Of a stretch of 64,000 nt of DNA, positions 1 through 64,000 are shown piece after piece (the stretch's first letter is position 1; every line of letters starts with the position of its first letter). The DNA is taken from contig JACPUH010000021.1 in the NCBI GenBank assembly GCA_016192345.1, positions 58,523 through 122,522 of the forward strand. The letters are read 5' to 3'. A program made the position numbers and the translations under genes. Origin of the DNA: Ignavibacteriales bacterium (lineage in GTDB: Bacteria; Bacteroidota; Ignavibacteria; UBA10030). Below the pieces are notes generated by a model. That model saw nothing but the letters and a program-made list of their open reading frames with translations. It had not been told where the DNA came from and searched no databases.

Positions 1-942
1 TCCAAAGGCCGTGTACCCGTAATCGAGGGAAAGTGAAAGGATTTCCAGTCCCGTAGCAACGCCGGCACCGAGCGAATAGGACTGTTCGTCGGCGTTGAGC
101 CGGTATCCGCCCCGTACGGCAAAGGTTTTGGACCAAACGTACTCAAATCCGAGACTGACGTTCTCGGAATTATCATTGGGGTGATTTAACTGCACGGACG
201 CCGTCAGGGTGTTGTATTCATTCTGAATCGGCTCGAAGGCGAAACCGAACTTGAACAGGGTCGGTGGAGAAAATTCCTGGAACTGGTTTACTTCGCCTCC
301 GCCGTAGAGTTGCGCCGTACCTTCCGGCGCGACCTGGTTTCCGAAATTGGATACCACGGCGGAGAAGCGGGAGGAGCCCAAACCGGTCCAGTAGTAGGTT
401 CCCAGATCGACCACCACCCCCCTCATCTTCAGCATATCGAGTGTTTCCTCAAAATACCGAACCGTCGCTCCAAAACTGAACTGGGGCGTAAGCTTCTTTC
501 CATACGTCACCCCGATCGCAAGATCGCTGAAGCGGAAGTACGTGCCGTTTCCGGTCGGGTGCACCTCCGTTGTCACGGGCATATCGTCCGTATGAAGAGA
601 GGTAAGGGAAAGCCCGATGGCATCCTCCGGCGACAGGCGGTACACGGCTCCGAGAAATTGGTGACGGACATCGACCAGCCATTGGGTATGCGACAGCACT
701 GCCTCATGCCCGTTAAATTGCGCGATGCCTGCCGGATTCCAATACAGGGCGGATGCGTCGTTCGCGACGGCGATGAATGTCTCACCCATGGCTGCGGCCC
801 TCGCTCCCACACCTATCTTCAGGAACTGGGCGGTCGAGGTGCCGGCCCGTTGCGCCCCGAGGACAGGGATCAACTGCGCGGCTGCCTCGCCCACGGGAAC
901 GATCATCAACAAAAGAAGGCCGACGATGTGCATTCTTCGCAT
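1..942 (-). CDS. PorV/PorQ-family (FadL-like) outer-membrane beta-barrel protein; 3' end runs off the window
   Basis: Minus-strand frame reads MRRMHIVGLLLLMIVPVGEAAAQ (signal peptide) then GARAAAMGETFIAVANDASALYWNPAGIA, which matches the PorV/PorQ signature GARxxxMGGAF...NPAG. The ATG at 942..940 overlaps the TGA of the upstream gene by 1 nt. No stop is reached before position 1. It is missing from the ORF track because it is open at the window edge. Confidence 0.6.
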   Translation of the reverse strand, partial: MRRMHIVGLLLLMIVPVGEAAAQLIPVLGAQRAGTSTAQFLKIGVGARAAAMGETFIAVANDASALYWNPAGIAQFNGHEAVLSHTQWLVDVRHQFLGAVYRLSPEDAIGLSLTSLHTDDMPVTTEVHPTGNGTYFRFSDLAIGVTYGKKLTPQFSFGATVRYFEETLDMLKMRGVVVDLGTYYWTGLGSSRFSAVVSNFGNQVAPEGTAQLYGGGEVNQFQEFSPPTLFKFGFAFEPIQNEYNTLTASVQLNHPNDNSENVSLGFEYVWSKTFAVRGGYRLNADEQSYSLGAGVATGLEILSLSLDYGYTAFG

Positions 943-3749
943 CAGAACCGTACTCCTAATCCTACAAGCACATTGCGCGGCGCCAAATAGCGCGCGGGGT
1001 TGAAGGGGTAGGGAGAGACCGGCGCCTGAAGATCGGGATACACCGGATCATTCCATGACGTGGGCGTCGGTTCTCCGAGTTCATAGGCACGGCCTGTTAC
1101 AGGATTTATGATCGCCGCGTTTTTCCGGTCAAGAACGTTCCGGATATTGATCGAAAGCAGCCAATCGAGCCCCAGAAGCGTGAAGTTCTTTTCAATATTG
1201 AGGTCGATCCAAAACCAATCTTCTCCAATGCCGGCAAGCCGGTCGTTTCTATCGAGAATATAATTGGGCCTGCCGTTGGTCGAAAGGAAACCGTCCTGAA
1301 TATAAGGGGTATAGCGTTTCCCGGATTGGAAAAAGGCACGAACATAGACCGAATAGTCGTCGAGGATTCCCTGGCCGAACCCAAACAGTGGTTGATCCTT
1401 CAGGACGTTAAACGTCGTGGTAAGATTGAACTGCAGGGGCCGATCCCACGTGACGTAGTTTTCCTTGATCGTTTCGTCCTCATCCCCCCGGGCGACAAGC
1501 AGCCCCTGGTCGGGTGATGAGCTTTTCCCGGTGGTGATGGAGTACGAGCCGGAAGCCGTTCCGCGGAACCACCGGCCGATACGCTTGCGGTACTCGAACT
1601 CGATGCCCCTTGAGCGTGCGTAATCCTGATTCACATACGTCACAAAATTTCCGGTCGAAAGCCGGGAGGAGGTGATGCGTGCCTGCCGCGTCGACACATA
1701 ATCAAAGATATCCTTGTAGTACGCCGTAACGGTGAGAACGTCGTCGCTCGAGAATTGGGTCTGGAGTCCCAATTCGTACGCGACGGTCGTTTCCGGATCA
1801 AGATCCGGGTTTCCGAACTTTTGAAATGTCGACTGCGCTGTGGCCGGGTCCAGCTTCGCATAGATGAACTGCGGTTTCGGCCGCTTGGAGAAATGGCCAT
1901 ACGAGAAAAAGAGCATCTGGTTTTCGGAAATGGGATGCGAAATGCCCACCCGCGGACTGATCCGCCCTTTCCCTCTCAGTCCGAACATGGAAAAGGTCTT
2001 CCGGCGATAGTCTTCCCTGATCTTGTCGGGGATGGTCGTTACATCGGGATTGTTCACCGCATCGTCTACGTATTTTCCCGGGAACCAATAGTCGAAACGA
2101 AGGCCGACGTTCAGGATCATTCCGCTGACGGTGATATTGTCCTGCGCGTACAAGGCCCCGAACCTGGGGGAGACTTTGTAGATGTCGTTATTCAAACCAA
2201 GCACGCCCACCCACGGCTGGTAAATATCGACATTTTGCATGTCCTGGAACGTTGTTTCGAGGCCCGCCTTGAACTTATTGTATTCGGAGAAATGCTTTGT
2301 GAGGTCGAATTTGATCGTGTTCTCGGTGACAAAATGGTCATGCCAGGTGAACCCGTTTCCATAATCCCACAATCCGTCACCCGGGATGATGCCGACCGTG
2401 TCGCGGTCCAGGTTGTAGTACTCGACCGGAAATGTGACGATGTCCTTGGGTTCACGATATTCCGAGTAATGCTTCCCGTTGGCATCAGCCCGCAAGCTCA
2501 CGAAATAGTGGGTGAGCTTGAGTTCGTAGAACAACGAGTTGGACAGGGTGTGAGTGATCCCCACGCTGAAAAACTGATTGTCGTGGGTATAGGTGTTTGC
2601 TTCGTCCAAAATGTTCCCGTATTCGTACTGATACCCCGGGCTCGGGTCGACGTATTCAAGGTTCGTTTGGAGCGATTGCGAATTCTGGTTGATCGCAACG
2701 GAGTGGTTATAGGAGAAATTCACGCGGAACAGGGACGATGGGCGCCACGTCAGTTTCCCGAGCAACAGCCAGTTGTTCTCCTGCTTGGGGGCGAACCTGC
2801 TTCCATGGAAAGTCGACGAAATGAGCTGGCGTGCGGCTTTGTTCGTGTACCCGTCCGAGAATGCTCCAACGAGACTCGTAAAGAACGTAACCGACCCGAG
2901 GTCTTTGCTGATAAGAGGAAACAAAAGGCCGCTTATCGGTTCGGGTCCGCTCAGGGTAAACTCGTAGGATTCCGAGTTGAAACTGTTAAGGAACCCATTG
3001 GATGCGCCTGGTTTATCCGTCTTGTATACCAGCCCCCCGCGGTACCGTTCTCCCCCTTCTTTGAGCGACACGTTGACCACACCGGAAGTTGCCTGGCCAT
3101 ACTCTGCATTGTAGCCCCCGGTAATAACTTCAATTTCTTCAACCACATCGGCACTCAACTGGAGACCGAATCCCGTCCCTGCCAGAGGATCCTGGACTGA
3201 CACTCCGTCCAGGAGGTACGCGTTCTCGTGAGAACGCCCCCCCCGGATGTGAACCTCGTTGTCGGTTTGCACCACACCCACCTGTTGCGTCACCACGTCT
3301 TTAACATCCACCACGGGGGTGGCTCGAAGATCCTCCGCTGTCACCGAACGGCGGCTTGATGTCTCATCGAGATTGAAGAGCGGCTTTTCTCCCACCACAA
3401 CAACCTCCTGTCCAAGCGACAGAACCGTTTCAGCCAAATCCTGGTTGACAATTGTTTCCTGCCCGGCAATGACTTTGACATCCGTCCTCTGAACGGTCGT
3501 GTATCCAAGGATGGTGAATTCCAGCGTGTAACTTCCCGGAGCCATGTTGGCAATGACGTAATTGCCATCCAAGTCGGCTGCCGCGCCGTAATAGGTTCCC
3601 TTGATCTTGACGTTGACCAACGGAAGTCCCTCTTTGGTCCCCGCGTCCCTGATTGTTCCGCGAATCACCCCCCTCTCCTGCGACAGCGCGGGTGAACCCC
3701 AGACGATCATCAGGGTAATCGCCGTCAGGAGGAGACGCAAGTGAGTCAT
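942..3749 (-). CDS. TonB-dependent outer-membrane receptor with N-terminal carboxypeptidase-regulatory-like domain
   Basis: Track ORF 942..3821 trimmed to internal Met MTHLRLLLTAITLMIVWGSPALSQE (signal peptide). The sequence shows a CarbopepD_reg-like stretch (GTIRDAGTKEGLPLVNVKIKGTYYGAAADLDGNYVI), plug-domain motifs, a long barrel and a C-terminal ...VGLGVRF aromatic terminus. About 935 aa. Confidence 0.85.
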   Translation of the reverse strand: MTHLRLLLTAITLMIVWGSPALSQERGVIRGTIRDAGTKEGLPLVNVKIKGTYYGAAADLDGNYVIANMAPGSYTLEFTILGYTTVQRTDVKVIAGQETIVNQDLAETVLSLGQEVVVVGEKPLFNLDETSSRRSVTAEDLRATPVVDVKDVVTQQVGVVQTDNEVHIRGGRSHENAYLLDGVSVQDPLAGTGFGLQLSADVVEEIEVITGGYNAEYGQATSGVVNVSLKEGGERYRGGLVYKTDKPGASNGFLNSFNSESYEFTLSGPEPISGLLFPLISKDLGSVTFFTSLVGAFSDGYTNKAARQLISSTFHGSRFAPKQENNWLLLGKLTWRPSSLFRVNFSYNHSVAINQNSQSLQTNLEYVDPSPGYQYEYGNILDEANTYTHDNQFFSVGITHTLSNSLFYELKLTHYFVSLRADANGKHYSEYREPKDIVTFPVEYYNLDRDTVGIIPGDGLWDYGNGFTWHDHFVTENTIKFDLTKHFSEYNKFKAGLETTFQDMQNVDIYQPWVGVLGLNNDIYKVSPRFGALYAQDNITVSGMILNVGLRFDYWFPGKYVDDAVNNPDVTTIPDKIREDYRRKTFSMFGLRGKGRISPRVGISHPISENQMLFFSYGHFSKRPKPQFIYAKLDPATAQSTFQKFGNPDLDPETTVAYELGLQTQFSSDDVLTVTAYYKDIFDYVSTRQARITSSRLSTGNFVTYVNQDYARSRGIEFEYRKRIGRWFRGTASGSYSITTGKSSSPDQGLLVARGDEDETIKENYVTWDRPLQFNLTTTFNVLKDQPLFGFGQGILDDYSVYVRAFFQSGKRYTPYIQDGFLSTNGRPNYILDRNDRLAGIGEDWFWIDLNIEKNFTLLGLDWLLSINIRNVLDRKNAAIINPVTGRAYELGEPTPTSWNDPVYPDLQAPVSPYPFNPARYLAPRNVLVGLGVRF

Positions 3750-3750
3750 G

Positions 3751-5280
3751 TTATGGAATCCCGAATTCATCCTTGTATACCTTCCGGAGCAGGGCCGCCG
3801 CATTGTCGGGCGGGGTTCCAAACCTGTGAAGAATCAATGAGAGCATGACAAAGCTGGGTTGGTCCGCATCCTTAACACCCATAATCGGTTGACCGGCCCA
3901 ACGCGGGGACGCCTGCATGCGATACAGCACCCTCGTGTTCACTTTGGGGATGACACCACGGGGAAAGGCGTAGATCGTGCCAAGATTGTCCCGTACCAGC
4001 GTCGGGTAAGCCGGATCAAACGACGTCTCGACGGTATCGCTGGCATTCAACCGGTTGGTGAAGAAGCTTGGCTCGACATTTTCGATGGGAGCAAAATCCA
4101 CCAAGCTCCCCTGTCCGCTCACATTTTCCGGCAGACCTGCGCTGAACATCACCTTCCCTCCTGCTTTCACAAATTCAGGCAGACTGGATTGGGCGATCTC
4201 AAGGCTCGGCGAATTATCGGAATACCAGAAAATGTACTTGAAGAGCTTGATCGATTCCGTAAAAGTCGGGTTGATCAGCGGTGGCATATTGTCCCCGCGT
4301 TTGATCGCCGTTGCCCCCTTCTTGATATCCCAAACATCCCGGGATCCGAGCCTTCCCCCCATCAACGTATCGAACATCGTTTTATAAAAAGAGGTGGAAA
4401 AATCAGAGGGCAAATAATCGTCCACAATGAGAAAATCGCCTTTGGGATGCCGCACATACCATGTACGATTTTCATCCGGCATGCGGATCGTTGCACTGTA
4501 GGCGCCGGCAACATCCTTGGCCTTCAGGTAAAACACATGCAGGCCTTCCGGCAGGGACGCGGACCGATAGGTAATGGGATCGGCCGGAGTGATCGCTTTG
4601 TTGTGGAACAAGGTGACGCGATTGAAGGATCCGGGCAGGGTCTGCCAGGCACCCGCTGCCATGGTGTCGTCAACCGCAACATAGAACGAATCGATGGTAC
4701 CGTTGCCATCAAAATCCGTCGCATTCCACTGAAATGTAGCGATCGGATAGGTGGTATCGGGGACGTTGGCGCTCAGGAGGAACGACACGACCGGCGGTGT
4801 ATTTTGGATCGGGTAACGAAGCTTCGCTGGGGTCGGATCGACCAACCCGAGGTCTGTATACGGTTCCCCTTCGTCCCACCGGTTATTGGTATTTTGATCA
4901 ACGTACGGTTCCGCGCCCCAGGGCCCGGCTGCATCGTAACGACCGTTGCCGCTATTATCGATCGCGGAGACAAAGAAGGAATAGGTCGTGTCCGTGGTAT
5001 TCAACCGGAGAGCAAAGAGGCTGTCATTGCGGAGGGTGAAATGCCACGACAGGCTGTCGAAGGAAAACACGAATCCCACGACGAAACCGTCTTCGTCCGC
5101 TCCCCACCACCGAATATGTTGCTGGCTGCTCGTACGGCGGAGCAAAACGTCGGGCTGGAGAGAAAGATACGTTTCGGGTGTCTTGTTTTCAAGGGGCTCA
5201 TTGACGAATCGTTCGGAACACCCCTGCCAAAACACCAGGAACGCGAACGTCAGTATCGGGAACCGGGTCAATAGGCGCAT
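3751..5280 (-). CDS. hypothetical lipoprotein, translationally coupled upstream of the TonB-dependent receptor
   Basis: 509 aa. N-terminus MRLLTRFPILTFAFLVFWQGCSE gives a signal peptide and lipobox Cys. Its stop lies 2 nt from the receptor start. I recognise no enzymatic motif. Confidence 0.6.
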   Translation of the reverse strand: MRLLTRFPILTFAFLVFWQGCSERFVNEPLENKTPETYLSLQPDVLLRRTSSQQHIRWWGADEDGFVVGFVFSFDSLSWHFTLRNDSLFALRLNTTDTTYSFFVSAIDNSGNGRYDAAGPWGAEPYVDQNTNNRWDEGEPYTDLGLVDPTPAKLRYPIQNTPPVVSFLLSANVPDTTYPIATFQWNATDFDGNGTIDSFYVAVDDTMAAGAWQTLPGSFNRVTLFHNKAITPADPITYRSASLPEGLHVFYLKAKDVAGAYSATIRMPDENRTWYVRHPKGDFLIVDDYLPSDFSTSFYKTMFDTLMGGRLGSRDVWDIKKGATAIKRGDNMPPLINPTFTESIKLFKYIFWYSDNSPSLEIAQSSLPEFVKAGGKVMFSAGLPENVSGQGSLVDFAPIENVEPSFFTNRLNASDTVETSFDPAYPTLVRDNLGTIYAFPRGVIPKVNTRVLYRMQASPRWAGQPIMGVKDADQPSFVMLSLILHRFGTPPDNAAALLRKVYKDEFGIP

Positions 5281-5338
5281 GCGAATTATAACGGGAAGGA
5301 GAGCGCAGGTGCCTCTCCTTCCCGCAAACGGATCGTGA

Positions 5339-7579
5339 TTACTTCAAGAGCACCATTTTTTTGGCGGTCATGAAATCACTCACCCTGAGTTGATAGATAT
5401 ACACACCGGTGGAAAGCCGCGACGCATCGAACGTCGCCACAAACGTTCCCGCCATTTGGTCTGCATTGACGACCGATGCGACTTCCTGGCCAAGGACATT
5501 GAACACCTTTAGGGTGACCCTGCCGGGAACCGGGATGGAATACCGGATCGTCGTACTGGGATTGAAGGGATTCGGATAATTCTGGCTCAGCTCAAAATGA
5601 CCGGGGACGAGATCAACGGTTTCGACGCTTGTGACCGTCCCGAAGTCGTCATCCTTGCGCGGCTCGAGTTTGTAGAAGCTGAACGAATAGTCAAGGATTC
5701 CGCGTAGGAATGACAACCGTGCCCTGTAGGGAATGAGAATGGCATTGGAAGGCTTCGCCGTATAGGAGGCTGACGTGTCGGCGTAATATCTGTTGACTCC
5801 ATTGTCATCCACCCTCAATCCGAACGTTGTGGTGGCGCTGCTGCCGATGAAGAACTCGCCAAAATTACTCCCCGAACCGTTGTTGGGATTATCGGCGTTC
5901 CTTCCAACGATATACGGGTTGTTGATGTTTACCAGCACACCCTCCCACTGTTCGAACGTGGCGTTGCCGTCGACCGGAGGATTACTTAAGGAATAACTGA
6001 CCGATCCGGATCCCGATATGGAGACTGTGGTTGGTCCGGGAACAGTTTTATTCCTCGCATGGACGGTCTTCGAGAGAACCTGGATTTCCGTCTTAGAGAA
6101 GTTCTCCCGCAGGATCCCGGTGACCGTAACACTGTCTCCGCGGGCCAATGTATCAGCACGCACGCCGGCACCATTCCCATAGATCGCCACTCCCTTCCAC
6201 GCACCTGCCGATTCGGCGATATAGAGCCGGGGATTTGAAACTGTTTCCTTGAGATCAGTCGTGTCGGCCGTGACAACGCCCGAGACCGTGACCGTGTCGC
6301 CAACGAAACCCGGTCTTCCGTTGACGTACGGAGTATATTGAAGGTCATACACTGTCAGACCGCTGTTGCGGACCCGATAGAAATAGGGTACGGTCGCGTC
6401 GGGGAATGTCCCGGTGGATCCTTCAGAACCGTACGCTTCGGCGTAATAGCTGACGAGACTGTTATTTGCCTGTGCCGGGATCTGAGCGCGATACAGGGAG
6501 TCTCCAACCGCCAGCGTGAGCTTCAACCGCGTGAAGGTTCCGCTGTCCACCTTGTAGTACAGGGCTGCGCTGTCGATCGTCGCGCCGGTATTGAGGTTCG
6601 ATGCTTTGAACGTCACGCTCACGGAGCTGCTGGAAAGAGGAAGCCCTGGTGAGCGCGTGAGCCCGGTGATGCTCGGTGCAAACTTGTCAATAACCATGTC
6701 GCCCGCGTAGGTGGACCCATTCAACTGACCCGGTCCCGGGTACAGCGGCATGATCGTGTAGTCGCCCGCTGTTCCAGTCCTCGCCTGTGGAATGATGATC
6801 CCGCGGATATAGCTGAGCTTGGTACCAACGGGGGGCGCCGTATAGCGCGAATTGGAATAACGATGTCCACGGAGCGTATAGTATCCTGAGCCGTCATACA
6901 TCTGCATCTGGTTCCCCGCGGCATCGACGAACGTGAATCTTCCCGAGGAAAGGTCGACCGAATTGACCGTGACATTCCGAATGACTACGTACATCCCCTC
7001 GTATTTTTCCCCCCGCGACGGGCGAGGTTGCGTACCGACGGCAAAGCTATCCACGGCAAGCTCAAGGGGGGCGGGGCGTGAACCGCTCTTGACAATCTCC
7101 ACGGCCACCGGGCTCGTGAATGCCGGCGCCGAGGTCGAATAGATATACATCTCCGTGAGGCTGTTGGGCTGGTTACCGAATTCCAATGCACGCCCCACAA
7201 TCGTGATAACGTCGCCGGTATCGATTGCCGTAATTTGAGTTGTTTGAGCGGCATCGGAGGTGTCGTTTGTTAGGACGTTCAATCCCGCATAAATCGCCCC
7301 CGTCGTCGTGTCCTGGATGAAGATATTGTACCGGGCGAGCGTATAGGTGAGAATTCTGGGCTTTACCAGGACGACCCCCGTTACGCGAACCGTGTCGTTG
7401 TCCCGGACGAATTGTGTATCATCCAGAAGTGTCGACGCAGCACTTTGCTGTTGGTCCATTTTGACCAAGGAATCGATCGGCACGATATTGAGTTGGGGGA
7501 TAGTGACATTTTTCTGCGCGGAGGCAAGAGAAACGATGCCTGCCAGGCAGAAAACGGTTAACAGTAGATGTGTTCTCAT
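5339..7579 (-). CDS. secreted protein with T9SS C-terminal sorting domain (Por_secre_tail)
   Basis: 746 aa with signal peptide MRTHLLLTVFCLAGIVSLASAQ. The C-terminus NYPNPFNPSTTIRYSIP...GVYIYQLRV...KKMVLLK matches the type A T9SS CTD (TIGR04183-like). Confidence 0.75.
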   Translation of the reverse strand: MRTHLLLTVFCLAGIVSLASAQKNVTIPQLNIVPIDSLVKMDQQQSAASTLLDDTQFVRDNDTVRVTGVVLVKPRILTYTLARYNIFIQDTTTGAIYAGLNVLTNDTSDAAQTTQITAIDTGDVITIVGRALEFGNQPNSLTEMYIYSTSAPAFTSPVAVEIVKSGSRPAPLELAVDSFAVGTQPRPSRGEKYEGMYVVIRNVTVNSVDLSSGRFTFVDAAGNQMQMYDGSGYYTLRGHRYSNSRYTAPPVGTKLSYIRGIIIPQARTGTAGDYTIMPLYPGPGQLNGSTYAGDMVIDKFAPSITGLTRSPGLPLSSSSVSVTFKASNLNTGATIDSAALYYKVDSGTFTRLKLTLAVGDSLYRAQIPAQANNSLVSYYAEAYGSEGSTGTFPDATVPYFYRVRNSGLTVYDLQYTPYVNGRPGFVGDTVTVSGVVTADTTDLKETVSNPRLYIAESAGAWKGVAIYGNGAGVRADTLARGDSVTVTGILRENFSKTEIQVLSKTVHARNKTVPGPTTVSISGSGSVSYSLSNPPVDGNATFEQWEGVLVNINNPYIVGRNADNPNNGSGSNFGEFFIGSSATTTFGLRVDDNGVNRYYADTSASYTAKPSNAILIPYRARLSFLRGILDYSFSFYKLEPRKDDDFGTVTSVETVDLVPGHFELSQNYPNPFNPSTTIRYSIPVPGRVTLKVFNVLGQEVASVVNADQMAGTFVATFDASRLSTGVYIYQLRVSDFMTAKKMVLLK

Positions 7580-7641
7580 ACAAACTCCTTTCTGGAGGTG
7601 GTGAGTGTGAATAGTGATGTCACATCAAAAGACTTGAATTG

Positions 7642-9681
7642 CTATTTGATGACCAAAAATTTTCCCCGTTGAATATCACCGGTCTCCCTGTTTTGGACGG
7701 TGAAGAGATATAATCCGGTAGCGATCGCCTGGTCGTTCTGCGTGATGAGGTCCCACGCATGCTCGCCCCCGGCGAACTGTTGCGATCCGTCTGAAAACCG
7801 CTGGAACCAATTGATGTCGCTTCCATTATAACCTGCAGCTTCATGCTCGAATTGGTCGATAACGTCGCCGGCGAGAGTGTAGATGCGGATCTCGGCGCGC
7901 GGTGGAAGATTATAGAAGTACAGCTTTCGATCGCGTTCTCCGAAACCATCCCAATACGCACGTGCATAATAGGGATTGGGGTACACGCCGACGTTCACCC
8001 CGGGTTGTTCCGCGGGAGGAGTTCCGGGCAAAACCCGGCGAAGAGTTTGAATCCGGCTGCTCTCCAAACTTTGGAGACCCGTGTTGGAGTCGCCGGAGTC
8101 GAAGGCGGTTACGGCAAAGCCGTATTGAAATCCGTTCAATAACCCCTTCACGGAAAATTTGTACCAGTACCGTGTCGTGTCCGGAGGAAACGTCATCGGT
8201 GCTGCAAGCCGAACGGAACCGAATCCGGTATTGTAGCCGATTTGCCCCACCGGCGAGTCAAATTCACCGAGGACATTCAGGTTCCCAAGCAGATCCTGGG
8301 AAACTGTGAGGTCGGCGCCCGTTCTTGTTCCGTAAACACGGTACCCTTCGAAATCCTTTTCATTGGAAATGGGGTCGACCGATGCCTCAGAAGACCGGTC
8401 CCAGTAAACGTCTACCCGTTTATCTCCCGGCAAGACTTTAACTCGCGGCGGTGTTGGGGGGGATGGGAGAAAATAGCGCTTTGGTTTTGCGTTGTCCGTC
8501 CAAACCTCGTCGCCATCCTCCACTCCGTTCCCGTTCCGGTCTTCACCGTTGTAGGTGCGCTGCGCCCAGTCGGACGCCTGATAGAGGTACACTTTCTGCG
8601 CGGGAGAATCATCCGTTGTCGGCGTTGAAGATTTCTTCTTCGCAGCGATCAGAGCGAACACAACATTGACCGAATCGCCGCCGGCAATCCTGCTGAACGG
8701 CCCGACAGTCACCATGGACATGAAATTACTCGGCTTGGGAATCCCGGCGATCTGGGCGGGTGCAAGTCCCAAGGCCATCTTGTCATATTTGGCAACATCC
8801 GTTGGGGGAGAGAAATATGTGGGATCCGAGGTATTCCGGAATTGCCAGGCCTGGTATCCCGTAGAGTTTTTAAACGGTGTGGAGCCGAGGAACTTCATCG
8901 CCGCGTAGTTGTCCGCAAGGCCGACGTCGCCGTTGTAATCGTAGGCATAGGCCATGTTCAGGGTATCGATATAGCCCAACCCTCCCTTGTCATAGAACGG
9001 TGCCCCAACGGTCGGCGGAGTGACATTCGTATTGCGGACCACCAGGTCAGCCCAGAGTGAAACGTGCACGCTGTCCAGCGGGAATGAGTTCAGGTTTTTG
9101 ATCCAGTAGTTGAAAATCACAAAATTGTCGGCGAACGAGAAATTGAAAGCGTACGTCTCCAGATGAACATTGATATTGAGGGGATTGTGATTCGGGATCG
9201 GCTCGTTGTTTTGATTGGGGTTGGTCGTATTCACATCGGTGAAATCCGCAATGAAATCCTGGTGACTGATCGCATCGGGAGCATAGAATCGGTTGTCGGC
9301 AAGCGACGAGCGTTCGATCACACGGGAATCCACCCCGGTGGTGAACTCGAACCCTTCGGACACACTCCGGAGGGAAGGTACATCGACGGCGCCGGTGGTG
9401 ACGCGAATGCCATTCGGCGTCACCCCCCCCACCCACAATCCGCCGACGAAACAATGTTCGATTCCCGATCCGCGGGGATATTGCATGGAAGGCTGTTGCG
9501 GCCAGAGGCGAAATCCGTGACCGAACACGCCGTAATTGGAAATCGTGATGGAAATGTTACCGACATTGGTGAATTTCGAGTTGTCGTCGCCCGCACTCTT
9601 GGAGACGGAATGACGTTCCTGGGCCATAGCGATGAAAGAGAAGAAGAGTATCCCGATACGTAGTCCACGCAGGCGCATCAA
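7642..9681 (-). CDS. secreted protein with T9SS C-terminal sorting domain
   Basis: 679 aa with signal peptide MMRLRGLRIGILFFSFIAMAQE. The C-terminus ...GVYPNPYYARA...GLYLFTVQNRETGDIQRGKFLVIK is CTD-like. Confidence 0.7.
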   Translation of the reverse strand: MMRLRGLRIGILFFSFIAMAQERHSVSKSAGDDNSKFTNVGNISITISNYGVFGHGFRLWPQQPSMQYPRGSGIEHCFVGGLWVGGVTPNGIRVTTGAVDVPSLRSVSEGFEFTTGVDSRVIERSSLADNRFYAPDAISHQDFIADFTDVNTTNPNQNNEPIPNHNPLNINVHLETYAFNFSFADNFVIFNYWIKNLNSFPLDSVHVSLWADLVVRNTNVTPPTVGAPFYDKGGLGYIDTLNMAYAYDYNGDVGLADNYAAMKFLGSTPFKNSTGYQAWQFRNTSDPTYFSPPTDVAKYDKMALGLAPAQIAGIPKPSNFMSMVTVGPFSRIAGGDSVNVVFALIAAKKKSSTPTTDDSPAQKVYLYQASDWAQRTYNGEDRNGNGVEDGDEVWTDNAKPKRYFLPSPPTPPRVKVLPGDKRVDVYWDRSSEASVDPISNEKDFEGYRVYGTRTGADLTVSQDLLGNLNVLGEFDSPVGQIGYNTGFGSVRLAAPMTFPPDTTRYWYKFSVKGLLNGFQYGFAVTAFDSGDSNTGLQSLESSRIQTLRRVLPGTPPAEQPGVNVGVYPNPYYARAYWDGFGERDRKLYFYNLPPRAEIRIYTLAGDVIDQFEHEAAGYNGSDINWFQRFSDGSQQFAGGEHAWDLITQNDQAIATGLYLFTVQNRETGDIQRGKFLVIK

Positions 9682-10148
9682 TGGGTGTGTTCTGAAAAAA
9701 AGAAGGAGAAAAACGCCGGGAAAAAGTACCGGTCAATATATATACTTTTGGGAGAGAAGCAACGAGGACCTGTAACTTTTTTGTTACGCCTGTGTAAATT
9801 TCCGTGATGGAACACAAATGAACCTTGCGATATTTCCGGAAGGACCCCTTCCGGAAATGGGTCGATCACTTCATTATTGCTGGAAAACCTGCCGGGGCTT
9901 CCCCAAGGGCGCGCCAGGAGCGAGTTTGGAACATTTTTTTAGACCGACCTGGTTTGCGGGGAGATTGCTCACTCACGGAATTCCATGGACCCTTGACGAA
10001 TCAACCCGATCTTACGACAGCGGATTCCCGGGGGGCGTTCCGGTATCCGACCACTGCCAGAGTTCCCCCTTTTTTTAATCTGTCGCCATGTTTTATAGAT
10101 AACGCTGTACCGCTGTTGTTCGGAATGAAGAAAGGCCGGTTATTGTTT

Positions 10149-12494
10149 TTACGGGATCGCCTCGAATCGGAGTGTCCCGATTGGATACCTTCTCCAATCC
10201 CGGTAATCAAAATGCCACCATTCCCATTCGTACACGTCGAACCCCTCCGCTTCCATAGCCGAGCGCAGCACCTCCCGATGCCATCGTTGAAGCGAGGTGC
10301 CCCCGGGATATTCGGGAAAGGCACGGTCGGAAAATTCATCGTAGCCGCTGACCATCTCGACCGGCTTCCCGATCTTGAGATCATACAAGGTCAAGTCTAC
10401 TGCACAACCCCGGTTATGGCGTGATCCCTTTAACGGATCAGCCACAAACACTCTCTTCTCCTCCGGCGTTGCATCCCAGAACATTTTCGTGACAAACCAT
10501 GGTCGATACCCGTCATGGATCATCAATCCGTACCCAAGGTCCTTCAGTTTCCGGTGCGCACGGACCAGTGCTTCCGCCGCGGGGCGTTGCAGGAACGCTT
10601 TTGCTTCGGAATAGAACACGGAATTCATGAAATTATTCTTTGACGCATAGCGGATGTCGAGCTTGATCGTCGAATCAAGGGATGAGAGGCTGACCAGGTC
10701 CGATTTGTAGAATTCCCCCTCTTCCCGTGGTGGTTGTGCCGCCAGGGCTTCCGTTCTCAAAGCTTCGATCGGCTTGAGGGGCCGGATCTTGAACGTTCCT
10801 CCCTCCTCGCCGTCGATTTTTCTGCGTTGAAAAAGAACACCCGCCGCTTCAACCCCGATGATCTTCCCGTTCTTTTCTCTGCGGAAGCGAAGTCTTTCCC
10901 CGGGGTATAACCCATACTCCGGGAACTCATACTCGTCCCGCTTGATTTCCCGGAGGGGATAGAGATCGAACCACTCTATCAGGCACATGAGTTTTCCGTC
11001 CTTTTCGAGGATGTACAGGATATTATGATCCCAACCATATTCTCCGAGAAGTCCCTTCCAGCGATCGGGAACCGGTTGCGGTTTCCGCTCCTCCGTTCTG
11101 ATCAGGGTATCCCGATCCACGACCAGGGCATCGGGAGAGATCATCAGGAATTGCATCCCCACACTCAATCGGTCATCGGTCACAAGCAGGGAACCGGAAA
11201 GTTTGAGTTTTAGACCTGTCCGCGAACCTGTCGCCGCGACAAGGGTTCCATTCCGATTGATGAGGCGGACGCTTTTTGCTCCTTTGGTGTACAGCCCCGC
11301 CAGACGGGGAACGTCTGCCGGATGAATGGGAAATGTCGGCTGAATGACCGGCCGGGCTTCTCCTTCCCTGTACGCAAGCATGAAGTGAAATGCATAGTCT
11401 GCCATCCTCGTGAGCACCGCGTTGACGACATCGACGGAGGCCATAAGAACAATGCCGAGTTTCTCCTCCGGGAGAGCCGCGAGCTCTGTACTGAATCCGT
11501 AGACTGCTCCCCCATGGCCAACCCGCAGGTATCCCTCGAAATCGGAAATGGCAAAACCGAGTCCGAATCCCGATCGCCGTTCCACCGGAACAAACTGCGG
11601 CACCCACATCTGTGCAAGAGTCTGCGGTTTCAGAACACGGCCCTTCTCTCCTTCGCCGCCATTGAACAGTGCGGCGAGAAATTTTCCCAAGTCGATGACG
11701 TTGGAAGTCAAATTCCCGGCCGGCCCCGTTCCCAGTTGAAATGTCGGAGCGGGAAAGGTACGACCGTCAACGGTCCACATCGTCCCCCGGGCAAGTTGTT
11801 CGCGGACCCGCCCCGTCTGCGCAAACGAACTTGACCCCATGCCTATGCGGTCAAGGACGGCGTCCTGAATGTACGCTTCAAATGGCACGCCTTTCATCCT
11901 CTCCAGCACGGCACCAACTGTTGCAACGCCCGCGTTGGAGTACTTGGTGCGTGTTCCCGGCTCGTAGACGAGCGCTGCGCCGTTCAGGCTTTCAATCGTG
12001 GCCGCCAGCGACGGTTCGTTGGGATCGAAGTAGTGACCCACCGGAGACTCCCTGACCAATCCCGACCGGTGTGACATCAGTTGCCGGAGCGTGATGGGTT
12101 TCCGGAACGGATTGCGGGGCTGAAACGACGGAAGGTAACGCGTGATTGGCGCATCGAGATCGATCTCACCACGCTCGACAAGTTGCATGATGCCGATGTC
12201 GGTAAAGAGCTTGGAGACGGAGCCGGCGCGGTAGAGGGTTTCATAGGTGGCAGGGATCTTTTTCTCCGGGTCGGCAAAGCCGAACCCTTCCGCCCAGATG
12301 ATGGTCTGGTCTTCAACCAACGCAACGGAGAGTGCCGGTATGTTCTTATCCTGCATCTCTTGCTGGATAAACTCCCGCAGGATCGTGATGACGGGCCGGT
12401 AGTCCCCTCCCCGTTCCTGCCCATGCAAAAGCCCGGGGACGGAAAGGGACAATACCATCCACGCAGACAGAACTCCCGTGCACCATCGTTGCAT
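10149..12494 (-). CDS. fusion protein: N-terminal beta-lactamase/PBP-fold serine hydrolase plus C-terminal VanX-type (M15D) D-Ala-D-Ala dipeptidase
   Basis: 781 aa with a signal peptide. The N-terminal domain carries an SxxK motif (AGSVSKLFTDIGIMQLVERGEIDLDAPI). The C-terminal domain has SRHNRGCAVDLTL and EWEWWHFDY, the Zn-ligand and catalytic Glu/His motifs of VanX/DdpX dipeptidases. Confidence 0.75.
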   Translation of the reverse strand: MQRWCTGVLSAWMVLSLSVPGLLHGQERGGDYRPVITILREFIQQEMQDKNIPALSVALVEDQTIIWAEGFGFADPEKKIPATYETLYRAGSVSKLFTDIGIMQLVERGEIDLDAPITRYLPSFQPRNPFRKPITLRQLMSHRSGLVRESPVGHYFDPNEPSLAATIESLNGAALVYEPGTRTKYSNAGVATVGAVLERMKGVPFEAYIQDAVLDRIGMGSSSFAQTGRVREQLARGTMWTVDGRTFPAPTFQLGTGPAGNLTSNVIDLGKFLAALFNGGEGEKGRVLKPQTLAQMWVPQFVPVERRSGFGLGFAISDFEGYLRVGHGGAVYGFSTELAALPEEKLGIVLMASVDVVNAVLTRMADYAFHFMLAYREGEARPVIQPTFPIHPADVPRLAGLYTKGAKSVRLINRNGTLVAATGSRTGLKLKLSGSLLVTDDRLSVGMQFLMISPDALVVDRDTLIRTEERKPQPVPDRWKGLLGEYGWDHNILYILEKDGKLMCLIEWFDLYPLREIKRDEYEFPEYGLYPGERLRFRREKNGKIIGVEAAGVLFQRRKIDGEEGGTFKIRPLKPIEALRTEALAAQPPREEGEFYKSDLVSLSSLDSTIKLDIRYASKNNFMNSVFYSEAKAFLQRPAAEALVRAHRKLKDLGYGLMIHDGYRPWFVTKMFWDATPEEKRVFVADPLKGSRHNRGCAVDLTLYDLKIGKPVEMVSGYDEFSDRAFPEYPGGTSLQRWHREVLRSAMEAEGFDVYEWEWWHFDYRDWRRYPIGTLRFEAIP

Positions 12495-12512
12495 ATCGTT
12501 TCTCCTTGAGTG

Positions 12513-13373
12513 CTAAAAAGCGAGAATGCTCTTCATTCTCGACAAGAGTGGCTGAATCTCCCGGTCCCAGTATTGCCAACTATGTCCGCCGGGTGTTTCA
12601 TGGTATTCGTAGTGAGCCCCGGAGGCACGGAGCTGATCGGTCAAAGCCCTGTGAGCAGGGAGGAAATCACGAAACCCGTCGCTGGTCCCGATAACAAAGT
12701 AGAAGAACGGAAGTGAGTCCCGGACAACTTCCTGAGCAAGAAGCATGACGTCGTGCCGGTTCTGGAAATCGACATCCCGTTCACCGAACGCCCGTCGGAG
12801 GCTCGGCAGCAGATTTCGCCCCGGGGTACGGAGGGTATCGGCCATGGCGCGCGGGTAGCTCAGCGCCCCGCTCAACGATCCGACAAACCGGAACCGGGTT
12901 GGATGCTTCAGAGCAAGCATGATCGCGCCGTACCCTCCCATCGAAAGGCCGGCGATTCCCTGTTTCGCCGTATCAACCGAGTATCGTTGTTGGATGTGCC
13001 GGGGAAGATCCTTCATCACATAGTCCTCAAACCGGTCTTGTTCCACGGTGGCGGAGTTGACATACCATGAGTTCTCCGCATCCGGCATCACGACAATCAA
13101 CCGAAGTTTGCCGACATACGTCCCGAGTTTTGTCAACGATGCCCAGTTGGTATGATCACCACTGTACCCATGGAGCAGGTACAGCACCGGGTAGCGAACG
13201 CGCGGGTTGTACGGCTCGGGGAGAAGAACAGAAACACTTTTAATTCTGCCGAGACTGGGTGCGTAGAAACTGTCCACGCGGACAGAAGACTGCGACCAGC
13301 CTGGTTGGGTTCCAAAGAACAAAGCCGCAAGGGACAGGCCGATAGGGAACAATAATTTACTGGAGAGGCGCAT
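12513..13373 (-). CDS. putative esterase (esterase D / alpha-beta hydrolase family), secreted
   Basis: Track ORF trimmed to Met MRLSSKLLFPIGLSLAALFFG (signal peptide). Motifs YPVLYLLHGYSGDHTNW and GLSMGGYGA (GxSxG nucleophile elbow) are typical of the PF00756-type esterases. Confidence 0.7.
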   Translation of the reverse strand: MRLSSKLLFPIGLSLAALFFGTQPGWSQSSVRVDSFYAPSLGRIKSVSVLLPEPYNPRVRYPVLYLLHGYSGDHTNWASLTKLGTYVGKLRLIVVMPDAENSWYVNSATVEQDRFEDYVMKDLPRHIQQRYSVDTAKQGIAGLSMGGYGAIMLALKHPTRFRFVGSLSGALSYPRAMADTLRTPGRNLLPSLRRAFGERDVDFQNRHDVMLLAQEVVRDSLPFFYFVIGTSDGFRDFLPAHRALTDQLRASGAHYEYHETPGGHSWQYWDREIQPLLSRMKSILAF

Positions 13374-13396
13374 ACGGATCCTGTTCAATGGAGGGG

Positions 13397-15553
13397 TCAC
13401 AACATACCGCTTCGCTTTCGTAAAACCCATTCCGCCGCAAAAAACGCGACCACGAGGGCAAGCATCCAGCTTTTGTTCCAAAGTTCAATCTCGCTTGATC
13501 GCACCACCTCCCTCGGCCGGAAACCCGGCAGCGCGGCAATATCATCGGCGAGAGTCTCGATGGCCGATGCCTCATAGTACCTTCCTCCTGTCCGCGTCGC
13601 AAGTTGCCGGAGGAGCAGGGAATTCATCCGCGTATTCTGAAACTCGACGTTCAACCCGCCAACGGAAAAGGTTCCGCGCTCCTCCCCGAGCATCCTTCCC
13701 CCTGCGCTCACAACTGCCGAAAATGAGTAGTCCCCTTCCTCCAATTGCTCGATGGCTCCCTCAAACCGACCGCTCCCCAACGGGTTAAGCGAGAACTGGC
13801 TCACGGTACCACCACGGGTGACCCTTACCTGAATCTCTGCATCCTCGATGGGGGTGTACGTCGGGTCGTAGACCTGTCCCGTGAATTCGACCGGCTCCTG
13901 ACTCTCAAACAATTGCTTGACTGCTTGAACCCTGACGGGCCGGTCATCCTCCCGCGTCGTCAGCCAGCGAACAGTAGTACTGAGAAATTCCTCGACAAGG
14001 GTTTGTGCGCCGGGAATCGTACCGGCAAGCAACGACCATCGCCAGACACCATACCCGAGAAGCGCCACGGTTTTTCGCCGGTTGACATTCCGGGTCACTA
14101 GGAGAGGGTCGTTGGTGGTTACCGATTGAATCCTCGTTAGTCCCAGAACATCCGATTCGGGTTTCGCCCTGAAGCCCGCACCGCTCACGAACAGCGGTGG
14201 AAGTTGCGCCCACAGTTCCATGGGGGCTGTCGTTTTCACAAGGACATTATTGCGGGCCATCTCCGGAATCAACAAGAAGACTTGCTGCTCACCGGAGTGT
14301 GGGCGTTGGATGGTGAAAGGAAGAACCTGATCCATCCCTCGCAATTTCTCAAGATCAACGGTTCTGCTCATGACAAGGAAAAGACCCTTCCCCGCCGCGA
14401 CACCGGATGTCAGTGCAGAGAGGACCGCCTGCGAGCTGGTCGCTCCGGGAAAGCCAATCGCCACGATGCAGTCCGTTTCCACGAACGTATTCGGCGTGAC
14501 CGGTCCTTCATAGAACCCTCCGTCCTTCCGCTCGACAAACGTTCGCACTTCGATATTCCCATCCTGTTCGAGTGCGCGTCGAATGAACGCAACGTCGGGA
14601 CCGGGAGCGCCGGCGATGAGGGTCACCTTCATTTTGCTTTTGAGAACTTTCGTAAAAAACAGGGACCGGTTGTTCTGGGTCGAAACTTCCCCGGGAAGCC
14701 GGGAAACCTCAACGGTCAACCGCTGGGTCCCCTCCTCCCCGGCAATAAAGCTCATCGCGACGGCGTATTCCCGGGTCCCCGGTTGGAGGGTCAATGTTCG
14801 CCGGTCGAGAACACCCGAGGCATCCCGCAGGAGAACCTCAACCTGTTCATTCGTATAGCCGGAGCTTGAGATCGTCACGTTCACCGGTACTCGGTTCCCG
14901 GCATACGTGATCGTGTTGGTGACAACCCGCCGTACGAGCACATCCTGTTGATCGCTTGTATCGCCGATGCCGATCGTGAAGATCGGGATGCCGATCTCTT
15001 CGGCTTCGAACAGGGGACTGGAGCCCGTCGTCGTATTGCCGTCGCTGACAAGAAGGACCGATTGAACGTTCCCCTTGACAGCCTCCTCCTTTGCGCGTCT
15101 CAAGGCCTGACCGATATCCGTACCCTCTCCGGCAAACGTCAGGGAATCCGGATGGCCTGCCGGCAGGAATCGTGTGCGGGTGTCGAAGATACCGTATTGC
15201 ACATGCCCAAGGCGATCCAGGCGTTGAACAACGGAAGATTGAAGCACTTCCCTCATCGCCGCACGACGGTCGCCGGCCTTGTCGCTGATCGTCAAGCTCT
15301 TTGAATTATCGGTGAGGAGTATAATGGCAGGAGGATCCGTTGTGCGATGGAGCAGGGAAAGAAGCGGCTCGCCGATGAGGAGGAGGATGAAAAACAACCC
15401 AAGCCCACGGAGGATGATGAGCGCTGCTTTGAGGTTGCGGGGGATCGGGGGAACAGTGAACCGATAGAGAAACCATGCGAGCAAGAGAGTGGCCACACCG
15501 CCACCAACAACCAACAGGATATCGATCGATGTGGTGAAATGAATTTCGGGCAT
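13397..15553 (-). CDS. BatA-like protein: N-terminal double-transmembrane region plus vWA domain with MIDAS motif
   Basis: 718 aa. Two N-terminal hydrophobic helices (ILLVVGGGVATLLLAWFLY ; LIILRGLGLFFILLLIGEPLLSLLHR) resemble the N-terminal double-TM domain of aerotolerance BatA-type proteins. They are followed by ILLTDNSKS (DxSxS), GTDIGQAL and LLVSDGNTTTG, the vWA MIDAS residues. It lies downstream of the MoxR ATPase. Confidence 0.6.
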   Translation of the reverse strand: MPEIHFTTSIDILLVVGGGVATLLLAWFLYRFTVPPIPRNLKAALIILRGLGLFFILLLIGEPLLSLLHRTTDPPAIILLTDNSKSLTISDKAGDRRAAMREVLQSSVVQRLDRLGHVQYGIFDTRTRFLPAGHPDSLTFAGEGTDIGQALRRAKEEAVKGNVQSVLLVSDGNTTTGSSPLFEAEEIGIPIFTIGIGDTSDQQDVLVRRVVTNTITYAGNRVPVNVTISSSGYTNEQVEVLLRDASGVLDRRTLTLQPGTREYAVAMSFIAGEEGTQRLTVEVSRLPGEVSTQNNRSLFFTKVLKSKMKVTLIAGAPGPDVAFIRRALEQDGNIEVRTFVERKDGGFYEGPVTPNTFVETDCIVAIGFPGATSSQAVLSALTSGVAAGKGLFLVMSRTVDLEKLRGMDQVLPFTIQRPHSGEQQVFLLIPEMARNNVLVKTTAPMELWAQLPPLFVSGAGFRAKPESDVLGLTRIQSVTTNDPLLVTRNVNRRKTVALLGYGVWRWSLLAGTIPGAQTLVEEFLSTTVRWLTTREDDRPVRVQAVKQLFESQEPVEFTGQVYDPTYTPIEDAEIQVRVTRGGTVSQFSLNPLGSGRFEGAIEQLEEGDYSFSAVVSAGGRMLGEERGTFSVGGLNVEFQNTRMNSLLLRQLATRTGGRYYEASAIETLADDIAALPGFRPREVVRSSEIELWNKSWMLALVVAFFAAEWVLRKRSGML

Positions 15554-15612
15554 GGGGAAGTTCCGGAAGAGACCCCGGCGTCAGAAGAACCCCGAGGGCA
15601 TATCGATGATGG

Positions 15613-17319
15613 CTATTTCAAGTAGAGCATCTTGCCGGTCAGCACGGAACCCGGTGTGGTGAGACGATAGAGGTAAAGACCGGTTGCAACTTGCGCGCCG
15701 GCATCATTCCGGCCGTCGTTCCAAACAATGCGATTTTGCCCCGGCCGGCTTACGCCGGTAAACAAGGTCCGCACCTTCTGGCCAAGAGCATTAAACACCA
15801 CAAGCTCCACCGGATGAACACCCGGAGCGCCGAAAACGATGGAAGTCCCGGCATTAAAGGGATTGGGATAGTTGTTATACAAAACAAACCGATCCGGGAC
15901 CGTTGTGAAAACGAGTCCCACGGCTTCCAAGGCATTCAGCAAACCCGATCCGGTGAAATTGTTCGGAATGGGTGTCTCGAGAGGGCTGGCGGTGGAAATC
16001 ATCCGTGCCCGGACTTCCAAGGGAGTCAATTCGGGATGAGCGGAAAGAATCAGCGCGGCAACGCCGGCCGCGAGAGGGGTGGAGAAGGATGTTCCGTTCG
16101 CAAACGTATAACCTCCTTCACCATACATCGCGTAGACGCCGACACCCTGGGCAACGACTTCGGGTTTAATCCGACCGTCGGCTGTTGGACCGGTGGAACT
16201 GAAACCGGCCTTTCCTCCGTCGGACAACGTGGCACCGACCGAAACAATGCTGTCCGCGTCCGAAGGCGCAATGAGTGTACCGGTCTCCCGCGTTTGCGCG
16301 TTGCGGTACGTCCCTTCGTTCCCCATCGCCGTGACGTGGAGGACCCCTTTGCGTGCAAGGATACGCGCGGCTTTTGTCGTTGTCGCTGTCGCCCCATCCA
16401 GATCACTGTAGGAATACCAATCGATGTAGCCGAGGGAACTGGAGACAATATCCGCTCCATTCCGTTCCAGCCATTCGAGCCCTTCGATGTAGAGATCCTC
16501 TTCAACTTGAATTTCCACGCTGTCGATTTCCGTCTTGGCCAGAAGGAACGATGCACCGTACGCCGCCCCAATCAATTTCCCCTCCTCATAGCCCCCCACC
16601 ACGGAAAGCGTGCCGGCACCATGGTTTCCCTGTCCTGAGTATTCCCCCGGTGCGCGCATGGTATTGTTGTCCCTCTGGATAAAGTCATACTCCGCCAGCA
16701 CACTGATATTCCGCAACGCGGGGTGGACCCGGTGCTCGTTGAACCCATCATCGATCATTCCGATGACAACATCCTGACCCGTGATCCCTTTCGCATGGAC
16801 ATCCACCACTTTAATGCCGTTCAATTGAACGAAAGAAGAGCCATACTCCGGGACGGCTGTCCCGCCGAGTTTGTGAAGAGTATTGAAGGGACCAACGGGA
16901 GAGATTTCCGGTTGATGTTTCCTGAACACCGCGACCGGTTTGATGGAGGCAACCCAGGGGAGGGTTTGAATGGTTGGGAGATGCCGGGGACTGATTTCGA
17001 CGGAGACGGCATTGAACCAGCGTGAGACCGATCGAATACGGGCACCTTGTGCACGAAGAAGCTGAAGGTACCGGTCTGCAACCGGCAGGTCTCGTTCATC
17101 AAGGAGCCGATCCTGCGGCAGCACTTTTGCTCTTCGCCGGAGTGCATGGTCGCTAATTCCCAGTTCGCGGGCGAAGGAATGGGTTTGGAGTAGCACGGCA
17201 TCATCGCCACGATCCCGCAGAGCAACCCAGAATCGCTGCGACTGCGCAACGCTCTCTCCCACCGCACCCAGGAAGAACCAACAAATAAGAACAAGGGGGA
17301 CGATAGGAACGGCCTTCAT
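15613..17319 (-). CDS. subtilisin-like serine peptidase (S8) with T9SS C-terminal domain
   Basis: Catalytic triad motifs are present: VIGMIDDGF (Asp), GNHGAGTLSVVGG (His) and GTSFSTPLAAGVAALILS (Ser). The C-terminus LVVFNALGQKVRTLF...GLYLYRLTTPGSVLTGKMLYLK is a T9SS CTD. Start was moved to MKAVPIVPLVLICWFFLGAV (signal peptide, AGGAC 5 nt upstream); the track start is 17358. Confidence 0.85.
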   Translation of the reverse strand: MKAVPIVPLVLICWFFLGAVGESVAQSQRFWVALRDRGDDAVLLQTHSFARELGISDHALRRRAKVLPQDRLLDERDLPVADRYLQLLRAQGARIRSVSRWFNAVSVEISPRHLPTIQTLPWVASIKPVAVFRKHQPEISPVGPFNTLHKLGGTAVPEYGSSFVQLNGIKVVDVHAKGITGQDVVIGMIDDGFNEHRVHPALRNISVLAEYDFIQRDNNTMRAPGEYSGQGNHGAGTLSVVGGYEEGKLIGAAYGASFLLAKTEIDSVEIQVEEDLYIEGLEWLERNGADIVSSSLGYIDWYSYSDLDGATATTTKAARILARKGVLHVTAMGNEGTYRNAQTRETGTLIAPSDADSIVSVGATLSDGGKAGFSSTGPTADGRIKPEVVAQGVGVYAMYGEGGYTFANGTSFSTPLAAGVAALILSAHPELTPLEVRARMISTASPLETPIPNNFTGSGLLNALEAVGLVFTTVPDRFVLYNNYPNPFNAGTSIVFGAPGVHPVELVVFNALGQKVRTLFTGVSRPGQNRIVWNDGRNDAGAQVATGLYLYRLTTPGSVLTGKMLYLK

Positions 17320-17382
17320 CGTCCTCGGTTGCGTCATGTTCATCGTTCGTTGTTCCACGTCCAGGCTCCCCTGCGGACGCCT

Positions 17383-18375
17383 TCAATCCGCGTCGGTCAA
17401 AAGCTTGTCGATAATCTGTACTGTCGATACCCCTTCCGCTTCGGCATTAAAACTTGTGACGAGGCGATGGCGCAGCACGGGGCCGGCCAGGGCTTTCACA
17501 TCATCGATATCGGGAGTATGCCTCCCGTTCAGGATCGCCCGGGTTTTGGCGCCAAGAATGAGGTATTGTGAAGCACGCGGGCCTGCACCCCAGCGGATCC
17601 AATTTTTGATAAACGCTGGCGCTTCGGGGGATTGGGGGCGGGTTTTATCGACCAGGGTGACGGCAAATTGAATCACGTTATCAGCCACAGGAACACGTCG
17701 CACCAGCTCCTGGAAGGCAACAATTTCACCAGCATTCAAAACCTGCCGCAGGTCGGGTTGATAGGGACTTGTTGTCGCCTTGACGATGGCAACCTCCTCC
17801 TCGAACGACGGATAGTCAAGCCAGAGGTTGAACATGAACCGGTCGAGTTGTGCCTCCGGGAGTGGGTAGGTCCCTTCCTGCTCGATCGGGTTCTGGGTCG
17901 CAAGGACGAAGAACGGCTCTTCCAGCGTGTAGGTGTGTCCGGCCGCGGTGACATGGTGTTCCTGCATGGATTCCAGCAGCGCGGCCTGTGTTTTGGGAGG
18001 AGTGCGGTTGATCTCGTCCGCGAGGATGATGTTGGCGAACACCGGGCCGTGGACAAATTTGAACGATTTTCCTCCGGTGGAAACGTTCTCCTCGATGATC
18101 TCCGTTCCCGTGATATCGCTCGGCATCAGGTCCGGCGTAAACTGGATGCGGCTGAATTTGAGATCGAGCGCTTCCGAAAGCGTTTTAATCAAAAGTGTCT
18201 TGGCAAGCCCCGGCACTCCAACCAGCAGGCAATGCCCCTTCGCCAGCAATGCGATCAGAAGGTGTTCCACAACCTGGTCCTGACCGACGATCACCTTGGC
18301 AATTTCGGCGCGAATGTTTTTATAGCCCTGCGCGAGCGCGCGAACCGCCTCTAAGTCATTCGTCTGTTGTGCCAC
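17383..18375 (-). CDS. MoxR-family AAA+ ATPase
   Basis: 330 aa. Walker A reads GHCLLVGVPGLAKTLLIKTLSEAL. The AAA_3/MoxR architecture has a conserved C-terminal helical bundle. Confidence 0.9.
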   Translation of the reverse strand: MAQQTNDLEAVRALAQGYKNIRAEIAKVIVGQDQVVEHLLIALLAKGHCLLVGVPGLAKTLLIKTLSEALDLKFSRIQFTPDLMPSDITGTEIIEENVSTGGKSFKFVHGPVFANIILADEINRTPPKTQAALLESMQEHHVTAAGHTYTLEEPFFVLATQNPIEQEGTYPLPEAQLDRFMFNLWLDYPSFEEEVAIVKATTSPYQPDLRQVLNAGEIVAFQELVRRVPVADNVIQFAVTLVDKTRPQSPEAPAFIKNWIRWGAGPRASQYLILGAKTRAILNGRHTPDIDDVKALAGPVLRHRLVTSFNAEAEGVSTVQIIDKLLTDAD

Positions 18376-18465
18376 GTGCGCCTTCCTGCTGTCCTGGAAT
18401 CGTTACCTGCAAGTGTTTCTCTTCCCGTTGTTTGTCATCCCCGGTCTTACAGGGGACGGGGAGTC

Positions 18466-19746
18466 TTACAGCCGGATCTCCCAATAGATCGATCTCTTTA
18501 ATTCCTCCACCCATTCCGCGTTCAACCGGTTTTTCTTAACGAACAGGGCCATCTGTTCGACGCGTTTGTAATCATCCTGCAAGTTCATGGCATGGGCCGG
18601 CACCCGCCGGCGGACATATACAATCTGGTAACCGTAAGAGGCACGAACGGGGACGCGGTGCGCCTCAGTGATTTCCCCCTCCTTCAGGTTCCTGACAACA
18701 CTGGCAAACGCCTCTTCAAGCTGGTCTGCAGCAATGCGACCAAGGTCGCCGCCGACCGATTTTGTTTCCTCATCTTCCGAGTACTTTCGTGCAAGCTCGG
18801 CAAAGGATTCCCCCTTCAGCACCCGTTCCCGCAGTGTCCGGAGTTGTTGGACCGCCGCTGAGTCGCTTTCCGGTCCCTGCTGGATGCGCAGGAGAATGTG
18901 CCGTGAATGCACCGTTTCTCCCCTTCGCTCGATCAATTGGACGATATGATACCCGAATTCGGTTTTGAAGACATTGGAGATTTCCTTCTCCTTCAGAGAA
19001 AAGACCGCCTCCTCAAACTCAGGCACGAACACAACGCCCCGTTTTGCCCACCCGAGATCGCCTCCGCCCGGCGCGCTTCCGTCCTGAGAATATCGCTTTG
19101 CAAAATCCCCAAAATCACCCCCGGCGACAATGCTGTCGCGAATCGCGGCCAGCCGTTGGCGCGTCAGTTCTTCATGAGTGGTGTCAGGCCTCGGCTTCAC
19201 AAAGATATGGCTGAGTTCCAATTCCTCCGGGACGGACGGCAGGCTGTCCTTGTAGGCTTCATAGAATTCCTCGACTTCCCTCCGGGTGACCTGCATGGAT
19301 GCTTCCCGCTGCTGGCGGATACGCTGGATGAGCAATTGCTTTCGCATTTCGGGGCGGTATTCCCGCTTCAGACGGCTGACCGATTTTCCGTAGAGTTCCT
19401 CGACGCGCTGTTCGGAGCCTGCCTGTCGAATGATGTTCTGAAACTGTTGTTCCAGGGTGCGCGTCACTTCCTCTTCAGTCACCGAGACGCTGTCTAAAAT
19501 CGCCTGTGCGAGGATCAGTTTCTCCGAAACCATCGATTCCAAAACCTGTTTCTTCAATTGCGGGTCGTTGGCATTGAGCCGATTTTGCATCGCGATCATA
19601 GTCAACCGCTCTGCCACATCGCTCTCCGTGATGATCTCCTTGTCGACCACCGCGGCAACTTTATCGATCAGCACCTGAGCATACGTTCCCTGGACGCCTG
19701 CGAGCACGACAACCATGAAACCGGCAACAACGACTCTGCAAATCAT
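18466..19746 (-). CDS. SurA-like periplasmic chaperone / peptidyl-prolyl isomerase with two parvulin (PpiC) domains
   Basis: 426 aa with a signal peptide. Two PpiC signatures are present: GGDLGWAKRGVVFVPEFEEAVF...GYHIVQL and GGDLGRIAADQLEEAFASVV...YGYQIVYV. Confidence 0.8.
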   Translation of the reverse strand: MICRVVVAGFMVVVLAGVQGTYAQVLIDKVAAVVDKEIITESDVAERLTMIAMQNRLNANDPQLKKQVLESMVSEKLILAQAILDSVSVTEEEVTRTLEQQFQNIIRQAGSEQRVEELYGKSVSRLKREYRPEMRKQLLIQRIRQQREASMQVTRREVEEFYEAYKDSLPSVPEELELSHIFVKPRPDTTHEELTRQRLAAIRDSIVAGGDFGDFAKRYSQDGSAPGGGDLGWAKRGVVFVPEFEEAVFSLKEKEISNVFKTEFGYHIVQLIERRGETVHSRHILLRIQQGPESDSAAVQQLRTLRERVLKGESFAELARKYSEDEETKSVGGDLGRIAADQLEEAFASVVRNLKEGEITEAHRVPVRASYGYQIVYVRRRVPAHAMNLQDDYKRVEQMALFVKKNRLNAEWVEELKRSIYWEIRL

Positions 19747-19768
19747 ACGTCACTCCTCTTCCATAACG

Positions 19769-20623
19769 CTAACTGGTGGAATCATCATCGACCGATTGAA
19801 CTAATATTTCAACAGCATGCCTGGCCCGAAGGTTCTCGATCAACGTGGTTAACAAGCGCTGGCGCCGTTCCATGGCCAGCCGGCCGCGGATCTCCCGCTC
19901 CACGTACGCGAGGTCGGCCGTTTGTCCCTGGCGGCTCAGTTTCCACGGGATCAGGATATAAAAACCGTCGTTCGTCTGGATGGGAAACGACGGCCCAACT
20001 CTTGTCCCTGCCGCAGCAACACGCCAGAGTTCAACGGGGAATAATGTATTTTGCGTATGGTACATTGAATCGACCCGGGCCACGACAAGGTCAGACGCTT
20101 GCGGGTCCGCAAGAGTTGCCTGCAATGCTTCACTCCAGGGGGTTCCTCGCAGGACAGCCGTGCGGAACGAATTTGCCGCATCGCGGTCGGAAAACAAAAC
20201 AAAGCTCACGAGCGCAAGGTCGGTGGGAAGAGCGAATTCAGGTTGATGCTTATCGTAGTACGCCTGAATTTCTTCCGGAGGGCTTTCCAGCGTCTTCTCA
20301 TTGTAGATTTCTTCTTCCAGCAACGCGTTAATCGCCAATTGCCGCTTTACCTCTTCCAGCCGGGTTGTGACCCGTTGGTCCCGGTCTAACCCGCGGCGCA
20401 CTGCTTCGTCGAACAGGATTTCGTTGTTGATCCAGCGACGGATGTATTCCTGTAATTGCGCGTCGGAGATGCCGTGTGTGGAATCCAGTTGTGCACGGAC
20501 CGATTCAAGCGTCAACGTCCGGTTGTCGATGCGGGCAACCGGTGTCTGCGGCGGTTCCGCATCCCGGCACCCACCGGCAACCGACACGATGAACAGGAGC
20601 AGGATGGCGTCAGTGGGCCGCAC
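19769..20623 (-). CDS. SurA-N-like lipoprotein chaperone with degenerate parvulin domain
   Basis: 284 aa. [19 protein letters not shown] gives a lipobox. The C-terminal half is parvulin-like but lacks the GGDLG motif. It overlaps the upstream gene by 14 nt. Confidence 0.5.
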
Positions 20624-22628
20624 TACGTTTCCTCGTAAACGCCTCCCGCAGGATCTCCTTCCGCAGCACCACTCCGTATTTCGCTTTCAGAGATTCGACC
20701 CATTCTGTCTCGCGTTGCTTGGACGCTTGCTCCTGGTAGCCTCCGGTCAGTTCGGGCAGGGCTTCTTCGAACGTCTTGATGCGGGCGCTGTCTTTGGCGA
20801 TCACCTGAATGATCGACCAGCCATCGGGATGATCAAACGGCGGAGGGATGGAATCGGGGGGAAGGATCGCCGCATAGCGTGCGACCAGGTTGGCCTCGTA
20901 CGGAACAAAATCCCACAAGCCCTGTTTCTCCTTGAAACCGGAGCGCGTCGTGTACCGCTCGGCTACCTCGCGGAAATCCTTTCCTTGTTGGAGTTCTTTG
21001 TAGGCGGCTTTGATCAGGCTGTCCGACTCCGTAAAGATCTCCAGAAATTTCACGCGGTTGGGGAAACGATAGTTTCCCTTGATCGTCTCGTAGTAAGCTC
21101 TCATCGCTGCTTCGTCATCCGGGATCTTTTTCCAAACCTCGTCCTGTTCGATGCGGTACAGCAAAATGCCGTCCCGGTATTCGTCCATGAGTTTCGCGAA
21201 CGTTGGGTGGCGATCCGGAACTTTTTCCGCGTGATGCCGGAGGATCTTCACTTCCACCATTCGCTGGACCATCTCCTCCACGTGAGAAACCGAAAGGAGG
21301 GTAGCGCTGAACTCCTGCGATGTGACGGCAAATTCCACAAAATCACCCACCGTAAACGTTTTTCCCGCGAACGCCAAAAGCATTTGTGTTTTCATGGCGG
21401 CGGAAACCTTCTCGCTCCAAGCTGAATCGGAGAAAGTCTTCGTGCTGTCGAAGGAGTGGGTTAATTGGTATAAAACGGGGACATCGAAGGTGAACTCGTA
21501 CTGTTTCTTGAGCCCATGGAGATACCCTTGATAATCGGCAGGGTACTTCATTTGCTGGTACTGTTGCCGCAACTCCTTCTCCAATTCCTGATACGTTCCA
21601 AGTCCCTTGAATTCCACCACTTTAAAAATATGATACCCGTACGATTGCCGGTACGGTTCCGTTATGGCGCCGGCCCCCATCGCATAAAATTGGTCCCCTA
21701 TTTCCTTGGGCAAGGCCTGACGGTCGTAGGTGCCGAGATCGCCCCCAAGCGGGCCGGCTCGTTGATCATCGTTGTACAAACGGGATGCCTCGGCGAAATC
21801 CATTCCATCCTTGAGCTTCCGGTGGATCGCCCAGATCGAATCCCGTACGGCAAGCGAATCCTCCCCTGTTGCGGAGAATCGTTTCAGGATATGCGAAACC
21901 CGCACCGCCCCCCGGTACGGTTGTCGGTCGGTGACCTTCATGACGTGGTAGCCGAAGTCCGTTCGAACCGGAAGTCGCGAATATTCCCCCACCTTCAAGG
22001 CGAAGCAAGCATCTTCGAACGGCGGGACCATCTGTCCCACCCCGAAATATCCAAGGTCCCCCTTGTTGAAGGAGACGCTTTGATCTTCCGAATAACTGAC
22101 GGCCAGCGTATCGAATCCAACCGTTGGTACGAGGGAAATAACTTTCATTGCTTTCTGGTAGGCCTCGAGTGTATCCGAGGGACCGGCCTCTTTCGACAGG
22201 CGGATCAGGATGTGACTGGCGCGGATCTCTTCCTTCTTTCTTTCGTACATCTCCTTGAGTCGCGGCTCCACCAGCTCCTTCTCGAGCATGTAGGAGGTAG
22301 CAACCGAGATCCTGTAACCTTCCAGCTCTTCCCGGATCGCTTCGTCGTCCAGCAATCCGCGGCTGTACGCTTCTTTCACCTTCAGCTTGAATTTGACGAG
22401 GAGATCGAGAAACCGTTCCCGTTCTTCCAGGGAGGAAGTGGAGGATTTGTCCCATCCCCCGTTGTTCTTGGCAAAGGAATCCTCAAATTCCTCCAGCGTC
22501 AAAACGTCTTCACCAATGGTCCCCAGCGGGGTACCGGATCTTGTATTGGATCCGGTCGCTGCACATCCGGTCATCCAGAGAATCAGGGCAATAAAGGGAA
22601 AGAGGAGAGAGAATCGCACTGTCATCAC
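20610..22628 (-). CDS. PpiD/SurA-like lipoprotein peptidyl-prolyl isomerase with two PpiC domains
   Basis: 672 aa. Lipobox [11 protein letters not shown]. Two PpiC signatures: SHILIRL...[23 protein letters not shown]...FGYHVMKV and SHILKRF...[23 protein letters not shown]...YGYHIFKV. Confidence 0.8.
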
Positions 22629-22910
22629 ATTACCTCAAAATTCTTCATGAAAAGGCGGAAAAGTTGTGTGAAAGCGTTCAAAAGTAACCATTTTTGGCTC
22701 GGCACGCAAGAGAATAAGCTCCCCCATGAGCGAGGAAGATTGCAGTAGCTCTGTGTGAATGAAAAGACAACTGAGGAGTTTGCTAGAGGAATGAGGGAGA
22801 GACCCTCATGCGGTTTTGTTCTTTACTCGGGACGTGATACAAATTGACGGCTCTTAACCTGAACCTCAAGAATCATGGTTGACCGCTTCCTTCCGATCCG
22901 ACTTCCTCTT

Positions 22911-23804
22911 CTAGGGGCTGGTCTTCACAATTTCTTTTTTTCTTTTCAGCACCTGATTCGCGCGCCAACTCGAAACGTCGTACCATTGCGGGGAGAGAGA
23001 GGATCGAACCATATAGTTACCCCCCTCCTTCACATGGTAAAAGACCAGTTGAGTTCCGACGAAGGAAATCATGGCGCTCACGCGCGGCAGGGAAGCAGGA
23101 GGCGTGTCGATAAAATCGTCCCCCTGGAAACCGGCAAGCGACGAGAGGATCCCTTCCACCACTGAACCCTGGGCCGGGTCGTTCCCGACAAACCAGAGAC
23201 TGTCCCTGAACTCCAGGGTAAATGTAGTGTCCCCAAATTGGTAGGTCAGTTGTTTGATGGTCTCCTTCGGGATGGAAACAATCGAACGGTCTCGCCATTC
23301 CTTGACTGAATGTGTGAAAACATAGTTCATCATATTACTCACCAACACAACATCGTTGGATGTCTTTTTCCGGGCATACGTTTCGGAAAAGGTCGGTCCC
23401 GTTTTGCCGAGAATGAAAGAGGCCGTTTCGTTCTCCCCCTCGTACAACGTCACCTGCGTTCCGGTGGAATCGACTTGGAAGAGCGATTGCTTTTCCGGAT
23501 TGCCCGAGACGACGCCTTTCACCTCAAGACTTTTGACCTGGTGAAGAAGCTGAGCGACGTTCGCCTGGTCGGCACGGAAGGAAAGGGGATTCCGAAGGTA
23601 CCACTCCACCCCCTGCTTCTCAAGAACGACGTCGAGTGTGGGAGACTGAAGGTGAATCTTGTCGACGGCAAGTGAATCGATCGTGGCGAGAAATTCACCG
23701 GTCGATGCGGAGGAGCTTTGCTCCCCCGGCTTCTGCAGGAGGAAAAACGCTACGAGGATCAGGACGACCAGAACTCCTGCAAGAAGAAGTGTTGTGCGAT
23801 TCAT
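22911..23804 (-). CDS. DUF4340-domain protein (typically co-encoded with GldG)
   Basis: 297 aa with an N-terminal TM anchor MNRTTLLLAGVLVVLILVAFFLL. It sits immediately downstream of the GldG-like gene, which is the usual gldA-gldF-gldG-DUF4340 layout. Confidence 0.55.
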   Translation of the reverse strand: MNRTTLLLAGVLVVLILVAFFLLQKPGEQSSSASTGEFLATIDSLAVDKIHLQSPTLDVVLEKQGVEWYLRNPLSFRADQANVAQLLHQVKSLEVKGVVSGNPEKQSLFQVDSTGTQVTLYEGENETASFILGKTGPTFSETYARKKTSNDVVLVSNMMNYVFTHSVKEWRDRSIVSIPKETIKQLTYQFGDTTFTLEFRDSLWFVGNDPAQGSVVEGILSSLAGFQGDDFIDTPPASLPRVSAMISFVGTQLVFYHVKEGGNYMVRSSLSPQWYDVSSWRANQVLKRKKEIVKTSP

Positions 23805-23816
23805 AATCGTTTGGCT

Positions 23817-25361
23817 TCAGGATTGTGTTTCCATCATGCGTTTGAACACCACCCGTCGGCGCCACCGAAACAAGCCGTAGAGAACAATCAAGAGTGGCGG
23901 ACCGGCGAGGTTTGCATACTTGAGAAATTGCTTAGTACCATCCGACACTTGTTCCAGCGGTGGGGTCGCGACGTTTTTTGATCGAATCGTGATCAACCCC
24001 GCATCATCCGCAAGATAATCCACAATATTGACAAAGAGCGTCATGTTCGCCCTATTCCCCAGATATTCATCCTTCATAAAATCACCGTCACCGAAGACAA
24101 GGATGCGGGTTTCCGGACTTTGCGCGATGGGGCTCACGGGTTGCTTCTCTGCAAAGAAACTCCTGAACGATCCGTGCACCAGGGCTGCGAGCGGGACGTG
24201 TTGCTCTGCCATGTCGGCGGGGGTGTAACGCTGGAACGGGTCGATCATGAAAAATCCGGTCTGACGACCACTCTGTTTCGAAGAACGCAACAACACCTCC
24301 ACCTGCAATCCTTTGGTTGCCGCAAGACTTGTATCAACAGAGCTCGTGAAGGGGAGAACAACGGCCTGGAGATCCTTGACGATCGGATTGTCCTCGCTGA
24401 AGTTTGAAATGATGGGTATGTACGGGAACGGGACCTGGCTTTGAAACGTGAATCCGCCCTGTTGTTGCATCACGGAAATGTTGGCGCACTGTGCATCCCT
24501 GATGAGATCGGGATTGACCCGAATGCCATAGTGTTCCAGCAAGTCATCGAGACCCAGTTCAACGGTCGATCCGAACCGGGCTTGTAAATTGGCGTTGACG
24601 CGGTTCAGCAGGAAGGCGATTTTCCCCCCTCGCATCAGGTGCTGGTCGATATTAAATTTCGCCGTGTCGGAAAATCGCATCGCGGGGGAGATCACGAGAA
24701 GCGCCGCAAGGTCGTCCGGGACGGGTTCCATGCGCGTGAGGTCGACCGGAACGAGATCGTATTGCTGGCTCAGGGTCTGTTGAACCTGCCGAAGACTTCC
24801 GGGTTCCGCTTCCTGATGTCCCGTGGAATACCCTACTTTCTTTTTCGAGCGCGAGGTCAAGCGTTTCAAGGCGCTGCTGATGTCGTATTCCAGTGATCCA
24901 AGGTTCTGAATGACGGGAAGGACTTCTTTCCGATCCTCGTAGAGCATGACAAGCCCGAGATACCCGCGCTTGATTTCAAACTTGTCCTCCTTCACCACCT
25001 GGACCTGGACCGGCGCGATCCCCTGCTGTTGCGCCTCTTCTTCCCCTTTCTCCCCTTCGGGGTTAATGAAATCGAAGTGTAGATTCCCGCCGGCATAGGC
25101 TTTATAATCGTTCAGGATATCCAGCACGGCACGCCGGTTGTTGTTGTACGGGGCGGGGAGATCCTCCGTGAAATAGGCTTTGACCGTGACCCTGTCGTCC
25201 AGGGTCCCGACAAGGCTCTTGCTCGCGTCCGAGAGCGTGTAGACGTTCTGATGAGTAAGGTCGAGACGTCCAAACAGACGGACGGAGATCACGTTCACCG
25301 CCACGAGGATGGCGAGAATCAACAGCGTTCGAATAAGGGCCTGGGTTTTCTTGGCTTTCAT
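23817..25361 (-). CDS. GldG-like auxiliary component of an ABC-2 transporter (PF09822)
   Basis: 514 aa. N-terminal TM, a large periplasmic domain (DLTHQNVYTLSDASKSL...VKAYFTEDLP...DYKAYAGGNLHFDFINP) and a C-terminal TM helix. Confidence 0.7.
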   Translation of the reverse strand: MKAKKTQALIRTLLILAILVAVNVISVRLFGRLDLTHQNVYTLSDASKSLVGTLDDRVTVKAYFTEDLPAPYNNNRRAVLDILNDYKAYAGGNLHFDFINPEGEKGEEEAQQQGIAPVQVQVVKEDKFEIKRGYLGLVMLYEDRKEVLPVIQNLGSLEYDISSALKRLTSRSKKKVGYSTGHQEAEPGSLRQVQQTLSQQYDLVPVDLTRMEPVPDDLAALLVISPAMRFSDTAKFNIDQHLMRGGKIAFLLNRVNANLQARFGSTVELGLDDLLEHYGIRVNPDLIRDAQCANISVMQQQGGFTFQSQVPFPYIPIISNFSEDNPIVKDLQAVVLPFTSSVDTSLAATKGLQVEVLLRSSKQSGRQTGFFMIDPFQRYTPADMAEQHVPLAALVHGSFRSFFAEKQPVSPIAQSPETRILVFGDGDFMKDEYLGNRANMTLFVNIVDYLADDAGLITIRSKNVATPPLEQVSDGTKQFLKYANLAGPPLLIVLYGLFRWRRRVVFKRMMETQS

Positions 25362-25410
25362 ATCTTCATACTTTCATACTTCGATATTTTCCTGACATGA
25401 AATACGCCCA

Positions 25411-26136
25411 TTACCATTTTCTCCGTTCGAGCGAAAGAACGGAGAGGTACAGGGTGAATCCGAGGAGTGAGAGAAAATAGAGGACATCCCGCGAGTCAAC
25501 AACGCCCCGCGCAATGTTGGAGAAATGATAGTCGACACTCAGGAACTCGATGATGCTTGTCAAGCCTTCGGGCACGTAGAGAAGCACCTTGTCGAGCATG
25601 AAGAACAGAAACACAAAGACAAATCCGACGATGAACGCGATCACCTGGTTATCTGTGAGGCTCGAGGCCAGCACACCAATAGCAACATAGACCCCGGCCA
25701 TCAACAGCAACCCGAAATATCCTCCGACGACCGGCCCGTTGTCGATATCCCCGAGCGTGGCGATCGTAAAATAATAGACCAGCGTCAGCAACAGGGTGAC
25801 GCCGATCAGCGCCCACGCAGCGAGGAATTTGCCGAGCACAATCTCGACGTCGATCAGCGGCTTCGTCGTGAGAAGTTCAATCGTTCCCGATTTTTTCTCC
25901 TCGGACAACAGCCTCATGGTAATAGCCGGCACGATGAAGAGGAAAACGATCGGGACCAGCTCGAACATCAGCCGGAGCGATGCGGTGTTCGCGAGGAAGA
26001 GGGCGTTGGCGTGAAACCAACCCACAATCGCGAGAAACACAACGATAACCACATACGCTACGGCCGAGTTGAAATACGACCGCAATTCCTTCTGAACGAT
26101 CGTCCCGATGTTCGTCATACTTTTTCTGAAATCCAT
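25411..26136 (-). CDS. ABC-2 family transporter permease (GldF-like)
   Basis: 241 aa polytopic membrane protein lying between the ABC ATPase and the GldG-like gene. Confidence 0.7.
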   Translation of the reverse strand: MDFRKSMTNIGTIVQKELRSYFNSAVAYVVIVVFLAIVGWFHANALFLANTASLRLMFELVPIVFLFIVPAITMRLLSEEKKSGTIELLTTKPLIDVEIVLGKFLAAWALIGVTLLLTLVYYFTIATLGDIDNGPVVGGYFGLLLMAGVYVAIGVLASSLTDNQVIAFIVGFVFVFLFFMLDKVLLYVPEGLTSIIEFLSVDYHFSNIARGVVDSRDVLYFLSLLGFTLYLSVLSLERRKW

Positions 26137-26203
26137 GGGCGTATCCTTACGTTATCGTCCGGCTTCTGTCCCATCCCCCTCATCCCTTCTTCACCAGCAT
26201 CGA

Positions 26204-27148
26204 TCATACTTTTGTGAGTTTGTGAAACACCTCTTCGAGGCTTGTCGCTTTCCGTGTGAGTTCGAGCAGCACCCAGCGCTCCTGCACCGCTTGCCGGAAG
26301 ACCTCCTCCCGGATATCGCTTCCTTTTGCCGCAAACAGGGAAAACCGGTGAGCCCCGTTCTCGTCTCCTCCATACTCCACTGACTCGACGTTCGACAAGG
26401 CTTGGAGTTTTGGGAAGATGTCGACCATCGGATTTGCGACTTGTGTTTTGAGCTCGATCACGATCAACTCCGAGCCGCGGAACTCCTGTTGAAGCTGCCC
26501 CGGCGTACCGTCCGCCACAATCGCCCCTTCATTCACGATGACGACACGGTCACACGTCGCCTGCACTTCCGACAGGATGTGCGTGGAGAGAACGACCGTT
26601 TTCGCCCTGCCGAGTTGCCGGATGAGGTTGCGGATCTCGACGATCTGGTTCGGATCGAGCCCGCTCGTCGGCTCATCGAGGATCAATACTTCGGGGTCAT
26701 GGATCATCGCCTGGGCAAGGCCCACACGTTGCTTGTACCCTTTGGATAATTCACCGATGTCCTTGTGGCGGACATCCTTCAATCCGCATACCTCGATCAT
26801 CGAGGCAAGTTGTCGTTTCAGTGTGGCTTTGTCAATTCCGTGCAGGCGGGCGGCATACTCAAGGTACTCCACAACATTCATATCGAGGTAGAGCGGGTTG
26901 AGCTCCGGCAGGTACCCGATTTTCCTCCGCACCTCAAGCGAGTGGTCGGCAATATTGTAGCCATCCACATCCACCGTCCCTGCGGAGGGGGGCATGTAGC
27001 AGGTGATGATCTTCATCGTCGTTGTTTTTCCGGCCCCGTTGGGACCGAGAAAACCGACGATTTCTCCCGTTTTCACATCAAAGGAGATATTGTCGATAGC
27101 TTTTTCCTGCCCGTAATACTTGGTCAGGTTACGAACCGTGATGGCCAT
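26204..27148 (-). CDS. ABC transporter ATP-binding protein (GldA-like)
   Basis: Walker A GFLGPNGAGKTTTMKIITCY, ABC signature LSKGYKQRVGLAQAM and Walker B LILDEPTSGLD. Confidence 0.9.
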   Translation of the reverse strand: MAITVRNLTKYYGQEKAIDNISFDVKTGEIVGFLGPNGAGKTTTMKIITCYMPPSAGTVDVDGYNIADHSLEVRRKIGYLPELNPLYLDMNVVEYLEYAARLHGIDKATLKRQLASMIEVCGLKDVRHKDIGELSKGYKQRVGLAQAMIHDPEVLILDEPTSGLDPNQIVEIRNLIRQLGRAKTVVLSTHILSEVQATCDRVVIVNEGAIVADGTPGQLQQEFRGSELIVIELKTQVANPMVDIFPKLQALSNVESVEYGGDENGAHRFSLFAAKGSDIREEVFRQAVQERWVLLELTRKATSLEEVFHKLTKV

Positions 27149-27304
27149 GCGTGTTTCTTGATCATAGTGACTGTGTAGACTTCAACGGGAACTGTTGCAG
27201 CCGCGCCTTCCCAAAAGGGCCGTGTGATTTTAAAGAAAAAGAAAAAAAATGTCAAGGGCTTTATGGATTTTAGTGCAAACGCGATCTCACCATTCATCGG
27301 CTTT

Positions 27305-28366
27305 TTAGAAAAGGCTGAATTGGCCGCGGGGCATGCGCCGGAAATGCTCTGTGGTCAGCCGCAGCTTTCTCCGGTTCAAACCGTAGTGCCTGCACTGCAG
27401 TTCGAACAGTCGTTCGATGGCTTCGGCAATTGGCCCTTCGCCGGTCATGCGTTTCCCGAATTCCGAGTTTGTCATTTTCCCATCTCGCACGCTACGGATA
27501 CGGTTGAGGATTTTCGCGGCAGAGTCCGGCAGCTCCCGCTCCACCCATTCCACAAACAGGTCCTTCACGGCGAAGGGAAGACGGACGATCGTGTGACCAG
27601 CGGTGGTGGCACCGCGAGCCGCTGCTTCCTTCAGAATTGCGGGGATCTCGGCATCTGTCAACCCCGGAATCAAAGGCGCAACGTTGACACCGACGGGAAT
27701 CCCGTTCCGGGCCAGGGTCTCTATTGTTTCAAGCCTTTTGACGGGCGTCGAGGTTCTGGGTTCCATTTTTCGGATCAGATCGGCGTTCAAAGATGTCACA
27801 GAGATCACGACGACAACCAGGTTGAAAACTGAGAGTTCCCTGAGAATATCGATATCGCGCCGCACCAGGGCATTTTTCGTGATGATGGCAAGAGGATTCC
27901 GGAACCGGGAGAAGACTTCAAGGCACTGGCGGGTAATTGTCAGCTTCCGTTCGACGGGCTGGTAGCAATCGGTATTGCCGGAAAGCACAACAACTTCCGG
28001 CTTCCAGGTTGGTGCGTTAAATTGCTCTTCGAGGAGCCTCGCCGCGTCCGTCTTGACCAGGATCCTGGTCTCAAAGTCAAGACCGGAGGAGAAGCCAAGG
28101 TATTCGTGCGAAGGACGGGCGTAGCAATAAATACATCCATGCTCGCAACCGCGGTACGGATTCAGACTGTAGGTGAACCCGATATCGGGACTGTCGTTGC
28201 TGGCGAGGATCGATTTGGTATGATCGAAATAATACCTGGTAAGAACCTTCCGGTCGGGATCGGGGTCTTCAAAGTAGCGGGCGAGATCCTCCGGGGGCGG
28301 GCCCACGTGGAGTTCTTCGAACCGGTTGGGGGGATTGAATCCGGCAGCACGCCCTTTCACTTCCAT
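27305..28366 (-). CDS. radical SAM protein of the SplB/DNA-photolyase-like family (COG1533)
   Basis: 353 aa. Cluster-binding motif YRGCEHGCIYCYARP (CxxxCxxC), with a family-typical N-terminus and the helical C-terminal half. Confidence 0.7.
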   Translation of the reverse strand: MEVKGRAAGFNPPNRFEELHVGPPPEDLARYFEDPDPDRKVLTRYYFDHTKSILASNDSPDIGFTYSLNPYRGCEHGCIYCYARPSHEYLGFSSGLDFETRILVKTDAARLLEEQFNAPTWKPEVVVLSGNTDCYQPVERKLTITRQCLEVFSRFRNPLAIITKNALVRRDIDILRELSVFNLVVVVISVTSLNADLIRKMEPRTSTPVKRLETIETLARNGIPVGVNVAPLIPGLTDAEIPAILKEAAARGATTAGHTIVRLPFAVKDLFVEWVERELPDSAAKILNRIRSVRDGKMTNSEFGKRMTGEGPIAEAIERLFELQCRHYGLNRRKLRLTTEHFRRMPRGQFSLF

Positions 28367-28518
28367 GAGGAATTTGATCCATATCGGTTTAACAGGTTGA
28401 AGAGCCGCGGCTTTATTTATCCACGAAGGTCACCAAGGGCACAAAAAAAAATTTGTCGAAAAGAGAACCTTCTTCGTGATATTTCGTGGACTTCGTGGAT
28501 CGTTTCTTTCCCCGCCAG

Positions 28519-29754
28519 CTAGAATGGAATATCGGTCTTCGTCACCCCGGCCTCCGCCTGTTGGCGGGCGATGAAGCTCCGGATTTCTTCCTTTATATCC
28601 TCAGCGGTCCGCGCGTCGTCCTTCAGGAAGTACTCCGACCATTTGGTGCCATAACGGACGTGGTTGATCTCATCCGACCAGTCGGCATCGGCAAAGATCA
28701 TCGAGCGGCCATCCCCCTCCTGTTGATATTTGAGAAACCGGGGGCTCTTGCGCTTCATAAAGAAGACCTCGAGATCACGCGTCAGATAGACAAGCCGGTG
28801 GAGGAACGGCCAGTTTTGGGATTGATCAAAGAAGAAAGTATCCGCGCGACTCGGTTCCTCCCCCAATTCCTTCAGGCGTATGGCGCCGAACTGCGAATGG
28901 CGCAATTCATCCCAGCAATGGTGGGCCATGTCATAGTGGAATTCCCACGGGCAGCCTGCATCCCAGGAATCCACGATCACGCTGGCGAGCAATCCGACCG
29001 CCCACAGTTCGTTGAAGAAAACGGCGAACTGTTCCTTCACGCTCTGCTCGTGCGGCATGGACTCGCGCTCCTCGTACTTCGCCAGGGGTTTTCGCGCAAT
29101 CCGGGAATCGAATTTCAATTCGGCGGATCTGCGAACCATATGGGCATGCGGCCGCTCTTTCGCCGGCATCATGGAAACGGGGAACGTACCATGGATCCCC
29201 CCGGCCCGGGAAAGCAGGTATTCCAGATAGAGCTGCCAGGGAGCCGCGACATTGCCGCCCGTGGGACATCGTTCGAGAATTTCTTCACTCCACCGGAGAT
29301 GTTTCTCCAGATCGGGGATCATACGTTGGAGAATTCTGATCTCCCCCGCATTTGCGGCGGGGTCCGCCATGCGAACATGTTCCCGGTACGCACGCAGCAA
29401 CGCGCGTTTCACTCCGCCGTACAAACCGGCAACGAGTTCGGTCACATCGCGGGCATGCAGGGCCTCGTCGAGCGCGAACTTGAGTGCCGGGGCAATATCG
29501 GCTTCGGCATGGCCGCCGCGCAACTCATGCAATCGTTCGCGCATCCACTGGACATGCTCCGCGTGGTCCCACAGGTGATATCCGAGAACGTATTTATCCT
29601 CATAGGCCGGAGCTTCCAACAACCACGCCGCACAGATGCGCATGCATTGTTGTTCCACAAAAATGGAGCGGCGCAAGAGTGCAGCGGATTCGGTCACGCT
29701 CAACCCTTGATACGATCGTTCGGTCAGCGGGACGGTTGATGAGATGGTTTCCAT
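28519..29754 (-). CDS. hypothetical protein, possible ferritin-like di-iron carboxylate protein
   Basis: Track ORF starts at a GTG at 29814. I prefer the internal ATG (METISSTVPL) because AGGA sits 6 nt upstream. Two ExxH-type pairs are present (WDHAEHVQW ; HHCWDELRHSQF). No family was recognised with confidence. Confidence 0.4.
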   Translation of the reverse strand: METISSTVPLTERSYQGLSVTESAALLRRSIFVEQQCMRICAAWLLEAPAYEDKYVLGYHLWDHAEHVQWMRERLHELRGGHAEADIAPALKFALDEALHARDVTELVAGLYGGVKRALLRAYREHVRMADPAANAGEIRILQRMIPDLEKHLRWSEEILERCPTGGNVAAPWQLYLEYLLSRAGGIHGTFPVSMMPAKERPHAHMVRRSAELKFDSRIARKPLAKYEERESMPHEQSVKEQFAVFFNELWAVGLLASVIVDSWDAGCPWEFHYDMAHHCWDELRHSQFGAIRLKELGEEPSRADTFFFDQSQNWPFLHRLVYLTRDLEVFFMKRKSPRFLKYQQEGDGRSMIFADADWSDEINHVRYGTKWSEYFLKDDARTAEDIKEEIRSFIARQQAEAGVTKTDIPF

Positions 29755-29885
29755 GGATATCCTGAACAATGTACCGTTCGTGAATGAGGAAGAGTGTGAA
29801 TCAACATACCTCACTCCGGGAGGAGTTACAACGAAAAAAATCCTCGACTACTTTTCACTAAGAAAACGTGAAACGAAGAAGTGCT

Positions 29886-30941
29886 TCATCCCCATCGTCC
29901 CGGAATCTTCGTCCCACACTTAAAGCAACCCCCTTGCTGCAGTTTGTTGTTCACGACATGAAACCCGTTCCTTTCAATGACCGTGGCGCCGCAGCCGCGA
30001 CAAAAGGTGTTTTCATACTTTCCCACCTCTCCGGGTCGATTCCCCGCATACACATATCGCAATCCGGACCGATATCCGATCTCCGCGGCGCGTATCAACG
30101 TCTTCACCGGCGTCGGGTCGGGGTCGGTCATCTTATAGTCCTGATGGAAGGCGGTGACGTGCCACGGGATATCCGGTGAAACGGACTTGATAAAGTTCGC
30201 GATGTCGGTCAATTCTTCGTTCGAATCGTTGAAGCCCGGGATGGTGAGCGTGACGATCTCCACCCAGGTTCCCATCCCATGCAGCGTCTTGATCGTATCG
30301 AGCACGTTCTGGAGCACACCGCCAAGCTGCTGATACTCTTTCTGGCGGAACCCTTTCAGGTCCACTTTATACAGATCTACCCACGGCTTAATATATTCCA
30401 AAACCTCCGGCGTTCCATTGCCGTTCGAGACGTACGACGTGACCAGGCCAACGCTCTTCGCGAGCTTGAAGATCTCAACAGCCCATTCGCTGGTGATAAG
30501 GGGCTCGTTGTACGTGCTGGTGACGATGCGCGCCTTCGATCGCAACGCGGTATCAATGAATTGTTCAGGGGTGAAGAACTGTGGGGGGGAGATCGCTTCC
30601 GGATCGCGCAGGGCCTGGGAGGTCACCCAGTTCTGGCAATAGGGGCAGTGGTAATCACATCCCAACATCCCGAAGCTGAGCGCCTGGGAGCCGGGGTAGG
30701 CGTGGAAGAAGGGTTTTTTTTCGACGGGATCGAGGGCAACTCCGGCAGCATAACCCCACGGAACGAAGAGTTTTCCCCCCCGGTTAAACCGAACTCGACA
30801 GATGCCGTCCTTTCCCGGTCCGATCTTGCAGCGATGTCCGCACGCATAGCACCGGACCCAGTCATCGGGCATCGGTTCATACAACAGGCCTTCCCTGGTA
30901 TTCCCCGCAAGCAACTCCTTTAAGGTTCTCTCCTCCGCCAT
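29886..30941 (-). CDS. radical SAM enzyme, PflA-like / AmmeMemoRadiSam-type
   Basis: 351 aa. The N-terminal Cys-rich extension VRCYACGHRCKIGPGKDGICRVR, followed by GCDYHCPYCQNW (CxxxCxxC), fits the AmmeMemoRadiSam-system radical SAM signature. I cannot confirm the specific family, and no AMMECR1 or Memo partner is adjacent. Confidence 0.65.
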   Translation of the reverse strand: MAEERTLKELLAGNTREGLLYEPMPDDWVRCYACGHRCKIGPGKDGICRVRFNRGGKLFVPWGYAAGVALDPVEKKPFFHAYPGSQALSFGMLGCDYHCPYCQNWVTSQALRDPEAISPPQFFTPEQFIDTALRSKARIVTSTYNEPLITSEWAVEIFKLAKSVGLVTSYVSNGNGTPEVLEYIKPWVDLYKVDLKGFRQKEYQQLGGVLQNVLDTIKTLHGMGTWVEIVTLTIPGFNDSNEELTDIANFIKSVSPDIPWHVTAFHQDYKMTDPDPTPVKTLIRAAEIGYRSGLRYVYAGNRPGEVGKYENTFCRGCGATVIERNGFHVVNNKLQQGGCFKCGTKIPGRWG

Positions 30942-30995
30942 GCAATCACCTCGGGTACAAAGTACTTTGATTGGGGACTGATGTCAAGCGCGCGA

Positions 30996-31104
30996 AATCA
31001 GCAATCAGCGGTCAGCATTCCGCCTTCTGCCTTCTGCCTCCTGCCTTCTGCCCTCTACATCCTCCTTACCCTTTGCTACTTAATACTTATTACTTGTTAC
31101 TTTC
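30996..31104. repeat. three consecutive heptanucleotide tandem arrays in the promoter region of the AmmeMemo-type radical SAM gene
   Basis: (RATCAGC)x3 at 30996-31016, (TCTGCCT)x5 at 31018-31052 and (TACTTNN)x4 at 31077-31104. The plus strand is strongly G-depleted across ~180 nt. Confidence 0.7.
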
Positions 31105-31128
31105 TTCTTCCTGCTTCCATACCCCCTA

Positions 31129-32019
31129 CTACTTCTTTCTTATAAGCCCCCTCAACACCCTCATATTCTCCACATCCTCCTTCATCTCCGGTCCCTTGGG
31201 TGTTTCCAGAATCTTGGGGATGTTGCTGAAGCGCGGGTCATTCATCAAAAAAGAGAATCCTTGAATCCCAATTTTCCCTTTCCCGATATGCTCATGCCTG
31301 TCAACGCGTGAACCGAGTTCCCGCTTCGAATCATTGACGTGAAACGCAACAAGCCGGTCCAATCCCACGATTGTGTCAAATTCCCTGAACGTTTCTTCGT
31401 ACCCCCGCTCCGTCGAAAGATCGTACCCGGCCGCGAACACATGGCATGTATCCAAGCAGACCGCCATCCTCTCCCGTTCTTCAACCAGGTCGATAATCTT
31501 CCTCAAATGCTCGAAGCGGTAACCGATGGCCGTCCCCTGCCCCGCCGTTGCCTCGATGACGCTTCGCACGCCGTATCCCGGGGTGCGTTGGTGGATGACG
31601 TTGAGCGACTCGGCAATACGTTTGATTCCCTCTGCTTCCCCTGCTCCCATGTGGGCACCGGGATGAAAGTTCAGGTACTGTACACCGAGCGCTTCACATC
31701 GGTCGAACTCATCCTTCAAGGCTTCCCTCGACTTCTTCAGAATTTCCTTGTCCACCGCGCAGAGGTTGATCAAATAGGTATCGTGGACCACCACCGGATG
31801 AATCCTTGATTCCCGAAGCAGCTTTTTGTAGGTTGACACATCCTCATCGGTCAGCGGTTTCCCTTTCCATTGATTGTTATTTTTGACAAACATCTGCATC
31901 GTGGTGCATCCGATCCGTTGTCCACGCTCGACGGCGGTGGCGACACCTCCAGCAATCGACATATGGGCGCCGAGGAGGAGGGTGCTGTTGTTCAAAGGAG
32001 ACATTGCACGCTTTTTCAT
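31129..32019 (-). CDS. nfo: endonuclease IV (apurinic/apyrimidinic endonuclease)
   Basis: LLLGAHMSIAGGVATAVERGQRIGCTTMQMFVKNNNQWKG matches the Nfo N-terminus, and the conserved His/Glu/Asp metal ligands occur through the TIM barrel. The true start may be the internal Met 15 nt downstream. Confidence 0.85.
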   Translation of the reverse strand: MKKRAMSPLNNSTLLLGAHMSIAGGVATAVERGQRIGCTTMQMFVKNNNQWKGKPLTDEDVSTYKKLLRESRIHPVVVHDTYLINLCAVDKEILKKSREALKDEFDRCEALGVQYLNFHPGAHMGAGEAEGIKRIAESLNVIHQRTPGYGVRSVIEATAGQGTAIGYRFEHLRKIIDLVEERERMAVCLDTCHVFAAGYDLSTERGYEETFREFDTIVGLDRLVAFHVNDSKRELGSRVDRHEHIGKGKIGIQGFSFLMNDPRFSNIPKILETPKGPEMKEDVENMRVLRGLIRKK

Positions 32020-32084
32020 GGTGCAGAAATTCCGGGAAGAATGTTTCCCGATACAGGTTCACTTTGAAGGTAGGAAAATTTCCC

Positions 32085-33266
32085 ATGAAAAGACTTCAGC
32101 GGCTTCAGAATCAACGGTCCAAGCTCGTTGTGGGATTGATCTCCGGCACCTCGGCCGACGGTATCGATGCCGCACTGGTGCGTCTCACGGGAAACGGAAC
32201 AAGCACCCGGATCCGGCAACTCGCGTTCGTCACGGTCCCCTACCCGAAGCGATTCAAAGAACTGGTCTTGAAAAACTCACTCCCCGGAACGGGAAGTGTC
32301 GACCTGATTTGTGAGCTGAATATCCTCATCGCCCATTTCTTTGCGGATGCCGTCAAACGTGTTGCACGAAAGGCCGGAAGGAGACTCTCCTCCATCGACC
32401 TGATCGGTTCGCACGGACAAACGGTGCATCACTTGCCGTACCCGAAACGCGCGTTCGGCAAAACGATCCGGTCAGGACTGCAACTCGGGGACCCTTCTAC
32501 CATTGCCCAATTGACGGGCATTCCGGCCGTCGGTGATTTCCGGACAGCCGATATGGCTCTCTGCGGCGAGGGGGCACCGCTGGTGCCCTATTTTGATTAC
32601 CTGATGTTCCGGTCCAGGACCCAAAACAGGATCCTGCTGAACCTTGGGGGGATCGCAAACTTCACCGCATTGCCGAAGAATTGCTCTTCGCATGATGTCG
32701 TTGCGTTCGATACGGGACCGGCCAACATGGTGATCGATGCCTTGATGAAGAAATTGTATCATCGGGAGTTCGATCGTGGCGGGAAGGTTGCCCTCACGGG
32801 CGAAATCATTCCGGGCCTGCTGGCGACCATGATGACTCATCCCTACTTCCGTCAGCAACCGCCGAAGTCGACCGGGCGCGAGATGTTCGGGAACATGTTC
32901 CTTCCCAAGTTGTTAAACTATTCCCGGGGCTTGCGCAAACAGGATGTCATCGCCACCGTAACAGAGTTTACCGCCTTTTCGATCTTCGATCAGTACAACA
33001 GGTTCATCGCACCACGCATGAAAACGGACGAAGTGCTGGTCAGCGGCGGCGGCGTTCACAACGTTGCGATCATGGAAGCCTTGCAGGATTATTTCCGCCA
33101 CGCCACGGTTGGAAGGATTGAAGATGTCGGCTTCTCCTCTGATGCCAAGGAGGCGGTCTGTTTCGCGGTCCTGGCCAACGAAACCATTTCGGAAAACCCT
33201 TCGAACATCCCGAGTGTGACCGGCGCGACGAGACCCGCCATTCTCGGAAAGATCTGTCTCCCTTAG
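32085..33266 (+). CDS. anmK: anhydro-N-acetylmuramic acid kinase
   Basis: Trimmed to MKRLQRLQ. GLISGTSADGIDAALV is the AnmK N-terminal ATPase motif, and the rest is the ASKHA fold. Confidence 0.85.
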   Translation: MKRLQRLQNQRSKLVVGLISGTSADGIDAALVRLTGNGTSTRIRQLAFVTVPYPKRFKELVLKNSLPGTGSVDLICELNILIAHFFADAVKRVARKAGRRLSSIDLIGSHGQTVHHLPYPKRAFGKTIRSGLQLGDPSTIAQLTGIPAVGDFRTADMALCGEGAPLVPYFDYLMFRSRTQNRILLNLGGIANFTALPKNCSSHDVVAFDTGPANMVIDALMKKLYHREFDRGGKVALTGEIIPGLLATMMTHPYFRQQPPKSTGREMFGNMFLPKLLNYSRGLRKQDVIATVTEFTAFSIFDQYNRFIAPRMKTDEVLVSGGGVHNVAIMEALQDYFRHATVGRIEDVGFSSDAKEAVCFAVLANETISENPSNIPSVTGATRPAILGKICLP

Positions 33267-33379
33267 AAGCACAGTCTAAAATTCAGTATAGAGCTGCCAC
33301 TCAAGGCGATGGCTTTTTTCTTTCCACGAAACATACAAAGCGATTTTTCGTGTATTTCGTGGGCTGCTCCTTTCGATCA

Positions 33380-35719
33380 TCACGGCTCTCCGACGGATGC
33401 AAAGAGCGGGATCTGGAACGTCTGAACGCCAACCCTGCCCCGATCCTGCGGGACGACACGGCGACCAGCCTTTCGCGGCGCCCCCACCCCCAGTTCCACT
33501 TTTAACCTCCCCACATCGTATCCCAGGGGAAAGAGAAGCGTCTCCACTGCTTTCAGGGCGAACTCCGTGTACTGTTCGATATCGTACCCGTCCTCGAACG
33601 CGTAGAGGGCCAGCGGTTTCGCTTTCTCCGGTTTCCTTGTTCCCGACTGGTCCAGGATGATGAACTCGATCATCTCCCCCGGGGCGAGCGACACCCCCAT
33701 CGCTTTGACCATCTTCGAGACCACGGCGCTGATGCTGTTGTTCTCGTACTCATCCGGTTCCTTGCTGATATGCCGTCGCAACACCAGCTCCATCGGGTTT
33801 GCCTTGCCGCTGCGCAGGACGGCGATATGGTTACGGGCGATCATAAGCAACTCGGGGAGCATGGCCTGCACCTCCGCCACATTCTGCGCGGCGGCCATGT
33901 GGTCCAGCATGGCCTGTTGCATGGTTTTGATGAACTGCGGCACGTCGCGGCGGCGCGATTCGATGCCGCGGATCTTGATGTCGTCATGGCGATACCAACC
34001 GACGTACCGGTTTGCCGTGGTAATCACCGGGTCCTGTTTCGAGGCAGGGAACAGGATCCAGCGATAGATCCCTTCCAACGAAATATCGATGCCAGCTTGC
34101 TTTCCGATCTCCGTCGCCAGTTCCTCGTAATCATGTTCCGTCGCCCCCGATTTCTTCAACCACACACAGTCGATGATCGCATGGAGCATCCGGAACCCGC
34201 CCCGCTCGGCCACCTCCTTCGCCCGGAGGATGGCATCGCGGGAGAAGGCATTCACGGCCTCGTGCGCCTCGATCTTCCCGAAGCGCGCGTTCTTATAGCC
34301 GAGATACCCGAAGCAGCTGACGAGCATCCACTTGAGGGCGTTCTGGCGGTGGTCATATTTCCGGAACTCAGCTTCGTTCTTTCCCCGGTTCAGCTTTTTG
34401 AGCCGTTTATAGTGGGACCGACGTTCCACCACGGCGCGCAGGGTCGCCGGGATCACCCCCTCGCGCTTTTCGCAGATCGTATAGCCCAATTCCGGGACGC
34501 GTTCGTTTCTGCAACAGCGGCAATTGACCGTCTCCGGCGAGACATTCCGCTCCACCATGATCGTCGGGTACATCGAGACAAAATCGAGTTCGGCAACCTC
34601 TTCATGATATCCAAGGGGCGGGTTGTAGATGAGTCCGCCCCGATCGGCCAGCATCAGCGTTGATGCCGGCTTGAACTCCTCCGGCTCACGCTTCTTTGCC
34701 GGGATCAGCACATTGTTGCGGTACGCCCACGACAGTTGCATGGAAGACATGGAGGTCCCGATGCTCGCACGCGCCTGGCGCTGGACCGGTATCTGCGTCA
34801 GCCGCGTCAGTTCGAACACCCCCTCCAGGTCCGCCTCACCCAGCGTGAAGGAATTTTTCTCGTCCAGGTGCCACCTCCCGGCCAGTTCGAAGGCTCCATC
34901 CTTGTGCACAATCTTGCCGTACTGGAAGAAGCTTGATTCCCGCGTGGTGGCGTATCCGGCGTGCGGATCACGGTTCAAGAGCAAAGGTACATTGAGCTGT
35001 TGGGCCAGACCGGTGATGTGTGGCAACAGGATCGAATCGCCGTACTCTGTGATCAGGACATCAGGGTCGCTCCGGTGCAGGTGCCAGTTAAGCGTCTCCA
35101 GGACCTCGCGCGGGTTGTGCTGTTCCAACGCGTACGTGCGCCCGTCATAACTCACCTCCAGTTGTACGTACTTCCGGTACTTCGGAGGGACGAACGAGTT
35201 CGCATCCCGCAGCCACAGAATGGACAGGGGCGGGAGGGAATAGTCCATGGCTTCACGCGCATCGTTGATCGTCCACGTGAGAAGATGGTTTTGTTCATCG
35301 ATGACGTACTCCCCGCGCGCAAGCGGGAACAGTCCCGTTTCATAGAGAAAGAGCTGCGGAACCAGGACATCCGAGTTGAAGAATGCGAAGTGGGGAAAGA
35401 ACCGCTCGTAGTACCAGACGACCTTCTTGAACTGGAGCGGGTTGTGGACAAAGACCTGCAGCACATCCCATGATTCGCCGGAGTAGATTTCCGTGTGCGT
35501 CGTCCGGTTAAAGGAGACCCGCGCGGGACACTGTGCGCCCAGCAGGAGCGCCCGTTTTGCATCGAAGTCGCTCAGGTGAAGAAAAAACGACGGGGTAAAC
35601 GGAGCGAGACAGCGATAGCGCCGGCCCGTTGTACTGAGAAGCCAGACGACAACCCCATCGGCTGACGGATAGACGTCGAAGAGATACCCATCAATGGTTT
35701 CTGATGTCCCGGGATTCAT
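33380..35719 (-). CDS. family-B DNA polymerase of archaeal type, exonuclease motifs lost and motif C divergent
   Basis: Track ORF trimmed to MNPGTSETIDGYLFDVYPSADGVVVWLL, which aligns with the PolB N-terminus (MILDVDYITEEGKPVIRLF). Motif A is intact (LDFVSMYPTIMVERNVSPETV) and motif B is KWMLVSCFGYLGYKN. Motif C reads MLHAIIDCVWL where YGDTDS is expected. Exo I is LSILWLRDANSF (no DxE) and Exo II is EYGDSILLPHI where YNGDSFDFPYL is expected. Confidence 0.8.
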   Translation of the reverse strand: MNPGTSETIDGYLFDVYPSADGVVVWLLSTTGRRYRCLAPFTPSFFLHLSDFDAKRALLLGAQCPARVSFNRTTHTEIYSGESWDVLQVFVHNPLQFKKVVWYYERFFPHFAFFNSDVLVPQLFLYETGLFPLARGEYVIDEQNHLLTWTINDAREAMDYSLPPLSILWLRDANSFVPPKYRKYVQLEVSYDGRTYALEQHNPREVLETLNWHLHRSDPDVLITEYGDSILLPHITGLAQQLNVPLLLNRDPHAGYATTRESSFFQYGKIVHKDGAFELAGRWHLDEKNSFTLGEADLEGVFELTRLTQIPVQRQARASIGTSMSSMQLSWAYRNNVLIPAKKREPEEFKPASTLMLADRGGLIYNPPLGYHEEVAELDFVSMYPTIMVERNVSPETVNCRCCRNERVPELGYTICEKREGVIPATLRAVVERRSHYKRLKKLNRGKNEAEFRKYDHRQNALKWMLVSCFGYLGYKNARFGKIEAHEAVNAFSRDAILRAKEVAERGGFRMLHAIIDCVWLKKSGATEHDYEELATEIGKQAGIDISLEGIYRWILFPASKQDPVITTANRYVGWYRHDDIKIRGIESRRRDVPQFIKTMQQAMLDHMAAAQNVAEVQAMLPELLMIARNHIAVLRSGKANPMELVLRRHISKEPDEYENNSISAVVSKMVKAMGVSLAPGEMIEFIILDQSGTRKPEKAKPLALYAFEDGYDIEQYTEFALKAVETLLFPLGYDVGRLKVELGVGAPRKAGRRVVPQDRGRVGVQTFQIPLFASVGEP

Positions 35720-35799
35720 GGGAGGATGCTCATGCTTGCTCTGTCTGTTCGGGAAGGATACGGGAATGGAAACGGAACAATCCAAAGATGCCCGTCACG

Positions 35800-36069
35800 T
35801 TACACGCGGTACACTTTTTCCTCCAGCCGTGCAAGGCGTTGTTTCAACTCGCGCATGACCCTCCCTTGCTCGACGATAATCGACATCATGATGCTTTCGA
35901 ACGGGATGGTCCGCATGGCATAAAAATTGGCCGCCAGTTGCCGCCGCGCGGAGCGAAAGACCTCATCGAAGAGTTCCTGGTCTTCCTTGCGGAGTCCCTG
36001 CCGGTACTTCGACCAGCTGACGATCTCGCTGTCGATGATGTTCGTGAAGGTCGGTACGGTACGTCCCAT
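35800..36069 (-). CDS. small hypothetical protein with C-terminal coiled-coil
   Basis: About 89 aa (MGRTVPTFTNIIDSEIVSWSKYRQGL...MRELKQRLARLEEKVYRV). A strong SD, GGAGGAG, sits 7 nt upstream of the ATG. Its 5' part overlaps the 3' tail of the upstream ORF in another frame. Confidence 0.5.
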   Translation of the reverse strand: MGRTVPTFTNIIDSEIVSWSKYRQGLRKEDQELFDEVFRSARRQLAANFYAMRTIPFESIMMSIIVEQGRVMRELKQRLARLEEKVYRV

Positions 36070-36790
36070 AACGGTCTCCTCCTTTCGCCGGGGGAACCTC
36101 ATTTCCGCTCCGGTGGATGATTGGTGTGCTGAGTTCCTCCTGCTCCAGGATCAATCGGGATACTTCCGGCCTGACATCCAGCCGGTAGACCCGGTCTGCA
36201 CGGGCCTTGACGGTTGTGAACAGGATGTTTCGCTCCTCCGGCAAAACCTGTCGGTCCGTGCATGCCAGGAGGAGGGAAACCCCGGCGCGCTTCAACTCAT
36301 GCAGCGTCGCCAGCACGCGCACCAGAATCTGTCGTACTTCACGGAACGGGGCCTGCTCGTCGTAGAACGTATCGAGCAAGCCGAGGATCAAGACGGTGTT
36401 GGCCTGCTGTTTCCGGCAAACCTCCGGCAACCGGTTCACGATGGTCTGTTCCATCTGGTAGCAGGTAAAGCTCCGTGAAACGAAAATACGACGCAGGAAA
36501 TCGTCGGGGTTGCGTTTCCCGTACTGTGCGAACCGGATGACCGCGTGAGCGTTGAACCGGTTCCCGCCGTCAGCCACCACGACATGGCCCCCTTCCGCCA
36601 GCATCGCGGAGGCAATGTTCATGGAGAGATCAAATACGGGCCGGTCGCCGTACAACAGGTACACCTTGCCGGGAGGCCGGGAAAACCGTTGCACCAGCTC
36701 CTCGGCCTGCAGGACGGGTCTTGCAAGAGAGGAGTGCGGCGCGGGGGGGGGCGGATATCGCCCGTGGGCTCCATGGCCTCCCATGCTCAT
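35963..36790 (-). CDS. RecA-fold (ImuA/SulA-like) protein with degenerate Walker A
   Basis: The track ORF extends to 37015, but its first 76 codons overlap the DUF72 gene. I prefer the Met at 36790, which overlaps the DUF72 stop (ATGA). The core GKVYLLYGDRPVFDLSMNIASAMLAEGGHVVVADGGNRFNAHAVIRFAQ ... TVLILGLLD follows the RecA/KaiC/ImuA strand-loop-helix pattern without GKT/S. The last ~35 aa are low-complexity and overlap the small ORF, so a frameshift or an earlier true stop is possible. Confidence 0.5.
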   Translation of the reverse strand: MSMGGHGAHGRYPPPPAPHSSLARPVLQAEELVQRFSRPPGKVYLLYGDRPVFDLSMNIASAMLAEGGHVVVADGGNRFNAHAVIRFAQYGKRNPDDFLRRIFVSRSFTCYQMEQTIVNRLPEVCRKQQANTVLILGLLDTFYDEQAPFREVRQILVRVLATLHELKRAGVSLLLACTDRQVLPEERNILFTTVKARADRVYRLDVRPEVSRLILEQEELSTPIIHRSGNEVPPAKGGDRYGTYRTDLHEHHRQRDRQLVEVPAGTPQGRPGTLR

Positions 36791-37704
36791 CGTTCCTCCG
36801 GATGCGGGGAAAACAACGGATGAAGGATATTCACCGGCGTACTGATCGGCTGGAGGACGGGAAACGCCTTCACGAGACGATCCGGCACCAGCACCGGATG
36901 CCGCGACCGCAGCAGGTGCCGCAACTGGAATCCGTTTATGAAGGAACAGGCTCCTCCATCGTTGTTGAAGCTCACATGCACGATTCCGGATTGCTCCGCC
37001 CGCTTCAAACGCCATGCGAGATCCTGGAGCTCACGGTCGTTATAGCAATAGTCATACCGGTATCCCCGCGTGGGGTCCCACCATGCCGCGGCATTCCTCC
37101 CCATCAAACGAAAATAGGAAACGCCATTCCACGCGGCATCGGTGAGCGGCATAGCGCGTCCCACTACGGGAACATCGATATTGACCAAATGGAATTTATT
37201 CTCCTGGAAAAAGTTGTACATCATCGGACTGTTCCATGAATTATGCCTCACCTCAACGAACAACCGGTACGGTTGGAAAGCACGCGCGAGTTCCATAAGA
37301 TAGAGGCGCCGTTCCCGGATATTGGTGAACGAGTACGGGAACTGCATCAGGAGGCCCCCCAGCCGGTTGGCCGCCGCAAGAGGTTCCAGAAGTCTGTGCG
37401 TTGCAAGGACATCCCCCTGGTCAGCCGTGCCCGTATGGGTGAACCCGCGGAACAATTTCACCGAGGAGAAAAGAAAGTGCTTGTTGGCGGCAACATCCCG
37501 CAGCCACCGGCGGGCATGGATCGGCGTCAACGCCGAACTGTAGAATGACGAGTGAATTTCCACACTATCAAAAAACTGGCTGTAATACTCCAGTTTCCGG
37601 AACCCCCGCTTTGTCCCCGGGGGATAAAATACCCGGTCGAACGGCTCCAGGTCCCATCCCCCCATCCCGATAAAGATCTTCGAACGATCGACATGCATGG
37701 ACAC
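36787..37704 (-). CDS. DUF72 (YecE/UPF0759) family protein
   Basis: 305 aa. IFIGMGGWDLEPFDRVFYPPGTKRGFRKLEYYSQFFDSVEIHSSFYS matches the DUF72 N-terminal signature. GGAGGG lies upstream of the ATG. Confidence 0.75.
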   Translation of the reverse strand: MSMHVDRSKIFIGMGGWDLEPFDRVFYPPGTKRGFRKLEYYSQFFDSVEIHSSFYSSALTPIHARRWLRDVAANKHFLFSSVKLFRGFTHTGTADQGDVLATHRLLEPLAAANRLGGLLMQFPYSFTNIRERRLYLMELARAFQPYRLFVEVRHNSWNSPMMYNFFQENKFHLVNIDVPVVGRAMPLTDAAWNGVSYFRLMGRNAAAWWDPTRGYRYDYCYNDRELQDLAWRLKRAEQSGIVHVSFNNDGGACSFINGFQLRHLLRSRHPVLVPDRLVKAFPVLQPISTPVNILHPLFSPHPEER

Positions 37705-37854
37705 CCTCCTTTAAAAAAGGCGTCATCGTTCGACCTCGCTCACGATGACATGATTTTGTATTGCTCGAGAAGCTGAACATAGAACATCACTCAGCTCCCG
37801 GTGACCACTTGACACCAACACGAAAATTGTCTACATTGGCCTCGTCAAGGATGC

Positions 37855-37898
37855 GACATATTTGTCGCTTTGTCAAGAGAAAAAATGACAAAAATGTC
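37855..37898. promoter_or_regulatory. pair of GACA-N4-TGTC inverted repeats upstream of the LexA-like gene (candidate operator)
   Basis: gacatatttgtc at 37855-37866 and gacaaaaatgtc at 37887-37898. Both are 12-nt sites, 32 bp apart centre to centre, and 34-77 nt upstream of the ATG at 37932. Confidence 0.35.
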
Positions 37899-37931
37899 TA
37901 TGCAGAAAAACCCCCTACAGGAGCGCACGGT

Positions 37932-38582
37932 ATGAAACAATCCATTGCACAACGCATCCGCATTGCGAGAACGGAGAAGGAGATCGAACAGGGGACGCTT
38001 GCCGCAAAACTTGACGTTGCGCGACGCACCGTCCAACGCTGGGAAAAGGGGGAACAGGTGCCCGACAGTAATTACCTGATGCGCATCGCGAAAATCACCG
38101 GCGTGACACCCCATTGGTTGCTGACCGGAGACGGGGATATGTACGCCAAACCATCGGAAGCGGCCATTCTTCCGCTCGCCACCCAACGCTATAAAAAAGT
38201 CGAGCTCGTCAGGCTTCCCCTCCTCTCCTCCGTCCCCGGCGGGGCGCCAAGCCTCATCTTCCATCCCGACTATGTCGAGAAGTATATCACCGTGGACGAT
38301 ATGCGGGACCCGAACGCGTTCGCGCTGGAGGTTAAGGGGAACAGCATGGCACCGCGCATCGAGGATGGCGACATCATCGTGGTGAGCCCCCGGATCGAGG
38401 CGCGGAGCGGCGATATCTGCGTGGTGCGGATCAACGAAGAGGATACCGTCAAGAAGATCAAGATCGAGGAGCGGTACCTCCACCTTATCCCTCTCAACCC
38501 GGAGTACGAGCCGATGGTGGTACAGAAAAAAGACGTGGCGTTCATGTGGCGGGTGGTGAAGGTCATTAAAGAGATCGGATAG
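37932..38582 (+). CDS. LexA-like transcriptional repressor: XRE-type HTH plus S24 peptidase domain
   Basis: Trimmed to MKQSIAQRIRIARTEKEIEQGTLAAKLDVARRTVQRWEKG (HTH_XRE). The C-terminal S24 domain has GNSMAP (Ser nucleophile) and a downstream VKKIKIE Lys. It is divergent from the DUF72/ImuA-like/PolB operon. Confidence 0.8.
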   Translation: MKQSIAQRIRIARTEKEIEQGTLAAKLDVARRTVQRWEKGEQVPDSNYLMRIAKITGVTPHWLLTGDGDMYAKPSEAAILPLATQRYKKVELVRLPLLSSVPGGAPSLIFHPDYVEKYITVDDMRDPNAFALEVKGNSMAPRIEDGDIIVVSPRIEARSGDICVVRINEEDTVKKIKIEERYLHLIPLNPEYEPMVVQKKDVAFMWRVVKVIKEIG

Positions 38583-38631
38583 ATCGGTCGGACATCACCC
38601 CGGCACTCAGACCCCAATTTTCTTTCAGCGC

Positions 38632-39828
38632 ATGCAACGCGAAAAAATCGTCGTCATCTTCACCGTCTTCGTGGACATCATCGGGTTCGGCATTGTCATT
38701 CCGATCCTCCCGTTTTATGTCGGATCGTTCGGCGCGTCGCCTTTCACCATCACCCTTCTCTTTTCCGCGTTCGCGTTCTTCGCATTCCTCAGCAGCCCTT
38801 TCCTCGGCGCCCTTTCCGATAAGGTCGGACGCCGACCGGTGTTGATCGGAAGTATTTTCAGCACGGCCATCGGCTGGGTGGTGTTCGCCAGTGCAACCAG
38901 CATCCCCATGTTGTTTCTTGGAAGAATTATCGATGGCGCGGCCGCAGGTAATTTCGTCGTCGCACAGAGCTGTATCGTCGACATTGCCAAGGACGAAAAG
39001 GAGCGTTCGGCCAATATCGGACTCATTGGCGCGACGTTCGGTGTGGGATTTATGGTGGGACCGATGCTCGGCGGGGTTCTCAGCACGGTGTCTCATGCCT
39101 TCCCTTTTTGGGTCGCCGGAGGTCTTGCGCTCACCAATACCGTGCTCGCGTATTTCTTTCTTCCGGAAACACATCAGCGCCGGGACCCGAACGCCATCAT
39201 CTCGTTTAATCCTCTTGGGCCTCTCGCCCGGGCCGCGATGAACATCAAACTCCGTCCCCTCTTTCTGACCTGGATCCTTTTCGCCCTTGCGTTCATGGCG
39301 TCGCAGTCCATCTTCGCGCTCTACGCTCAGCATGCGTTCGGGTTCGATTCTTTCATGACGGGAGTCTTCTTTTCCCTCATCGGTGTCGTGACAGCTTTGA
39401 ATCAAACCGTCCTGCTGAACCGGGTCTGGCTCAAATACTTCAACGATGCGCAGCTTGAACTGTTCATGATCATCGTCCTGCTCGTCTCTTTTATCGCTCT
39501 CGGAACCCGTTCACTGGTGCTCTTTTACGTCGGGTTCCCTCTTCTTGCCACCGGCCAGGCGGTGTTACGCGTCGTCATTACAAGTCAGGTGGCGGGGAAG
39601 GCCGACCCACACATGAAAGGCGAGGCGCTGGGGATCCTGACCTCTTTAATGGCTGCAGCCATGGTGGTGGCGCCGCTCCTTTCCGGGGCCCTTTTCGAAG
39701 TGTTCGATGCACTTCCGTTCATGATGAGCGCTCTCCTCATGGGGGCGGCGTTCTGGATTGCCCTCAGCTTTCGGCGGCGGGGGTCGCTTGCCCACCGTAC
39801 GACGGCTTCGGAACACCTGGAAACATAA
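38632..39828 (+). CDS. MFS transporter (drug:H+ antiporter-like)
   Basis: 398 aa, 12 predicted TMs. The motif ALSDKVGRRPVLIGSIF is the MFS loop 2-3 signature. Confidence 0.85.
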   Translation: MQREKIVVIFTVFVDIIGFGIVIPILPFYVGSFGASPFTITLLFSAFAFFAFLSSPFLGALSDKVGRRPVLIGSIFSTAIGWVVFASATSIPMLFLGRIIDGAAAGNFVVAQSCIVDIAKDEKERSANIGLIGATFGVGFMVGPMLGGVLSTVSHAFPFWVAGGLALTNTVLAYFFLPETHQRRDPNAIISFNPLGPLARAAMNIKLRPLFLTWILFALAFMASQSIFALYAQHAFGFDSFMTGVFFSLIGVVTALNQTVLLNRVWLKYFNDAQLELFMIIVLLVSFIALGTRSLVLFYVGFPLLATGQAVLRVVITSQVAGKADPHMKGEALGILTSLMAAAMVVAPLLSGALFEVFDALPFMMSALLMGAAFWIALSFRRRGSLAHRTTASEHLET

Positions 39829-39863
39829 AAGCCCGGCCTTCTGGTGATAGGCCGGGCTTTTCG
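39828..39863. terminator. bidirectional rho-independent terminator between convergent MFS and TPR genes
   Basis: aaaGCCCGGCCttctggtgataGGCCGGGCtttt: an 8-bp GC stem with an 11-nt loop. A T-run follows on the plus strand and an A-run precedes it, which is a T-run on the minus strand. Confidence 0.7.
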
Positions 39864-39877
39864 TGAGGCAAGTCTCT

Positions 39878-40684
39878 TCAGTCTTTATCCCTGATCCGCT
39901 CCAGGAGTTCACCCGCCTCTTTCCTGAACAGCTCGTCATCTTCATCCATCGTCGGCAACGTGGAAATCCGCCTGAGATGCTCACGCGCTTTTTCGTACTC
40001 ATCCAGCTCCACGTACGCGCGGGCACAGTCGAGCCGGTACATGATAAAATTCGGCCGGAGAGCAATGGCCCTCTCATACTTTTCAACCGCGTCATCCAGG
40101 CTCGCCCAGCCCAATCCGAGCGGCCAGCGCACGATGCGCGGGCGTTCGCTCACCTTGGCGTGGGTCCGGCCCAGCACGTAATAAGCACTTCCGTTGGTGC
40201 CATCCAGCTCGATGGCGCGCTCGAGGTCCGCTTTGGCTTGTTTCACCAGGTCCAGTGATTCCCAGACTCCTTTGAACAAGGCAATACGGCCGTTCGCGAT
40301 GGCGCGTCGTACAAAGGCCATGGAACAGCGGGAATTCGCGGCAAGAGCTTTGTTGGCATATTCCAGCGCCTTCTCATACGTTGCAAGCTGGTCCTTTTTC
40401 TCCTCATCGGTAGCAACGGGAAGGTGCTCGCCGATATCGACATAGGTTCGACTAATGCGCCAGAGGATTTCGTCGTTGTTCGGTTCGAGGGTAAGAGCCG
40501 CGAGATAGCTTTGAAGGGCGTTTTGGTTCTTGAAGAGTCGTTCGGAAAAGTCGTTTCCCTGGTTGAGAAAGGACCTGACATTGGATGAGTCCCGCGGAGG
40601 CGTGAGGTCTGCAATCTGGGAAACAGCACGGGGGGAAAAAACAGCAAGAACGAGGAACAACAACAGCCGACTGATCGCTTTCAA
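39878..40684 (-). CDS. secreted TPR-repeat protein
   Basis: 268 aa with a signal peptide and several TPR-like helical repeats (YEKALEYANKALAANS..., AKADLERAIELDGTNGSAYYVLG, VEKYERAIALRPNF). Confidence 0.6.
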   Translation of the reverse strand: MKAISRLLLFLVLAVFSPRAVSQIADLTPPRDSSNVRSFLNQGNDFSERLFKNQNALQSYLAALTLEPNNDEILWRISRTYVDIGEHLPVATDEEKKDQLATYEKALEYANKALAANSRCSMAFVRRAIANGRIALFKGVWESLDLVKQAKADLERAIELDGTNGSAYYVLGRTHAKVSERPRIVRWPLGLGWASLDDAVEKYERAIALRPNFIMYRLDCARAYVELDEYEKAREHLRRISTLPTMDEDDELFRKEAGELLERIRDKD

Positions 40685-40753
40685 TGTGGGGCCCTCTCAC
40701 TTCGGGGAATTGAAAGACTACTCAGGCCGTTGCGGCAGAGCCGGGCGGCTGAA

Positions 40754-41338
40754 TCAGGAATTACGTGCTTCGAGCTTCTGGATCTCGTCCCGCAACTTGG
40801 CCGCTTTCTCGTATTCTTCCCTGGCAATTGCCTCCAGAAGCTGCTGCTGCAATTGCTCGAGCTTTGTGAGTTTCGGCTTTGGTTTATCTTTGTCTGCTTC
40901 GGGAGCTGTTCCGACAGTGGGAATTTTGTCGGACTCCTCGTTCTCGGGGACGAACGCCGCTTCATCCATCACCTTATCAGAGACGAAGATGGGAACGCCG
41001 AACCGGACAGCCAACGCGATGGCATCGCTTGGACGCGAATCAATTTCCTGAGTTTCGAGGCTCAGTTTTGCAAAAAACGTTCCGTCCCGTAACTCGTTGA
41101 TAAAAACATCATTGAGGATACCCCCCAGCGAGTCCAGCACATTTTTCAATAAGTCATGCGTGAGTGGGCGTGGCGGTTTAATTCCTTCCATTTCAAGGGC
41201 GATGGACTGGGCCTCAAATGCTCCAATGATAATCGGCAAGCGCCGGGCCCCGTTCACCTCTTTTAAAATCAACGCATAGGCTCCACCGCTTGACGGACTG
41301 GTGGACAACCCCAGAATATCTACCTGAATCCTCTCCAC
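40754..41338 (-). CDS. bifunctional nuclease (BFN/DUF151) with C-terminal UVR domain
   Basis: 194 aa. The N-terminal DUF151 fold runs DILGLSTSPSSGGAYALILKEV...RPLTHDL. The C-terminus LEQLQQQLLEAIAREEYEKAAKLRDEIQKLE is a UvrB/UvrC-type UVR helix pair. Confidence 0.7.
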   Translation of the reverse strand: MERIQVDILGLSTSPSSGGAYALILKEVNGARRLPIIIGAFEAQSIALEMEGIKPPRPLTHDLLKNVLDSLGGILNDVFINELRDGTFFAKLSLETQEIDSRPSDAIALAVRFGVPIFVSDKVMDEAAFVPENEESDKIPTVGTAPEADKDKPKPKLTKLEQLQQQLLEAIAREEYEKAAKLRDEIQKLEARNS

Positions 41339-41366
41339 AGAGTCTTCTCCTTACCTCGATACCACA

Positions 41367-42344
41367 TTATTGTTTTCCGAGCAACTTCTTCACTTCGGCG
41401 GACAACGCGGGAATAATTTCAAAGGCATCCGCCACAATACCGTAACTCGCCACCTGGAAGATGGGCGCATCCTTATCCCTGTTGACAGCCACAATATACT
41501 TCGAAGAGGACATTCCCGCAAGGTGTTGAATGGCCCCCGATACGGCGACCGCTATATAAAGAGAGGGGGAAACCGTTTTTCCCGTTTGTCCCACCTGTTC
41601 ATCATGCGGCCTCCATCCGGCATCGACGACCGCGCGGGAGGCACCGACAGCGCCCCCCAGCGTTGCAGCGAGTTCTTCGATCATGGCAAAATTTTCCGGA
41701 CCCTTAAGCCCACGCCCTCCTGTCACGATGATATCCGCCTCTGCCACGTCAAGTTTTGCGGACGATTGCTTCACCTCCTTGACGATGGAGCGGAAATCCT
41801 GTTCCGTCAGCGGGACCTCGACCACCTCGACCGGCGCAGTGCCTCCGCTGCTCGTTCCGGCGGTAAAGACATTGGGACGAAGGGAAAAAACCTTGACCGG
41901 TGATTTCACTCGTATCTCCGTTAACGCTTTGCCCGCATAGACTGGCCGCGTGGCAAGGATGTCTCCCTGGTCCACTGTGAGAGCAGTACAATCGGCAGCG
42001 AGGCCGGCATCCAGCTTGACCGCGATGCGTGGAGCAAGATCTTTTCCCATGGCCGTGGCGGGAAGCAGCACGACGTTCGCAGCTTGCGTCTTTGCGACCC
42101 CGGCAACGATCGTGGCATACGCCGTCGAGGAATAGAGTGCCAGGCGGGCATCTTCCACCACGACAACCTTGTGCGCACCGTAGCCCCCGAGTTCCGGAGC
42201 GATCGACCGGACACCGGAACCAACAACCACGGCGACCACCTCGCCTCCGGTTTGATCGGCCACCCTTCTGGCTGCCTTCACCACTTCAAACGCAGGCTTC
42301 TTGAATTTATTGTCACGCTGTTCTGCAAAAGCAATTATTTTCAT
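41367..42344 (-). CDS. etfA: electron transfer flavoprotein alpha subunit
   Basis: MKIIAFAEQRDNKFKKPAFEVVKAARRV... The C-terminal FAD-binding half has GISGAIQHLAGM-type motifs (AVSGAIQHLAGMSSSKYIVAVNRD). Confidence 0.9.
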   Translation of the reverse strand: MKIIAFAEQRDNKFKKPAFEVVKAARRVADQTGGEVVAVVVGSGVRSIAPELGGYGAHKVVVVEDARLALYSSTAYATIVAGVAKTQAANVVLLPATAMGKDLAPRIAVKLDAGLAADCTALTVDQGDILATRPVYAGKALTEIRVKSPVKVFSLRPNVFTAGTSSGGTAPVEVVEVPLTEQDFRSIVKEVKQSSAKLDVAEADIIVTGGRGLKGPENFAMIEELAATLGGAVGASRAVVDAGWRPHDEQVGQTGKTVSPSLYIAVAVSGAIQHLAGMSSSKYIVAVNRDKDAPIFQVASYGIVADAFEIIPALSAEVKKLLGKQ

Positions 42345-42501
42345 AATCGATCAGTTGTTTACCGACAGGATACTGAACAGTCTTGGTTTGACGTATCCAC
42401 TAAGAACACGAAGGGACACGAAAATATGAAACCTCATCTTAAAAAAAGTCTTAGTGGACTTTGTGTCCTTGGTGGATGATTTGCTTTACTGCGACGCCCG
42501 G

Positions 42502-43248
42502 CTAAATCACTTTGGCTTCTTCGTGCAGCAGACGGACGAGTTCCGGCACTGCGCCGACATCGGTACCGACAATTTTCCCGGCCTGCTTTGCCGGAGGTTT
42601 CACCATCGTGATCGTTTCCACCTTTGCCTCCATCGGAGCCGGTTGGCGTTCCTCAATCGGTTTGCCTTTCGCCGCCATAATCCCTTTGAGGGAGGGGTAC
42701 CGGGGTTCATAGGCCCCTTTTTGAATGGTAAAGACAGCGGGAAGCTGCACCTCCACCACCTCATGCCCCCCTTCAATTTCACGGTCCGCCTTTGCGGTCC
42801 CGCCGGTAATTTCCATCGATACCACAACAGCGGCAGAGGGGAGTCCAAGCATCTCCGCCACCATAATCCCGACGGCAGAATCGTCGTAATCGACTGATTG
42901 TTTGCCGAACAGGATCACGTCGGGTGCAAGCTCCCGAAGATAATCAGCCAAAGCCCGTGCCACACCGAAGGAATCACGCGTCGAATCGTCCTTGAGCAAA
43001 ACGGCCTTATCGACCCCCATGGCAAGTGCTTTACGGAGCGACTCCTTGTGCGCATCTCCGCCCCAGGAAAGAACGATAACTTCCCCGGACTGTTTTTCCT
43101 TGAACCGGAGGGCCGCTTCGACGGCGTATTCGTCGTACGGGCTGATAACATAATTCACCCCGGTTTTCTCGATACTTTTTCCATCCGGCCCGACATGGAC
43201 CTTCGTGGCGGTGTCAGGAACATGATTGATGCAAACGGCAAATTTCAT
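42502..43248 (-). CDS. etfB: electron transfer flavoprotein beta subunit
   Basis: MKFAVCINHVPDTATKVHVGPDGKSIEKTGVNYVISPYDEYAVEAALRFKE is a canonical EtfB N-terminus. Confidence 0.9.
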   Translation of the reverse strand: MKFAVCINHVPDTATKVHVGPDGKSIEKTGVNYVISPYDEYAVEAALRFKEKQSGEVIVLSWGGDAHKESLRKALAMGVDKAVLLKDDSTRDSFGVARALADYLRELAPDVILFGKQSVDYDDSAVGIMVAEMLGLPSAAVVVSMEITGGTAKADREIEGGHEVVEVQLPAVFTIQKGAYEPRYPSLKGIMAAKGKPIEERQPAPMEAKVETITMVKPPAKQAGKIVGTDVGAVPELVRLLHEEAKVI

Positions 43249-43377
43249 CGGACATCTCCAAAGGATGATCGCCGATACTATGGCGTGCTGTACACTCTTC
43301 GCTGGGGGCGCTGCATAGTATAAAAGATTTGATAAAGCGGCAAGAAAAAACTCGGGCGGAATGGCAGGAATAGGAAA

Positions 43378-43866
43378 CTATCCCCGGTATAAATGTCCCG
43401 TATGCACTTTCACGCCGAGCATCTTCAAACACATGAACAACTCCGCTTTATGCGTGACGTGATGTTCGGCGGCGAGCATGGCCACACGCCAGCGTGGTGT
43501 CCTCTTCCCAAATTGCGGCGCCTCAACCTCTCCATGATTGAATTCTTCCTCCGACAACGCTCCCACAAGTGATTTGAACAGCGCATACTGTTGGTGCAGG
43601 GTTTCAATGGCCTCCCCGGTTGTCGCGGAGGGAGCGCGGCGATTCATCAGGAACCGTTCACGCATCGAAGTGAAGCCCCACGTTCCGTCCGCAATGCCGT
43701 GGCCGTACACTTCCAGCGCACCCGCGATGTGCGCCATCTGTTGCCCGAGCGAAAAGGAGTTTTCCGTTGGCTTCCACTCGAGCTTGTCGGAAGGAACCAT
43801 GCGGAACAGGGATTCGGTGGGGGGAATCAAGTCGTCAAAGTACGTGAGGTAATCATGGATGGTCAT
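43378..43866 (-). CDS. DinB/YfiT-like (DinB_2) four-helix-bundle protein
   Basis: 162 aa with a His-rich motif set (AHIAGALEVYGH ... AAEHHVTHKAEL) typical of the DinB_2 metal-binding bundle. Confidence 0.6.
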   Translation of the reverse strand: MTIHDYLTYFDDLIPPTESLFRMVPSDKLEWKPTENSFSLGQQMAHIAGALEVYGHGIADGTWGFTSMRERFLMNRRAPSATTGEAIETLHQQYALFKSLVGALSEEEFNHGEVEAPQFGKRTPRWRVAMLAAEHHVTHKAELFMCLKMLGVKVHTGHLYRG

Positions 43867-44825
43867 GGCGTGGTCCTCTCAAGAATCTTCCTGAGGAGCA
43901 TGGGGTCCACATTGCCGCCGCTGACAATGGCACACACCCTCTTCCCCGACAAGCCGAGTACGTTATGGAGAACCGCTGCGGGGGCAACCGCACCGGTGGG
44001 CTCCGCGACAACCTTCATCCGTTGCAGCAGAAACTTCATGGTCTCGATGACCTGGTCATCGGTCACGGTCACGACATCATCGACATAGTTCATGATCAAC
44101 TCAAAATTCCGTTTGCCCACGGACTGCGTCCTCATCCCGTCGGCAATCGTGTCGGGAGGATCAATGCGCACGATCTCCTTCCTGCGAAAGGTCTGGTAGC
44201 AATCGTTGGCCGCCACCGTTTCCACCCCAATCACTTTCACTCCGGGGAAGAGATGTTTGGCGGCTACGGCATTCCCGCCGATCAACCCGCCGCCGCCAAT
44301 GGGGACAAAGAGATAGTCAAGTTTCTCCACTCCTTGAGCAATCTCTACGGTTACGGTTCCCTGGCCTGCAATAATCATGTCGTCGTCGTACGGGGGGACG
44401 GGGATATAGCCGTAGCGTTCCCGGAGCTCTCCTGCAAGGTGCTCGCGCGCATCGGAAGAGTCTTCACAGAACATGACCTCCGCGCCGTATCCCCTGGTGG
44501 CCTCCACTTTAATAGAGGGGGAGTTTTTGGGCATCACCACCGTTGCCTTGACCCCCAGTAATTTTGAGGCCAGGGCCACTCCCTGGGCATGGTTGCCGGA
44601 GGAATGCGCTACCACCCCTCTGCTGCGCTCTTCCGGTGACAGGGAGAAGATCTTATGATAGGCCCCCCGAATCTTGAATGCCCCAATGCGCTGCAGGTTC
44701 TCCGCCTTCAGCAGCACTTCATTCCCCGTGCGGGCATTAAGGGTCCGGGATGTCAGCAGCGGCGTCCGGTGTACCACCGGCATCACCACATGGTAGGCAC
44801 GATCGATATCCTGAAAAGTAATCAT
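43863..44825 (-). CDS. threonine/serine dehydratase (PLP-dependent, short form without ACT domains)
   Basis: KAENLQRIGAFKIRGAYHK holds the PLP-lysine motif. The glycine-rich phosphate loop is GGGGLIGG. Confidence 0.85.
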   Translation of the reverse strand: MITFQDIDRAYHVVMPVVHRTPLLTSRTLNARTGNEVLLKAENLQRIGAFKIRGAYHKIFSLSPEERSRGVVAHSSGNHAQGVALASKLLGVKATVVMPKNSPSIKVEATRGYGAEVMFCEDSSDAREHLAGELRERYGYIPVPPYDDDMIIAGQGTVTVEIAQGVEKLDYLFVPIGGGGLIGGNAVAAKHLFPGVKVIGVETVAANDCYQTFRRKEIVRIDPPDTIADGMRTQSVGKRNFELIMNYVDDVVTVTDDQVIETMKFLLQRMKVVAEPTGAVAPAAVLHNVLGLSGKRVCAIVSGGNVDPMLLRKILERTTP

Positions 44826-45091
44826 TGGCGGAAAAAGGTAGAGAAATTGGAGGTTTTTGACAAGGTAAAAAGATGCTGGGTGAACCTTTATTGAAAGGGG
44901 GTCACAGTCCTGTACGCCGGCTGGCCGGGGCCAGAGGACACAGAGATTATAGCGTTTTATAAGGCAGATTGCGGTATTCCGAAAAACGACTACGTTCTTC
45001 GGTGTGTTACGAGCAAGTAGTAAGTATCAAGCACGGTTTTTTCTCTGTGTCTCCGTGCAAAGTCACCCTGCAAAAATTTTTAAAATAATTC

Positions 45092-45120
45092 TTGCATCAA
45101 GGGCCGAATCTCTGTATACT
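45092..45120 (+). promoter_or_regulatory. sigma70-like promoter candidate upstream of the TrpR-like gene and his operon
   Basis: TTGCAT, then a 17-nt spacer, then TATACT. The -10 element ends 15 nt before the ATG at 45136. Confidence 0.4.
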
Positions 45121-45135
45121 TTACCCAAGTAAAGC

Positions 45136-45432
45136 ATGAAAACAGTCAAACAAAAAGAGATCGACGAGTTGTTTGCCGTTATTGTGCAGTTGGAATCGAT
45201 GGAGGATTGCCGGAAATTCCTGAGCGATCTGCTGACGGAGACGGAGATCCGGGAGTTTGCCGAGCGCTGGAAAGTCGCGCGCATGCTCTCCCGGGGGATA
45301 CCCTATACGCGGATCGAGAATGAAACAGGACTCAGTTCCCGCACCATCGCCCGTGTCCATAAATGGTTGAAATCGGGAAAGGGCGGTTACACGATGATGT
45401 TGAAACGGCTGAAGATGACCGAAACGCTTTGA
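45136..45432 (+). CDS. TrpR-like DNA-binding protein, YerC/YecD family
   Basis: 98 aa. The central Trp-repressor-like HTH is LSRGIPYTRIENETGLSSRTIARV. It lies immediately 5' of hisG. Confidence 0.7.
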   Translation: MKTVKQKEIDELFAVIVQLESMEDCRKFLSDLLTETEIREFAERWKVARMLSRGIPYTRIENETGLSSRTIARVHKWLKSGKGGYTMMLKRLKMTETL

Positions 45433-45471
45433 TATTTTTTTCTCCATTCACTTTATCTTAGTAAAGCAACC

Positions 45472-46347
45472 ATGATAGCCAACAACGGGCGACTCAAGAT
45501 CGCCATCCAGAAAAGCGGACGATTGACGGACGAATCGGTCAATCTCCTGCGGGCATGCGGACTGGAGTTCGAGTTCTCCAAGCAAGGTCTCTACTCTCCC
45601 TGCAAGAATTTTGACCTCGACCTCCTTTCGCTCCGCGACGACGACATCCCGGAATATGTTCAGGACGGCGTTGCCGACCTCGGTATCGTCGGCGAGAACA
45701 TCGTGCGCGAAAAACGCGCGCGCGTCGAAACCCTCGCTCAACTCGGCTACGGTTCGTGCCGATTGATGATCAGTGTTCCCCAACGCTCATCCATCCGGAC
45801 CATCCAAGGTCTCCGGGGCAAGCGCATCGCTACAACCTACCCCGTGATTCTTTCCCAGTTTCTGAGGACAAACCGGTTGAAAGCGGATATTGTGGAATTG
45901 AGTGGATCGGTCGAAATCGCCCCAACGCTGGATGTCGCCGACGCCATTTGCGACCTTCTCTCCACGGGAACCACAGCACGCATGAACGGCCTCCGACCCT
46001 TGCACACGGTGCTTGAATCCGAAGCGACGCTTATCACCAATAAAAAATCGTTACAGGAAAAACGAAAAAAGGATCTCATCGACCGGCTTCTGATCCGGGT
46101 TTCCGGAAGCCTGCAGGCGCGCGGCAAACGATACATGATGATGAACGCCCCGGCCTCCGCAGTACCAAGGCTGAAAACTATCATCCCCAGTCTCAAAAGC
46201 CCCACGGTTGTCCCGCTCGCTGAGGAGGGCATGGTCGCCCTCCACTCCGTAATCGCCGAAGACGTTTTCTGGGATGTGATGGAAAAATTGAAAAAGGCCG
46301 GTGCGAGCGACATCATCGTTGTCCCGATCGAAACGATCATCCAATGA
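45472..46347 (+). CDS. hisG: ATP phosphoribosyltransferase, long form
   Basis: LKIAIQKSGRLTDESVNLLRACGL is the N-terminus and the C-terminal regulatory domain is present. Confidence 0.9.
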   Translation: MIANNGRLKIAIQKSGRLTDESVNLLRACGLEFEFSKQGLYSPCKNFDLDLLSLRDDDIPEYVQDGVADLGIVGENIVREKRARVETLAQLGYGSCRLMISVPQRSSIRTIQGLRGKRIATTYPVILSQFLRTNRLKADIVELSGSVEIAPTLDVADAICDLLSTGTTARMNGLRPLHTVLESEATLITNKKSLQEKRKKDLIDRLLIRVSGSLQARGKRYMMMNAPASAVPRLKTIIPSLKSPTVVPLAEEGMVALHSVIAEDVFWDVMEKLKKAGASDIIVVPIETIIQ

Positions 46348-47636
46348 AGATCTTCAACGAAGAAAACATTACTCCCATCGAACGACGGGACCTCTGCCTC
46401 CGCCCCTCAGGCGGGTCGGACGATCCGCTGATTACCGTACAGGAGATTTGCCTTGCCGTCCGGCAACGGGGGGATGAGGCGCTCAGGGAATATGGCCGGC
46501 GTTTTGATTCAATTGCAGTCAAGTCGTTCAGAACGGCAGAGCAAGAATTCGAAGCGGCGAGAGCGATAGTGACGGAACCGGTGATGGAGGCCCTGAGAGT
46601 CGCTGCTCAAAATATCCGTACCTTTCACGGCGCACAGGAAGAGGTTGGTCGGCGTGTGGAAACCATGCCGGGCGTTACTTGCTGGAGGGAAAAGCGCCCG
46701 ATTGACACAGTGGGACTTTATGTTCCCGCCGGCTCGGCCCCACTCCCTTCAACAGTCCTGATGCTCGGCATCCCGGCTGTGCTTGCGGGGTGCAAGCGCA
46801 TCGTCCTCTGCTCGCCCCCCAAAGTAAACGGTTCCGTCGATCCGATGGTCCTTGCCGCTGCAGAAATGGTCGGCATTTCAGAGGTGTTCAAGGTGGGGGG
46901 CGCACAGGCAATCGCCGCACTTGCTTACGGAACCGAGTCGATTCCCAAGGTCGATAAGATCTTCGGCCCGGGGAACAAGTATGTCACGACCGCAAAGAGA
47001 CTCGTCTCCTCCGATCCCGAAGGAGCAACGATTGATCTCCTTGCCGGTCCCTCGGAGTTACTCATCGTTGCGGATAAAGAGGCGGACCCGGGCATAGTTG
47101 CTGCCGACCTTCTTTCCCAGGCCGAGCACGACCCCTCTTCACAGGTCGTTCTTGTGACAGATAGTTCACAACTTGCCGATCGCGTCGTGCCCGAGCTCCA
47201 GCGGCTGCTTCTTGATCTTCCCCGCAATGAAATCGTGCGGAGGGCCCTGGAGGAAAGTTACATTCTTATCACGTCCTCCCTTGAGGATGCCATTCGGTTC
47301 TCGAACGAGTATGCCCCTGAACACCTGATCGTGAATGCCCGGTCACCGGAGCGGTTCGTGCCCTTGATCCGGAATGCCGGCTCTGTCTTCCTTGGTCCCC
47401 ACGCGCCGGTGACGGCAGGCGACTATGCTTCCGGGACGAACCACACGTTGCCGACCGGGGGCACGGCAAAATGGTCCGGCGGCGTGTCGGTGGAAAGTTT
47501 TCAGAAAACGATGACTTTTCAAACTATCACCGAGGATGGACTCCGAAACCTTGCTCCGAGCCTCACAACGTTGGCGGAAGCTGAAGGGTTGGAGGGACAT
47601 AAGCGAGCCGTAACGATGCGGTTGAGAAACCCATGA
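46344..47636 (+). CDS. hisD: histidinol dehydrogenase
   Basis: 430 aa with HisD motifs ([34 protein letters not shown]). It overlaps hisG by 4 nt. Confidence 0.9.
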
Positions 47637-47715
47637 GCAACGGGGCCACGGAGCATGGGCGCAACAGGGCATACCCTCGCCAGCACGCGGTGCACCGACT
47701 CTAGAGACAATACCT

Positions 47716-48765
47716 ATGACAATCGACAGCCTCGTACGACCCAACATCAAAGCGCTCAAGCCGTACCGCGCCGCGCGGCACGATCACGTTTCCGGCGTGT
47801 TGCTCGATGCAAATGAAAACTCGTTCGGGAGCGCTCTTTCGTTCGAAGGGCTTGAACTCAACCGATACCCGGATCCGTACCAGCTTGAACTGCGCAGCAA
47901 GCTCGGGCTCCTGTACGGAGTTCAATCGGAGAACGTCTTCCTGGGGGTCGGTTCCGACGAGGCGATCGACCTTCTTATCCGGATTTTCTGTGAGCCGGCA
48001 TCGGACTCCATCCTCGTGATCGAACCGACCTACGGCATGTACCGCGTCGCCGCGGGGATCAACAACGTGGCGGTGCGGTCGGTCCTGCTCACCGACGATT
48101 TCCAGATCGATCTTCCTGCAACCCTGAAGGCTCTCAAGCCCCGGACGAAGATCGTCTTCTGCTGCTCTCCGAACAACCCGACAGCGAACGTGCTTCGCCG
48201 GGAGGATATTCTTACGCTTTGCAATCAGGCCAACGCCCTTGTGGTCGTCGATGAAGCGTACCTTGACTTTGCCGACAGCCCGTCGCTTGCCGACCGGGTC
48301 GGTTCGGTTTCCAACCTCGTCGTACTGAGGACTCTTTCCAAGGCATGGGGTCTCGCGGGGATCCGTCTCGGCTGCGCGATAGCCGATCCGGATATTATCT
48401 CCCTCATGTTGAAGATCAAAGCGCCGTACAATATCAATGCCCTGACCAGCGCGGAAGCCTCAAAAGCATTGGAAAACAGGGCTCTTATCAAGCGCACCAC
48501 GGCGGCGATCGTCGCCGAGCGAGGACGGCTCTACGGGGCTTTGCGTACCATTCCATACATCCGGCAGGTTTACCCTTCCGACGCGAACTTCTTGCTCATT
48601 CGATGCGACGATGCATCGGTGGTATATTCCCGGCTTGCCCAAAAGGGGATCATCGTACGGGACCGGAGTTCCGAACCGAAGCTCGCAAACTGCCTCCGCA
48701 TCACCGTCGGAACGCCTGAACAGAACGATTTGCTGATCAAGGCCATGAAGGAGCTGACTCCATGA
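47716..48765 (+). CDS. hisC: histidinol-phosphate aminotransferase
   Basis: Class-II aminotransferase. The PLP lysine sits in LRTLSKAWGLAGIRLG. Confidence 0.9.
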   Translation: MTIDSLVRPNIKALKPYRAARHDHVSGVLLDANENSFGSALSFEGLELNRYPDPYQLELRSKLGLLYGVQSENVFLGVGSDEAIDLLIRIFCEPASDSILVIEPTYGMYRVAAGINNVAVRSVLLTDDFQIDLPATLKALKPRTKIVFCCSPNNPTANVLRREDILTLCNQANALVVVDEAYLDFADSPSLADRVGSVSNLVVLRTLSKAWGLAGIRLGCAIADPDIISLMLKIKAPYNINALTSAEASKALENRALIKRTTAAIVAERGRLYGALRTIPYIRQVYPSDANFLLIRCDDASVVYSRLAQKGIIVRDRSSEPKLANCLRITVGTPEQNDLLIKAMKELTP

Positions 48766-49856
48766 AAAAAGTCGTCTTCCTGGACAGGGACGGGACCCTC
48801 ATTGTGGAACCCCCCAATATGCAGATCGACTCGCTGGAGAAGCTGGAGTTGATTCCAGGCGTCCTTCAGGGATTGAAGCTTTTGGTGGACCGCGGGTATG
48901 AACTTGTGATGGTTACCAACCAGGATGATTTGGGAGGACCAAATTTTCCACAGGAACGTTTCGAGGTCCCCCAGCGAAAGCTTTTGAAAATCTTCGAGGG
49001 GGAGGGAATCCGCTTCGCCCATATTTTCGTCTGTCCGCATACGGCAAACGAAAACTGTGCCTGCAGGAAGCCGAAGATCGGTTTGGTGCAGGAGTACCTT
49101 GCGGCCAACTCGATCGATCGCTCGCGATCGTTCATGGTCGGTGACCGTCAGACCGATGTGGAGTTCGGGAAAAACATCGGCTGCAAAACGATCCGCTTGG
49201 GCACGGAGATCGCCGGCGGTGCGGATGTGGCGGTCCCCGGGTTTCTCGATGCAAGCAACGCCATCCTGCGCGCCGATCGTTCGGCATCGGTTGAGAGAAG
49301 AACGAACGAAACATCAATCTCCATCAACGTGACCCTCGACGGTAGCGGGAAGTTTTCCATCAAGACCGGGGTCGGATTTTTCGATCACATGCTGGCACAG
49401 ATCTCCAAACATTCCATGATCGACATGACGATCGGCGTTGAGGGAGACCTGCATGTGGACGAACATCATACCGTGGAAGACACCGGGCTTGCCCTCGGCG
49501 ATGCAATCCGCCAGGCGCTGGGAGACAAGCGGGGGATCGAGCGGTACGGTTTCCTCCTGCCGATGGACGAGTCCCTTGCCCGGGTAGCACTCGATCTCAG
49601 TGGCCGGCCGTTTTTTGTTTTTGAAGGTACATTCGAGCGTGAGAAGGTGGGGGAATTTCCGACTGAATTGGTGGAGGATTTCTTCCGCGCGTTTTCCGAC
49701 GGCCTTCGTGCAAACCTGCACATTAACGTTCAGGGGCGGAACGACCATCACAAAATCGAAGCGATCTTCAAGGCGGTCGCCCGATCGCTCAAGCAAGCCG
49801 TCGCCATCGATCAGCGTGCGGCTACAATTCTTCCCTCAACCAAAGGGACACTGTAA
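48762..49856 (+). CDS. hisB: bifunctional histidinol-phosphatase / imidazoleglycerol-phosphate dehydratase
   Basis: N-terminal HAD motif VFLDRDGTL. The C-terminal IGPD domain has HHTVEDTGLALG and the second His-rich motif HHKIEAIFKA. Confidence 0.9.
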   Translation: MKKVVFLDRDGTLIVEPPNMQIDSLEKLELIPGVLQGLKLLVDRGYELVMVTNQDDLGGPNFPQERFEVPQRKLLKIFEGEGIRFAHIFVCPHTANENCACRKPKIGLVQEYLAANSIDRSRSFMVGDRQTDVEFGKNIGCKTIRLGTEIAGGADVAVPGFLDASNAILRADRSASVERRTNETSISINVTLDGSGKFSIKTGVGFFDHMLAQISKHSMIDMTIGVEGDLHVDEHHTVEDTGLALGDAIRQALGDKRGIERYGFLLPMDESLARVALDLSGRPFFVFEGTFEREKVGEFPTELVEDFFRAFSDGLRANLHINVQGRNDHHKIEAIFKAVARSLKQAVAIDQRAATILPSTKGTL

Positions 49857-50170
49857 AAGATCACCCACCCCGCCCGACTGCTGACGCAGTCATGCGGGCG
49901 GGGAATCTGCACGAATGATTGTCTGGAAAGGCCAATGTTAATCGTTCTTCGCGGAGATTCGCGAGGATTCGTGGGAACTCGAAGGGTTTAAGCTCCACTC
50001 CCCCTGCCCCCTCTCCAATGTTGGAGAGGGGGGTCGTCAGCCATGTTTTGTCGGGGTAATGGGGCAACCTGACGCGGAAGCTCAAAGCAGGCACTCATCA
50101 ATGAGCTTGGCGATTGATGCAGAAGAGATCGAGTGCAACAAATTCGTCTATAATCCAATAGATCGGCTCT

Positions 50171-50758
50171 ATGATCGGTATTATCAATTACGGCGCAGGC
50201 AACATACGATCCGTTTCGAACGCGTTGGACGGGTTGGGGGCTGCGTATTTCGTCTCCACCAGGATCGACGAACTTCGTCAGGCCGACAAGCTGATCCTCC
50301 CCGGCGTCGGGGAGGCACGGAGCGCGATGGAGTCTCTGGACCGCGGCGGGTTGGTGGAGTGGCTGCGGACGGTGGAAGTCCCCTTTCTCGGCATCTGCAT
50401 CGGCATGCAGATCCTGTTTGAACGCTCAACGGAACGCGACACCACATGCCTGGGGGTCATTCCCGGTACCGTTTCAAAATTCGATGCTTCGAAAGGGAAA
50501 GTACCACACATGGGATGGAACACCGTGCAGGTGCAGGGGGAAAGCCCGCTCTTCAACGGAATCCGGAATAACGAATTTTTCTACTTCGTCCACTCGTATT
50601 CCGCTCCGGTGGGACCCGCCACCATTGGACTCACGGAGTACCATCATCCTTTTTCCGCCGCCGTCCAGCGGGGAAATTTCTACGGAGTCCAGTTCCATGC
50701 CGAAAAATCGGGTCGCACCGGGCTTCGGATTCTCCAAAATTTCATTGAACGATGCTGA
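50171..50758 (+). CDS. hisH: imidazole glycerol phosphate synthase, glutamine amidotransferase subunit
   Basis: MIGIINYGAGNIRSVSNAL with the catalytic Cys in GICIGMQIL. Confidence 0.9.
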   Translation: MIGIINYGAGNIRSVSNALDGLGAAYFVSTRIDELRQADKLILPGVGEARSAMESLDRGGLVEWLRTVEVPFLGICIGMQILFERSTERDTTCLGVIPGTVSKFDASKGKVPHMGWNTVQVQGESPLFNGIRNNEFFYFVHSYSAPVGPATIGLTEYHHPFSAAVQRGNFYGVQFHAEKSGRTGLRILQNFIERC

Positions 50759-51468
50759 TCCTCCCCGCCATTGATCTTTCCAACGGAAACTGTGTCCGTT
50801 TGCGCCAGGGGGACTTCGACGCCAAGACCGTTTACCCGGATTCCCCGCGTGAGACCGCCCGGCGGTTCTTCGAAGCCGGGTTTTCCTTTTTGCATATCGT
50901 GGATCTGGATGGGGCCAAAGCGGGGTCGATCAAAAACCGGGAAGCCCTGTCGGCCATCCATTCGATCCCGGGCCTCCGCTCGCAAGTCGGCGGAGGGATC
51001 CGTTCGACCGACGATGTGCGTATGGTGTTTGATCTCGGTGTCTCTCGCGTTATTGTCGGGAGCGTCGCGGTGCAAAAACCCGAACTGGTGGGGGAGTGGA
51101 TCCGTGAATTCGGTGCGGAGCGTATCGTTCTCGCGATGGATGTCCGTGATGGATTGGTCGCGTATCATGGCTGGGTGAAGAGTTCAGAGCAATCGGCGGG
51201 AGCCTTTCTGATGCAGATGACAAGCACCGGAGCAAAAATTGTACTTTGCACCGATATCGGGCGGGACGGCATGCTCACCGGTCCCAACATCGAACTGTAC
51301 CGGGAGCTTCAAACCGCATTTCCGAAGATCGAACTCCTTGCCTCGGGAGGAGTCTCCGCCCTCAACGATATCGCCTCGGTGAAAGAAGCCGGTTGCGCCG
51401 GTATCGTTATCGGCAAAGCTTTGTATGAAGGGCACATTACCCTTGAGCAATTGAAACAGTACTTGTAG
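50752..51468 (+). CDS. hisA: ProFAR isomerase
   Basis: MLILPAIDLSNGNCVRLRQGDF is a canonical HisA N-terminus. Confidence 0.9.
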   Translation: MLILPAIDLSNGNCVRLRQGDFDAKTVYPDSPRETARRFFEAGFSFLHIVDLDGAKAGSIKNREALSAIHSIPGLRSQVGGGIRSTDDVRMVFDLGVSRVIVGSVAVQKPELVGEWIREFGAERIVLAMDVRDGLVAYHGWVKSSEQSAGAFLMQMTSTGAKIVLCTDIGRDGMLTGPNIELYRELQTAFPKIELLASGGVSALNDIASVKEAGCAGIVIGKALYEGHITLEQLKQYL

Positions 51469-51498
51469 AAAAAGACTGGAAAACCACCAATACGATCC

Positions 51499-52254
51499 AT
51501 GCTGACCAAACGCATCATACCCTGTCTCGATGTCCAAGACGGTCGAACGGTGAAGGGGACGAAGTTTCTCAACCTTCGTGACGCCGGTGATCCCGTTGAG
51601 CTCGCCGCCCGGTATTCTGAAGAGGGCGCGGACGAACTTGTTTTTCTCGACATCAGCGCCTCCCGGGAAGGACGGAAGACGTTCCTTTCCGTGGTCGAGC
51701 GTGTTGCCCGGGCGATCCAGATTCCCTTTACGGTCGGGGGCGGGATCAGCACGGTGGAGGACATCCTGCGCGTGCTTGACGCCGGAGCCGATAAAGTATC
51801 ATTGAATACGGCCATTGTGCTTCGCCCGGATTTTTTGAACGAAGCAGCAATGGCGGTCGGTTCGCAGTCCATCGTTGCCGCGATCGACGCGAAACGCGAC
51901 GAGAAACGCTGGACCGTCTGGATCAAGGGGGGGGCAGAACGGACGGAGCTGGACGCGGTCGCCTGGGCGCAAGAGACGGTGCGGCGCGGGGCCGGCGAGT
52001 TGCTGGTAACCTCGATGGATTCGGACGGAATGAAAGCGGGGTACGACCTCGACCTGTTGCGCACCGTGGCGAGCAGGGTTCATGTGCCGCTGATTGCTTC
52101 GGGAGGTGCGGGGACACCGGAACATCTTGTGCAGGCCATTACAGAGGGGAACGCGGACGCAGTGCTCGCGGCAAGCATTTTTCACTATCAGGAAATTTCG
52201 ATCAACGATATCAAGCTCTCCATAAGCGCCAATACTATTCCGGTACGATTATGA
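51499..52254 (+). CDS. hisF: imidazole glycerol phosphate synthase cyclase subunit
   Basis: [17 protein letters not shown] ... [12 protein letters not shown] are HisF motifs. Confidence 0.9.
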
Positions 52255-52856
52255 CGGACAAACTGAATTTCAGCAAGCTCAACGGATTGGTCCCTGCGAT
52301 CATCCAGGAGAACGACTCCCTGCAGGTACTGATGGTGGGATTTATGAACCGCGAGGCCGTTGAGAAAACAGCGCGGGAAGGAACGGTGGTTTTCTGGAGC
52401 CGCACGAAACAGCGCCTCTGGCAGAAAGGAGAGACCTCCGGCAACACGCTGCACGTCGTCTCCATGGCTGTTGATTGCGATGGCGACGCTCTTTTGATCA
52501 GAGCGACACCAAAGGGACCGGTGTGTCATACCGGGACCTTCTCATGTTTCGGGGAGGACCGGATCGCGGTCACTCAATCCGTGTTTGACCGGCTTGAGGC
52601 GATCGTGCGCGAACGGCAACAGCAGCTTCCGGAACAATCGTACACGGCGACCTTGTTGCGGCAGGGTACGGCAAAGATTGCACAAAAGGTTGGTGAGGAG
52701 GCGGTGGAGGTGGTGGTTGCCGCCATGCAGCAGGATCCAAAAGCGATCAAGGAAGAATCAGCGGATCTGCTATACCACCTGATTGTGCTGCTGCGGGAGA
52801 GGGGACTCGGGTTGAACGATGTGGCGGAAACGTTGCGGGGAAGGATGGAAAAATAA
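52251..52856 (+). CDS. hisI: bifunctional phosphoribosyl-AMP cyclohydrolase / phosphoribosyl-ATP pyrophosphatase
   Basis: N-terminal HisI region ([24 protein letters not shown] ... CHTGTFSCF) and C-terminal HisE region ([10 protein letters not shown]...[13 protein letters not shown]). Confidence 0.85.
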
Positions 52857-53138
52857 AGAGGGGCCCACGAATCCCTTCGGGTCTGAGTTAGGCGCGCATT
52901 TCCTCAGGGTCGAAGACTTCACTAATCTGCGCGAATAGGTTCATGAAAAATCTCGTTTCGTTTGTCCACGAAGTGCACAGCCGGAGACTTATAAACTGAA
53001 GGATGCGAGAGCATCCTGCCAATTGGACCTGTCATTTCTTCAAGGGGCCATACGCCCAGGAGGGAGCACGCTTCGCGTGCTTCAGTAGTATGCCTTCGGC
53101 TGTGAAGATTCGTGTGGATTCGTGGGGAAAAGATTTTT

Positions 53139-53531
53139 TTACTCTTTGTGAATGAACTCATGTCCCGCTTTCTGGAGCGCCTGCACCGCGTGCACCAGTT
53201 GTTCATCCCTCACAAAAATATAATCCGTGTTGAACGTGCTCGTACCGAGAATGGGGACATTGGCTTCCGCCAGCGGTTGCAGCACCGACACCATCACCCC
53301 CACGTCGTCCAGCGTAAATTCCCCCTCGATTTTTATGCAACGCCATCCCAGTTCCTGTTGAACGTTGTTCGGTGCCATGAAATCCGGACAGATAATGCAG
53401 AGTTCCTCATCCGTCCGCATGCTGAAAACCATTTCCCCGTTGGCCAGGATCGAAGGAATCTCCGCGAACTGCGCCAGTTTGTTGACGGTGAACGTGTCAT
53501 TGAGAAGGAAGAGTTTGAATGTTCGGTTCAT
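53139..53531 (-). CDS. ACT-domain-containing small protein
   Basis: Trimmed to MNRTFKLFLLNDTFTV. About 130 aa with an ACT-like beta-alpha-beta-beta-alpha-beta pattern. Confidence 0.5.
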   Translation of the reverse strand: MNRTFKLFLLNDTFTVNKLAQFAEIPSILANGEMVFSMRTDEELCIICPDFMAPNNVQQELGWRCIKIEGEFTLDDVGVMVSVLQPLAEANVPILGTSTFNTDYIFVRDEQLVHAVQALQKAGHEFIHKE

Positions 53532-53753
53532 GACCCTGTCACCCTTTGGTGGGAAAAGACTCGCGCGCGTGACTGCTGTTGATGAATGTAAGACTAATCG
53601 AACATTCCCGCAAGCCCTCAACGGACCCGGAGGCGGGGACGGATGCATCCATCAGGGGCCACTCCCCCGCTCGACTTTTTTCCCTCCTTCATTGAAGCCC
53701 ACCCCAAAATTCATTAGCTTTTGCGAGTCGTTCTTTTCCCACAAGCACCGACC

Positions 53754-55028
53754 ATGAAATCAGCACCGAACAACTTCTACTCGGACTTTGATTTTGAATG
53801 CCTTGAAGGAACGCGGACTGACGATTACCGTACCCCCTTTGAGGTTGACCGCGACCGGATCATCCATTCCGCGGCGTTCCGACGCCTGCAATCCAAAACG
53901 CAGGTCTTTCTCTCAGGCGAGTACGATTTCTACCGCACCCGATTGACCCACTCCCTGGAAGTGGCCCAGATCGGCCGCTCCATCTGCACGTATCTCCGGA
54001 GGAACTCACCGCTCCTCGCCGAGGATTTTTATATCGACGCCGACCTCGTGGAGGGAATCTGCCTCTCCCATGATCTCGGCCATCCTCCGTTCGGCCATTC
54101 CGGCGAACGAATTCTCAACGCTCTCATGAAGGCCCATGGCGGCTTCGAGGGAAACGCCCAGACGCTCCGGCTCGTCACGGAGATCGTCTTCTCCGCCAAC
54201 GGCGAACGGAAAGGCATGAACCCCACCCGCGCGTTCCTGGACGGCGTGTTGAAGTATAAATCCCTCCACGGCCAGCTCAAGAACCCCGAGAACCATTTCC
54301 TGTACGATGAGCAGAAGCCGTATGTGAAGTTTGTCTTCGGCGGATCAACGGCTCCTTCGCACTTCAAGCCGGGAGAGAGCCTGAACGCCTTCCGCAGTAT
54401 CGAATGCCAGATCATGGATTGGTCGGATGACGCAGCTTATTCGATCAACGACCTCGTCGACGGCATCCACGCGGGCTTCATCACGAAACAGCGGATCGAG
54501 CAGTGGGCGACGGAGAAGAACCTCAAAGACCTTGAGGCCGGGTGGATCACCGAGGTGCTCAAGGCCATCGGCTCCGGCGACCTTGAACGCCGGTTCGCCC
54601 GGACGATCGGCTCCTTCATCAAAGCATGCAGCCTCACCGAGCGGGAGAATTTCATGGGCAGCAAAACGAACCGGTACAAGACGGAACTGCGTATTGACCC
54701 CGAGGTCAAAGGACAATCGTCCCTGTACAAGAATCTGTCGTTCGAGCTTGTGTTTCTTTCGCCGCAACTTCACCAGCTTGAGCATAAAGGGGGGTTGATG
54801 GTTCGGCGGATCTTCGAAACCCTGGTGGAGAATTATGTAACACAGCCGAATTCGAGATTGAACCTCCTCCCCGCCGGGATGGAGAAAACCATCCGGGCAA
54901 CGAAGAACAAACAGGACCGTTTTCGCCTGATCTGCGATCACATTGCCGGCATGACGGACGGATTTGCGGTGCGCATGTACAAACGCCTGTTTGAACCCGA
55001 CTTCGGCTCAATTGTCGACCTCATCTAA
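53754..55028 (+). CDS. dGTPase-like deoxynucleoside triphosphate triphosphohydrolase (HD domain)
   Basis: VDRDRIIHSAAFRRLQSKTQVF...RLTHSLEVAQIGRSIC...HDLGHPPFGH are Dgt-family HD motifs. Trimmed from the track's TTG start to the first ATG. Confidence 0.85.
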   Translation: MKSAPNNFYSDFDFECLEGTRTDDYRTPFEVDRDRIIHSAAFRRLQSKTQVFLSGEYDFYRTRLTHSLEVAQIGRSICTYLRRNSPLLAEDFYIDADLVEGICLSHDLGHPPFGHSGERILNALMKAHGGFEGNAQTLRLVTEIVFSANGERKGMNPTRAFLDGVLKYKSLHGQLKNPENHFLYDEQKPYVKFVFGGSTAPSHFKPGESLNAFRSIECQIMDWSDDAAYSINDLVDGIHAGFITKQRIEQWATEKNLKDLEAGWITEVLKAIGSGDLERRFARTIGSFIKACSLTERENFMGSKTNRYKTELRIDPEVKGQSSLYKNLSFELVFLSPQLHQLEHKGGLMVRRIFETLVENYVTQPNSRLNLLPAGMEKTIRATKNKQDRFRLICDHIAGMTDGFAVRMYKRLFEPDFGSIVDLI

Positions 55029-56241
55029 ATACCTCAAACTTCTCGGTCCAGGCTTTGCCGTGGCGGCCACTGGAGTCGGAGCAGGTGATCTCGTCGCGGC
55101 GTCGGTCGCGGGGGCCCGGTACGGCACGATCATCCTCTGGGCAGGGGTCTTCGGGGCGGTCATCAAGTTCGCGCTGAACGAAGGGGTCTCGCGCTGGCAA
55201 CTGGCGACCGGCACCACCGTCCTGGAAGGGTGGGTGTCGAAGTTCCATCCGGTCGTCTCCTGGTATTTCATGGTGTACCTCATCCTCTGGTCGTTCATCG
55301 TTGCCGCCGCGCTCGCCTCTGCGTGCGGGCTGGCAGGACATGCGTTGTACGACGGCCTTTCCGTCCCGGCCTGGGCGGCCATCCATTCGATGATCGCATT
55401 TCTCCTGGTTTATTTTGGGCGGTACAACTTCTTCGAAACGCTGATGAAGATTTTCATCGGCATGATGTTCGTGACTGTCCTGGCATGTGCCTGGATGGTG
55501 GATCCGGCATGGTCTGAGATTCTCCCCTCCCTTGTCGTGCCGGCACTCCCCGAGGGCTCGGCAAAATTCCTGCTCGGCGTCCTCGGTGGCGTCGGCGGGA
55601 GCGTGACCTTGCTGAGCTACGGGTACTGGATTCGTGAGAAGGGATGGAAGGGGAAGGAATCCTTGCCGGCAACACAGCTCGATTTAGGGACGGCGTACCT
55701 GTTCACCGGACTTTTTGCCGTCGCCATGATGATCGTCGCCGCCGAGGTGAGTCCCACACTCGTCACCGGCGACCGGATGGCCCTCGAGGTGGCCAACCGG
55801 ATCGGGGAGCTGATTGGAACAACGGGCAAATGGATCTTCCTGGTCGGCTTCTGGGGGGCCGTGTTCACCTCGATGCTCGGCGTATGGCAGGGGGTGCCGT
55901 ACCTGTTTGCCGATTTCGTTTCGATGCGCGGATGGAAACACGGAGCGACCGTCGTTCCCGCAAGCACGACATCACGGGCGTATCGATGGTATCTTGTTTA
56001 CCTTGCCTTTCCTCCGCTCTTCCTGCTTCTTTTCGGCAAGCCCGTTTGGATCGTTATGACCTATGCAATCGTCGGCGCATTCTTCATGCCCTTCCTCGCC
56101 GGCATGCTCCTCTGGATGAACAACAGGAAGTCCTGGGTTGGTGAAGCGAAGAACCCATGGCTCCTGAACGCGCTGCTGTTGATTTCGCTCGGAGTATTTG
56201 GTTACTTGTGTGTCGTGGAAATCACCGATGCCTTGAAATGA
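54964..56241 (+). CDS. Nramp-family (MntH-like) transporter with non-canonical metal-site motifs
   Basis: GPGFAVAATGVGAGDLVAASVAGARYGTIILWAGVFGAVIKFALNEGVSRWQLATGTTVLEGW follows the Nramp TM1-TM3 pattern. The canonical DPGN is replaced by GAGD, and no MPH motif is seen in the TM6 region. The start is uncertain: it is an in-frame TTG at 54964 or 55009, and the ORF overlaps the dGTPase 3' end. Confidence 0.55.
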   Translation: MRCACTNACLNPTSAQLSTSSKYLKLLGPGFAVAATGVGAGDLVAASVAGARYGTIILWAGVFGAVIKFALNEGVSRWQLATGTTVLEGWVSKFHPVVSWYFMVYLILWSFIVAAALASACGLAGHALYDGLSVPAWAAIHSMIAFLLVYFGRYNFFETLMKIFIGMMFVTVLACAWMVDPAWSEILPSLVVPALPEGSAKFLLGVLGGVGGSVTLLSYGYWIREKGWKGKESLPATQLDLGTAYLFTGLFAVAMMIVAAEVSPTLVTGDRMALEVANRIGELIGTTGKWIFLVGFWGAVFTSMLGVWQGVPYLFADFVSMRGWKHGATVVPASTTSRAYRWYLVYLAFPPLFLLLFGKPVWIVMTYAIVGAFFMPFLAGMLLWMNNRKSWVGEAKNPWLLNALLLISLGVFGYLCVVEITDALK

Positions 56242-56257
56242 CGAACGGGGGCGAACC

Positions 56258-56917
56258 ATGAAGATTTTCCTTCTTGCACTGGTCCTGTGTTGCGCGCCGG
56301 TCCGTGCCCAGCATGCACCGTCGTGGCGAATCGATGCCGGTCTCACCTACTCCGCATTCCAGCAGCAGGTCAAAGCGATGGTGGGGGATCCCCGGGGAGA
56401 GCGCCTCGTGAACGAGACACAATTCGGGATGATGCTGATGGGAACCTCCCGCGTATGGGAGACCGTCAGCGCGGGCCTCTTTCTACAGTTCGATCGCGGG
56501 AACCGGCATGCTGCCCGGTTCGACGGGTTCGATCCTCAAACGGGAAAAACCGTGACACGCGAGAAGATCGGGGGCGACTATAACGAATTCTGGGCCGGGC
56601 CTTTCCTCCGTGTGCAATGGAAACAACTGTTTGGCGAATTGGGATACGGGTTGATCGGCTTCCGCAACGATGACGCTCGGGACGACCTTCCCTCCGAGAC
56701 CGGCGATGCGAGCGGATCGCTCCAGCTTTCGGCAAGAATTGCATGGCTTGCAGGAGTGGGTGCCGCGGTGGAGATTTTCGAGGATGTGGATCTCGTTCTT
56801 CGCATGGAATACCGCTTGCGATACTACGACAAGCGCGAGGGGGAGCCGTTCAAGGATATGATCGAGCACGGGACACAAAATTTTACCCCCTTTTTTGGAG
56901 TCGCGTGGAGGTTCTAG
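56258..56917 (+). CDS. small outer-membrane beta-barrel protein (OmpW/porin-like)
   Basis: 219 aa with signal peptide MKIFLLALVLCCAPVRAQ. It has alternating hydrophobic beta-strands and a C-terminal ...GVAWRF aromatic terminus. Confidence 0.55.
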   Translation: MKIFLLALVLCCAPVRAQHAPSWRIDAGLTYSAFQQQVKAMVGDPRGERLVNETQFGMMLMGTSRVWETVSAGLFLQFDRGNRHAARFDGFDPQTGKTVTREKIGGDYNEFWAGPFLRVQWKQLFGELGYGLIGFRNDDARDDLPSETGDASGSLQLSARIAWLAGVGAAVEIFEDVDLVLRMEYRLRYYDKREGEPFKDMIEHGTQNFTPFFGVAWRF

Positions 56918-56980
56918 ACCTGCCTCCCGTCGACGCAGACCACTCCTGATAGCACTTCACTGGAAATCCGGCGTAATACT

Positions 56981-57733
56981 TTGGATAACGCATATCATTA
57001 CCTTCTTCTCTTCGCGGTCGGAGTCGTCTCCGGCTTCCTCAACGTCATGGCGGGCGGCGGGTCCACGCTTGCGCTCCCCGCGCTGATTTTCATGGGACTC
57101 GATAGCGGTCTCGCCAACGGGACCAACCGCGTCGCCATCCTGATCCAGAACATCTTTGCCGTCGCGTCGTTTCGAAAGCTGGAGGTGCATGCTTTCAAGC
57201 AAAGCCTGAAGTTCACCCTCTGGGCGCTCCCCGGTGCAATCATCGGCGCCATCGTGGGGGTGACGATCAGCGACGCCTGGTTCCAGCGTATCCTCGGTGT
57301 GGTCATGATTGGGACAATCATCACGATCCTTCTCCCGCAATCAGAGAAACGGAGTGAACCGACGGAGGCAGACAGAAAACGGGAGAAGTGGATCTACCCG
57401 GCGATGTTCGCCATCGGCTTCTACGGTGGGTTCATCCAGGTCAGTGTCGGGTTCCTCTTCATGGCCGCTCTTTATTATCTGATGAGAATGAACCTCGTGT
57501 ACGTCAACATGCATAAGGTCACGATCGTGATGATCTACATGGTGCCGGCCCTCGCCATCTATGCCTTCACCGGCAATGTGGACTGGCTGCTGGGGCTCAT
57601 CCTAGGCGCCGGGAGCGCCGTGGGGGGATGGTGGGCAGCGCACGCCTCCGTCAAGGGGGGAGAAAAAATCATCCGCATGGCCCTTGCCGTTGCAATCTTC
57701 ATCATGGCGTTGAAGCTCTTTGAGGTTTTTTAG
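56981..57733 (+). CDS. sulfite exporter TauE/SafE family membrane protein
   Basis: LLLFAVGVVSGFLNVMAGGGSTLALPALIFMGL is a DUF81/TauE signature and is repeated in the second half. The start is TTG; there is no upstream ATG. Confidence 0.75.
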   Translation: MDNAYHYLLLFAVGVVSGFLNVMAGGGSTLALPALIFMGLDSGLANGTNRVAILIQNIFAVASFRKLEVHAFKQSLKFTLWALPGAIIGAIVGVTISDAWFQRILGVVMIGTIITILLPQSEKRSEPTEADRKREKWIYPAMFAIGFYGGFIQVSVGFLFMAALYYLMRMNLVYVNMHKVTIVMIYMVPALAIYAFTGNVDWLLGLILGAGSAVGGWWAAHASVKGGEKIIRMALAVAIFIMALKLFEVF

Positions 57734-57744
57734 AATTGATTATG

Positions 57745-57850
57745 CTGGAAGGAGTGCATCTCTACCAACCCCTCCGTCCCATCACAAAAAGTGATGGGAC
57801 ACCTCCCCTTATCAGGGGAGGAAAAGGAAAGAACAAAGCGAAAACAAATC
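57745..57850 (+). repeat. copy A of a ~100-nt two-hairpin repeat element (5' region of the M28 peptidase gene)
   Basis: cccctccgtcccATCACaaaaaGTGATgggacaCCTCCCCttatcaGGGGAGGaaaagg. Hairpin 1 is 57777-57799 and hairpin 2 is 57802-57821. A second copy is at 61400-61520. Confidence 0.6.
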
Positions 57851-57871
57851 GTAAACATTTCACACGAGATC

Positions 57872-59269
57872 ATGAAAGGAAAACCCGTGAAGCATTTTTC
57901 GCGTTTCTTATTTTTTGTAGCCCTCTCTTTGGCCACTCTATCATTGACCTTAGGTCAAACACCTATTCCATCAAACTATGACTCTCTCGCGCAGGCGATC
58001 GTCCGGGAGGCGCTCGGATCGAACCACTCGTATGCCCTCCTGAACGACCTCGTGATAAAAGTCGGCAATCGCCTGAGTGGTTCCCCGGCCAATGCAAAGG
58101 CGGTGGCATGGGCCAGGAATACCATGGAGCGGCTTGGATTCGAGAATGTCCGGCTCGAGCCGGTGATGGTTCCGAAATGGGTCCGGGGAAATGTGGAAGA
58201 GGCGTTCATTCTCCATCCGGATGGGAAGCAGGAAAGATTGAATATTGTCGCTCTAGGGGGCTCGATCGCAACTCCGAACAAGGGGATTACGGCCGGGGTC
58301 GTTGAGGTGAAATCATTTGAAGAACTCCGCTCCCTGGGCGCGGCCGCGAAAGGGAAGGTCGTCTTTTTCAACAGGCCGATGGACCGAACGCTGATGACCA
58401 CGTTTGCCGGATACAGTGGCGCCGTCAATCAACGGGGACGCGGTGCGGTGGAAGCGGCTTACGCCGGCGGCGTTGCAGCGATCGTCCGCTCCATGACCAC
58501 ACGGCTGGACGATGTGCCGCACACCGGCGGCATGGGGTACGCCGACACCGTAGCCAAAGTCCCGACAGCAGCGGTGAGCACGGTAGGGGCCGAACGATTG
58601 AGCGCCCTTTTAAAAGAAGGAAAGAACATCCGTCTTCAAATCAAACTTTCTGCCCAATCGTTTCCGGATGTCGAGTCGGCGAATGTGCTCGGAGAGTTGC
58701 GCGGTACGGAGAAACCGGAAGAGGTTGTGGTTATCGGCGGACATCTCGATAGTTGGGACAAGGGCCAGGGCGCGCACGATGACGGAGCGGGATGTGTGCA
58801 TGCCATCGAGGCGCTGCGAATTCTGAAGTCGCTTGGCCTGCAGCCAAAGCGGACCATCCGCGCCGTCATGTTCGCGAACGAAGAGAACGGTCTTCGCGGC
58901 GGAACAGCCTACGCGGCACAAGAGCGACTGGGTGAAAAACATATCGCTGCCATCGAATCGGATGCCGGGGGATTTGCCCCGCGTGCGTTCGGCGTCTCCG
59001 AACCAGCGTACGAGAAGGTACTCGCCTGGGCATCGGCTCTCCGGTTCGTCGGCATCGACCGGGTTCAGCGCGGCGGAGGTGGAGCGGATATTGGTCCATT
59101 GATGCGCAAAGGTGTGCCCGGCCTGGGACTGATCCCGGAAGGACACCGGTATTTCGACTACCATCATTCCGACAGCGACACGATCGACAAGGTGAATGAG
59201 CGGGAGCTGGCTCTCGGCTCGGCGGCGATGGCTTTGATGGCGTGGCTGGTGGCGCAAGAGGGGTTGTAG
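57872..59269 (+). CDS. M28-family zinc aminopeptidase, secreted
   Basis: Trimmed to MKGKPVKHFSRFLFFVALSLATLSLTLG (signal peptide). Motifs VVIGGHLDSW, AHDDGAGCVHAIEA and FANEENGLRGG (EE) are the Zn ligands of M28. Confidence 0.8.
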   Translation: MKGKPVKHFSRFLFFVALSLATLSLTLGQTPIPSNYDSLAQAIVREALGSNHSYALLNDLVIKVGNRLSGSPANAKAVAWARNTMERLGFENVRLEPVMVPKWVRGNVEEAFILHPDGKQERLNIVALGGSIATPNKGITAGVVEVKSFEELRSLGAAAKGKVVFFNRPMDRTLMTTFAGYSGAVNQRGRGAVEAAYAGGVAAIVRSMTTRLDDVPHTGGMGYADTVAKVPTAAVSTVGAERLSALLKEGKNIRLQIKLSAQSFPDVESANVLGELRGTEKPEEVVVIGGHLDSWDKGQGAHDDGAGCVHAIEALRILKSLGLQPKRTIRAVMFANEENGLRGGTAYAAQERLGEKHIAAIESDAGGFAPRAFGVSEPAYEKVLAWASALRFVGIDRVQRGGGGADIGPLMRKGVPGLGLIPEGHRYFDYHHSDSDTIDKVNERELALGSAAMALMAWLVAQEGL

Positions 59270-59408
59270 CATAGTTTTTTTACTGTTTGCTGTTAACGCC
59301 GTACGTTTCGGTGAGCCAAGATCCAAATAGAAAAATGCTACGCATTTCTTGTTAATAGGCCTCCGGCTGTTCACGGTTCACCAACCAGGCCTTACCCACG
59401 AAGATTCC

Positions 59409-60194
59409 ATGAACAAAAAAAGAACCGCCCTCGCCATCGGCGCCCATCCGGACGACATTGAATTCCAGATGGCGGGTACGTTACTACTGCTCGAACGCTC
59501 GGGTTATGAGATCCATTACATGAACCTCGCCAGCGGCAATTGTGGCAGTGCAAGACATGACGCGGCGACCATCCGGCGCATCCGTCTCCGGGAGAGCCGG
59601 CGGGCCGCAGGTATCCTCGGCGCACAGTTTCACAAGCCGCTGTGCGACGACCTTGAGATCCTCTACGAACTGAAAACCCTCCGCCGCCTTGCGTCAATCA
59701 TCCGGGAGGTGCGTCCGTCGGTGGTCCTGACACATCCGCCGGTCGATTATATGGAAGATCATACCGCTACCTGCCGGTTGGTCGTTACGGCTGTGTTCGC
59801 GCGGGGTATGCGGAACTTTCGGACCATCCCGGTCCGTCCGGCAGCACAGTATGATGTAACCCTCTACCATTGCATGCCTCACACACTGCGCGATCCACTG
59901 AGACAACGGGTGCTCCCCGGAGCGTTCGTCAATATATCGACTGTTCAATCGGTTAAGATGGAAGCTCTGAGGGCCCACCAAAGCCAGCAGGGCTGGCTCG
60001 ATGCAAGCCAGAAACTCGATTCGTATGTGCAAACCATGGAGGAGATGGCGCGGGAGCTTGGGCGCATGTCGAAGAAATTCCGCTACGCCGAAGGATGGCG
60101 ACGGCATTCGCATGCCGGGTTCGGAGAACCGGACGACGACCCGTTGAAAGTGCTCGGGAAGGACTACCTGATCAATACCCTCTATGAACGCTGA
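59409..60194 (+). CDS. PIG-L/LmbE-family N-acetylglucosaminyl deacetylase
   Basis: Trimmed to MNKKRTALAIGAHPDDIEFQMAGT, which is the LmbE zinc-binding motif HPDDxE. Confidence 0.75.
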   Translation: MNKKRTALAIGAHPDDIEFQMAGTLLLLERSGYEIHYMNLASGNCGSARHDAATIRRIRLRESRRAAGILGAQFHKPLCDDLEILYELKTLRRLASIIREVRPSVVLTHPPVDYMEDHTATCRLVVTAVFARGMRNFRTIPVRPAAQYDVTLYHCMPHTLRDPLRQRVLPGAFVNISTVQSVKMEALRAHQSQQGWLDASQKLDSYVQTMEEMARELGRMSKKFRYAEGWRRHSHAGFGEPDDDPLKVLGKDYLINTLYER

Positions 60195-60195
60195 T

Positions 60196-60240
60196 TTCGC
60201 GGATTTACGCGGATGGACGCGGATGAACGCGGATTACGCT
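60196..60240. repeat. four 10-bp phased direct repeats CGCGGATNNN immediately after the LmbE-like gene stop
   Basis: cgcggattta cgcggatgga cgcggatgaa cgcggattac. The 10-bp period places all copies on one helical face. It lies 180 nt upstream of the NagB-like gene. Confidence 0.6.
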
Positions 60241-60423
60241 GATCGGTACGGAGGAGTGATTCCCAATGCATCGTCCGTGGTTAAAGAAGTATTTTTTCAC
60301 CACGGATGACACACCGAAAGACACGGAAAAAAAGAAAGAAGTTGAATTTTCAATATCAGTGCTTATCTGTGTGCCATCCGTGGATAAATCCCCTTAGCCT
60401 TTCCCACAATACCATGACACCCC

Positions 60424-61353
60424 ATGCCACGCAAGCTCAGCTCACTCGCCCCCGACTGGTGGGATTACACCACGCTCGACCCTGAGATTATCCGGGACGC
60501 TGCCAAACTTACGCCGGAGGATATCCTCAAACTCTCCCGGCCCGGTTTCAAGGTTGTCTTCTACGATACGCTCGAGGAGTTTTATTGCGCCGAGGCGCTC
60601 GAATATGTCGAAGCCTGGAAGCAATCGACCGACGATAACCCCGTCGGTGTGTGCGGCCCCATTGGTCCGACTGAGCAACTTCCGCTCGTCGCACGTATCG
60701 TCAATGCGATCGGACTGAAATTGCATACCGCCCATTTCTGGGGGATGGACGAGTGGGCCATCGACAGCAAGGAGGTTCCCCCCACACATCCTCTCTCCTT
60801 CGAACGCTGTGACCGTGAGCTTTGCTTCAATCGCATCGACAAGAAGCTCGTCATGCCGGACGACCATCTCCACTTTCCCAAAGCGGACACCGCGGCATAT
60901 AGGGAAAGCTGGGAAGAGGCGCGCTGCGCTGTGATGCAGGGGGGTCAGGGAGACATTAAGCACTGGGCTTTCAATGATCCGGTTCGACGGCAGGGGAATT
61001 ACAGCGATGCACCCCCCACTCCGGAGGAATACCGCCGGCTCGCCACCCGGCTGGTCGATCTCCATCCGGTCACCATCATGCAGAATGCGCGCACGTCCGG
61101 AGGGGGCAACGTGAGCATGGTGCCTACGCAAGCCATCACGGTCGGGCCGGTAGAGACGTGGAAAGCCGAGAAGGTATCGATCTGGCACGCGGGAAACCAT
61201 GACAATCCGTTCGGTCAGCGCCTGACGCCATTCATGATTTCGAAGAGGTTTGTCGACACCTCGGTTCCGATGTCGCTCCTCGCCGATCACCCGAACGTGC
61301 AGTTCAATTACTACCGTGGCGGCATCGGCACCTGTAGCGTAGCAATGCATTGA
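60424..61353 (+). CDS. NagB-family glucosamine-6-phosphate deaminase/isomerase-like protein
   Basis: FWGMDEWAI matches NagB FNMDEY (catalytic Asp). [14 protein letters not shown] matches GGIGPDGHIAFNEP (catalytic His). It is 309 aa, longer than canonical NagB, with Glu replaced by Asp in NEP. Confidence 0.55.
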
Positions 61354-61399
61354 AGAACGAGAGGGGGCCAGAGAACCATGCCTTTAACAATGATTGAAG

Positions 61400-61520
61400 A
61401 GGTGCTGGAAAAAAACCTTGATGGTGGTGTTGGATCTACCGACCCCTCCGTCCCGTCACAAAAGAAGTGACGTGACACCTCCCCTTGGCAGGGGAGGAAA
61501 ACAAAGAACAACGCGATGAT
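61400..61520 (+). repeat. copy B of the two-hairpin repeat element (upstream region of citrate synthase)
   Basis: cccctccgtcccGTCACaaaagaaGTGACgtgacaCCTCCCCttggcaGGGGAGGaaaac. It has the same two hairpins with a compensatory A-T to G-C change in stem 1. The flanks are also similar (tgattgaagaggtgctggaa vs tgattatgctggaagg; gatctacc vs atctctacc). Confidence 0.6.
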
Positions 61521-62119
61521 GCAAGTTTCCCCCCACGCTTCTCATTTTTGATTCATTCCCTCCTTCCAAGACCTAAGAACCCGACGGCATTCCCATACCG
61601 AAACCGGGAAACCATTCCCCCTCTCCAATCATAAGAAGTAGGAATTGAGCGACGACCGCGCCTGGATGGGGTGGCACAGAACATGTGCCGGTCTCTCTGC
61701 GGGAGCGGCTTCGTAAGAGCGACACTCCACGATGCAGTTCGAAGCCCTCTCCGAAATCGCTTGACGTTTGAAGCGTCTGACGATTCTGTTATCCACCCCC
61801 TTGTCATGAGTCGACGCTTGTTTCTCAGCCCTTGAGAACCTTGGTGAAGCTGTCTCAAACCATACAGAGATCGGTCCACCGGACACTCGTTCCTCCGCGG
61901 GATTCCTTTCGATTCCATCCCCCCATCCGTCCGGTCAACGGCACGCACATATTGTTCCCAACAGTCGAAACAGACACAATCACTCAACCATAAAGAGAGC
62001 GAAGCTGTATTCTCTTCACTCCGGCGGTTCCGTCGTTGCACGAGTCATGGACGGCTCTCTTCATTCCATGCACGATGCACCGGCGGCGCCCCGCATTCTC
62101 ACTCACGCAAGGAGGTCCT

Positions 62120-63475
62120 ATGCCAGAGAATATTATTGTTCAGGATACCCGAACGGGTAAAAATCATGAATTTCCAAAAGAGATGGCCTTGCCGGATCAC
62201 ATGATCATCGTGGACAGCCGGACCAACAAGGAATATCCGGTTCCCATTCAGAACGGAACGATCAAAGCGATGGATCTGCGCAAGATCAAGGTCTCGGACG
62301 ACGACTTCGGTTTGATGACGTACGATCCGGCCTTCATGAACACCGCCTCATGCCAGAGCAAGATCACCTTCATCGACGGCGACAAGGGGATCCTGCGCTA
62401 CCGGGGCTACCCGATCGAGCAGCTTGCCGACCGGTGCACGTACCTGGAGGTCGCCTACCTCATCATTCACGGCGAGTTGCCGACGAAGACACAGCTTGCC
62501 GACTGGACACACAACATCACGGTCCATACGCTCCTTCACGAGAACGTGAAGAAATTCATGGACGGTTTCAACTACGACGCGCACCCGATGGGGATGCTGA
62601 TCAGCACGCTCGCAGCCCTTTCCACGTTTTACCCCGATTCGAAGAACATCCAGGACGCTGCGACCAGAAAGCATCAGATCTACCGTCTCATCGGAAAGAT
62701 GCCGACCATCGCCGCGTTCGCCTACCGGCATCACCGGGGTCTGCCGTTCGTCTATCCGGACAACGACCTGAGCTACCCGGCGAACTTCCTGAGCATGCTG
62801 TTCAAGATGACGGAAAAGAAGTACGAGGTGAACCCGATCCTCGAGCGCGCCCTGGACATTCTCTTCATCCTCCACGCCGATCATGAACAGAACTGCGGCA
62901 CGAACGCGATGCGCAGCATCGGAAGTTCTCATGCCGATCCGTTCGTTTCCACCGCCGGCGCCGCTGCGGCCCTCTACGGCCCGTTGCATGGAGGCGCCAA
63001 CGAGCAGGTACTGCGCATGCTCCGCGAGATCGGCTCGAAGGACAACGTGCCCGAGTTCGTAAAGCGGATCAAGGCCGGCGAGGGAAAGCTGATGGGATTT
63101 GGACACCGGGTCTACAAGAACTACGACCCGCGCGCCAAGATCATCAAGGAGACGGCCGACAAGGTGTTCGAAGTGACCGGCCGCAACCCGTTGCTGGATA
63201 TCGCCACGGAACTCGAGAGGATCGCGCTCCAGGACGAATACTTCATGAAACGGAAGCTGTACCCGAACGTCGATTTCTATTCCGGCATCATCTACGAAGC
63301 GCTCGGGTTCCCGTCGGAAGCCTTCACCGTCCTGTTCGCCATCCCGAGAACGTCCGGATGGCTCGCACAGTGGGAGGAGATGCTGCTCGATCCCGAGCAG
63401 AAGATCGCCCGCCCGCGGCAGATGTATACCGGGTACGATACGCGGAACTTTGTCCCGATCGAAAAACGCAAATAG
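62120..63475 (+). CDS. gltA: citrate synthase
   Basis: Trimmed to MPENIIVQDTRTG with AGGAGG 5 nt upstream. LRYRGYPIEQLA, GPLHGGANE and HRVYKNYDPRA are citrate synthase active-site motifs. Confidence 0.9.
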   Translation: MPENIIVQDTRTGKNHEFPKEMALPDHMIIVDSRTNKEYPVPIQNGTIKAMDLRKIKVSDDDFGLMTYDPAFMNTASCQSKITFIDGDKGILRYRGYPIEQLADRCTYLEVAYLIIHGELPTKTQLADWTHNITVHTLLHENVKKFMDGFNYDAHPMGMLISTLAALSTFYPDSKNIQDAATRKHQIYRLIGKMPTIAAFAYRHHRGLPFVYPDNDLSYPANFLSMLFKMTEKKYEVNPILERALDILFILHADHEQNCGTNAMRSIGSSHADPFVSTAGAAAALYGPLHGGANEQVLRMLREIGSKDNVPEFVKRIKAGEGKLMGFGHRVYKNYDPRAKIIKETADKVFEVTGRNPLLDIATELERIALQDEYFMKRKLYPNVDFYSGIIYEALGFPSEAFTVLFAIPRTSGWLAQWEEMLLDPEQKIARPRQMYTGYDTRNFVPIEKRK

Positions 63476-63604
63476 CACGGTCTTAAAAAACCTGACACAA
63501 AGGCACCAAGGAAAATATTGGATTTGAATTGCATCGTCGGATCGTTTTCCAAAGCATTCGTGTCTTTGTGACTTCGTGGCAAATAAATCTGAACGGAGGA
63601 TCTC

Positions 63605-64000
63605 ATGAAAATTTCAGTGATCGGAGCCGGGAATGTCGGTTCCACAACTTCCCTTCTGCTCGCGCAACAGCGGCTGGGGGAGATATGGTCCCTCGATATC
63701 GTTGAGGGCATGCCGGAGGGAAAGGCCCTGGATATGGCCGAAGCCGGCCCGGTTGCCCGCTTCGAAAGCCGTATGCATGGCACCGGCAACTTTGAAGATC
63801 TTGTCGGTTCGGATATCGTCGTCATCACCGCGGGACTCGCGCGCAAGCCCGGGATGTCCCGCATGGACCTGCTCACCAAGAACGCCGATATCGTCGGCAC
63901 GGCCGCCCGCCATTGTGCGCGGCTGGCTCCGAAGTCGATCATCGTCGTCGTCACCAACCCGCTCGATGTCATGACCTACGTTGCATGGAAGGAAAGCGGG
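63605..64000 (+). CDS. mdh: malate dehydrogenase (NAD-dependent, LDH-like), 5' partial
   Basis: MKISVIGAGNVGSTTSLLLAQ has the Rossmann GxGxxG. ITAGLARKPGMSRMDLL is the substrate-loop motif. It runs off the window and is absent from the ORF track. Confidence 0.85.
   Translation, partial: MKISVIGAGNVGSTTSLLLAQQRLGEIWSLDIVEGMPEGKALDMAEAGPVARFESRMHGTGNFEDLVGSDIVVITAGLARKPGMSRMDLLTKNADIVGTAARHCARLAPKSIIVVVTNPLDVMTYVAWKESG

What the first reader, a model, noticed from the sequence alone, without database searches (positions are those of the whole stretch)
33380..35719. Bacterial archaeal-like PolB with lost exonuclease motifs and altered motif C
The N-terminus and the palm domain align convincingly with archaeal PolB. 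IDGYLFDVYPSADGVVVWL aligns with ILDVDYITEEGKPVIRLF, and LDFVSMYPTIM is motif A (DxxSLYPSI). Exo I is LSILWLRDAN where the catalytic FDIET is expected. Exo II is EYGDSILLPHI where YNGDSFDFPYL is expected. Motif C reads HAIIDC where YxDTDS is expected, so only the second Asp is retained. A proofreading-dead polymerase that may also be catalytically weakened fits a translesion or accessory polymerase, or a non-catalytic scaffold. It does not fit a replicase.
Basis: partly seen in the sequence, partly recalled or inferred. Interest (0 to 1): 0.75.

Follow-up and report, generated by a model that had tools for sequence, protein, structure and literature searches.

The report
Known bacterial PolB2 translesion polymerase operon
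The gene is a bacterial copy of the archaeal "PolB2" DNA polymerase, a proofreading-free repair polymerase that sits in its usual three-gene operon, and this exact protein has already been catalogued and modelled in a 2025 paper, so the finding is correct but not new.

Summary
Window 33380-35719 (minus strand) encodes a 779-aa family-B DNA polymerase with an intact motif A, a motif C reading HAIID instead of YxDTD, and no exonuclease carboxylates.

It is not an oddity. HxxxD in motif C plus a decayed exonuclease domain is the published signature of the PolB2 group: archaeal B2 and its bacterial offshoot G2.

The gene is the last in the canonical bacterial PolB2 operon:
- DUF72
- iRadA, a RadA core without Walker motifs
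- PPB2, an 89-aa protein starting MGRT
- PolB2

A divergently transcribed CI-like S24 repressor gene lies upstream.

The supplement of Timinskas et al. 2025 (PMC11791011) lists exactly these three proteins (MBI3110572.1, MBI3110574.1, MBI3110573.1; Ignavibacteriales bacterium) and an AlphaFold-Multimer model of their complex.

The archaeal orthologue Dpo2 is a robust, exonuclease-free mismatch and lesion extender.

Novelty: already known. Three side observations may be new:
- a conserved paired GACA-W4-TGTC operator
- an out-of-frame overlap of iRadA and PPB2
- a C-terminal QIPLF candidate clamp motif

The parts
33380..35719 (-). polB2: 779-aa family-B DNA polymerase of the PolB2 (bacterial G2) group, equal to MBI3110572.1
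   Evidence: NCBIfam best hits are NF004418 and NF004416 at 400 and 387 bits (below their cut-offs), against 170 bits or less for the three DNA polymerase I models and 55 or less for the Pol II models. The N-terminal 416 aa are 35% identical to Methanomassiliicoccus PolB2 (197 bits).
34565..34591 (-). Motif A, ELDFVSMYP (residues 377-385); the catalytic Asp D379 and the motif-A Tyr Y384 are retained
   Evidence: HMMER alignment to Pab PolB. Invariant in 47 homologues.
34298..34333 (-). Motif B, KWMLVSCFGYLG (463-474). The Lys is kept. The canonical Asn and Tyr are replaced (N->V467, Y->F470).
34166..34183 (-). Motif C, HAIIDC (513-518): the PolB2 signature HxxxD (IID, as in S. islandicus Dpo2 401-IID-403)
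   Evidence: The supplement records 'HAIIDCVWL 513 IID' for this protein.
35015..35047 (-). Degenerate Exo II, EYGDSILLPHI (225-235); the catalytic Asp is replaced by Leu
35198..35284 (-). Region holding the two candidate Exo I strands (LLTWTIND 146-153 and LSILWLRDAN 165-174); neither has DxE
34634..34675 (-). FKPA (FxxA, RadA/Rad51-oligomerisation-like) followed by the D359-R360 'D(K/R)' motif: FKPASTLMLADRGG (349-362)
   Evidence: F349, K350, A352, D359, R360, G361 and G362 are invariant. The role in iRadA and PPB2 contacts comes from the published models.
33401..33415 (-). C-terminal QIPLF (769-773), a candidate beta-clamp-binding motif at the end of a variable tail
   Evidence: L772 and F773 are nearly invariant. 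Twenty-four of 78 relatives match [QEK]-x-[LIV]-P-[LI]-[FY] and 12 match Q-[LI]-x-[LI]-F; the two sets overlap. The tail has pLDDT below 50. The function is inferred and is not recorded for this protein in the published table.
35800..36069 (-). ppb2: 89-aa helical partner of PolB2, starting MGRTVPTFT; equal to MBI3110573.1
   Evidence: It is 42% identical over its full length to Methanomassiliicoccus PPB2. The N-terminus MGRTVPTFTN(I/L)I recurs, with few substitutions, in the 72 related loci that have both genes.
35963..36790 (-). iRadA: 275-aa inactivated RadA/Rad51 core without the N-terminal domain; equal to MBI3110574.1. Its last 107 nt overlap ppb2 in another frame.
   Evidence: Only RadA/Rad51 are hit in PDB (profile E = 3e-5; Foldseek E ~4e-10). 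Walker B Asp is replaced by Gly. The P-loop is reduced to GDRP.
36787..37698 (-). DUF72 gene (303 aa), first gene of the operon; its stop overlaps the iRadA start by 4 nt
   Evidence: The link between DUF72 and PolB2 operons is published.
37932..38582 (+). Divergent repressor gene: HTH_3 (PF01381) plus Peptidase_S24, 216 aa. This is the same architecture as the 'non-canonical LexA' of Bacteroidetes.
37855..37866 (.). Operator candidate 1, GACATATTTGTC (GACA-W4-TGTC)
37887..37898 (.). Operator candidate 2, GACAAAAATGTC
37809..37837 (+). Sigma-70-like promoter (TTGACA-17-TACATT) for the repressor gene, just upstream of the two operators
   Evidence: This is a consensus match only.

Best explanation
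The ORF is the catalytic subunit of a bacterial PolB2 mutasome.

What PolB2 is: a family-B polymerase that arose in archaea and, according to the published trees, moved into bacteria once together with its operon.

How it most likely works:
- Its exonuclease domain is a structural remnant without the carboxylates needed for proofreading.
- Its polymerase site keeps the two metal-binding aspartates, one in motif A and the second Asp of motif C. A conserved His stands where other family-B enzymes have Tyr.
- By homology with Sulfolobus Dpo2, it inserts nucleotides accurately on undamaged DNA, inserts poorly opposite lesions, and efficiently extends mismatched or lesion-paired primer ends. That makes it an 'extender' in two-polymerase lesion bypass.
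- It is predicted to work as PolB2 + iRadA + a PPB2 trimer. iRadA docks on an FxxA motif of PolB2. The MGRT arm of one PPB2 subunit reaches the cleft near the DNA.
- A C-terminal QIPLF may tether it to the beta clamp.
- Expression is probably damage-inducible. The operon is transcribed divergently from a CI-like S24 repressor gene, and two GACA-W4-TGTC palindromes lie between them.

Shown here: family membership, motif states, operon composition and its conservation, operator conservation.

Inferred: enzymatic activity, complex formation, clamp binding, SOS regulation.
For: Identity:
- The published supplement lists this exact trio and its operon class (1a iRadA-PPB2-PolB2, neighbour DUF72, motif 'HAIIDCVWL', IID). 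It also lists a PolB2 + iRadA + 3xPPB2 AlphaFold-Multimer model with pLDDT 80.7 and ipTM 0.825.

Independent tests made here:
- NCBIfam scores are 400 and 387 bits for NF004418 and NF004416, against 170 or less for the three archaeal DNA polymerase I models and 55 or less for Pol II.
- BLASTP against archaeal proteins copied from the supplement gives: PolB2 35% over 423 columns (E = 1e-59), PPB2 42% over its full length (E = 1e-20), iRadA 32% over 140 aa (E = 1e-14).
- Canonical PolBs of PDB align to the N-terminal/exo half at only 13-17 bits.
- Motif C is HxxxD, and FxxA and DR are invariant.
- The iRadA model has a RadA-core fold, and only RadA/Rad51/Dmc1 are hit.
- 551 GTDB species genomes encode a relative.
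- The order iRadA-PPB2-PolB2 is found in 72 of 82 loci held here, which include the 80 best of those genomes.
- The operator pair is present in 23 of 23 loci with the divergent repressor gene. It is also upstream of the operon in at least 16 loci without an adjacent repressor gene. Total: 103 sites against 14 expected.

Biochemistry of the family: (Dpo2). Damage induction and mutagenesis.
Against: - No bacterial PolB2 has been tested biochemically or genetically in the literature I could search. Activity is extrapolated from a crenarchaeal thermophile enzyme.
- My own AlphaFold2 model is mediocre (mean pLDDT 66.7, with low-confidence palm segments). I could not inspect active-site geometry.
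- The published table records no clamp motif for this protein.
- The operators in the window lie 150-190 bp from the DUF72 start and next to the repressor promoter. Control of the polymerase operon here is plausible but not shown.
- The S24 repressor has no obvious Ala-Gly cleavage site (sequence PGGAP).
Confidence: 0.87

Rival explanations
1. A catalytically dead PolB paralogue that serves only as a structural or scaffold subunit. This was the original 2008 reading of the PolB2 family and the reader's alternative.
For: The first Asp of motif C, the motif-B Asn and Tyr, and all exonuclease carboxylates are replaced. The family was first described as 'inactivated' (PMC2527604).
Against: Dpo2 has the same HxxxD/IID motif and is as active as the replicase Dpo1. 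The two metal-ligand Asp residues, the motif-B Lys and the motif-A Tyr Y384 are invariant across 47 homologues at about 70% overall identity. [quoted passage not shown]
Confidence: 0.07
2. A replicative or element-borne PolB: from a phage, plasmid or casposon, or protein-primed.
For: Family-B polymerases in bacteria are often carried by mobile elements. This rests on general knowledge.
Against: - Chromosomal housekeeping neighbours: AnmK, endonuclease IV, an MFS transporter.
- Even GC content across the window, 0.52-0.59.
- Conserved synteny in dozens of species genomes, including complete chromosomes of 3.6-4.2 Mb.
- No integrase, Cas1 or terminal-protein genes among the neighbouring genes that were scanned.
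- No proofreading site, which replicases normally keep.
Confidence: 0.02
3. An E. coli Pol II-type SOS polymerase (polB).
For: It is bacterial, family B, and next to an S24 repressor gene.
Against: Pol II NCBIfam models score 55 bits or less against cut-offs of 570-1435. Pol II is a single subunit with an intact exonuclease. Here the exonuclease motifs are lost and the iRadA and PPB2 partners are present.
Confidence: 0.01

Closest known systems
Bacterial PolB2 ('G2') mutasome operon iRadA-PPB2-PolB2 (Timinskas, Timinskas & Venclovas 2025, PMC11791011; Kazlauskas et al. 2020, PMC7544198; Makarova et al. 2014; Rogozin et al. 2008)
   Same: Everything tested matches: motif C HxxxD, decayed exonuclease, FxxA plus DR, gene order, the PPB2 MGRT arm, the inactivated RadA core, and the DUF72 neighbour. 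The exact proteins are in the published dataset.
   Different: The published row lists no LexA and no clamp motif for this locus. Here a CI-like HTH_3-S24 repressor gene (not the canonical PF01726 LexA) lies two genes upstream with a conserved paired operator, and the PolB2 tail ends in QIPLF.
Sulfolobus islandicus / Saccharolobus solfataricus Dpo2 (archaeal PolB2)
   Same: IID/HxxxD motif C, no exonuclease site, and association with PPB2 and iRadA. This is the basis for predicting an exonuclease-free extender polymerase.
   Different: - Dpo2 is much smaller, with most of the exonuclease domain deleted.
- Its gene order is PPB2-PolB2-iRadA.
- In archaea the PolB2 neighbourhood is enriched in orc1/cdc6 rather than an S24 repressor.
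- It uses PCNA rather than the beta clamp.
E. coli Pol V mutasome (UmuD'2C-RecA) and ImuA-ImuB-DnaE2 cassettes
   Same: Same logic: a damage-regulated, multi-subunit mutagenic polymerase that recruits a RecA/Rad51-family protein and a small subunit.
   Different: The catalytic subunit belongs to a different family (Y or C rather than B). The partners are not homologous, apart from the RecA superfamily.
Eukaryotic Pol zeta (Rev3)
   Same: A B-family polymerase with an inactivated exonuclease, damage-linked, with an extender role and multiple subunits.
   Different: The accessory subunits are unrelated, and it keeps the canonical DTD motif C. The second point rests on my own knowledge.
E. coli Pol II
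   Same: A bacterial family-B polymerase, SOS-linked, with a C-terminal QLxLF-type clamp motif.
   Different: It has an intact proofreading site, is a single subunit, and belongs to a different clade.

Membership tests
PolB2 group of family-B DNA polymerases (archaeal B2 / bacterial G2) | Family-B polymerase domain and overall fold | tested here: met
   Pfam DNA_pol_B E = 1e-33. PDB PolBs E = 1e-46. Foldseek gives full-length matches at E ~5e-29.
PolB2 group of family-B DNA polymerases (archaeal B2 / bacterial G2) | Closer to archaeal PolB2 than to PolB1, PolB3 or Pol II | tested here: met
   NCBIfam 400 and 387 bits for NF004418 and NF004416, against 170 or less and 55 or less for the other archaeal and Pol II models. 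The N-terminal half is 31-35% identical to archaeal PolB2 (189-197 bits), against 13-17 bits to canonical PolBs. I built no tree of my own. That NF004416/NF004418 are PolB2 models is my inference from their names and lengths. The protein is in the published PolB2 set.
PolB2 group of family-B DNA polymerases (archaeal B2 / bacterial G2) | Motif C is HxxxD (first Asp of DxD lost, His conserved) | tested here: met
   HAIID. H513, I515 and D517 are invariant in 47 sequences. Definition.
PolB2 group of family-B DNA polymerases (archaeal B2 / bacterial G2) | Exonuclease active site lost (Exo I not conserved, Exo II mutated) | tested here: met
   The Exo II Asp is replaced by Leu. No DxE in either Exo I candidate. 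Definition. Kazlauskas et al. say Exo III is missing in B2/G2; here HMMER still pairs W..D with Y..D, a weak match.
PolB2 group of family-B DNA polymerases (archaeal B2 / bacterial G2) | Conserved D(K/R) motif preceded by a RadA-oligomerisation-like beta-alpha (FxxA) element | tested here: met
   F349-K-P-A352 ... D359-R360 is invariant. Equating it with the published motif rests on position and on the archaeal alignment (FKTAGALIVSDRGG).
PolB2 group of family-B DNA polymerases (archaeal B2 / bacterial G2) | Active polymerase without 3'-5' exonuclease; mismatch and lesion extender | not testable with these tools
   Known only for Sulfolobus Dpo2.
PolB2 mutasome operon | iRadA: RadA/Rad51 ATPase-core fold, no N-terminal domain, ATPase site lost | tested here: met
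   Profile search hits only RadA/Rad51 (E = 3e-5). The model core has pLDDT above 90. The top 50 Foldseek hits are all RadA, Rad51, Rad51-paralogue or Dmc1 entries, with the best TM to 'RadA C-terminal ATPase domain' constructs. Walker B Asp is replaced by Gly, and the P-loop is GDRP instead of GxxxxGK[ST]. It is 32% identical to archaeal iRadA.
PolB2 mutasome operon | PPB2: small helical protein (about 80-110 aa) with the N-terminal MGRT arm | tested here: met
   89 aa, starting MGRTVPTFT. 42% and 37% identical to Methanomassiliicoccus and Lokiarchaeota PPB2. 655 homologues were found, and all 120 listed carry PF26485.1. The fold was not modelled here.
PolB2 mutasome operon | Bacterial gene order iRadA-PPB2-PolB2 on one strand | tested here: met
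   Found in the window and in 72 of 82 related loci; in the other 10 tblastn did not find both partner genes, several being short contigs or loci with PolB2 near the contig end.
PolB2 mutasome operon | Physical heteropentamer PolB2 + iRadA + 3 PPB2 | not testable with these tools
   No multimer modelling is available here. A published AlphaFold-Multimer model exists for this exact trio (ipTM 0.825). No experiment exists.
PolB2 mutasome operon | DNA-damage-inducible expression | tested here: inconclusive
   There is a divergent S24 repressor gene and a conserved paired palindrome at the operon promoter in relatives. There are no expression data.
E. coli Pol II-type PolB | Intact Exo I/II/III carboxylates; matches the Pol II equivalog models | tested here: not met
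Non-canonical LexA of Bacteroidetes (Sanchez-Osuna et al. 2021) | PF01381 HTH plus an S24 peptidase domain with the Ser-Lys dyad | tested here: met
   HTH_3 E = 1e-10, Peptidase_S24 E = 3e-26. GNSM and VKK are visible in the sequence. Architecture as. The Ala-Gly cleavage site is not obvious (PGGAP).
Non-canonical LexA of Bacteroidetes (Sanchez-Osuna et al. 2021) | Binds CTAA-N5-TTAG or GGA-N5-TCC | tested here: not met
   The conserved palindrome here is GACA-W4-TGTC, against the published motifs. Binding itself was not tested.

The most novel reading that the evidence does not exclude
The polymerase itself is known. The evidence does not exclude, and in fact favours, the following: in Ignavibacteria the PolB2 operon is the core target of an undescribed SOS-type circuit. 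In that circuit a CI-like HTH_3-S24 repressor would bind a paired GACA-W4-TGTC operator. That palindrome is different from the two published for Bacteroidetes non-canonical LexA proteins.

A longer shot concerns the conserved +1-offset overlap of iRadA and PPB2 (38-107 nt in all but one of 46 loci). It might allow some iRadA-PPB2 fusion protein to be made by frameshifting, mimicking the in-frame fusions seen in other bacteria.
Probability: 0.5. Interest if true: 0.35.

Novelty: already known. Interest (0 to 1): 0.15.

Why it matters
For the scan, this is a correct call on a real and unusual-looking enzyme, but the family has been described since 2008. It was re-interpreted as an active translesion extender in 2020-2022. 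Its bacterial operons, including this very locus, were catalogued and modelled in 2025.

What remains open is experimental. In the literature I could search, no bacterial PolB2 mutasome has been purified or tested genetically.

The locus offers a compact candidate for that work:
- the operon
- its repressor
- a clear operator
- a possible clamp motif

The operator could also serve to define the damage regulon of Ignavibacteria.

Tried and rejected
- **AFDB fold search.** I wanted a Foldseek search of the PolB2 model against afdb50 to see archaeal PolB2 models as nearest folds. The library was not available. I used sequences copied from the paper's supplement instead.
- **Structure-based residue alignment of the active sites.** The model is only moderate (pLDDT 66.7), no coordinates are exposed, and fold search gives no residue alignment. 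The Exo I register stays unresolved.
- **Pfam for PPB2 and iRadA.** The local Pfam copy gives nothing, although the precomputed annotation shows PF26485.1 on PPB2 homologues. I could not look up that family's name.
- **iRadA tail as a conserved peptide.** The apparent conservation of the tail across loci is explained by the conserved PPB2 coding sequence in the other frame. The stop position varies (38-107 nt, one locus 233) and the tail is predicted disordered. I do not claim a functional tail.
- **iRadA clamp motif.** A 'QLFLE'-like stretch in relatives is RLILE in the window and probably a core strand. I did not pursue it.
- **Third GACA-N4-TGTC in the window (19126).** It has a G/C-containing spacer, and about one match per 64 kb is expected by chance. 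I treated it as chance.
- **Mobile-element or replicase reading.** Rejected on context and composition.
Full report
**1. The observation**

The window carries a minus-strand ORF at 33380..35785. It matches Pfam DNA_pol_B (E = 1e-33).

By sequence it is closest to the Pyrococcus and Thermococcus PolBs of the PDB (E = 1e-46). An AlphaFold2 model built on 47 homologues is moderate: mean pLDDT 66.7, with a good N-terminal/exo half and a patchy palm. It aligns to the same structures over its full length (Foldseek E ~5e-29, TM ~0.5, 20% identity).

- Motif A: LDFVSMYPTIM against LDFRSLYPSII.
- Motif C: HAIIDC against YIDTDG. The first Asp is replaced by Ile and the second is kept.
- Exo II: EYGDSILLP against YNGDNFDFP. 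The catalytic Asp is replaced by Leu.

The position of Exo I is uncertain.
- HMMER pairs LLTWTIND (146-153) with LLAFDIET.
- A family profile does not align this region at all.
- Kazlauskas et al. 2020 state that Exo I is not conserved in this group.
- Neither candidate has DxE, so the conclusion that no proofreading site exists holds.

**2. What it is**

The NCBIfam scan already pointed away from ordinary archaeal PolB. Two models named 'type B DNA-directed DNA polymerase' (NF004418, NF004416) score 400 and 387 bits, both below their cut-offs. The three DNA polymerase I models score 170 or less, and the Pol II models 55 or less.

The literature search then found the explanation. The PolB2 group comprises archaeal B2 and a bacterial offshoot called G2. 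It is defined by three features:
- a decayed exonuclease domain
- motif C reading HxxxD instead of YxDTD
- a conserved D(K/R) motif

It was called 'inactivated' in 2008. However, Sulfolobus Dpo2 (401-IID-403) is a robust polymerase without exonuclease. It copies undamaged DNA accurately, inserts poorly opposite lesions, and extends mismatched or lesion-paired ends efficiently. It is also required for damage-induced mutagenesis.

Timinskas et al. 2025 showed that PolB2 genes sit in operons with two partners. One is iRadA, an inactivated RadA. The other is PPB2, a small helical protein with an N-terminal MGRT arm. In bacteria the order is always iRadA-PPB2-PolB2, often next to lexA, DUF72 or SRAP genes.

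**3. The window has exactly this anatomy**

Upstream of the polymerase, on the same strand:
- **PPB2** (35800..36069, 89 aa) starts MGRTVPTFT.
- **iRadA** (35963..36790, 275 aa).
- **DUF72** (36787..37698). Its stop overlaps the iRadA start by 4 nt.
- A divergent **HTH_3 + Peptidase_S24 repressor gene** lies at 37932..38582.

Evidence for iRadA:
- In PDB it hits only RadA/Rad51, by sequence profile (E = 3e-5) and by fold. The top 50 Foldseek hits are all RadA, Rad51, Rad51-paralogue or Dmc1 entries, and it fits the 'C-terminal ATPase domain' constructs best.
- Its model core has pLDDT above 90.
- The Walker B Asp is Gly, and the P-loop is reduced to GDRP.

Direct BLASTP against archaeal proteins copied from the paper's supplement gives:

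| Protein | Best archaeal match | Identity | E-value |
|---|---|---|---|
| PolB2, N-terminal 416 aa | Methanomassiliicoccus PolB2 | 35% (197 bits) | 1e-59 |
| PPB2, full length | Methanomassiliicoccus PPB2 | 42% | 1e-20 |
| iRadA, 140 aa | Methanomassiliicoccus iRadA | 32% | 1e-14 |

By contrast, canonical PolBs align to the N-terminal/exo half at only 13-17 bits.

In PolB2, F349-K-P-A352 (an FxxA element, as in RadA/Rad51 oligomerisation) followed by D359-R360 is invariant in the family. This matches the published iRadA-docking and D(K/R) motifs.

**4. It is already in the literature, literally**

Supplementary data file 1 of PMC11791011 has a row for PolB2 MBI3110572.1, iRadA MBI3110574.1 and PPB2 MBI3110573.1. 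The organism is an Ignavibacteriales bacterium (taxid 2049428). The operon class is '1a (iRadA-PPB2-PolB2)', the neighbour is DUF72, and motif C is recorded as 'HAIIDCVWL', position 513, 'IID'. The sequence begins MNPGTSETIDGYLFDVYPSADGVV…, identical to the window protein as far as the supplement shows it.

Data file 2 lists an AlphaFold-Multimer model of PolB2 + iRadA + 3xPPB2 for this trio: pLDDT 80.7, pTM 0.83, ipTM 0.825. The PPB2 protein is also identical to NCBI HYZ01_03270.

**5. Distribution and conservation**

- The homologue search returned 3619 proteins. The best 120 are 68-91% identical, and those that carry a source name come from Bacteroidota/Ignavibacteria MAGs.
- 551 GTDB species genomes encode a relative. 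The best 80 are labelled Ignavibacteria/Ignavibacteriota or Bacteroidota/Bacteroidetes (a few as Chitinophagaceae, Chitinophagales, Chlorobiaceae or Bacteroidia), apart from one Latescibacterota and two unclassified 'bacterium' MAGs. They include an Ignavibacterium album MAG and complete chromosomes.
- Motifs A, B and C are invariant in 47 sequences.
- The order iRadA-PPB2-PolB2 holds in 72 of 82 loci. In the other 10 tblastn did not find both partner genes; several are short contigs or have PolB2 near the contig end.
- GC content is even across the window, and the neighbours are housekeeping genes. This is a chromosomal operon, not a mobile element.

**6. Mechanism, and what is shown versus inferred**

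Shown here: family membership, motif states, operon composition and conservation.

Inferred from the archaeal enzyme and the published models:
- The protein is an active, exonuclease-free extender polymerase.
- It works as a heteropentamer.
- iRadA binds the FxxA element.
- The MGRT arm of PPB2 reaches the cleft near the DNA.

I rate 'bacterial PolB2 mutasome catalytic subunit' at about 0.87 overall. Membership is near certain. The activity is less certain, because I found no tested bacterial member.

The scaffold hypothesis (0.07) is disfavoured by the Dpo2 data and by invariance of the metal ligands. An element-borne replicase (0.02) and a Pol II-type enzyme (0.01) are excluded by context and by the failed membership tests.

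**7. Side observations that may be new**

(a) **Operator.** Two GACA-W4-TGTC palindromes (37855-37866 and 37887-37898) lie between the operon and the repressor gene, just downstream of a sigma-70-like promoter.
- The same pair occurs in all 23 related loci with the divergent repressor gene.
- It also occurs within about 0-150 bp upstream of iRadA or PolB2 in at least 16 loci where the repressor gene is not adjacent.
- In total there are 103 sites in 946 kb against 14 expected.
- The repressor has the architecture of the Bacteroidetes 'non-canonical LexA' (PF01381 + S24). The published motifs are CTAA-N5-TTAG and GGA-N5-TCC.
- I found no paper describing an Ignavibacteria SOS box.

(b) **Overlap.** The iRadA frame runs 107 nt into PPB2.
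- An overlap of more than 20 nt occurs in 46 of 72 loci, with a +1 frame offset in 45 of the 46.
- The overlap is 38-107 nt in all but one locus, which has 233 nt.
- The tail is predicted disordered and its length varies. It is probably a tolerated read-through rather than a functional peptide.
- It makes gene callers miss PPB2.

(c) **Clamp motif.** The variable, disordered PolB2 tail ends in QIPLF, or QELPLF in relatives. This is a plausible beta-clamp motif that the published table does not record for this protein.

(d) **Cysteine cluster.** An invariant CxCC-x12-C cluster (C400, C402, C403, C416) is shared with some archaeal PolB2.

**8. Verdict**

Its translesion interpretation is right, and its 'weakened or scaffold' alternative is probably wrong. 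The feature is already known, down to the individual protein. Interest for the scan is therefore low (0.15). The operator is the only part that might merit separate follow-up.

Noticed in passing
window 37855-37866 and 37887-37898; related loci L003-L082: A paired GACA-W4-TGTC palindrome lies between the PolB2 operon and the divergent HTH_3-S24 repressor gene. It is conserved in 23 of 23 loci with that arrangement. It is also present just upstream of iRadA or PolB2 in at least 16 loci without an adjacent repressor gene (103 sites against 14 expected in 946 kb). It differs from the published Bacteroidetes non-canonical LexA motifs.
   Followed up: partly
window 35963-36069 (minus strand): The iRadA reading frame continues 107 nt into the PPB2 gene, with a +1 frame offset. 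An overlap of more than 20 nt occurs in 46 of 72 related loci (38-107 nt in all but one, 233 nt in L063), and the offset is +1 in 45 of the 46. The encoded tail is predicted disordered. Gene callers on two metagenome contigs miss PPB2 and call a spurious 63-aa ORF on the other strand.
   Followed up: partly
window 33401-33415 (PolB2 residues 769-773): The variable, low-confidence C-terminal tail of PolB2 ends in a conserved QIPLF (QELPLF in many relatives). This is a candidate beta-clamp-binding motif not recorded for this protein in the published PolB2 table.
   Followed up: partly
window 34472-34522 (PolB2 residues 400-416): An invariant cysteine cluster C-x-C-C-x12-C (ETVNCRCC…YTIC) is also present in Methanomassiliicoccus and Halorubrum PolB2 but not in Acidianus PolB2. 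It could be a metal site or disulfides. The role is unknown.
   Followed up: no
window 37722-37749: A perfect 8-bp inverted repeat, GTCATCGT-N12-ACGATGAC, lies immediately upstream of the DUF72 start codon. I did not check it in relatives.
   Followed up: no
window 31129-32019 (minus strand): An endonuclease IV-like gene (AP_endonuc_2, E = 7e-61) lies about 1.4 kb beyond the end of polB2, separated from it by the convergent AnmK gene. It is another DNA-repair gene nearby but not part of the operon.
   Followed up: no
PPB2 homologues: All 120 listed PPB2 homologues carry a precomputed Pfam hit, PF26485.1, which is absent from the local Pfam copy. A curated family for PPB2 therefore seems to exist already, but I could not look up its name.
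   Followed up: partly

What the first reader, a model, noticed from the sequence alone, without database searches (positions are those of the whole stretch)
37705..37931. Repeated GACA-N4-TGTC palindromes and a GTCATCG/CGATGAC inverted repeat in the divergent promoter region of the cassette
Two 12-nt sites, gacatatttgtc and gacaaaaatgtc, lie 32 bp apart just upstream of the LexA-like gene. This is typical of an autoregulated dimeric-repressor operator pair. A separate 7-bp perfect inverted repeat (gtcatcg ... cgatgac, 37722-37750) lies on the DUF72-operon side. Neither matches the E. coli CTGT-N8-ACAG box, as expected for a non-proteobacterial LexA-like protein.
Basis: seen in the sequence. 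Interest (0 to 1): 0.5.

Follow-up and report, generated by a model that had tools for sequence, protein, structure and literature searches.

The report
Operator pair of Ignavibacteria LexA-like repressor
Two GACA-N4-TGTC palindromes between a LexA-like repressor gene and a DNA-damage polymerase (PolB2) operon are almost certainly the repressor's binding sites, because the same paired motif recurs at this gene in about 100 related Ignavibacteria genomes, giving a previously undescribed SOS-type box.

Summary
GACATATTTGTC (37855-37866) and GACAAAAATGTC (37887-37898) lie 32 bp apart. They are the only strong matches to the motif in the 64-kb window.

In 80 species-level Ignavibacteria genomes, 79 have GACA-(A/T-rich N4)-TGTC within 2 kb upstream of the orthologous gene, and 72 have it as a pair. 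An unbiased dyad count ranks it first (62 of 73 upstream regions). Its density there is about 100 times that elsewhere.

The adjacent gene encodes a phage-CI-type helix-turn-helix fused to an S24 self-cleaving peptidase. The Ser/Lys dyad is conserved and the recognition helix is its best-conserved segment.

The divergent genes are the known bacterial PolB2 translesion operon (iRadA-PPB2-PolB2), preceded by DUF72. O1 sits in the 17-nt spacer of a conserved minus-strand TTGACA/TAnnnT promoter facing that operon. Both sites lie just downstream of a conserved promoter facing the repressor gene. One operator pair therefore probably shuts both.

The protein is not a canonical LexA, not a member of the Bacteroidetes non-canonical LexA clade, and not a phage gene. 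No published LexA motif is present.

The GTCATCG/CGATGAC repeat is real, but it is not conserved and is near chance level. Binding, RecA-triggered cleavage and the wider regulon remain untested.

The parts
37855..37866 (.). Operator O1, GACATATTTGTC. It is the core of the 16-bp dyad GCGACA-TATT-TGTCGC (37853-37868).
   Evidence: Exact match; 24.7 bits, the best in the window. A homologous site is present upstream of the orthologous gene in 79 of 80 genomes. It lies in the 17-nt spacer of the leftward promoter.
37887..37898 (.). Operator O2, GACAAAAATGTC, 32 bp (about 3 helical turns) from O1.
   Evidence: Exact match; 20.7 bits. A 30-33 bp pairing is seen in 37 exact pairs, mode 32. 55 of 80 loci have at least two exact sites and 17 more have a degenerate partner at 30-32 bp.
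37809..37837 (+). Predicted rightward promoter for the repressor gene: TTGACA (37809-37814), 17 nt, TACATT (37832-37837). The inferred start is near 37844, which puts O1 at about +12 and O2 at about +44.
   Evidence: Consensus scan, 10 of 12 matches. TTGAC-N17-19-TAnnnT lies upstream of O1 in 50 of 54 non-identical paired regions, ending 15-17 nt or 2-8 nt before O1. The transcription start is inferred, not measured.
37848..37876 (-). Predicted leftward promoter for DUF72-iRadA-PPB2-PolB2. The -35 TTGACA is the reverse complement of 37871-37876. The 17-nt spacer is 37854-37870 and contains O1. The -10 is CATCCT, the reverse complement of 37848-37853. The inferred start is near 37841.
   Evidence: A minus-strand TTGACA lies exactly 4 nt after O1 in 38 of 54 paired regions. 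In 36 of those 38 it is followed after exactly 17 nt by TAnnnT, mostly TATCTT. The window lineage has a weaker -10 (CATCCT). This promoter explains the conserved CTTGTCAAG block.
37932..38582 (+). LexA-like repressor gene (216 aa): a five-helix XRE/CI-type HTH joined to a Peptidase_S24 domain.
   Evidence: Pfam HTH_3 8e-11, Phage_CI_repr 8e-9, Peptidase_S24 1.9e-26. It scores below the TIGR00498 lexA cut-off. G103-G104, S138 and K174 align with LexA A84-G85, S119 and K156. Helix 3 is the most conserved segment. AF2 is confident only for residues 1-70, which form five helices.
36787..37698 (-). DUF72 gene, first gene of the divergent unit (ATG at 37698, GGAGG upstream).
   Evidence: Pfam DUF72 7e-42. 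It is divergent from the repressor gene in 20 of 80 loci and in many metagenome hits. DUF72 is reported as enriched near polB2 (PMC11791011).
35963..37015 (-). iRadA (inactivated RadA/Rad51-like partner of PolB2).
   Evidence: Weak RadA matches (E 0.005-0.008). No GK[ST] Walker A motif in the translation. It lies next to the repressor gene in 33 of 80 loci. The gene order matches the published operon.
35800..36102 (-). PPB2-like small helical protein (probable start at M12, about 36069).
   Evidence: No Pfam hit. It is conserved between iRadA and PolB2 in relatives. phrog_26583 2.4e-14 from residue 12. The position matches iRadA-PPB2-PolB2.
33380..35785 (-). PolB2-type family-B DNA polymerase.
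   Evidence: Pfam DNA_pol_B 1.4e-33. It resembles archaeal-type PolB models (NF004418, 2.4e-119, below cut-off) far more than Pol II. Relatives are 56-90% identical and lie next to the repressor gene.
37722..37749 (-). Inverted repeat GTCATCGT-N12-ACGATGAC in the predicted DUF72 leader, followed on the minus strand by GCCTTTTTT. Lineage-specific hairpin or chance; not an operator.
   Evidence: Present but not conserved in L001/L002 or other DUF72 loci. Fold z = -1.9. Background rate 0.11 per 228 bp.

Best explanation
The two GACA-W4-TGTC dyads are the operators of the adjacent CI-type HTH/S24-peptidase repressor. This is a non-canonical, LexA-like regulator specific to Ignavibacteria. A dimer binds each dyad. 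The dyads lie 32 bp apart, on the same face of the helix, so two dimers probably bind cooperatively. O1 occupies the spacer between the -35 and -10 of the leftward promoter that drives DUF72-iRadA-PPB2-PolB2, a translesion 'PolB2 mutasome' operon. Both O1 and O2 lie just downstream of the rightward promoter of the repressor's own gene. Occupancy therefore represses both the repressor (autoregulation) and the polymerase cassette. After DNA damage, RecA-ssDNA filaments are expected to trigger self-cleavage at G103-G104 by the S138/K174 dyad, which would release the operators and induce both units. What is shown here: the sites, their conservation, their pairing, their fixed register with promoter-like hexamers, the domain make-up and the catalytic residues. 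What is inferred: binding by this protein, the transcription starts, cooperativity, RecA-dependent cleavage and damage induction.
For: Site presence and rarity:
- The motif is present upstream of the ortholog in 79 of 80 species-level genomes.
- Site density is 5.5 per kb upstream against 0.05 per kb elsewhere in 840 kb.
- Among all 4-Nn-4 dyads it ranks first, 62 of 73 non-redundant regions, against a background of 0.005 per 250 bp.
- The core is invariant, the spacer is A/T, and the flanks are weak.

Pairing and association with the gene:
- 55 loci have pairs and 17 more have degenerate partners at 30-32 bp.
- The motif follows the repressor gene whether or not the cassette is adjacent.
- Extra strong sites elsewhere in the loci sit directly upstream of iRadA or of operons containing the repressor gene (L045, L058, L078).
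- Where iRadA is directly divergent, one site lies at each promoter, 98 or 109 bp apart.
- O1 keeps an exact register with a minus-strand TTGACA-17-TAnnnT (36 of 38) and the pair lies after a plus-strand TTGAC-17-TAnnnT (50 of 54).

The protein:
- Domains and catalytic residues are as expected for a self-cleaving repressor.
- The recognition helix is 92% conserved against 56-81% for the rest.
- A random sample of paired sites in metagenomes hit further, more diverged orthologs (51-82% identity) in 24 of 120 cases, usually with DUF72 or PolB2 alongside.

Literature:
- polB2 neighbourhoods in bacteria are enriched in lexA and DUF72, and PolB2 operons are damage-induced in archaea (PMC11791011).
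Against: - There is no experimental binding, cleavage or expression data.
- The scissile position is Gly-Gly in this protein and most orthologs (Ala-Gly in a few), not the canonical Ala-Gly, so cleavage efficiency is uncertain.
- The leftward -10 in this window's lineage is weak (CATCCT).
- The promoter type used by Ignavibacteria is not established here. Intergenic enrichment of the sigma-70 pattern is confounded by the lexA promoters themselves.
- No recA, uvr or dinB gene could be examined, so 'SOS master regulator' is not shown.
- The paired motif also occurs in unrelated contexts in metagenomes (96 of 120 sampled hits). The motif alone is therefore not diagnostic.
Confidence: 0.8

Rival explanations
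1. The dyads are operators, but for a different transcription factor encoded elsewhere. The adjacent S24 protein binds something else.
For: Binding is inferred only from co-location. Paired GACA-W4-TGTC sites also occur beside other genes in other taxa.
Against: The motif tracks this gene in 79 of 80 genomes whatever the neighbours are, and is about 100 times rarer elsewhere. No second conserved dyad is available as this protein's own site. The recognition helix and the half-site are both invariant.
Confidence: 0.07
2. The elements act at the RNA level. O1 and O2 are mutually complementary (20-nt arms, 80%), so they could form a leader hairpin that controls translation or stability of the repressor mRNA.
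For: In this window both sites lie in the predicted 5' leader of the repressor transcript, and repeat I1 joins them.
Against: In other lineages one site lies upstream of, or inside, promoter elements and the two are 98-109 bp apart at separate promoters. The core never varies, so there are no compensatory changes. Each site is a self-dyad with an A/T spacer and fixed register to the hexamers, which is typical of protein-DNA sites.
Confidence: 0.04
3. This is a prophage immunity region: a phage CI repressor with its operators, not a cellular damage regulator.
For: The full-length protein matches phrog_4, CI-like repressors (4e-48), and Phage_CI_repr.
Against: 2.9 million viral contigs hold no close relative; the best is 31% identity over part of the protein. 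Orthologs of 60-98% identity occur in 80 species with chromosomal synteny to PolB2, DUF72 and housekeeping genes, and no phage genes are adjacent.
Confidence: 0.03
4. The GTCATCG/CGATGAC repeat is a functional element, such as a second operator or a leader attenuator for the DUF72 operon.
For: It is a perfect 8-bp stem followed on the minus strand by GCC-T6, just before the ribosome-binding site. L001 has a different hairpin at the same place, followed by the same T-run.
Against: The sequence is not conserved in the nearest relatives. Fold z-scores are modest to positive across orthologs. The chance rate is 0.11 per 228 bp. It does not resemble the operator motif.
Confidence: 0.15

Closest known systems
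[quoted passage not shown] 2021, PMC8565304)
   Same: A PF01381-type HTH fused to an S24 peptidase. It is autoregulated through short dyads with a non-contacted spacer, often two or more sites per promoter, and controls damage-tolerance polymerases in a lineage of the same superphylum that lacks canonical LexA.
   Different: The S24 domain here scores only 31-32 bits against the two validated proteins, but 58-64 bits against E. coli LexA, lambda CI and UmuD. It lacks their C-terminal extension after the S24 core. The motif is different (4-N4-4, GACA/TGTC) and their motifs are absent here. That paper reports its family as exclusive to Bacteroidetes and never mentions Ignavibacteria.
FddR of Francisella (PMC13148647) and HdiR of Lactococcus/Streptococcus: co-opted CI-like S24 regulators
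   Same: An S24 repressor that regulates itself and divergently transcribed damage genes, a 'self-contained divergently transcribed unit'. HdiR can control little more than a mutagenic cassette.
   Different: The lineages and motifs differ (FddR uses GTG-N11-CAC, absent here). The cargo here is the archaeal-derived PolB2 mutasome plus DUF72, not UmuC/DinB. Orthology was not tested.
Canonical LexA with an SOS box, including LexA-controlled imuA-imuB-dnaE2 mutagenesis cassettes
   Same: S24 self-cleaving repressor logic, an operator in its own promoter, and a divergent or adjacent error-prone polymerase cassette with a RecA-fold accessory protein.
   Different: There is no winged-helix LexA_DNA_bind domain and the score is below the TIGR00498 cut-off. 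The motif is unrelated to CTGT-N8-ACAG or GAAC-N4-GTTC. The polymerase is family B, not C or Y.
Phage 434, P22 C2 and lambda CI repressor-operator systems
   Same: The N-terminal domain matches P22 C2 and 434 repressor chains and the whole protein matches phrog_4. It recognises dyad operators with A/T-rich central bases, as adjacent sites suited to cooperative binding.
   Different: It is chromosomal and not found in viral contigs. The core is 12 bp, against 14-18 bp phage operators. There are two sites rather than tripartite OR/OL. No cro-like partner gene is present.
Bacterial PolB2 mutasome operon iRadA-PPB2-PolB2 (Timinskas et al. 2025, PMC11791011)
   Same: The gene order and content are identical, and the reported neighbourhood enrichment for lexA and DUF72 is seen here.
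   Different: As far as searched, that work names the neighbour simply lexA and gives no operator or promoter. Here the regulator is shown to be non-canonical and its candidate box and promoter layout are defined.

Membership tests
Canonical LexA (TIGR00498; PF01726 + PF00717) | N-terminal winged-helix LexA_DNA_bind domain | tested here: not met
   Pfam finds HTH_3 and Phage_CI_repr, not PF01726. TIGR00498 scores 67.8 bits against a cut-off of 110.95 and matches only residues 94-215.
Canonical LexA (TIGR00498; PF01726 + PF00717) | S24 domain with a Ser-Lys catalytic dyad | tested here: met
   Peptidase_S24 1.9e-26. S138 and K174 align with LexA S119 and K156 and are invariant in 17 orthologs.
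Canonical LexA (TIGR00498; PF01726 + PF00717) | Ala-Gly (or Cys-Gly) scissile bond | tested here: inconclusive
   The aligned position is G103-G104 here and in most orthologs, and A-G in P0103 and P0120. Whether Gly-Gly is cleaved is unknown.
Canonical LexA (TIGR00498; PF01726 + PF00717) | RecA-stimulated self-cleavage and control of recA, uvr and TLS genes | not testable with these tools
   No recA in the window or the loci. No repair genes in the part of the window that was annotated. No whole genome was accessible.
Bacteroidetes non-canonical LexA (PMC8565304) | PF01381 HTH plus PF00717 architecture | tested here: met
Bacteroidetes non-canonical LexA (PMC8565304) | Sequence membership in that clade, including the C-terminal extension after the S24 core | tested here: not met
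   31-32 bits against WP_025606010 and WP_075324850 C-terminal domains, versus 58-64 bits against LexA, CI and UmuD. The protein ends at residue 216 without the roughly 40-aa tail seen in their alignment.
Bacteroidetes non-canonical LexA (PMC8565304) | Binding motif GGA-N5-TCC or CTAA-N5-TTAG in its own promoter | tested here: not met
   Found in 4 of 80 and 0 of 80 upstream regions respectively. The single window match overlaps the DUF72 start and ribosome-binding site.
Phage CI-type immunity repressor | CI-like HTH plus S24 domain organisation | tested here: met
   phrog_4 4e-48 over residues 1-214. P22 C2, 434 and lambda CI chains are matched.
Phage CI-type immunity repressor | Encoded in a phage or prophage next to lytic or lysogeny genes | tested here: not met
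   No close homolog in IMG/VR. Chromosomal synteny is conserved across 80 species.
Co-opted S24 damage regulators with a divergent unit (HdiR, FddR type) | Dyad operator conserved in its own promoter, shared with divergently transcribed damage-response genes | tested here: met
   This is computational only.
Co-opted S24 damage regulators with a divergent unit (HdiR, FddR type) | Damage-induced derepression shown experimentally | not testable with these tools
   Needs expression and cleavage assays.
Bacterial PolB2 mutasome operon (PMC11791011) | Gene order iRadA-PPB2-PolB2 on one strand | tested here: met
   ORFs 35963-37015, 35800-36102 and 33380-35785, all on the minus strand. The order is conserved in 30 or more loci.
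Bacterial PolB2 mutasome operon (PMC11791011) | iRadA is RadA/Rad51-like with a lost ATPase site | tested here: met
   RadA/Rad51 are the only matches (E 0.005-0.02). No GK[ST] Walker A motif in the translation. The similarity is weak.
Bacterial PolB2 mutasome operon (PMC11791011) | Polymerase belongs to the archaeal-derived PolB2 group rather than Pol II | tested here: inconclusive
   It is far closer to archaeal-type PolB models (2.4e-119) than to Pol II models (5e-15). No phylogeny against reference PolB2 was built.

The most novel reading that the evidence does not exclude
The GACA-W4-TGTC box and this CI-type S24 protein are the master SOS system of the class Ignavibacteria. That would be a third, independently recruited non-canonical 'LexA', with a regulon reaching beyond its own divergent unit to recA, uvr, exonuclease and DUF5131-type genes. 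It would place an archaeal-derived PolB2 mutasome under RecA-dependent control through a face-to-face promoter pair sharing one operator pair.
Probability: 0.35. Interest if true: 0.65.

Novelty: new variant of a known kind. Interest (0 to 1): 0.5.

Why it matters
Ignavibacteria have no described DNA-damage regulon. No paper in the library links them to LexA/SOS regulation, and none reports GACA-N4-TGTC as a LexA-type box. The bacterial PolB2 mutasome is so far known only from genome context and structure prediction. A defined repressor, box and promoter layout turn 'lexA is often nearby' into a testable circuit. They supply a weight matrix for reconstructing the regulon in any Ignavibacteria genome. 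They also add an independent case to the idea that SOS networks are rebuilt repeatedly from self-contained repressor/cargo units based on S24 peptidases.

Tried and rejected
- **Known LexA-type motifs** (E. coli, Gram-positive, alpha, Verrucomicrobia, the Bacteroidetes pair, FddR) are absent or at chance level upstream.
- **Bacteroidetes-type promoter** (TTG-N19-TAnnTTTG): no clear signal. The enrichment test for the sigma-70 pattern is confounded by the lexA promoters themselves.
- **Regulon extension.**
  - No recA in the window or the loci.
  - The annotated part of the window holds no repair genes.
  - The weight-matrix scan found no further strong sites.
  - The metagenome scan for paired sites gave 24 of 120 orthologous loci. 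The rest were unrelated repeats, HicA-like loci of other taxa, or contigs of unknown taxon.
  - Two contigs with pairs upstream of a DnaQ-like exonuclease could not be followed, because the homolog search returned only the query.
- **AF2 model.** It is confident only for the HTH domain (mean pLDDT 52), so no fold search was run.
- **Leader hairpin or attenuator at 37722-37749.** It is not conserved and not statistically notable.
- **Terminator-like hit at 37924-37910** on the minus strand. It overlaps the repressor's ribosome-binding site and was treated as chance.

Full report
**1. Observation**

The spacer between the DUF72 gene (ATG at 37698, minus strand) and the LexA-like gene (ATG at 37932, plus strand) contains two dyads:
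- GACATATTTGTC at 37855-37866
- GACAAAAATGTC at 37887-37898, 32 bp start to start

O1 extends to a 16-bp dyad, GCGACA-TATT-TGTCGC.

The window holds three exact GACA-N4-TGTC matches against 0.98 expected. The third lies inside a SurA-like gene. With an A/T spacer only the two intergenic sites remain. With a weight matrix built from orthologous sites, they are the only positions at or above 13 bits in 64 kb (24.7 and 20.7 bits). Three weak coding hits are consistent with shuffles.

The GTCATCG/CGATGAC repeat is also real, with 8-bp arms at 37722-37729 and 37742-37749.

**2. The genes on either side**

The rightward gene encodes a 216-aa protein with an XRE/CI-type HTH (HTH_3, Phage_CI_repr) and a Peptidase_S24 domain.
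- The C-terminal half aligns with E. coli LexA. G103-G104, S138 and K174 fall on A84-G85, S119 and K156.
- The N-terminal half matches P22 C2 and 434 repressor.
- It falls below the NCBIfam lexA cut-off and has no winged-helix LexA domain.
- AF2 gives a confident five-helix N-terminal domain but a poor S24 model.

The leftward genes are DUF72, a weak RadA-like protein without a Walker A motif, a 100-aa protein and a family-B polymerase closest to archaeal PolB models. This is the published bacterial PolB2 mutasome operon, iRadA-PPB2-PolB2. Its neighbourhoods were reported to be enriched in lexA and DUF72 (PMC11791011).

**3. Comparative evidence for the operators**

The protein has hundreds of relatives of 70-99% identity, named from Ignavibacteria/Bacteroidota MAGs. 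A scan of one genome per species returned 80 Ignavibacteria loci at 60-98% identity.

- **Presence.** Exact GACA-N4-TGTC occurs within 260 bp upstream of the gene in most loci, and within 2 kb in 79 of 80. The exception is cut by a contig end.
- **Density.** 5.5 sites per kb upstream against 0.05 per kb in the remaining 819 kb. Most of the remaining hits are one of three kinds: the same intergenic sites lying further upstream, coding matches in the repressor gene itself, or sites in front of iRadA.
- **Unbiased ranking.** Among all 4-Nn-4 dyads it ranks first, 62 of 73 non-redundant regions. The runners-up are extensions of it or the neighbouring promoter block.
- **Site composition.** The spacer is A/T and the flanks are weakly A-n-A-C / G-T-n-T.
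- **Pairing.** 55 loci have at least two exact sites. Of 22 single-site loci, 17 have a degenerate partner at 30-32 bp. Spacing classes are 30-33 bp (37 pairs, mode 32), 96-98 bp (8 pairs) and 109 bp (8 pairs).
- **Protein match.** The recognition-helix segment is the best-conserved part of the protein, 92% against 56-81% elsewhere. This matches the invariant half-site.
- **Independent sample.** A metagenome scan for paired sites with A/T spacers returned 120 hits. Of these, 24 lie beside further orthologs at 51-82% identity, usually with DUF72 or PolB2 alongside.

**4. Promoter layout (inferred)**

Alignment of the paired regions shows a conserved plus-strand TTGACA-17-TAyCTT. In this window it is 37809-37814 and 37832-37837, also found by the consensus scan. 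It ends 15-17 nt before O1 in this lineage, or 2-8 nt before O1 in others, and is present in 50 of 54 non-identical regions.

Between O1 and O2 lies a conserved CTTGTCAAG block.
- Read on the minus strand, this block is a TTGACA lying exactly 4 nt from O1 in 38 of 54 regions.
- In 36 of those 38 it is followed after exactly 17 nt, the stretch that contains O1, by TAnnnT.
- In this window the elements are 37871-37876 (-35) and 37848-37853 (-10). The -10 reads CATCCT, a weaker match.

O1 therefore sits in the spacer of the promoter facing the DUF72/PolB2 operon. Both sites lie at about +12 and +44 of the repressor's own promoter. The two promoters face each other with nearly coincident predicted starts.

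In lineages without DUF72 the layout is back to back. One site sits in the iRadA promoter spacer and one abuts the -10 of the repressor promoter, 98 or 109 bp apart. Where the cassette is not divergent (L078, L045, L058), a strong site (26.9 bits) precedes it.

**5. Mechanism proposed**

Repressor dimers bind O1 and O2, probably cooperatively because the sites are three helical turns apart. This shuts both promoters.

RecA-stimulated self-cleavage at G103-G104 would then induce the repressor gene and the DUF72-PolB2 mutasome operon. The binding, cleavage and induction steps are inferred from family knowledge (S24 repressors; PMC8565304).

**6. Comparison with known systems**

- **Not canonical LexA.** The domain test fails.
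- **Not in the Bacteroidetes non-canonical LexA clade.**
  - Its S24 domain scores 31-32 bits against the two validated proteins, versus 58-64 bits against LexA, CI and UmuD.
  - It lacks their C-terminal extension.
  - Their motifs are absent.
  - That study reports its family as exclusive to Bacteroidetes.
- **Not a phage gene.** No close relative exists in 2.9 million viral contigs, although the architecture is CI-like (phrog_4).
- **Closest in function.** It resembles the 'self-contained divergently transcribed units' of FddR (PMC13148647) and of HdiR.
- **Not in the literature.** No paper in the library reports GACA-N4-TGTC as a LexA-type box; the only two mentions concern unrelated regulators. 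None describes a LexA or SOS system in Ignavibacteria.

**7. The inverted repeat at 37722-37749**

It lies in the predicted DUF72 leader and is followed on the minus strand by GCC-T6 and the ribosome-binding site. Three things argue against a function:
- It is not conserved in L001/L002 or other DUF72 loci, whose leaders vary from 81 to 304 bp.
- Fold z-scores are -1.9 here and -0.6 to +2.3 in orthologs.
- Repeats of this size occur about 0.11 times per 228 bp in the window.

I treat it as a lineage-specific hairpin or chance, not as an operator.

**8. Limits**

The regulon beyond the local unit could not be assessed. No recA, uvr or dinB genes lie in the DNA available, the collection scans were exhausted, and one lead could not be followed. 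Transcription starts, binding and cleavage are all predictions.

**9. Verdict**

The operator interpretation is strongly supported and is extended to the divergent PolB2 operon. The second repeat is not supported as a functional element.

This is a new variant of a known kind: an S24-repressor/operator unit from a separate lineage, with a new box and a PolB2 cargo. It is of moderate interest.

Noticed in passing
window 35963-36102 (minus strand): The iRadA ORF (35963-37015) overlaps the PPB2 ORF (35800-36102) by 140 nt in a different frame (about 107 nt if PPB2 starts at M12). tblastn hits in relatives extend through the overlap in both frames. iRadA-PPB2 fusions are reported in bacteria (PMC11791011), so a frameshift or fusion relationship is conceivable.
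   Followed up: partly
window 33380-35785 (minus strand): The PolB2 translation reads LHAIIDCVWL where family-B motif C (YGDTDS) is expected. The canonical DxD appears degenerate, as described for many PolB2 enzymes.
   Followed up: no
L028 6644-8835; L032, L035, L039, L042; L045 1001-1790; L058 223-1903: Genes for DUF3795, an unknown protein of about 294 aa and DUF5131 follow the repressor gene in at least 9 species. In L045 and L058 a 26.9-bit operator precedes the order [unknown]-DUF5131-repressor-iRadA-PPB2. These are candidate further regulon members.
   Followed up: partly
L118 8771-8813 and L164 991-1034: Paired GACA-W4-TGTC sites lie just after a terminator and upstream of RNase_T/DnaQ-like exonuclease genes. 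The two exonucleases are 42% identical. Both contigs are AT-rich and of unknown taxon. A homolog search returned only the query.
   Followed up: partly
L022, L027, L028, L029, about 5400-5980: A small gene of about 136 aa is inserted between the operator pair and the repressor gene, moving the sites to -500/-600. Its translation (…YCPELKLAIEIDGDSHY…) looks like a DUF559-type endonuclease domain. This was not tested.
   Followed up: no
L001 about 5700-5860 and L031 about 5850-5960: A shared element of about 150 bp, rich in short hairpins (GTCATGCCCGC…GCGGGCATCC; GGATTCCCGACAAAA…), is inserted in the intergenic region. It resembles a miniature mobile or REP-like repeat.
   Followed up: no
L141 692, L182 2130, L199 1697: In GC-rich contigs from other taxa, pairs of GGACA-N4-TGTCC flank a TTGACA hexamer upstream of a HicA-like small ORF (MDKRDRFL…GKGGH…). 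The architecture is similar but belongs to an unrelated system.
   Followed up: partly
L104, L119, L146, L151: Arrays of repeats of about 34 bp contain GACATATATGTC (for example GACATATATGTCGCCTAGGTTAAAGGGTATACC). These account for several metagenome hits to the paired pattern.
   Followed up: no
window 38632-39828 (plus strand): An MFS transporter gene starts 50 bp after the repressor gene's stop codon. The same is seen in the closest relatives L001 and L002 only. It may be co-transcribed in this lineage.
   Followed up: no
L008 about 5640-5790: Three tandem copies of a unit of about 45 bp (…gttcttcgacagttgcactgtcgaaaaaactcc…) lie in the DUF72 leader region of this relative.
   Followed up: no

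Follow-up and report, generated by a model that had tools for sequence, protein, structure and literature searches.

The two copies of a structured repeat in the 64,000-nt stretch of Ignavibacteriales DNA analyzed here (referred to as the window) are units of a dispersed, non-coding, intergenic repeat family that spans many bacterial phyla. Read on the plus strand, each unit is composed of box 1, (A)CCCCTCC, followed by hairpin 1 (GTC...GAC), a single A, and hairpin 2, in which the 5' arm CCTCCCC(T), here called the Y arm, is separated by a loop from the 3' arm (A)GGGGAGG, the R arm. The sequence of box 1 mirrors that of the Y arm, itself paired with the R arm, and box 1 covaries with the Y arm, so that what looked like a two-hairpin repeat becomes a potential intrastrand triplex element. 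We consider it probable that the family represents a DNA-level structural or selfish repeat, with a transient single-strand fold that would promote local deletion and rearrangement.

Two copies of a two-hairpin repeat in the window

The first-pass annotation had placed two copies of the repeat in the same orientation on the plus strand, and both were recovered there by blastn, copy A at positions 57761-57841 and copy B at 61435-61516, with 86.7% identity over 83 columns (E = 3e-13) and two adjacent hairpins in each. Both strands are predicted to fold into these hairpins (z-scores of -4.1 to -6.3 relative to shuffled sequences). No third copy was found within the 64-kb window by nhmmer or a covariance model; the chance expectation for the 17-nt and 28-nt boxes is 0-0.44 matches. 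Both copies are intergenic. Copy A is flanked by a TauE-family gene (56981-57733) and the M28 peptidase gene (57872-59269), ending approximately 30 nt before the ATG of the latter at 57872, and copy B lies between an unannotated 309-aa open reading frame (ORF; 60424-61353) and the conserved gltA leader, which lies just 3' of copy B, with gltA itself approximately 520 nt downstream. The two direct copies are spaced 3674 nt apart, with three genes (M28, PIG-L, and the 309-aa ORF) between them.

In copy A, the putative third-strand box ACCCCTCC occupies positions 57768..57775 of the plus strand, mirroring the 5' arm of hairpin 2 and reading GGAGGGGT on the minus strand. It is followed by the bridging hairpin 1, GTCCCATCAC-AAAAA-GTGATGGGAC (57776..57800, plus strand), with a 10-bp stem closed by GTC/GAC, then by a spacer consisting of a single A (57801, plus strand), and by hairpin 2 (57802..57821, plus strand), with Y arm CCTCCCCT, loop TATC, and R arm AGGGGAGG. 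Copy B is built in the same order on the plus strand, with box 1 ACCCCTCC at 61442..61449, hairpin 1 GTCCCGTCAC-AAAAGAA-GTGACGTGAC at 61450..61476, and hairpin 2 CCTCCCCT-TGGC-AGGGGAGG at 61478..61497. Each copy ends in an A-rich tail on the same strand (AAAAGGAAAGAACAAAGCGAAAAC at 57822..57845 in copy A, AAAACAAAGAACAACGCGA at 61498..61516 in copy B), and since this tail is common to both copies and to those of the relatives described below, it belongs to a lineage-specific unit. The 5' flank of that unit, AAACCTTGATGGTGGTGTTGGATCTACCG (61405..61441, plus strand), precedes copy B and is kept with both copies in the relative whose M28 peptidase is 88% identical (L237/L238, the 88% M28 relative) and partly at another locus of the lineage, L012, with only its last ~13 nt retained at copy A (57755-57767).

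The arms of hairpin 1 differ between copies by an A-T to G-C double change (GTCCCATCAC/GTGATGGGAC to GTCCCGTCAC/GTGACGTGAC). This compensation, proposed in the first-pass annotation, is real, but that reading glossed over an additional G-to-T change that leaves one C.T mismatch in copy B. Because copy B and L012 share the G-C variant, the compensatory change represents one inherited event in the lineage. The loop of hairpin 1 carries a 2-nt indel between copies A and B; it shifts the reading frame, and the 30-aa ORF over copy B is thus no conserved peptide, in agreement with the earlier observation that its frame is not kept in copy A. The equivalent frame in the 88% relative stops after 5 codons, and a peptide was rejected as an explanation.

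A repeat family spanning many phyla

One genome per species was scanned with a pattern restricted to hairpin 2 and the bases directly beside it, ACACCTCCCC N4-8 GGGGAGGAAA, with box 1 left free. At least 120 loci matched, a count that, like the other family counts below, includes related copies and does not represent independent events. Among the matches listed, the named hits are mostly from Alphaproteobacteria, with others from Bacteroidota, Chloroflexota/Dehalococcoidia, Acidimicrobiia, CPR bacteria, and a Bordetella. Maricaulis, Hyphococcus, and Alkalicaulis are examples of isolates in which the element is abundant. A box that the pattern did not specify, CCCCTCCGTC (at most one mismatch), lies 10-40 nt upstream in 106 of the 125 matches listed, and the interval between this box and hairpin 2 folds, among these matches, as a hairpin with GTC/GAC closure. 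This closure is kept across phyla, as is the single A/T spacer.

A metagenome scan showed that AT-rich genomes carry the same box-hairpin-hairpin unit, in which hairpin 1 is AT-rich and the three boxes are G/C-rich; a first metagenome scan using a lineage-specific hairpin-1 pattern had given no matches. The element is also present on viral contigs, in places at 3-5 copies per 10 kb. As these loci were ascertained through type I patterns, other types are under-sampled, and a generic detector of a hairpin within 3 nt upstream was too noisy for use. A literature search with sequence strings returned primer coincidences only, and no description of a hairpin-bridged triplex form was found in the searchable literature, the coverage of which is incomplete. 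The first-pass annotation had allowed that these might be the only two copies, with no covariation to be seen elsewhere; instead, there are hundreds of relatives with massive covariation in hairpin 1, and its suggestion of a REP/MITE-like element, one of several that it offered, holds.

Hairpin 1 is conserved in structure and free in sequence

In 97 elements, we counted 81 distinct hairpin-1 sequences. When 150 elements were aligned with a covariance model, a procedure that is fitted to the model and favors pairing somewhat, 98.2% of the hairpin-1 cells were paired, and 12 of the 15 pairs change on both sides. Double-change cells numbered 239; shuffles gave 47, and controls with slid partners gave no more than 26. 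The constraint on hairpin 1 is one of structure only, with the sequence varying freely, and the earlier proposal of selection on structure and not on coding, made from a single paired change, is borne out at the level of the family.

Box 1 is a mirror that tracks the hairpin-2 arm

Box 1 had been taken in the first-pass annotation as a plain conserved box, cccctccgtccc; it is in fact the covarying mirror of the hairpin-2 arm, as evident from other sets of boxes and arms read from neighboring elements outside the scan pattern. In these elements, box 1 CCCCCTC accompanies Y arm CTCCCCC and R arm GGGGGAG, box 1 CCCCTCT accompanies TCTCCCC and GGGGAGA, and box 1 CCCCTTC accompanies CTTCCCC and GGGGAAG; three more sets, again given as box 1, Y arm, and R arm, are CCCCCTTCC, CCTTCCCCC, and GGGGGAAGG; CCCTCTCC, CCTCTCCC, and GGGAGAGG; and CCCCACCC, CCCTCCCC, and GGGGAGGG. 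Outside the scan selection, a perfect mirror of the arm was found at most 60 nt upstream in 58 of 185 hairpin-orientations, representing 26 arm types, whereas the three controls (direct copy upstream, mirror downstream, and direct copy downstream) gave 12-16 each.

The position of the T/A base shifts in concert across all three boxes in the 26 arm types. When the number of C's from the T to the stem base in the arm was tabulated against the number of C's from the T/A to hairpin 1 in box 1, the two counts were equal and the table was diagonal, its off-diagonal entries being false boxes contributed by the arms of neighboring hairpins. In the model alignment, parallel 'pairs' between box 1 and the R arm showed 12 double changes, compared to 0.8 in shuffles. 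Viral sequences behaved likewise: with the arm fixed as TCTCCCC and box 1 left free, CCCCTCT was present in 110 of 165 elements and the type I box in 1, and with the arm fixed as CCCTCCCC, the box CCCCACCC was present in 5 of 12, while with CTCCCCC or CTTCCCC as the fixed arm, true elements in the viral scans were too few to inform. Template-directed processes yield direct or inverted repeats, not mirror repeats. A mirror box that tracks the duplex is what a third strand lying in the major groove would require.

The triad code points to a probable fold of the G-rich DNA strand

The box-1 base facing an A-T pair of hairpin 2 is T or A and almost never C or G; where it is not T, it is A in 35 of 41 cases, and about a quarter of the family members have A opposite the A-T pair. 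No comparable base preference was seen at the C-facing box-1 positions, which lie opposite G-C pairs. On the C-rich strand, a parallel pyrimidine motif would tolerate T only and needs protonated C's. Read on the G-rich strand, A or T opposite A-T gives A.A-T and T.A-T triads, which together with G.G-C constitute the code of the antiparallel purine motif. Both window copies have T at the core box-1 position, and in both, a conserved A before CCCCTCC matches an extra T-A pair on the loop side of hairpin 2, giving a putative eighth triad of the T.A-T kind on the minus strand. Since the triad code and this eighth triad fit the purine motif, the favored folder would be the minus, G-rich strand as single-stranded DNA, and the most likely fold is 5'-CCTCCCCT-loop-AGGGGAGG-T-[hairpin 1]-GGAGGGGT-3' on that strand. 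In the nomenclature of Holder et al., the antiparallel purine motif is class II, and purine-motif triplexes do not form in RNA (PMC4666352). Given the core T of the window copies, a pyrimidine-motif fold of their plus strand, as RNA or DNA, is conceivable as well.

According to the mechanism we favor, the Y and R arms would pair as a Watson-Crick hairpin, and box 1 would lie along the purine arm in the major groove, so that the minus strand, in the order 5'-CCTCCCC-loop-GGGGAGG-T-[hairpin 1]-GGAGGGG-3', may form as single-stranded DNA a class II intrastrand triplex of 7-8 G.G-C, A.A-T, and T.A-T triads. A stack of 7-8 triads is short. Hairpin 1 would stand in for the 3-nt second loop of the BoxC/PIT/TMECO repeats considered below. 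The fold would be transient, arising when the duplex opens in replication, transcription, or repair, and its main effect would be local instability, seen as partial deletions and as gain or loss between close relatives. The physical triplex, the choice of DNA over RNA as the molecule that folds, the tie to instability, and the way in which the element spreads, for which no transposase was identified, are all inferred from sequence patterns of this kind.

The alternative with the same geometry would operate in RNA. Here, the plus transcript would form two hairpins, with CCCCUCC making a parallel pyrimidine triple helix (C+.G-C, U.A-U) with hairpin 2, and the structure would act as a processing barrier or as a 3'-end or intercistronic stabilizer. 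Mirror geometry suits a class IV pyrimidine-motif triplex equally (PMC4666352), the hairpins are stable, the T at the core third-strand position of the window copies is as such a helix would have it, and REP hairpins and ENE-type triple helices act comparably. A hint in the same direction may be that five of five type I copies in the Ignavibacteriales lineage, the window's two and the relatives' three, which represent just two orthologous sites and L012, are found between co-directional genes and on their sense strand. However, six consecutive C+.G-C triads would need protonation, which is unlikely at cytoplasmic pH, and the A opposite A-T in roughly a quarter of the members, carried by the window copies at the eighth position, fits only the purine motif that RNA does not form. 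Moreover, with elements in both orientations and in inverted pairs, half would be transcribed as the G-rich form; a terminator-like tail is absent, and close relatives dispense with the element. We regard an RNA-level role as unlikely.

Gain and loss at the same locus in relatives

Whereas the window has solo type I copies at both sites, the 88% M28 relative carries at both a composite of approximately 190 nt, in which an inverted type II element (CACCCCCTC/CTCCCCCTC/GAGGGGGAG) is followed by a spacer of ~70 nt and then by type I. At site B of the window, the inner half of the type II partner has an aligned counterpart directly after the stop codon of the 309-aa ORF. This probable remnant of the inverted partner, AGAACGAGAGGGGGCCAGA (61354..61372, plus strand), was recognized from one alignment (L238 4985-5045); the 88% relative retains the partner intact at the equivalent site, and in the window the half with hairpin 2 has been deleted. 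The alignment suggests that a deletion of ~110 nt may have removed part of the type II partner at site B. At site A of the window, the type II partner is wholly missing.

No element was found in the TauE-M28 or M28-gltA spacers of the 84% and 74% M28 relatives, and M28 keeps its TauE-M28 synteny in relatives without the element. Gene content between M28 and gltA varies, with no genes in between in one relative (L239), PIG-L and the 309-aa ORF in the window, and an extra GFO/IDH/MocA gene in L238. The empty-site comparison with L239 gave no clean element boundaries, and the ~190-nt composite of L238 has roughly palindromic ends, with no target-site duplication or parent insertion sequence (IS) identified. 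Across these four genomes, the pattern of gain and loss at the locus matches, by analogy, the instability described for TMECO.

The pattern can also be read as that of a hairpin-only REP/MITE-like repeat moved by a protein, be it HUH/RAYT-like, another transposase, or a nucleoid protein, in which the mirror box is a recognition feature and no triplex is formed. Such a repeat would be expected to be multi-copy, intergenic, present in both orientations and in inverted pairs, and patchy among close relatives, as this one is, and the GTC/GAC closure and A/T spacer kept across phyla as well as the composite at two sites of the 88% relative are in line with protein recognition. A protein that reads single strands, however, needs no opposite-polarity mirror tracking 26 arm sequences, nor would it account for the restriction to exactly T or A where the box faces A-T pairs. 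At the loci examined, neither a GTAG-type REP signature nor a terminal inverted repeat accompanied by a target-site duplication was seen, and no transposase gene was associated with the element; sequence conservation across phyla is unlike the lineage-specific REP families. Movement by a protein as the whole explanation is accordingly improbable, and we retain the DNA-level repeat with a transient triplex fold as the preferred reading.

A gene-specific regulatory role is not supported

The first-pass annotation had listed a cis-regulatory RNA as its first option. This option does not agree with the distribution of the family, whose neighbors are unrelated genes in many phyla and whose members include many opposite-strand neighbor pairs, as detected by the covariance model. 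Gene calls beyond the Ignavibacteriales loci are rough ORF calls; with these crude calls, the orientation of the elements relative to flanking ORFs at the genome loci was same/same in 29 cases, opposite/opposite in 47, convergent in 25, and divergent in 30, and no strong bias is evident; ORFs downstream of the viral elements are somewhat enriched for the same orientation. The option is further weakened by the empty orthologous spacers of the 84% and 74% relatives and by the lack of Rfam, terminator, or promoter signals. Rfam 15 gave no hits at gathering thresholds in the window and only chance-level ones (E >= 0.35) within 57600-62100. Scans for terminators and promoters were at chance level, with no terminator hits at the elements, and in place of an intrinsic-terminator layout, A's follow hairpin 2 on the plus strand and T's precede it on the minus strand; a terminator or promoter was rejected on these grounds. 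Most likely, the element has no gene-specific regulatory role.

In its specific form, a cis-regulatory leader of the M28 peptidase and gltA genes would have hairpin 2 sequester the Shine-Dalgarno (SD)-like GGAGG, or box 1 engage in alternative pairing as in a riboswitch or thermosensor. Both copies are indeed upstream of plus-strand genes, GGGGAGG is paired with the anti-SD-like ACCUCC, and in some alphaproteobacterial hits an ATG lies 4-13 nt after GGAGGAAA. Yet the distance from GGAGG is 51 nt to the M28 ATG and ~540 nt to gltA, start codons too far off for sequestration, and GGAGG is wholly missing from type II and TCT variants, which keep the architecture without GGAGG/CCUCC; the latter also disposes of mimicry of the 16S tail, suggested by the resemblance of ACACCUCC to the 16S 3' end. 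For box 1 to pair instead with the R arm, it would have to be a direct copy of the Y arm, which was found in 9-14 control cases versus 40-58 for the mirror. With the orthologous genes of the 84% and 74% relatives lacking the element, unrelated flanking genes across the family, and no Rfam match, such a leader is very improbable. An i-motif or G-quadruplex was ruled out by reasoning, as the tracts (4-1-2 ... 2-1-4, 5-1-1) lack four usable runs and the complementary arm on the same strand favors duplex.

Finally, a relic of local duplication or att-like direct repeats around a 3.6-kb insert (M28, PIG-L, and the 309-aa ORF), to which the direct copies 3674 nt apart around three genes and the variable M28-gltA content would be suited, is scarcely credible, given that TauE-M28 synteny persists in relatives without the element, that no integrase or recombinase gene is present, and that the same element occurs at hundreds of unrelated loci, a family-wide distribution that rules out either version as a sufficient explanation.

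Significance of a hairpin-bridged architecture

According to a 2026 review, the physiological relevance of bacterial DNA triplexes is unresolved (PMC13463272), and in our framing of this literature, BoxC/PIT/TMECO is the only well-studied bacterial intrastrand triplex repeat and has no assigned function. The present family adds a much more widespread architecture, with a hairpin as the bridge from the duplex to the putative third strand, and in it the third-strand box follows the duplex by the purine-motif triad code, a relation that is hard to explain unless the fold matters. More tentatively, these repeats may constitute a pan-bacterial class of hairpin-bridged triplex repeats missed by loop-capped surveys, in which triplex-forming potential is itself selected, with the mirror box as the first covariation evidence. 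If this potential is selected, the fold should form in vivo with a consequence or a dedicated partner, candidates being replication pausing, recombination, and a structure-specific enzyme that spreads the element. The family offers natural variants for biophysical and in vivo study, and it accounts for a recurrent class of GC-rich intergenic repeats that are easily mistaken during annotation for regulatory RNAs, small ORFs, or terminators.

Comparison with known systems

BoxC, PIT, and TMECO denote the same E. coli repeat, 5'-CCCTCNCCC N3-6 GGGNGAGGG N3 GGGNGAGGG, which as a single-stranded oligonucleotide forms a stable class II triplex (Tm of 70-82 C, by CD and NMR) that has been seen neither in duplex DNA nor by in vivo DMS footprinting (PMC4666352). 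TMECO repeats are always intergenic, without strand bias, and often arranged as inverted pairs of two subtypes; they have no promoter or terminator activity, are linked to small deletions and rearrangements between strains, and have been reported from 262 proteobacterial genomes (PMC4666352).

The family described here resembles BoxC/PIT/TMECO in the succession, on one strand, of a Y arm, its complement the R arm, and a third box mirroring R, and in its class II logic of G.G-C with A.A-T or T.A-T, which for the window element is predicted from sequence. It is likewise G/C-rich, multi-copy, and intergenic, occurs in both orientations with inverted type II(-)/type I(+) subtype pairs, and varies between close relatives by presence or absence and by partial deletion; promoter or terminator activity is absent from TMECO, and such signals were not found in the window scans. 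The minus strand of both copies reads CCTCCCC(T)...(A)GGGGAGG...GGAGGGG(T), the three-block class II layout of PIT/ITxF. Its 7 perfect triads, or 8 with the loop-end T.A-T, agree with the PIT/ITxF stem threshold (>=6-7, with <=1 mismatch), and loop 1, of 4-6 nt, is within the short-loop limit. From R to the third strand, the linker runs over this limit; its length is 26 nt (copy A) or 28 nt (copy B), and it forms a 10-bp hairpin.

Accordingly, where the second loop of TMECO is 3 nt, the family has a base-paired hairpin of 11-40 nt with GTC/GAC closure; TMECO has 9 triads compared to the predicted 7-8 here, and the boxes CCTCCCC/GGGGAGG/GGAGGGG differ from the TMECO consensus CCCTCNCCC/GGGNGAGGG. 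The host range also extends beyond the Proteobacteria of TMECO, covering Ignavibacteria/Bacteroidota, Chloroflexota, Acidimicrobiia, and CPR bacteria along with Alphaproteobacteria. By its sequence, the window element follows PIT logic yet departs from the loop limit and the consensus, and it is not a TMECO member. Linker lengths from box 1 to the Y arm follow a bimodal distribution among 92 mirror-box elements, with 17 at 0-6 nt, 1 at 7-10 nt, and 74 above 10 nt, nearly all of the last folding as a hairpin. The permitted loop length was 1-6 nt with ITxF (Holder et al. 2015, PMC4666352) and 0-10 nt in the search of Hoyne et al. 2000, as described in PMC4666352, so that 74 of 92 linkers lie outside both published survey limits. 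A TMECO-like short-linker form occurs at four alphaproteobacterial loci (L085, L105, L108, and L076) and is absent from the window.

With REP/BIME, ERIC, Correia, and RUP elements, the family shares short length, GC-rich hairpins, high copy number, intergenic location, inverted clusters, and variability between strains. REP elements are imperfect palindromes of 20-40 nt with a conserved GTAG-type tetranucleotide at the 5' end, and each family is confined to its lineage and linked to a cognate RAYT transposase. They lack a covarying mirror box, whereas here GTAG is absent, the family spans phyla, and both architecture and box sequences are kept across them. H-DNA resembles the element in its mirror repeat of a pyrimidine tract, its Hoogsteen or reverse-Hoogsteen third strand, and its association with instability; it arises from supercoiled duplex, where a mirror repeat suffices, while here the R arm and bridging hairpin would let a single strand supply all three strands. 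RNA triple helices, such as the ENE/MALAT1 3' end and the riboswitch pseudoknots SAM-II and preQ1-II, similarly involve a strand that folds into the major groove of its own helix. These are U.A-U-rich RNAs with a defined partner, a poly(A) tail or a ligand, in contrast to the G/C-rich element described here, in which the alternation of T and A fits the purine motif of DNA.

Conserved blocks and variable gene content around gltA

Directly 3' of the tail of the copy B element, the gltA leader carries sequence blocks that are kept both in the relative with an 88%-identical M28 peptidase (L238) and in the 84% relative. Across window positions 61530-61700, one set reads TTCTCATTTTTGATTCA...CCTTCCAA...TTCCCATACCGAAACCGGGAAA, and a second set, GTGGCACAGAACATGTGCCGG...CGCGGGAGCGG, is likewise kept in these relatives; the blocks are conserved even in the relative that lacks the repeat element. 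This region may be a promoter or a structured 5' leader of citrate synthase, and the 162-aa minus-strand open reading frame (ORF) that overlaps the leader (61553-62041) is probably spurious.

Comparison of the M28 peptidase-gltA interval (window 59270-62035) with L238 and L239 revealed that gene content here varies between close relatives. The window encodes PIG-L and a 309-aa ORF, L238 has GFO/IDH/MocA along with PIG-L and the 309-aa ORF, and L239 holds a 64-aa minus-strand call and nothing else. The spacer between PIG-L and the 309-aa ORF contains an imperfect inverted repeat (60295-60388; 33-nt arms, 76% complementary, 28-nt spacer), for which Rfam returned only miRNA-precursor matches, all at chance level.

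A further intergenic stretch, window 52944-53011 (68 nt, within the intergenic region 52857-53700), is 82% identical to positions 316-381 of L012, a locus sharing the hairpin-1 variant of copy B. The L012 stretch lies approximately 150 nt from that locus's own triplex-type element, with the rest of the contig unalignable; it may represent a further conserved non-coding element or small repeat common to these Ignavibacteria/Bacteroidota genomes.

Variant architectures and distribution of the element

The minimal unit CCCCTCCGTCCTTCGGACACCTCCCC is identical in Prolixibacteraceae, Sediminibacterium, and one Nomurabacteria MAG, a pattern that may reflect horizontal spread or else strong convergence. 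Among metagenome contigs from very AT-rich genomes (L403, L408, L413, L419, L421, and L424), hairpin 1 is composed of A and T only (GTTTTTTGATTACAAAAAAC), with boxes that are still G/C-rich. In two Chloroflexi MAGs (L015, 2636-2730; L120, minus strand, around 6000-6140), a single box 1 and hairpin 1 precede 2-4 tandem hairpin-2 units (GACACCTCCCCATAAATGGGGAGGACC), arrays that suggest that hairpin 2 is able to amplify independently.

Two elements, at L005 -1791 and L047 -5938, are exceptions to the rule that box 1 mirrors the hairpin-2 Y arm: box CCCCCACCC occurs with arm CCTCCCC(C), the register is off by one position, and the stem base carries an extra A-T pair.

Alongside the hairpin-bridged type, six alphaproteobacterial loci (L085, L105, L108, L076, L007, and L049) contain short-linker elements, exemplified by CCCTCACCC-TAA-CCCTCTCCC-loop-GGGAGAGGG; this is the short-linker form in which the TMECO/BoxC triplex repeats were published.
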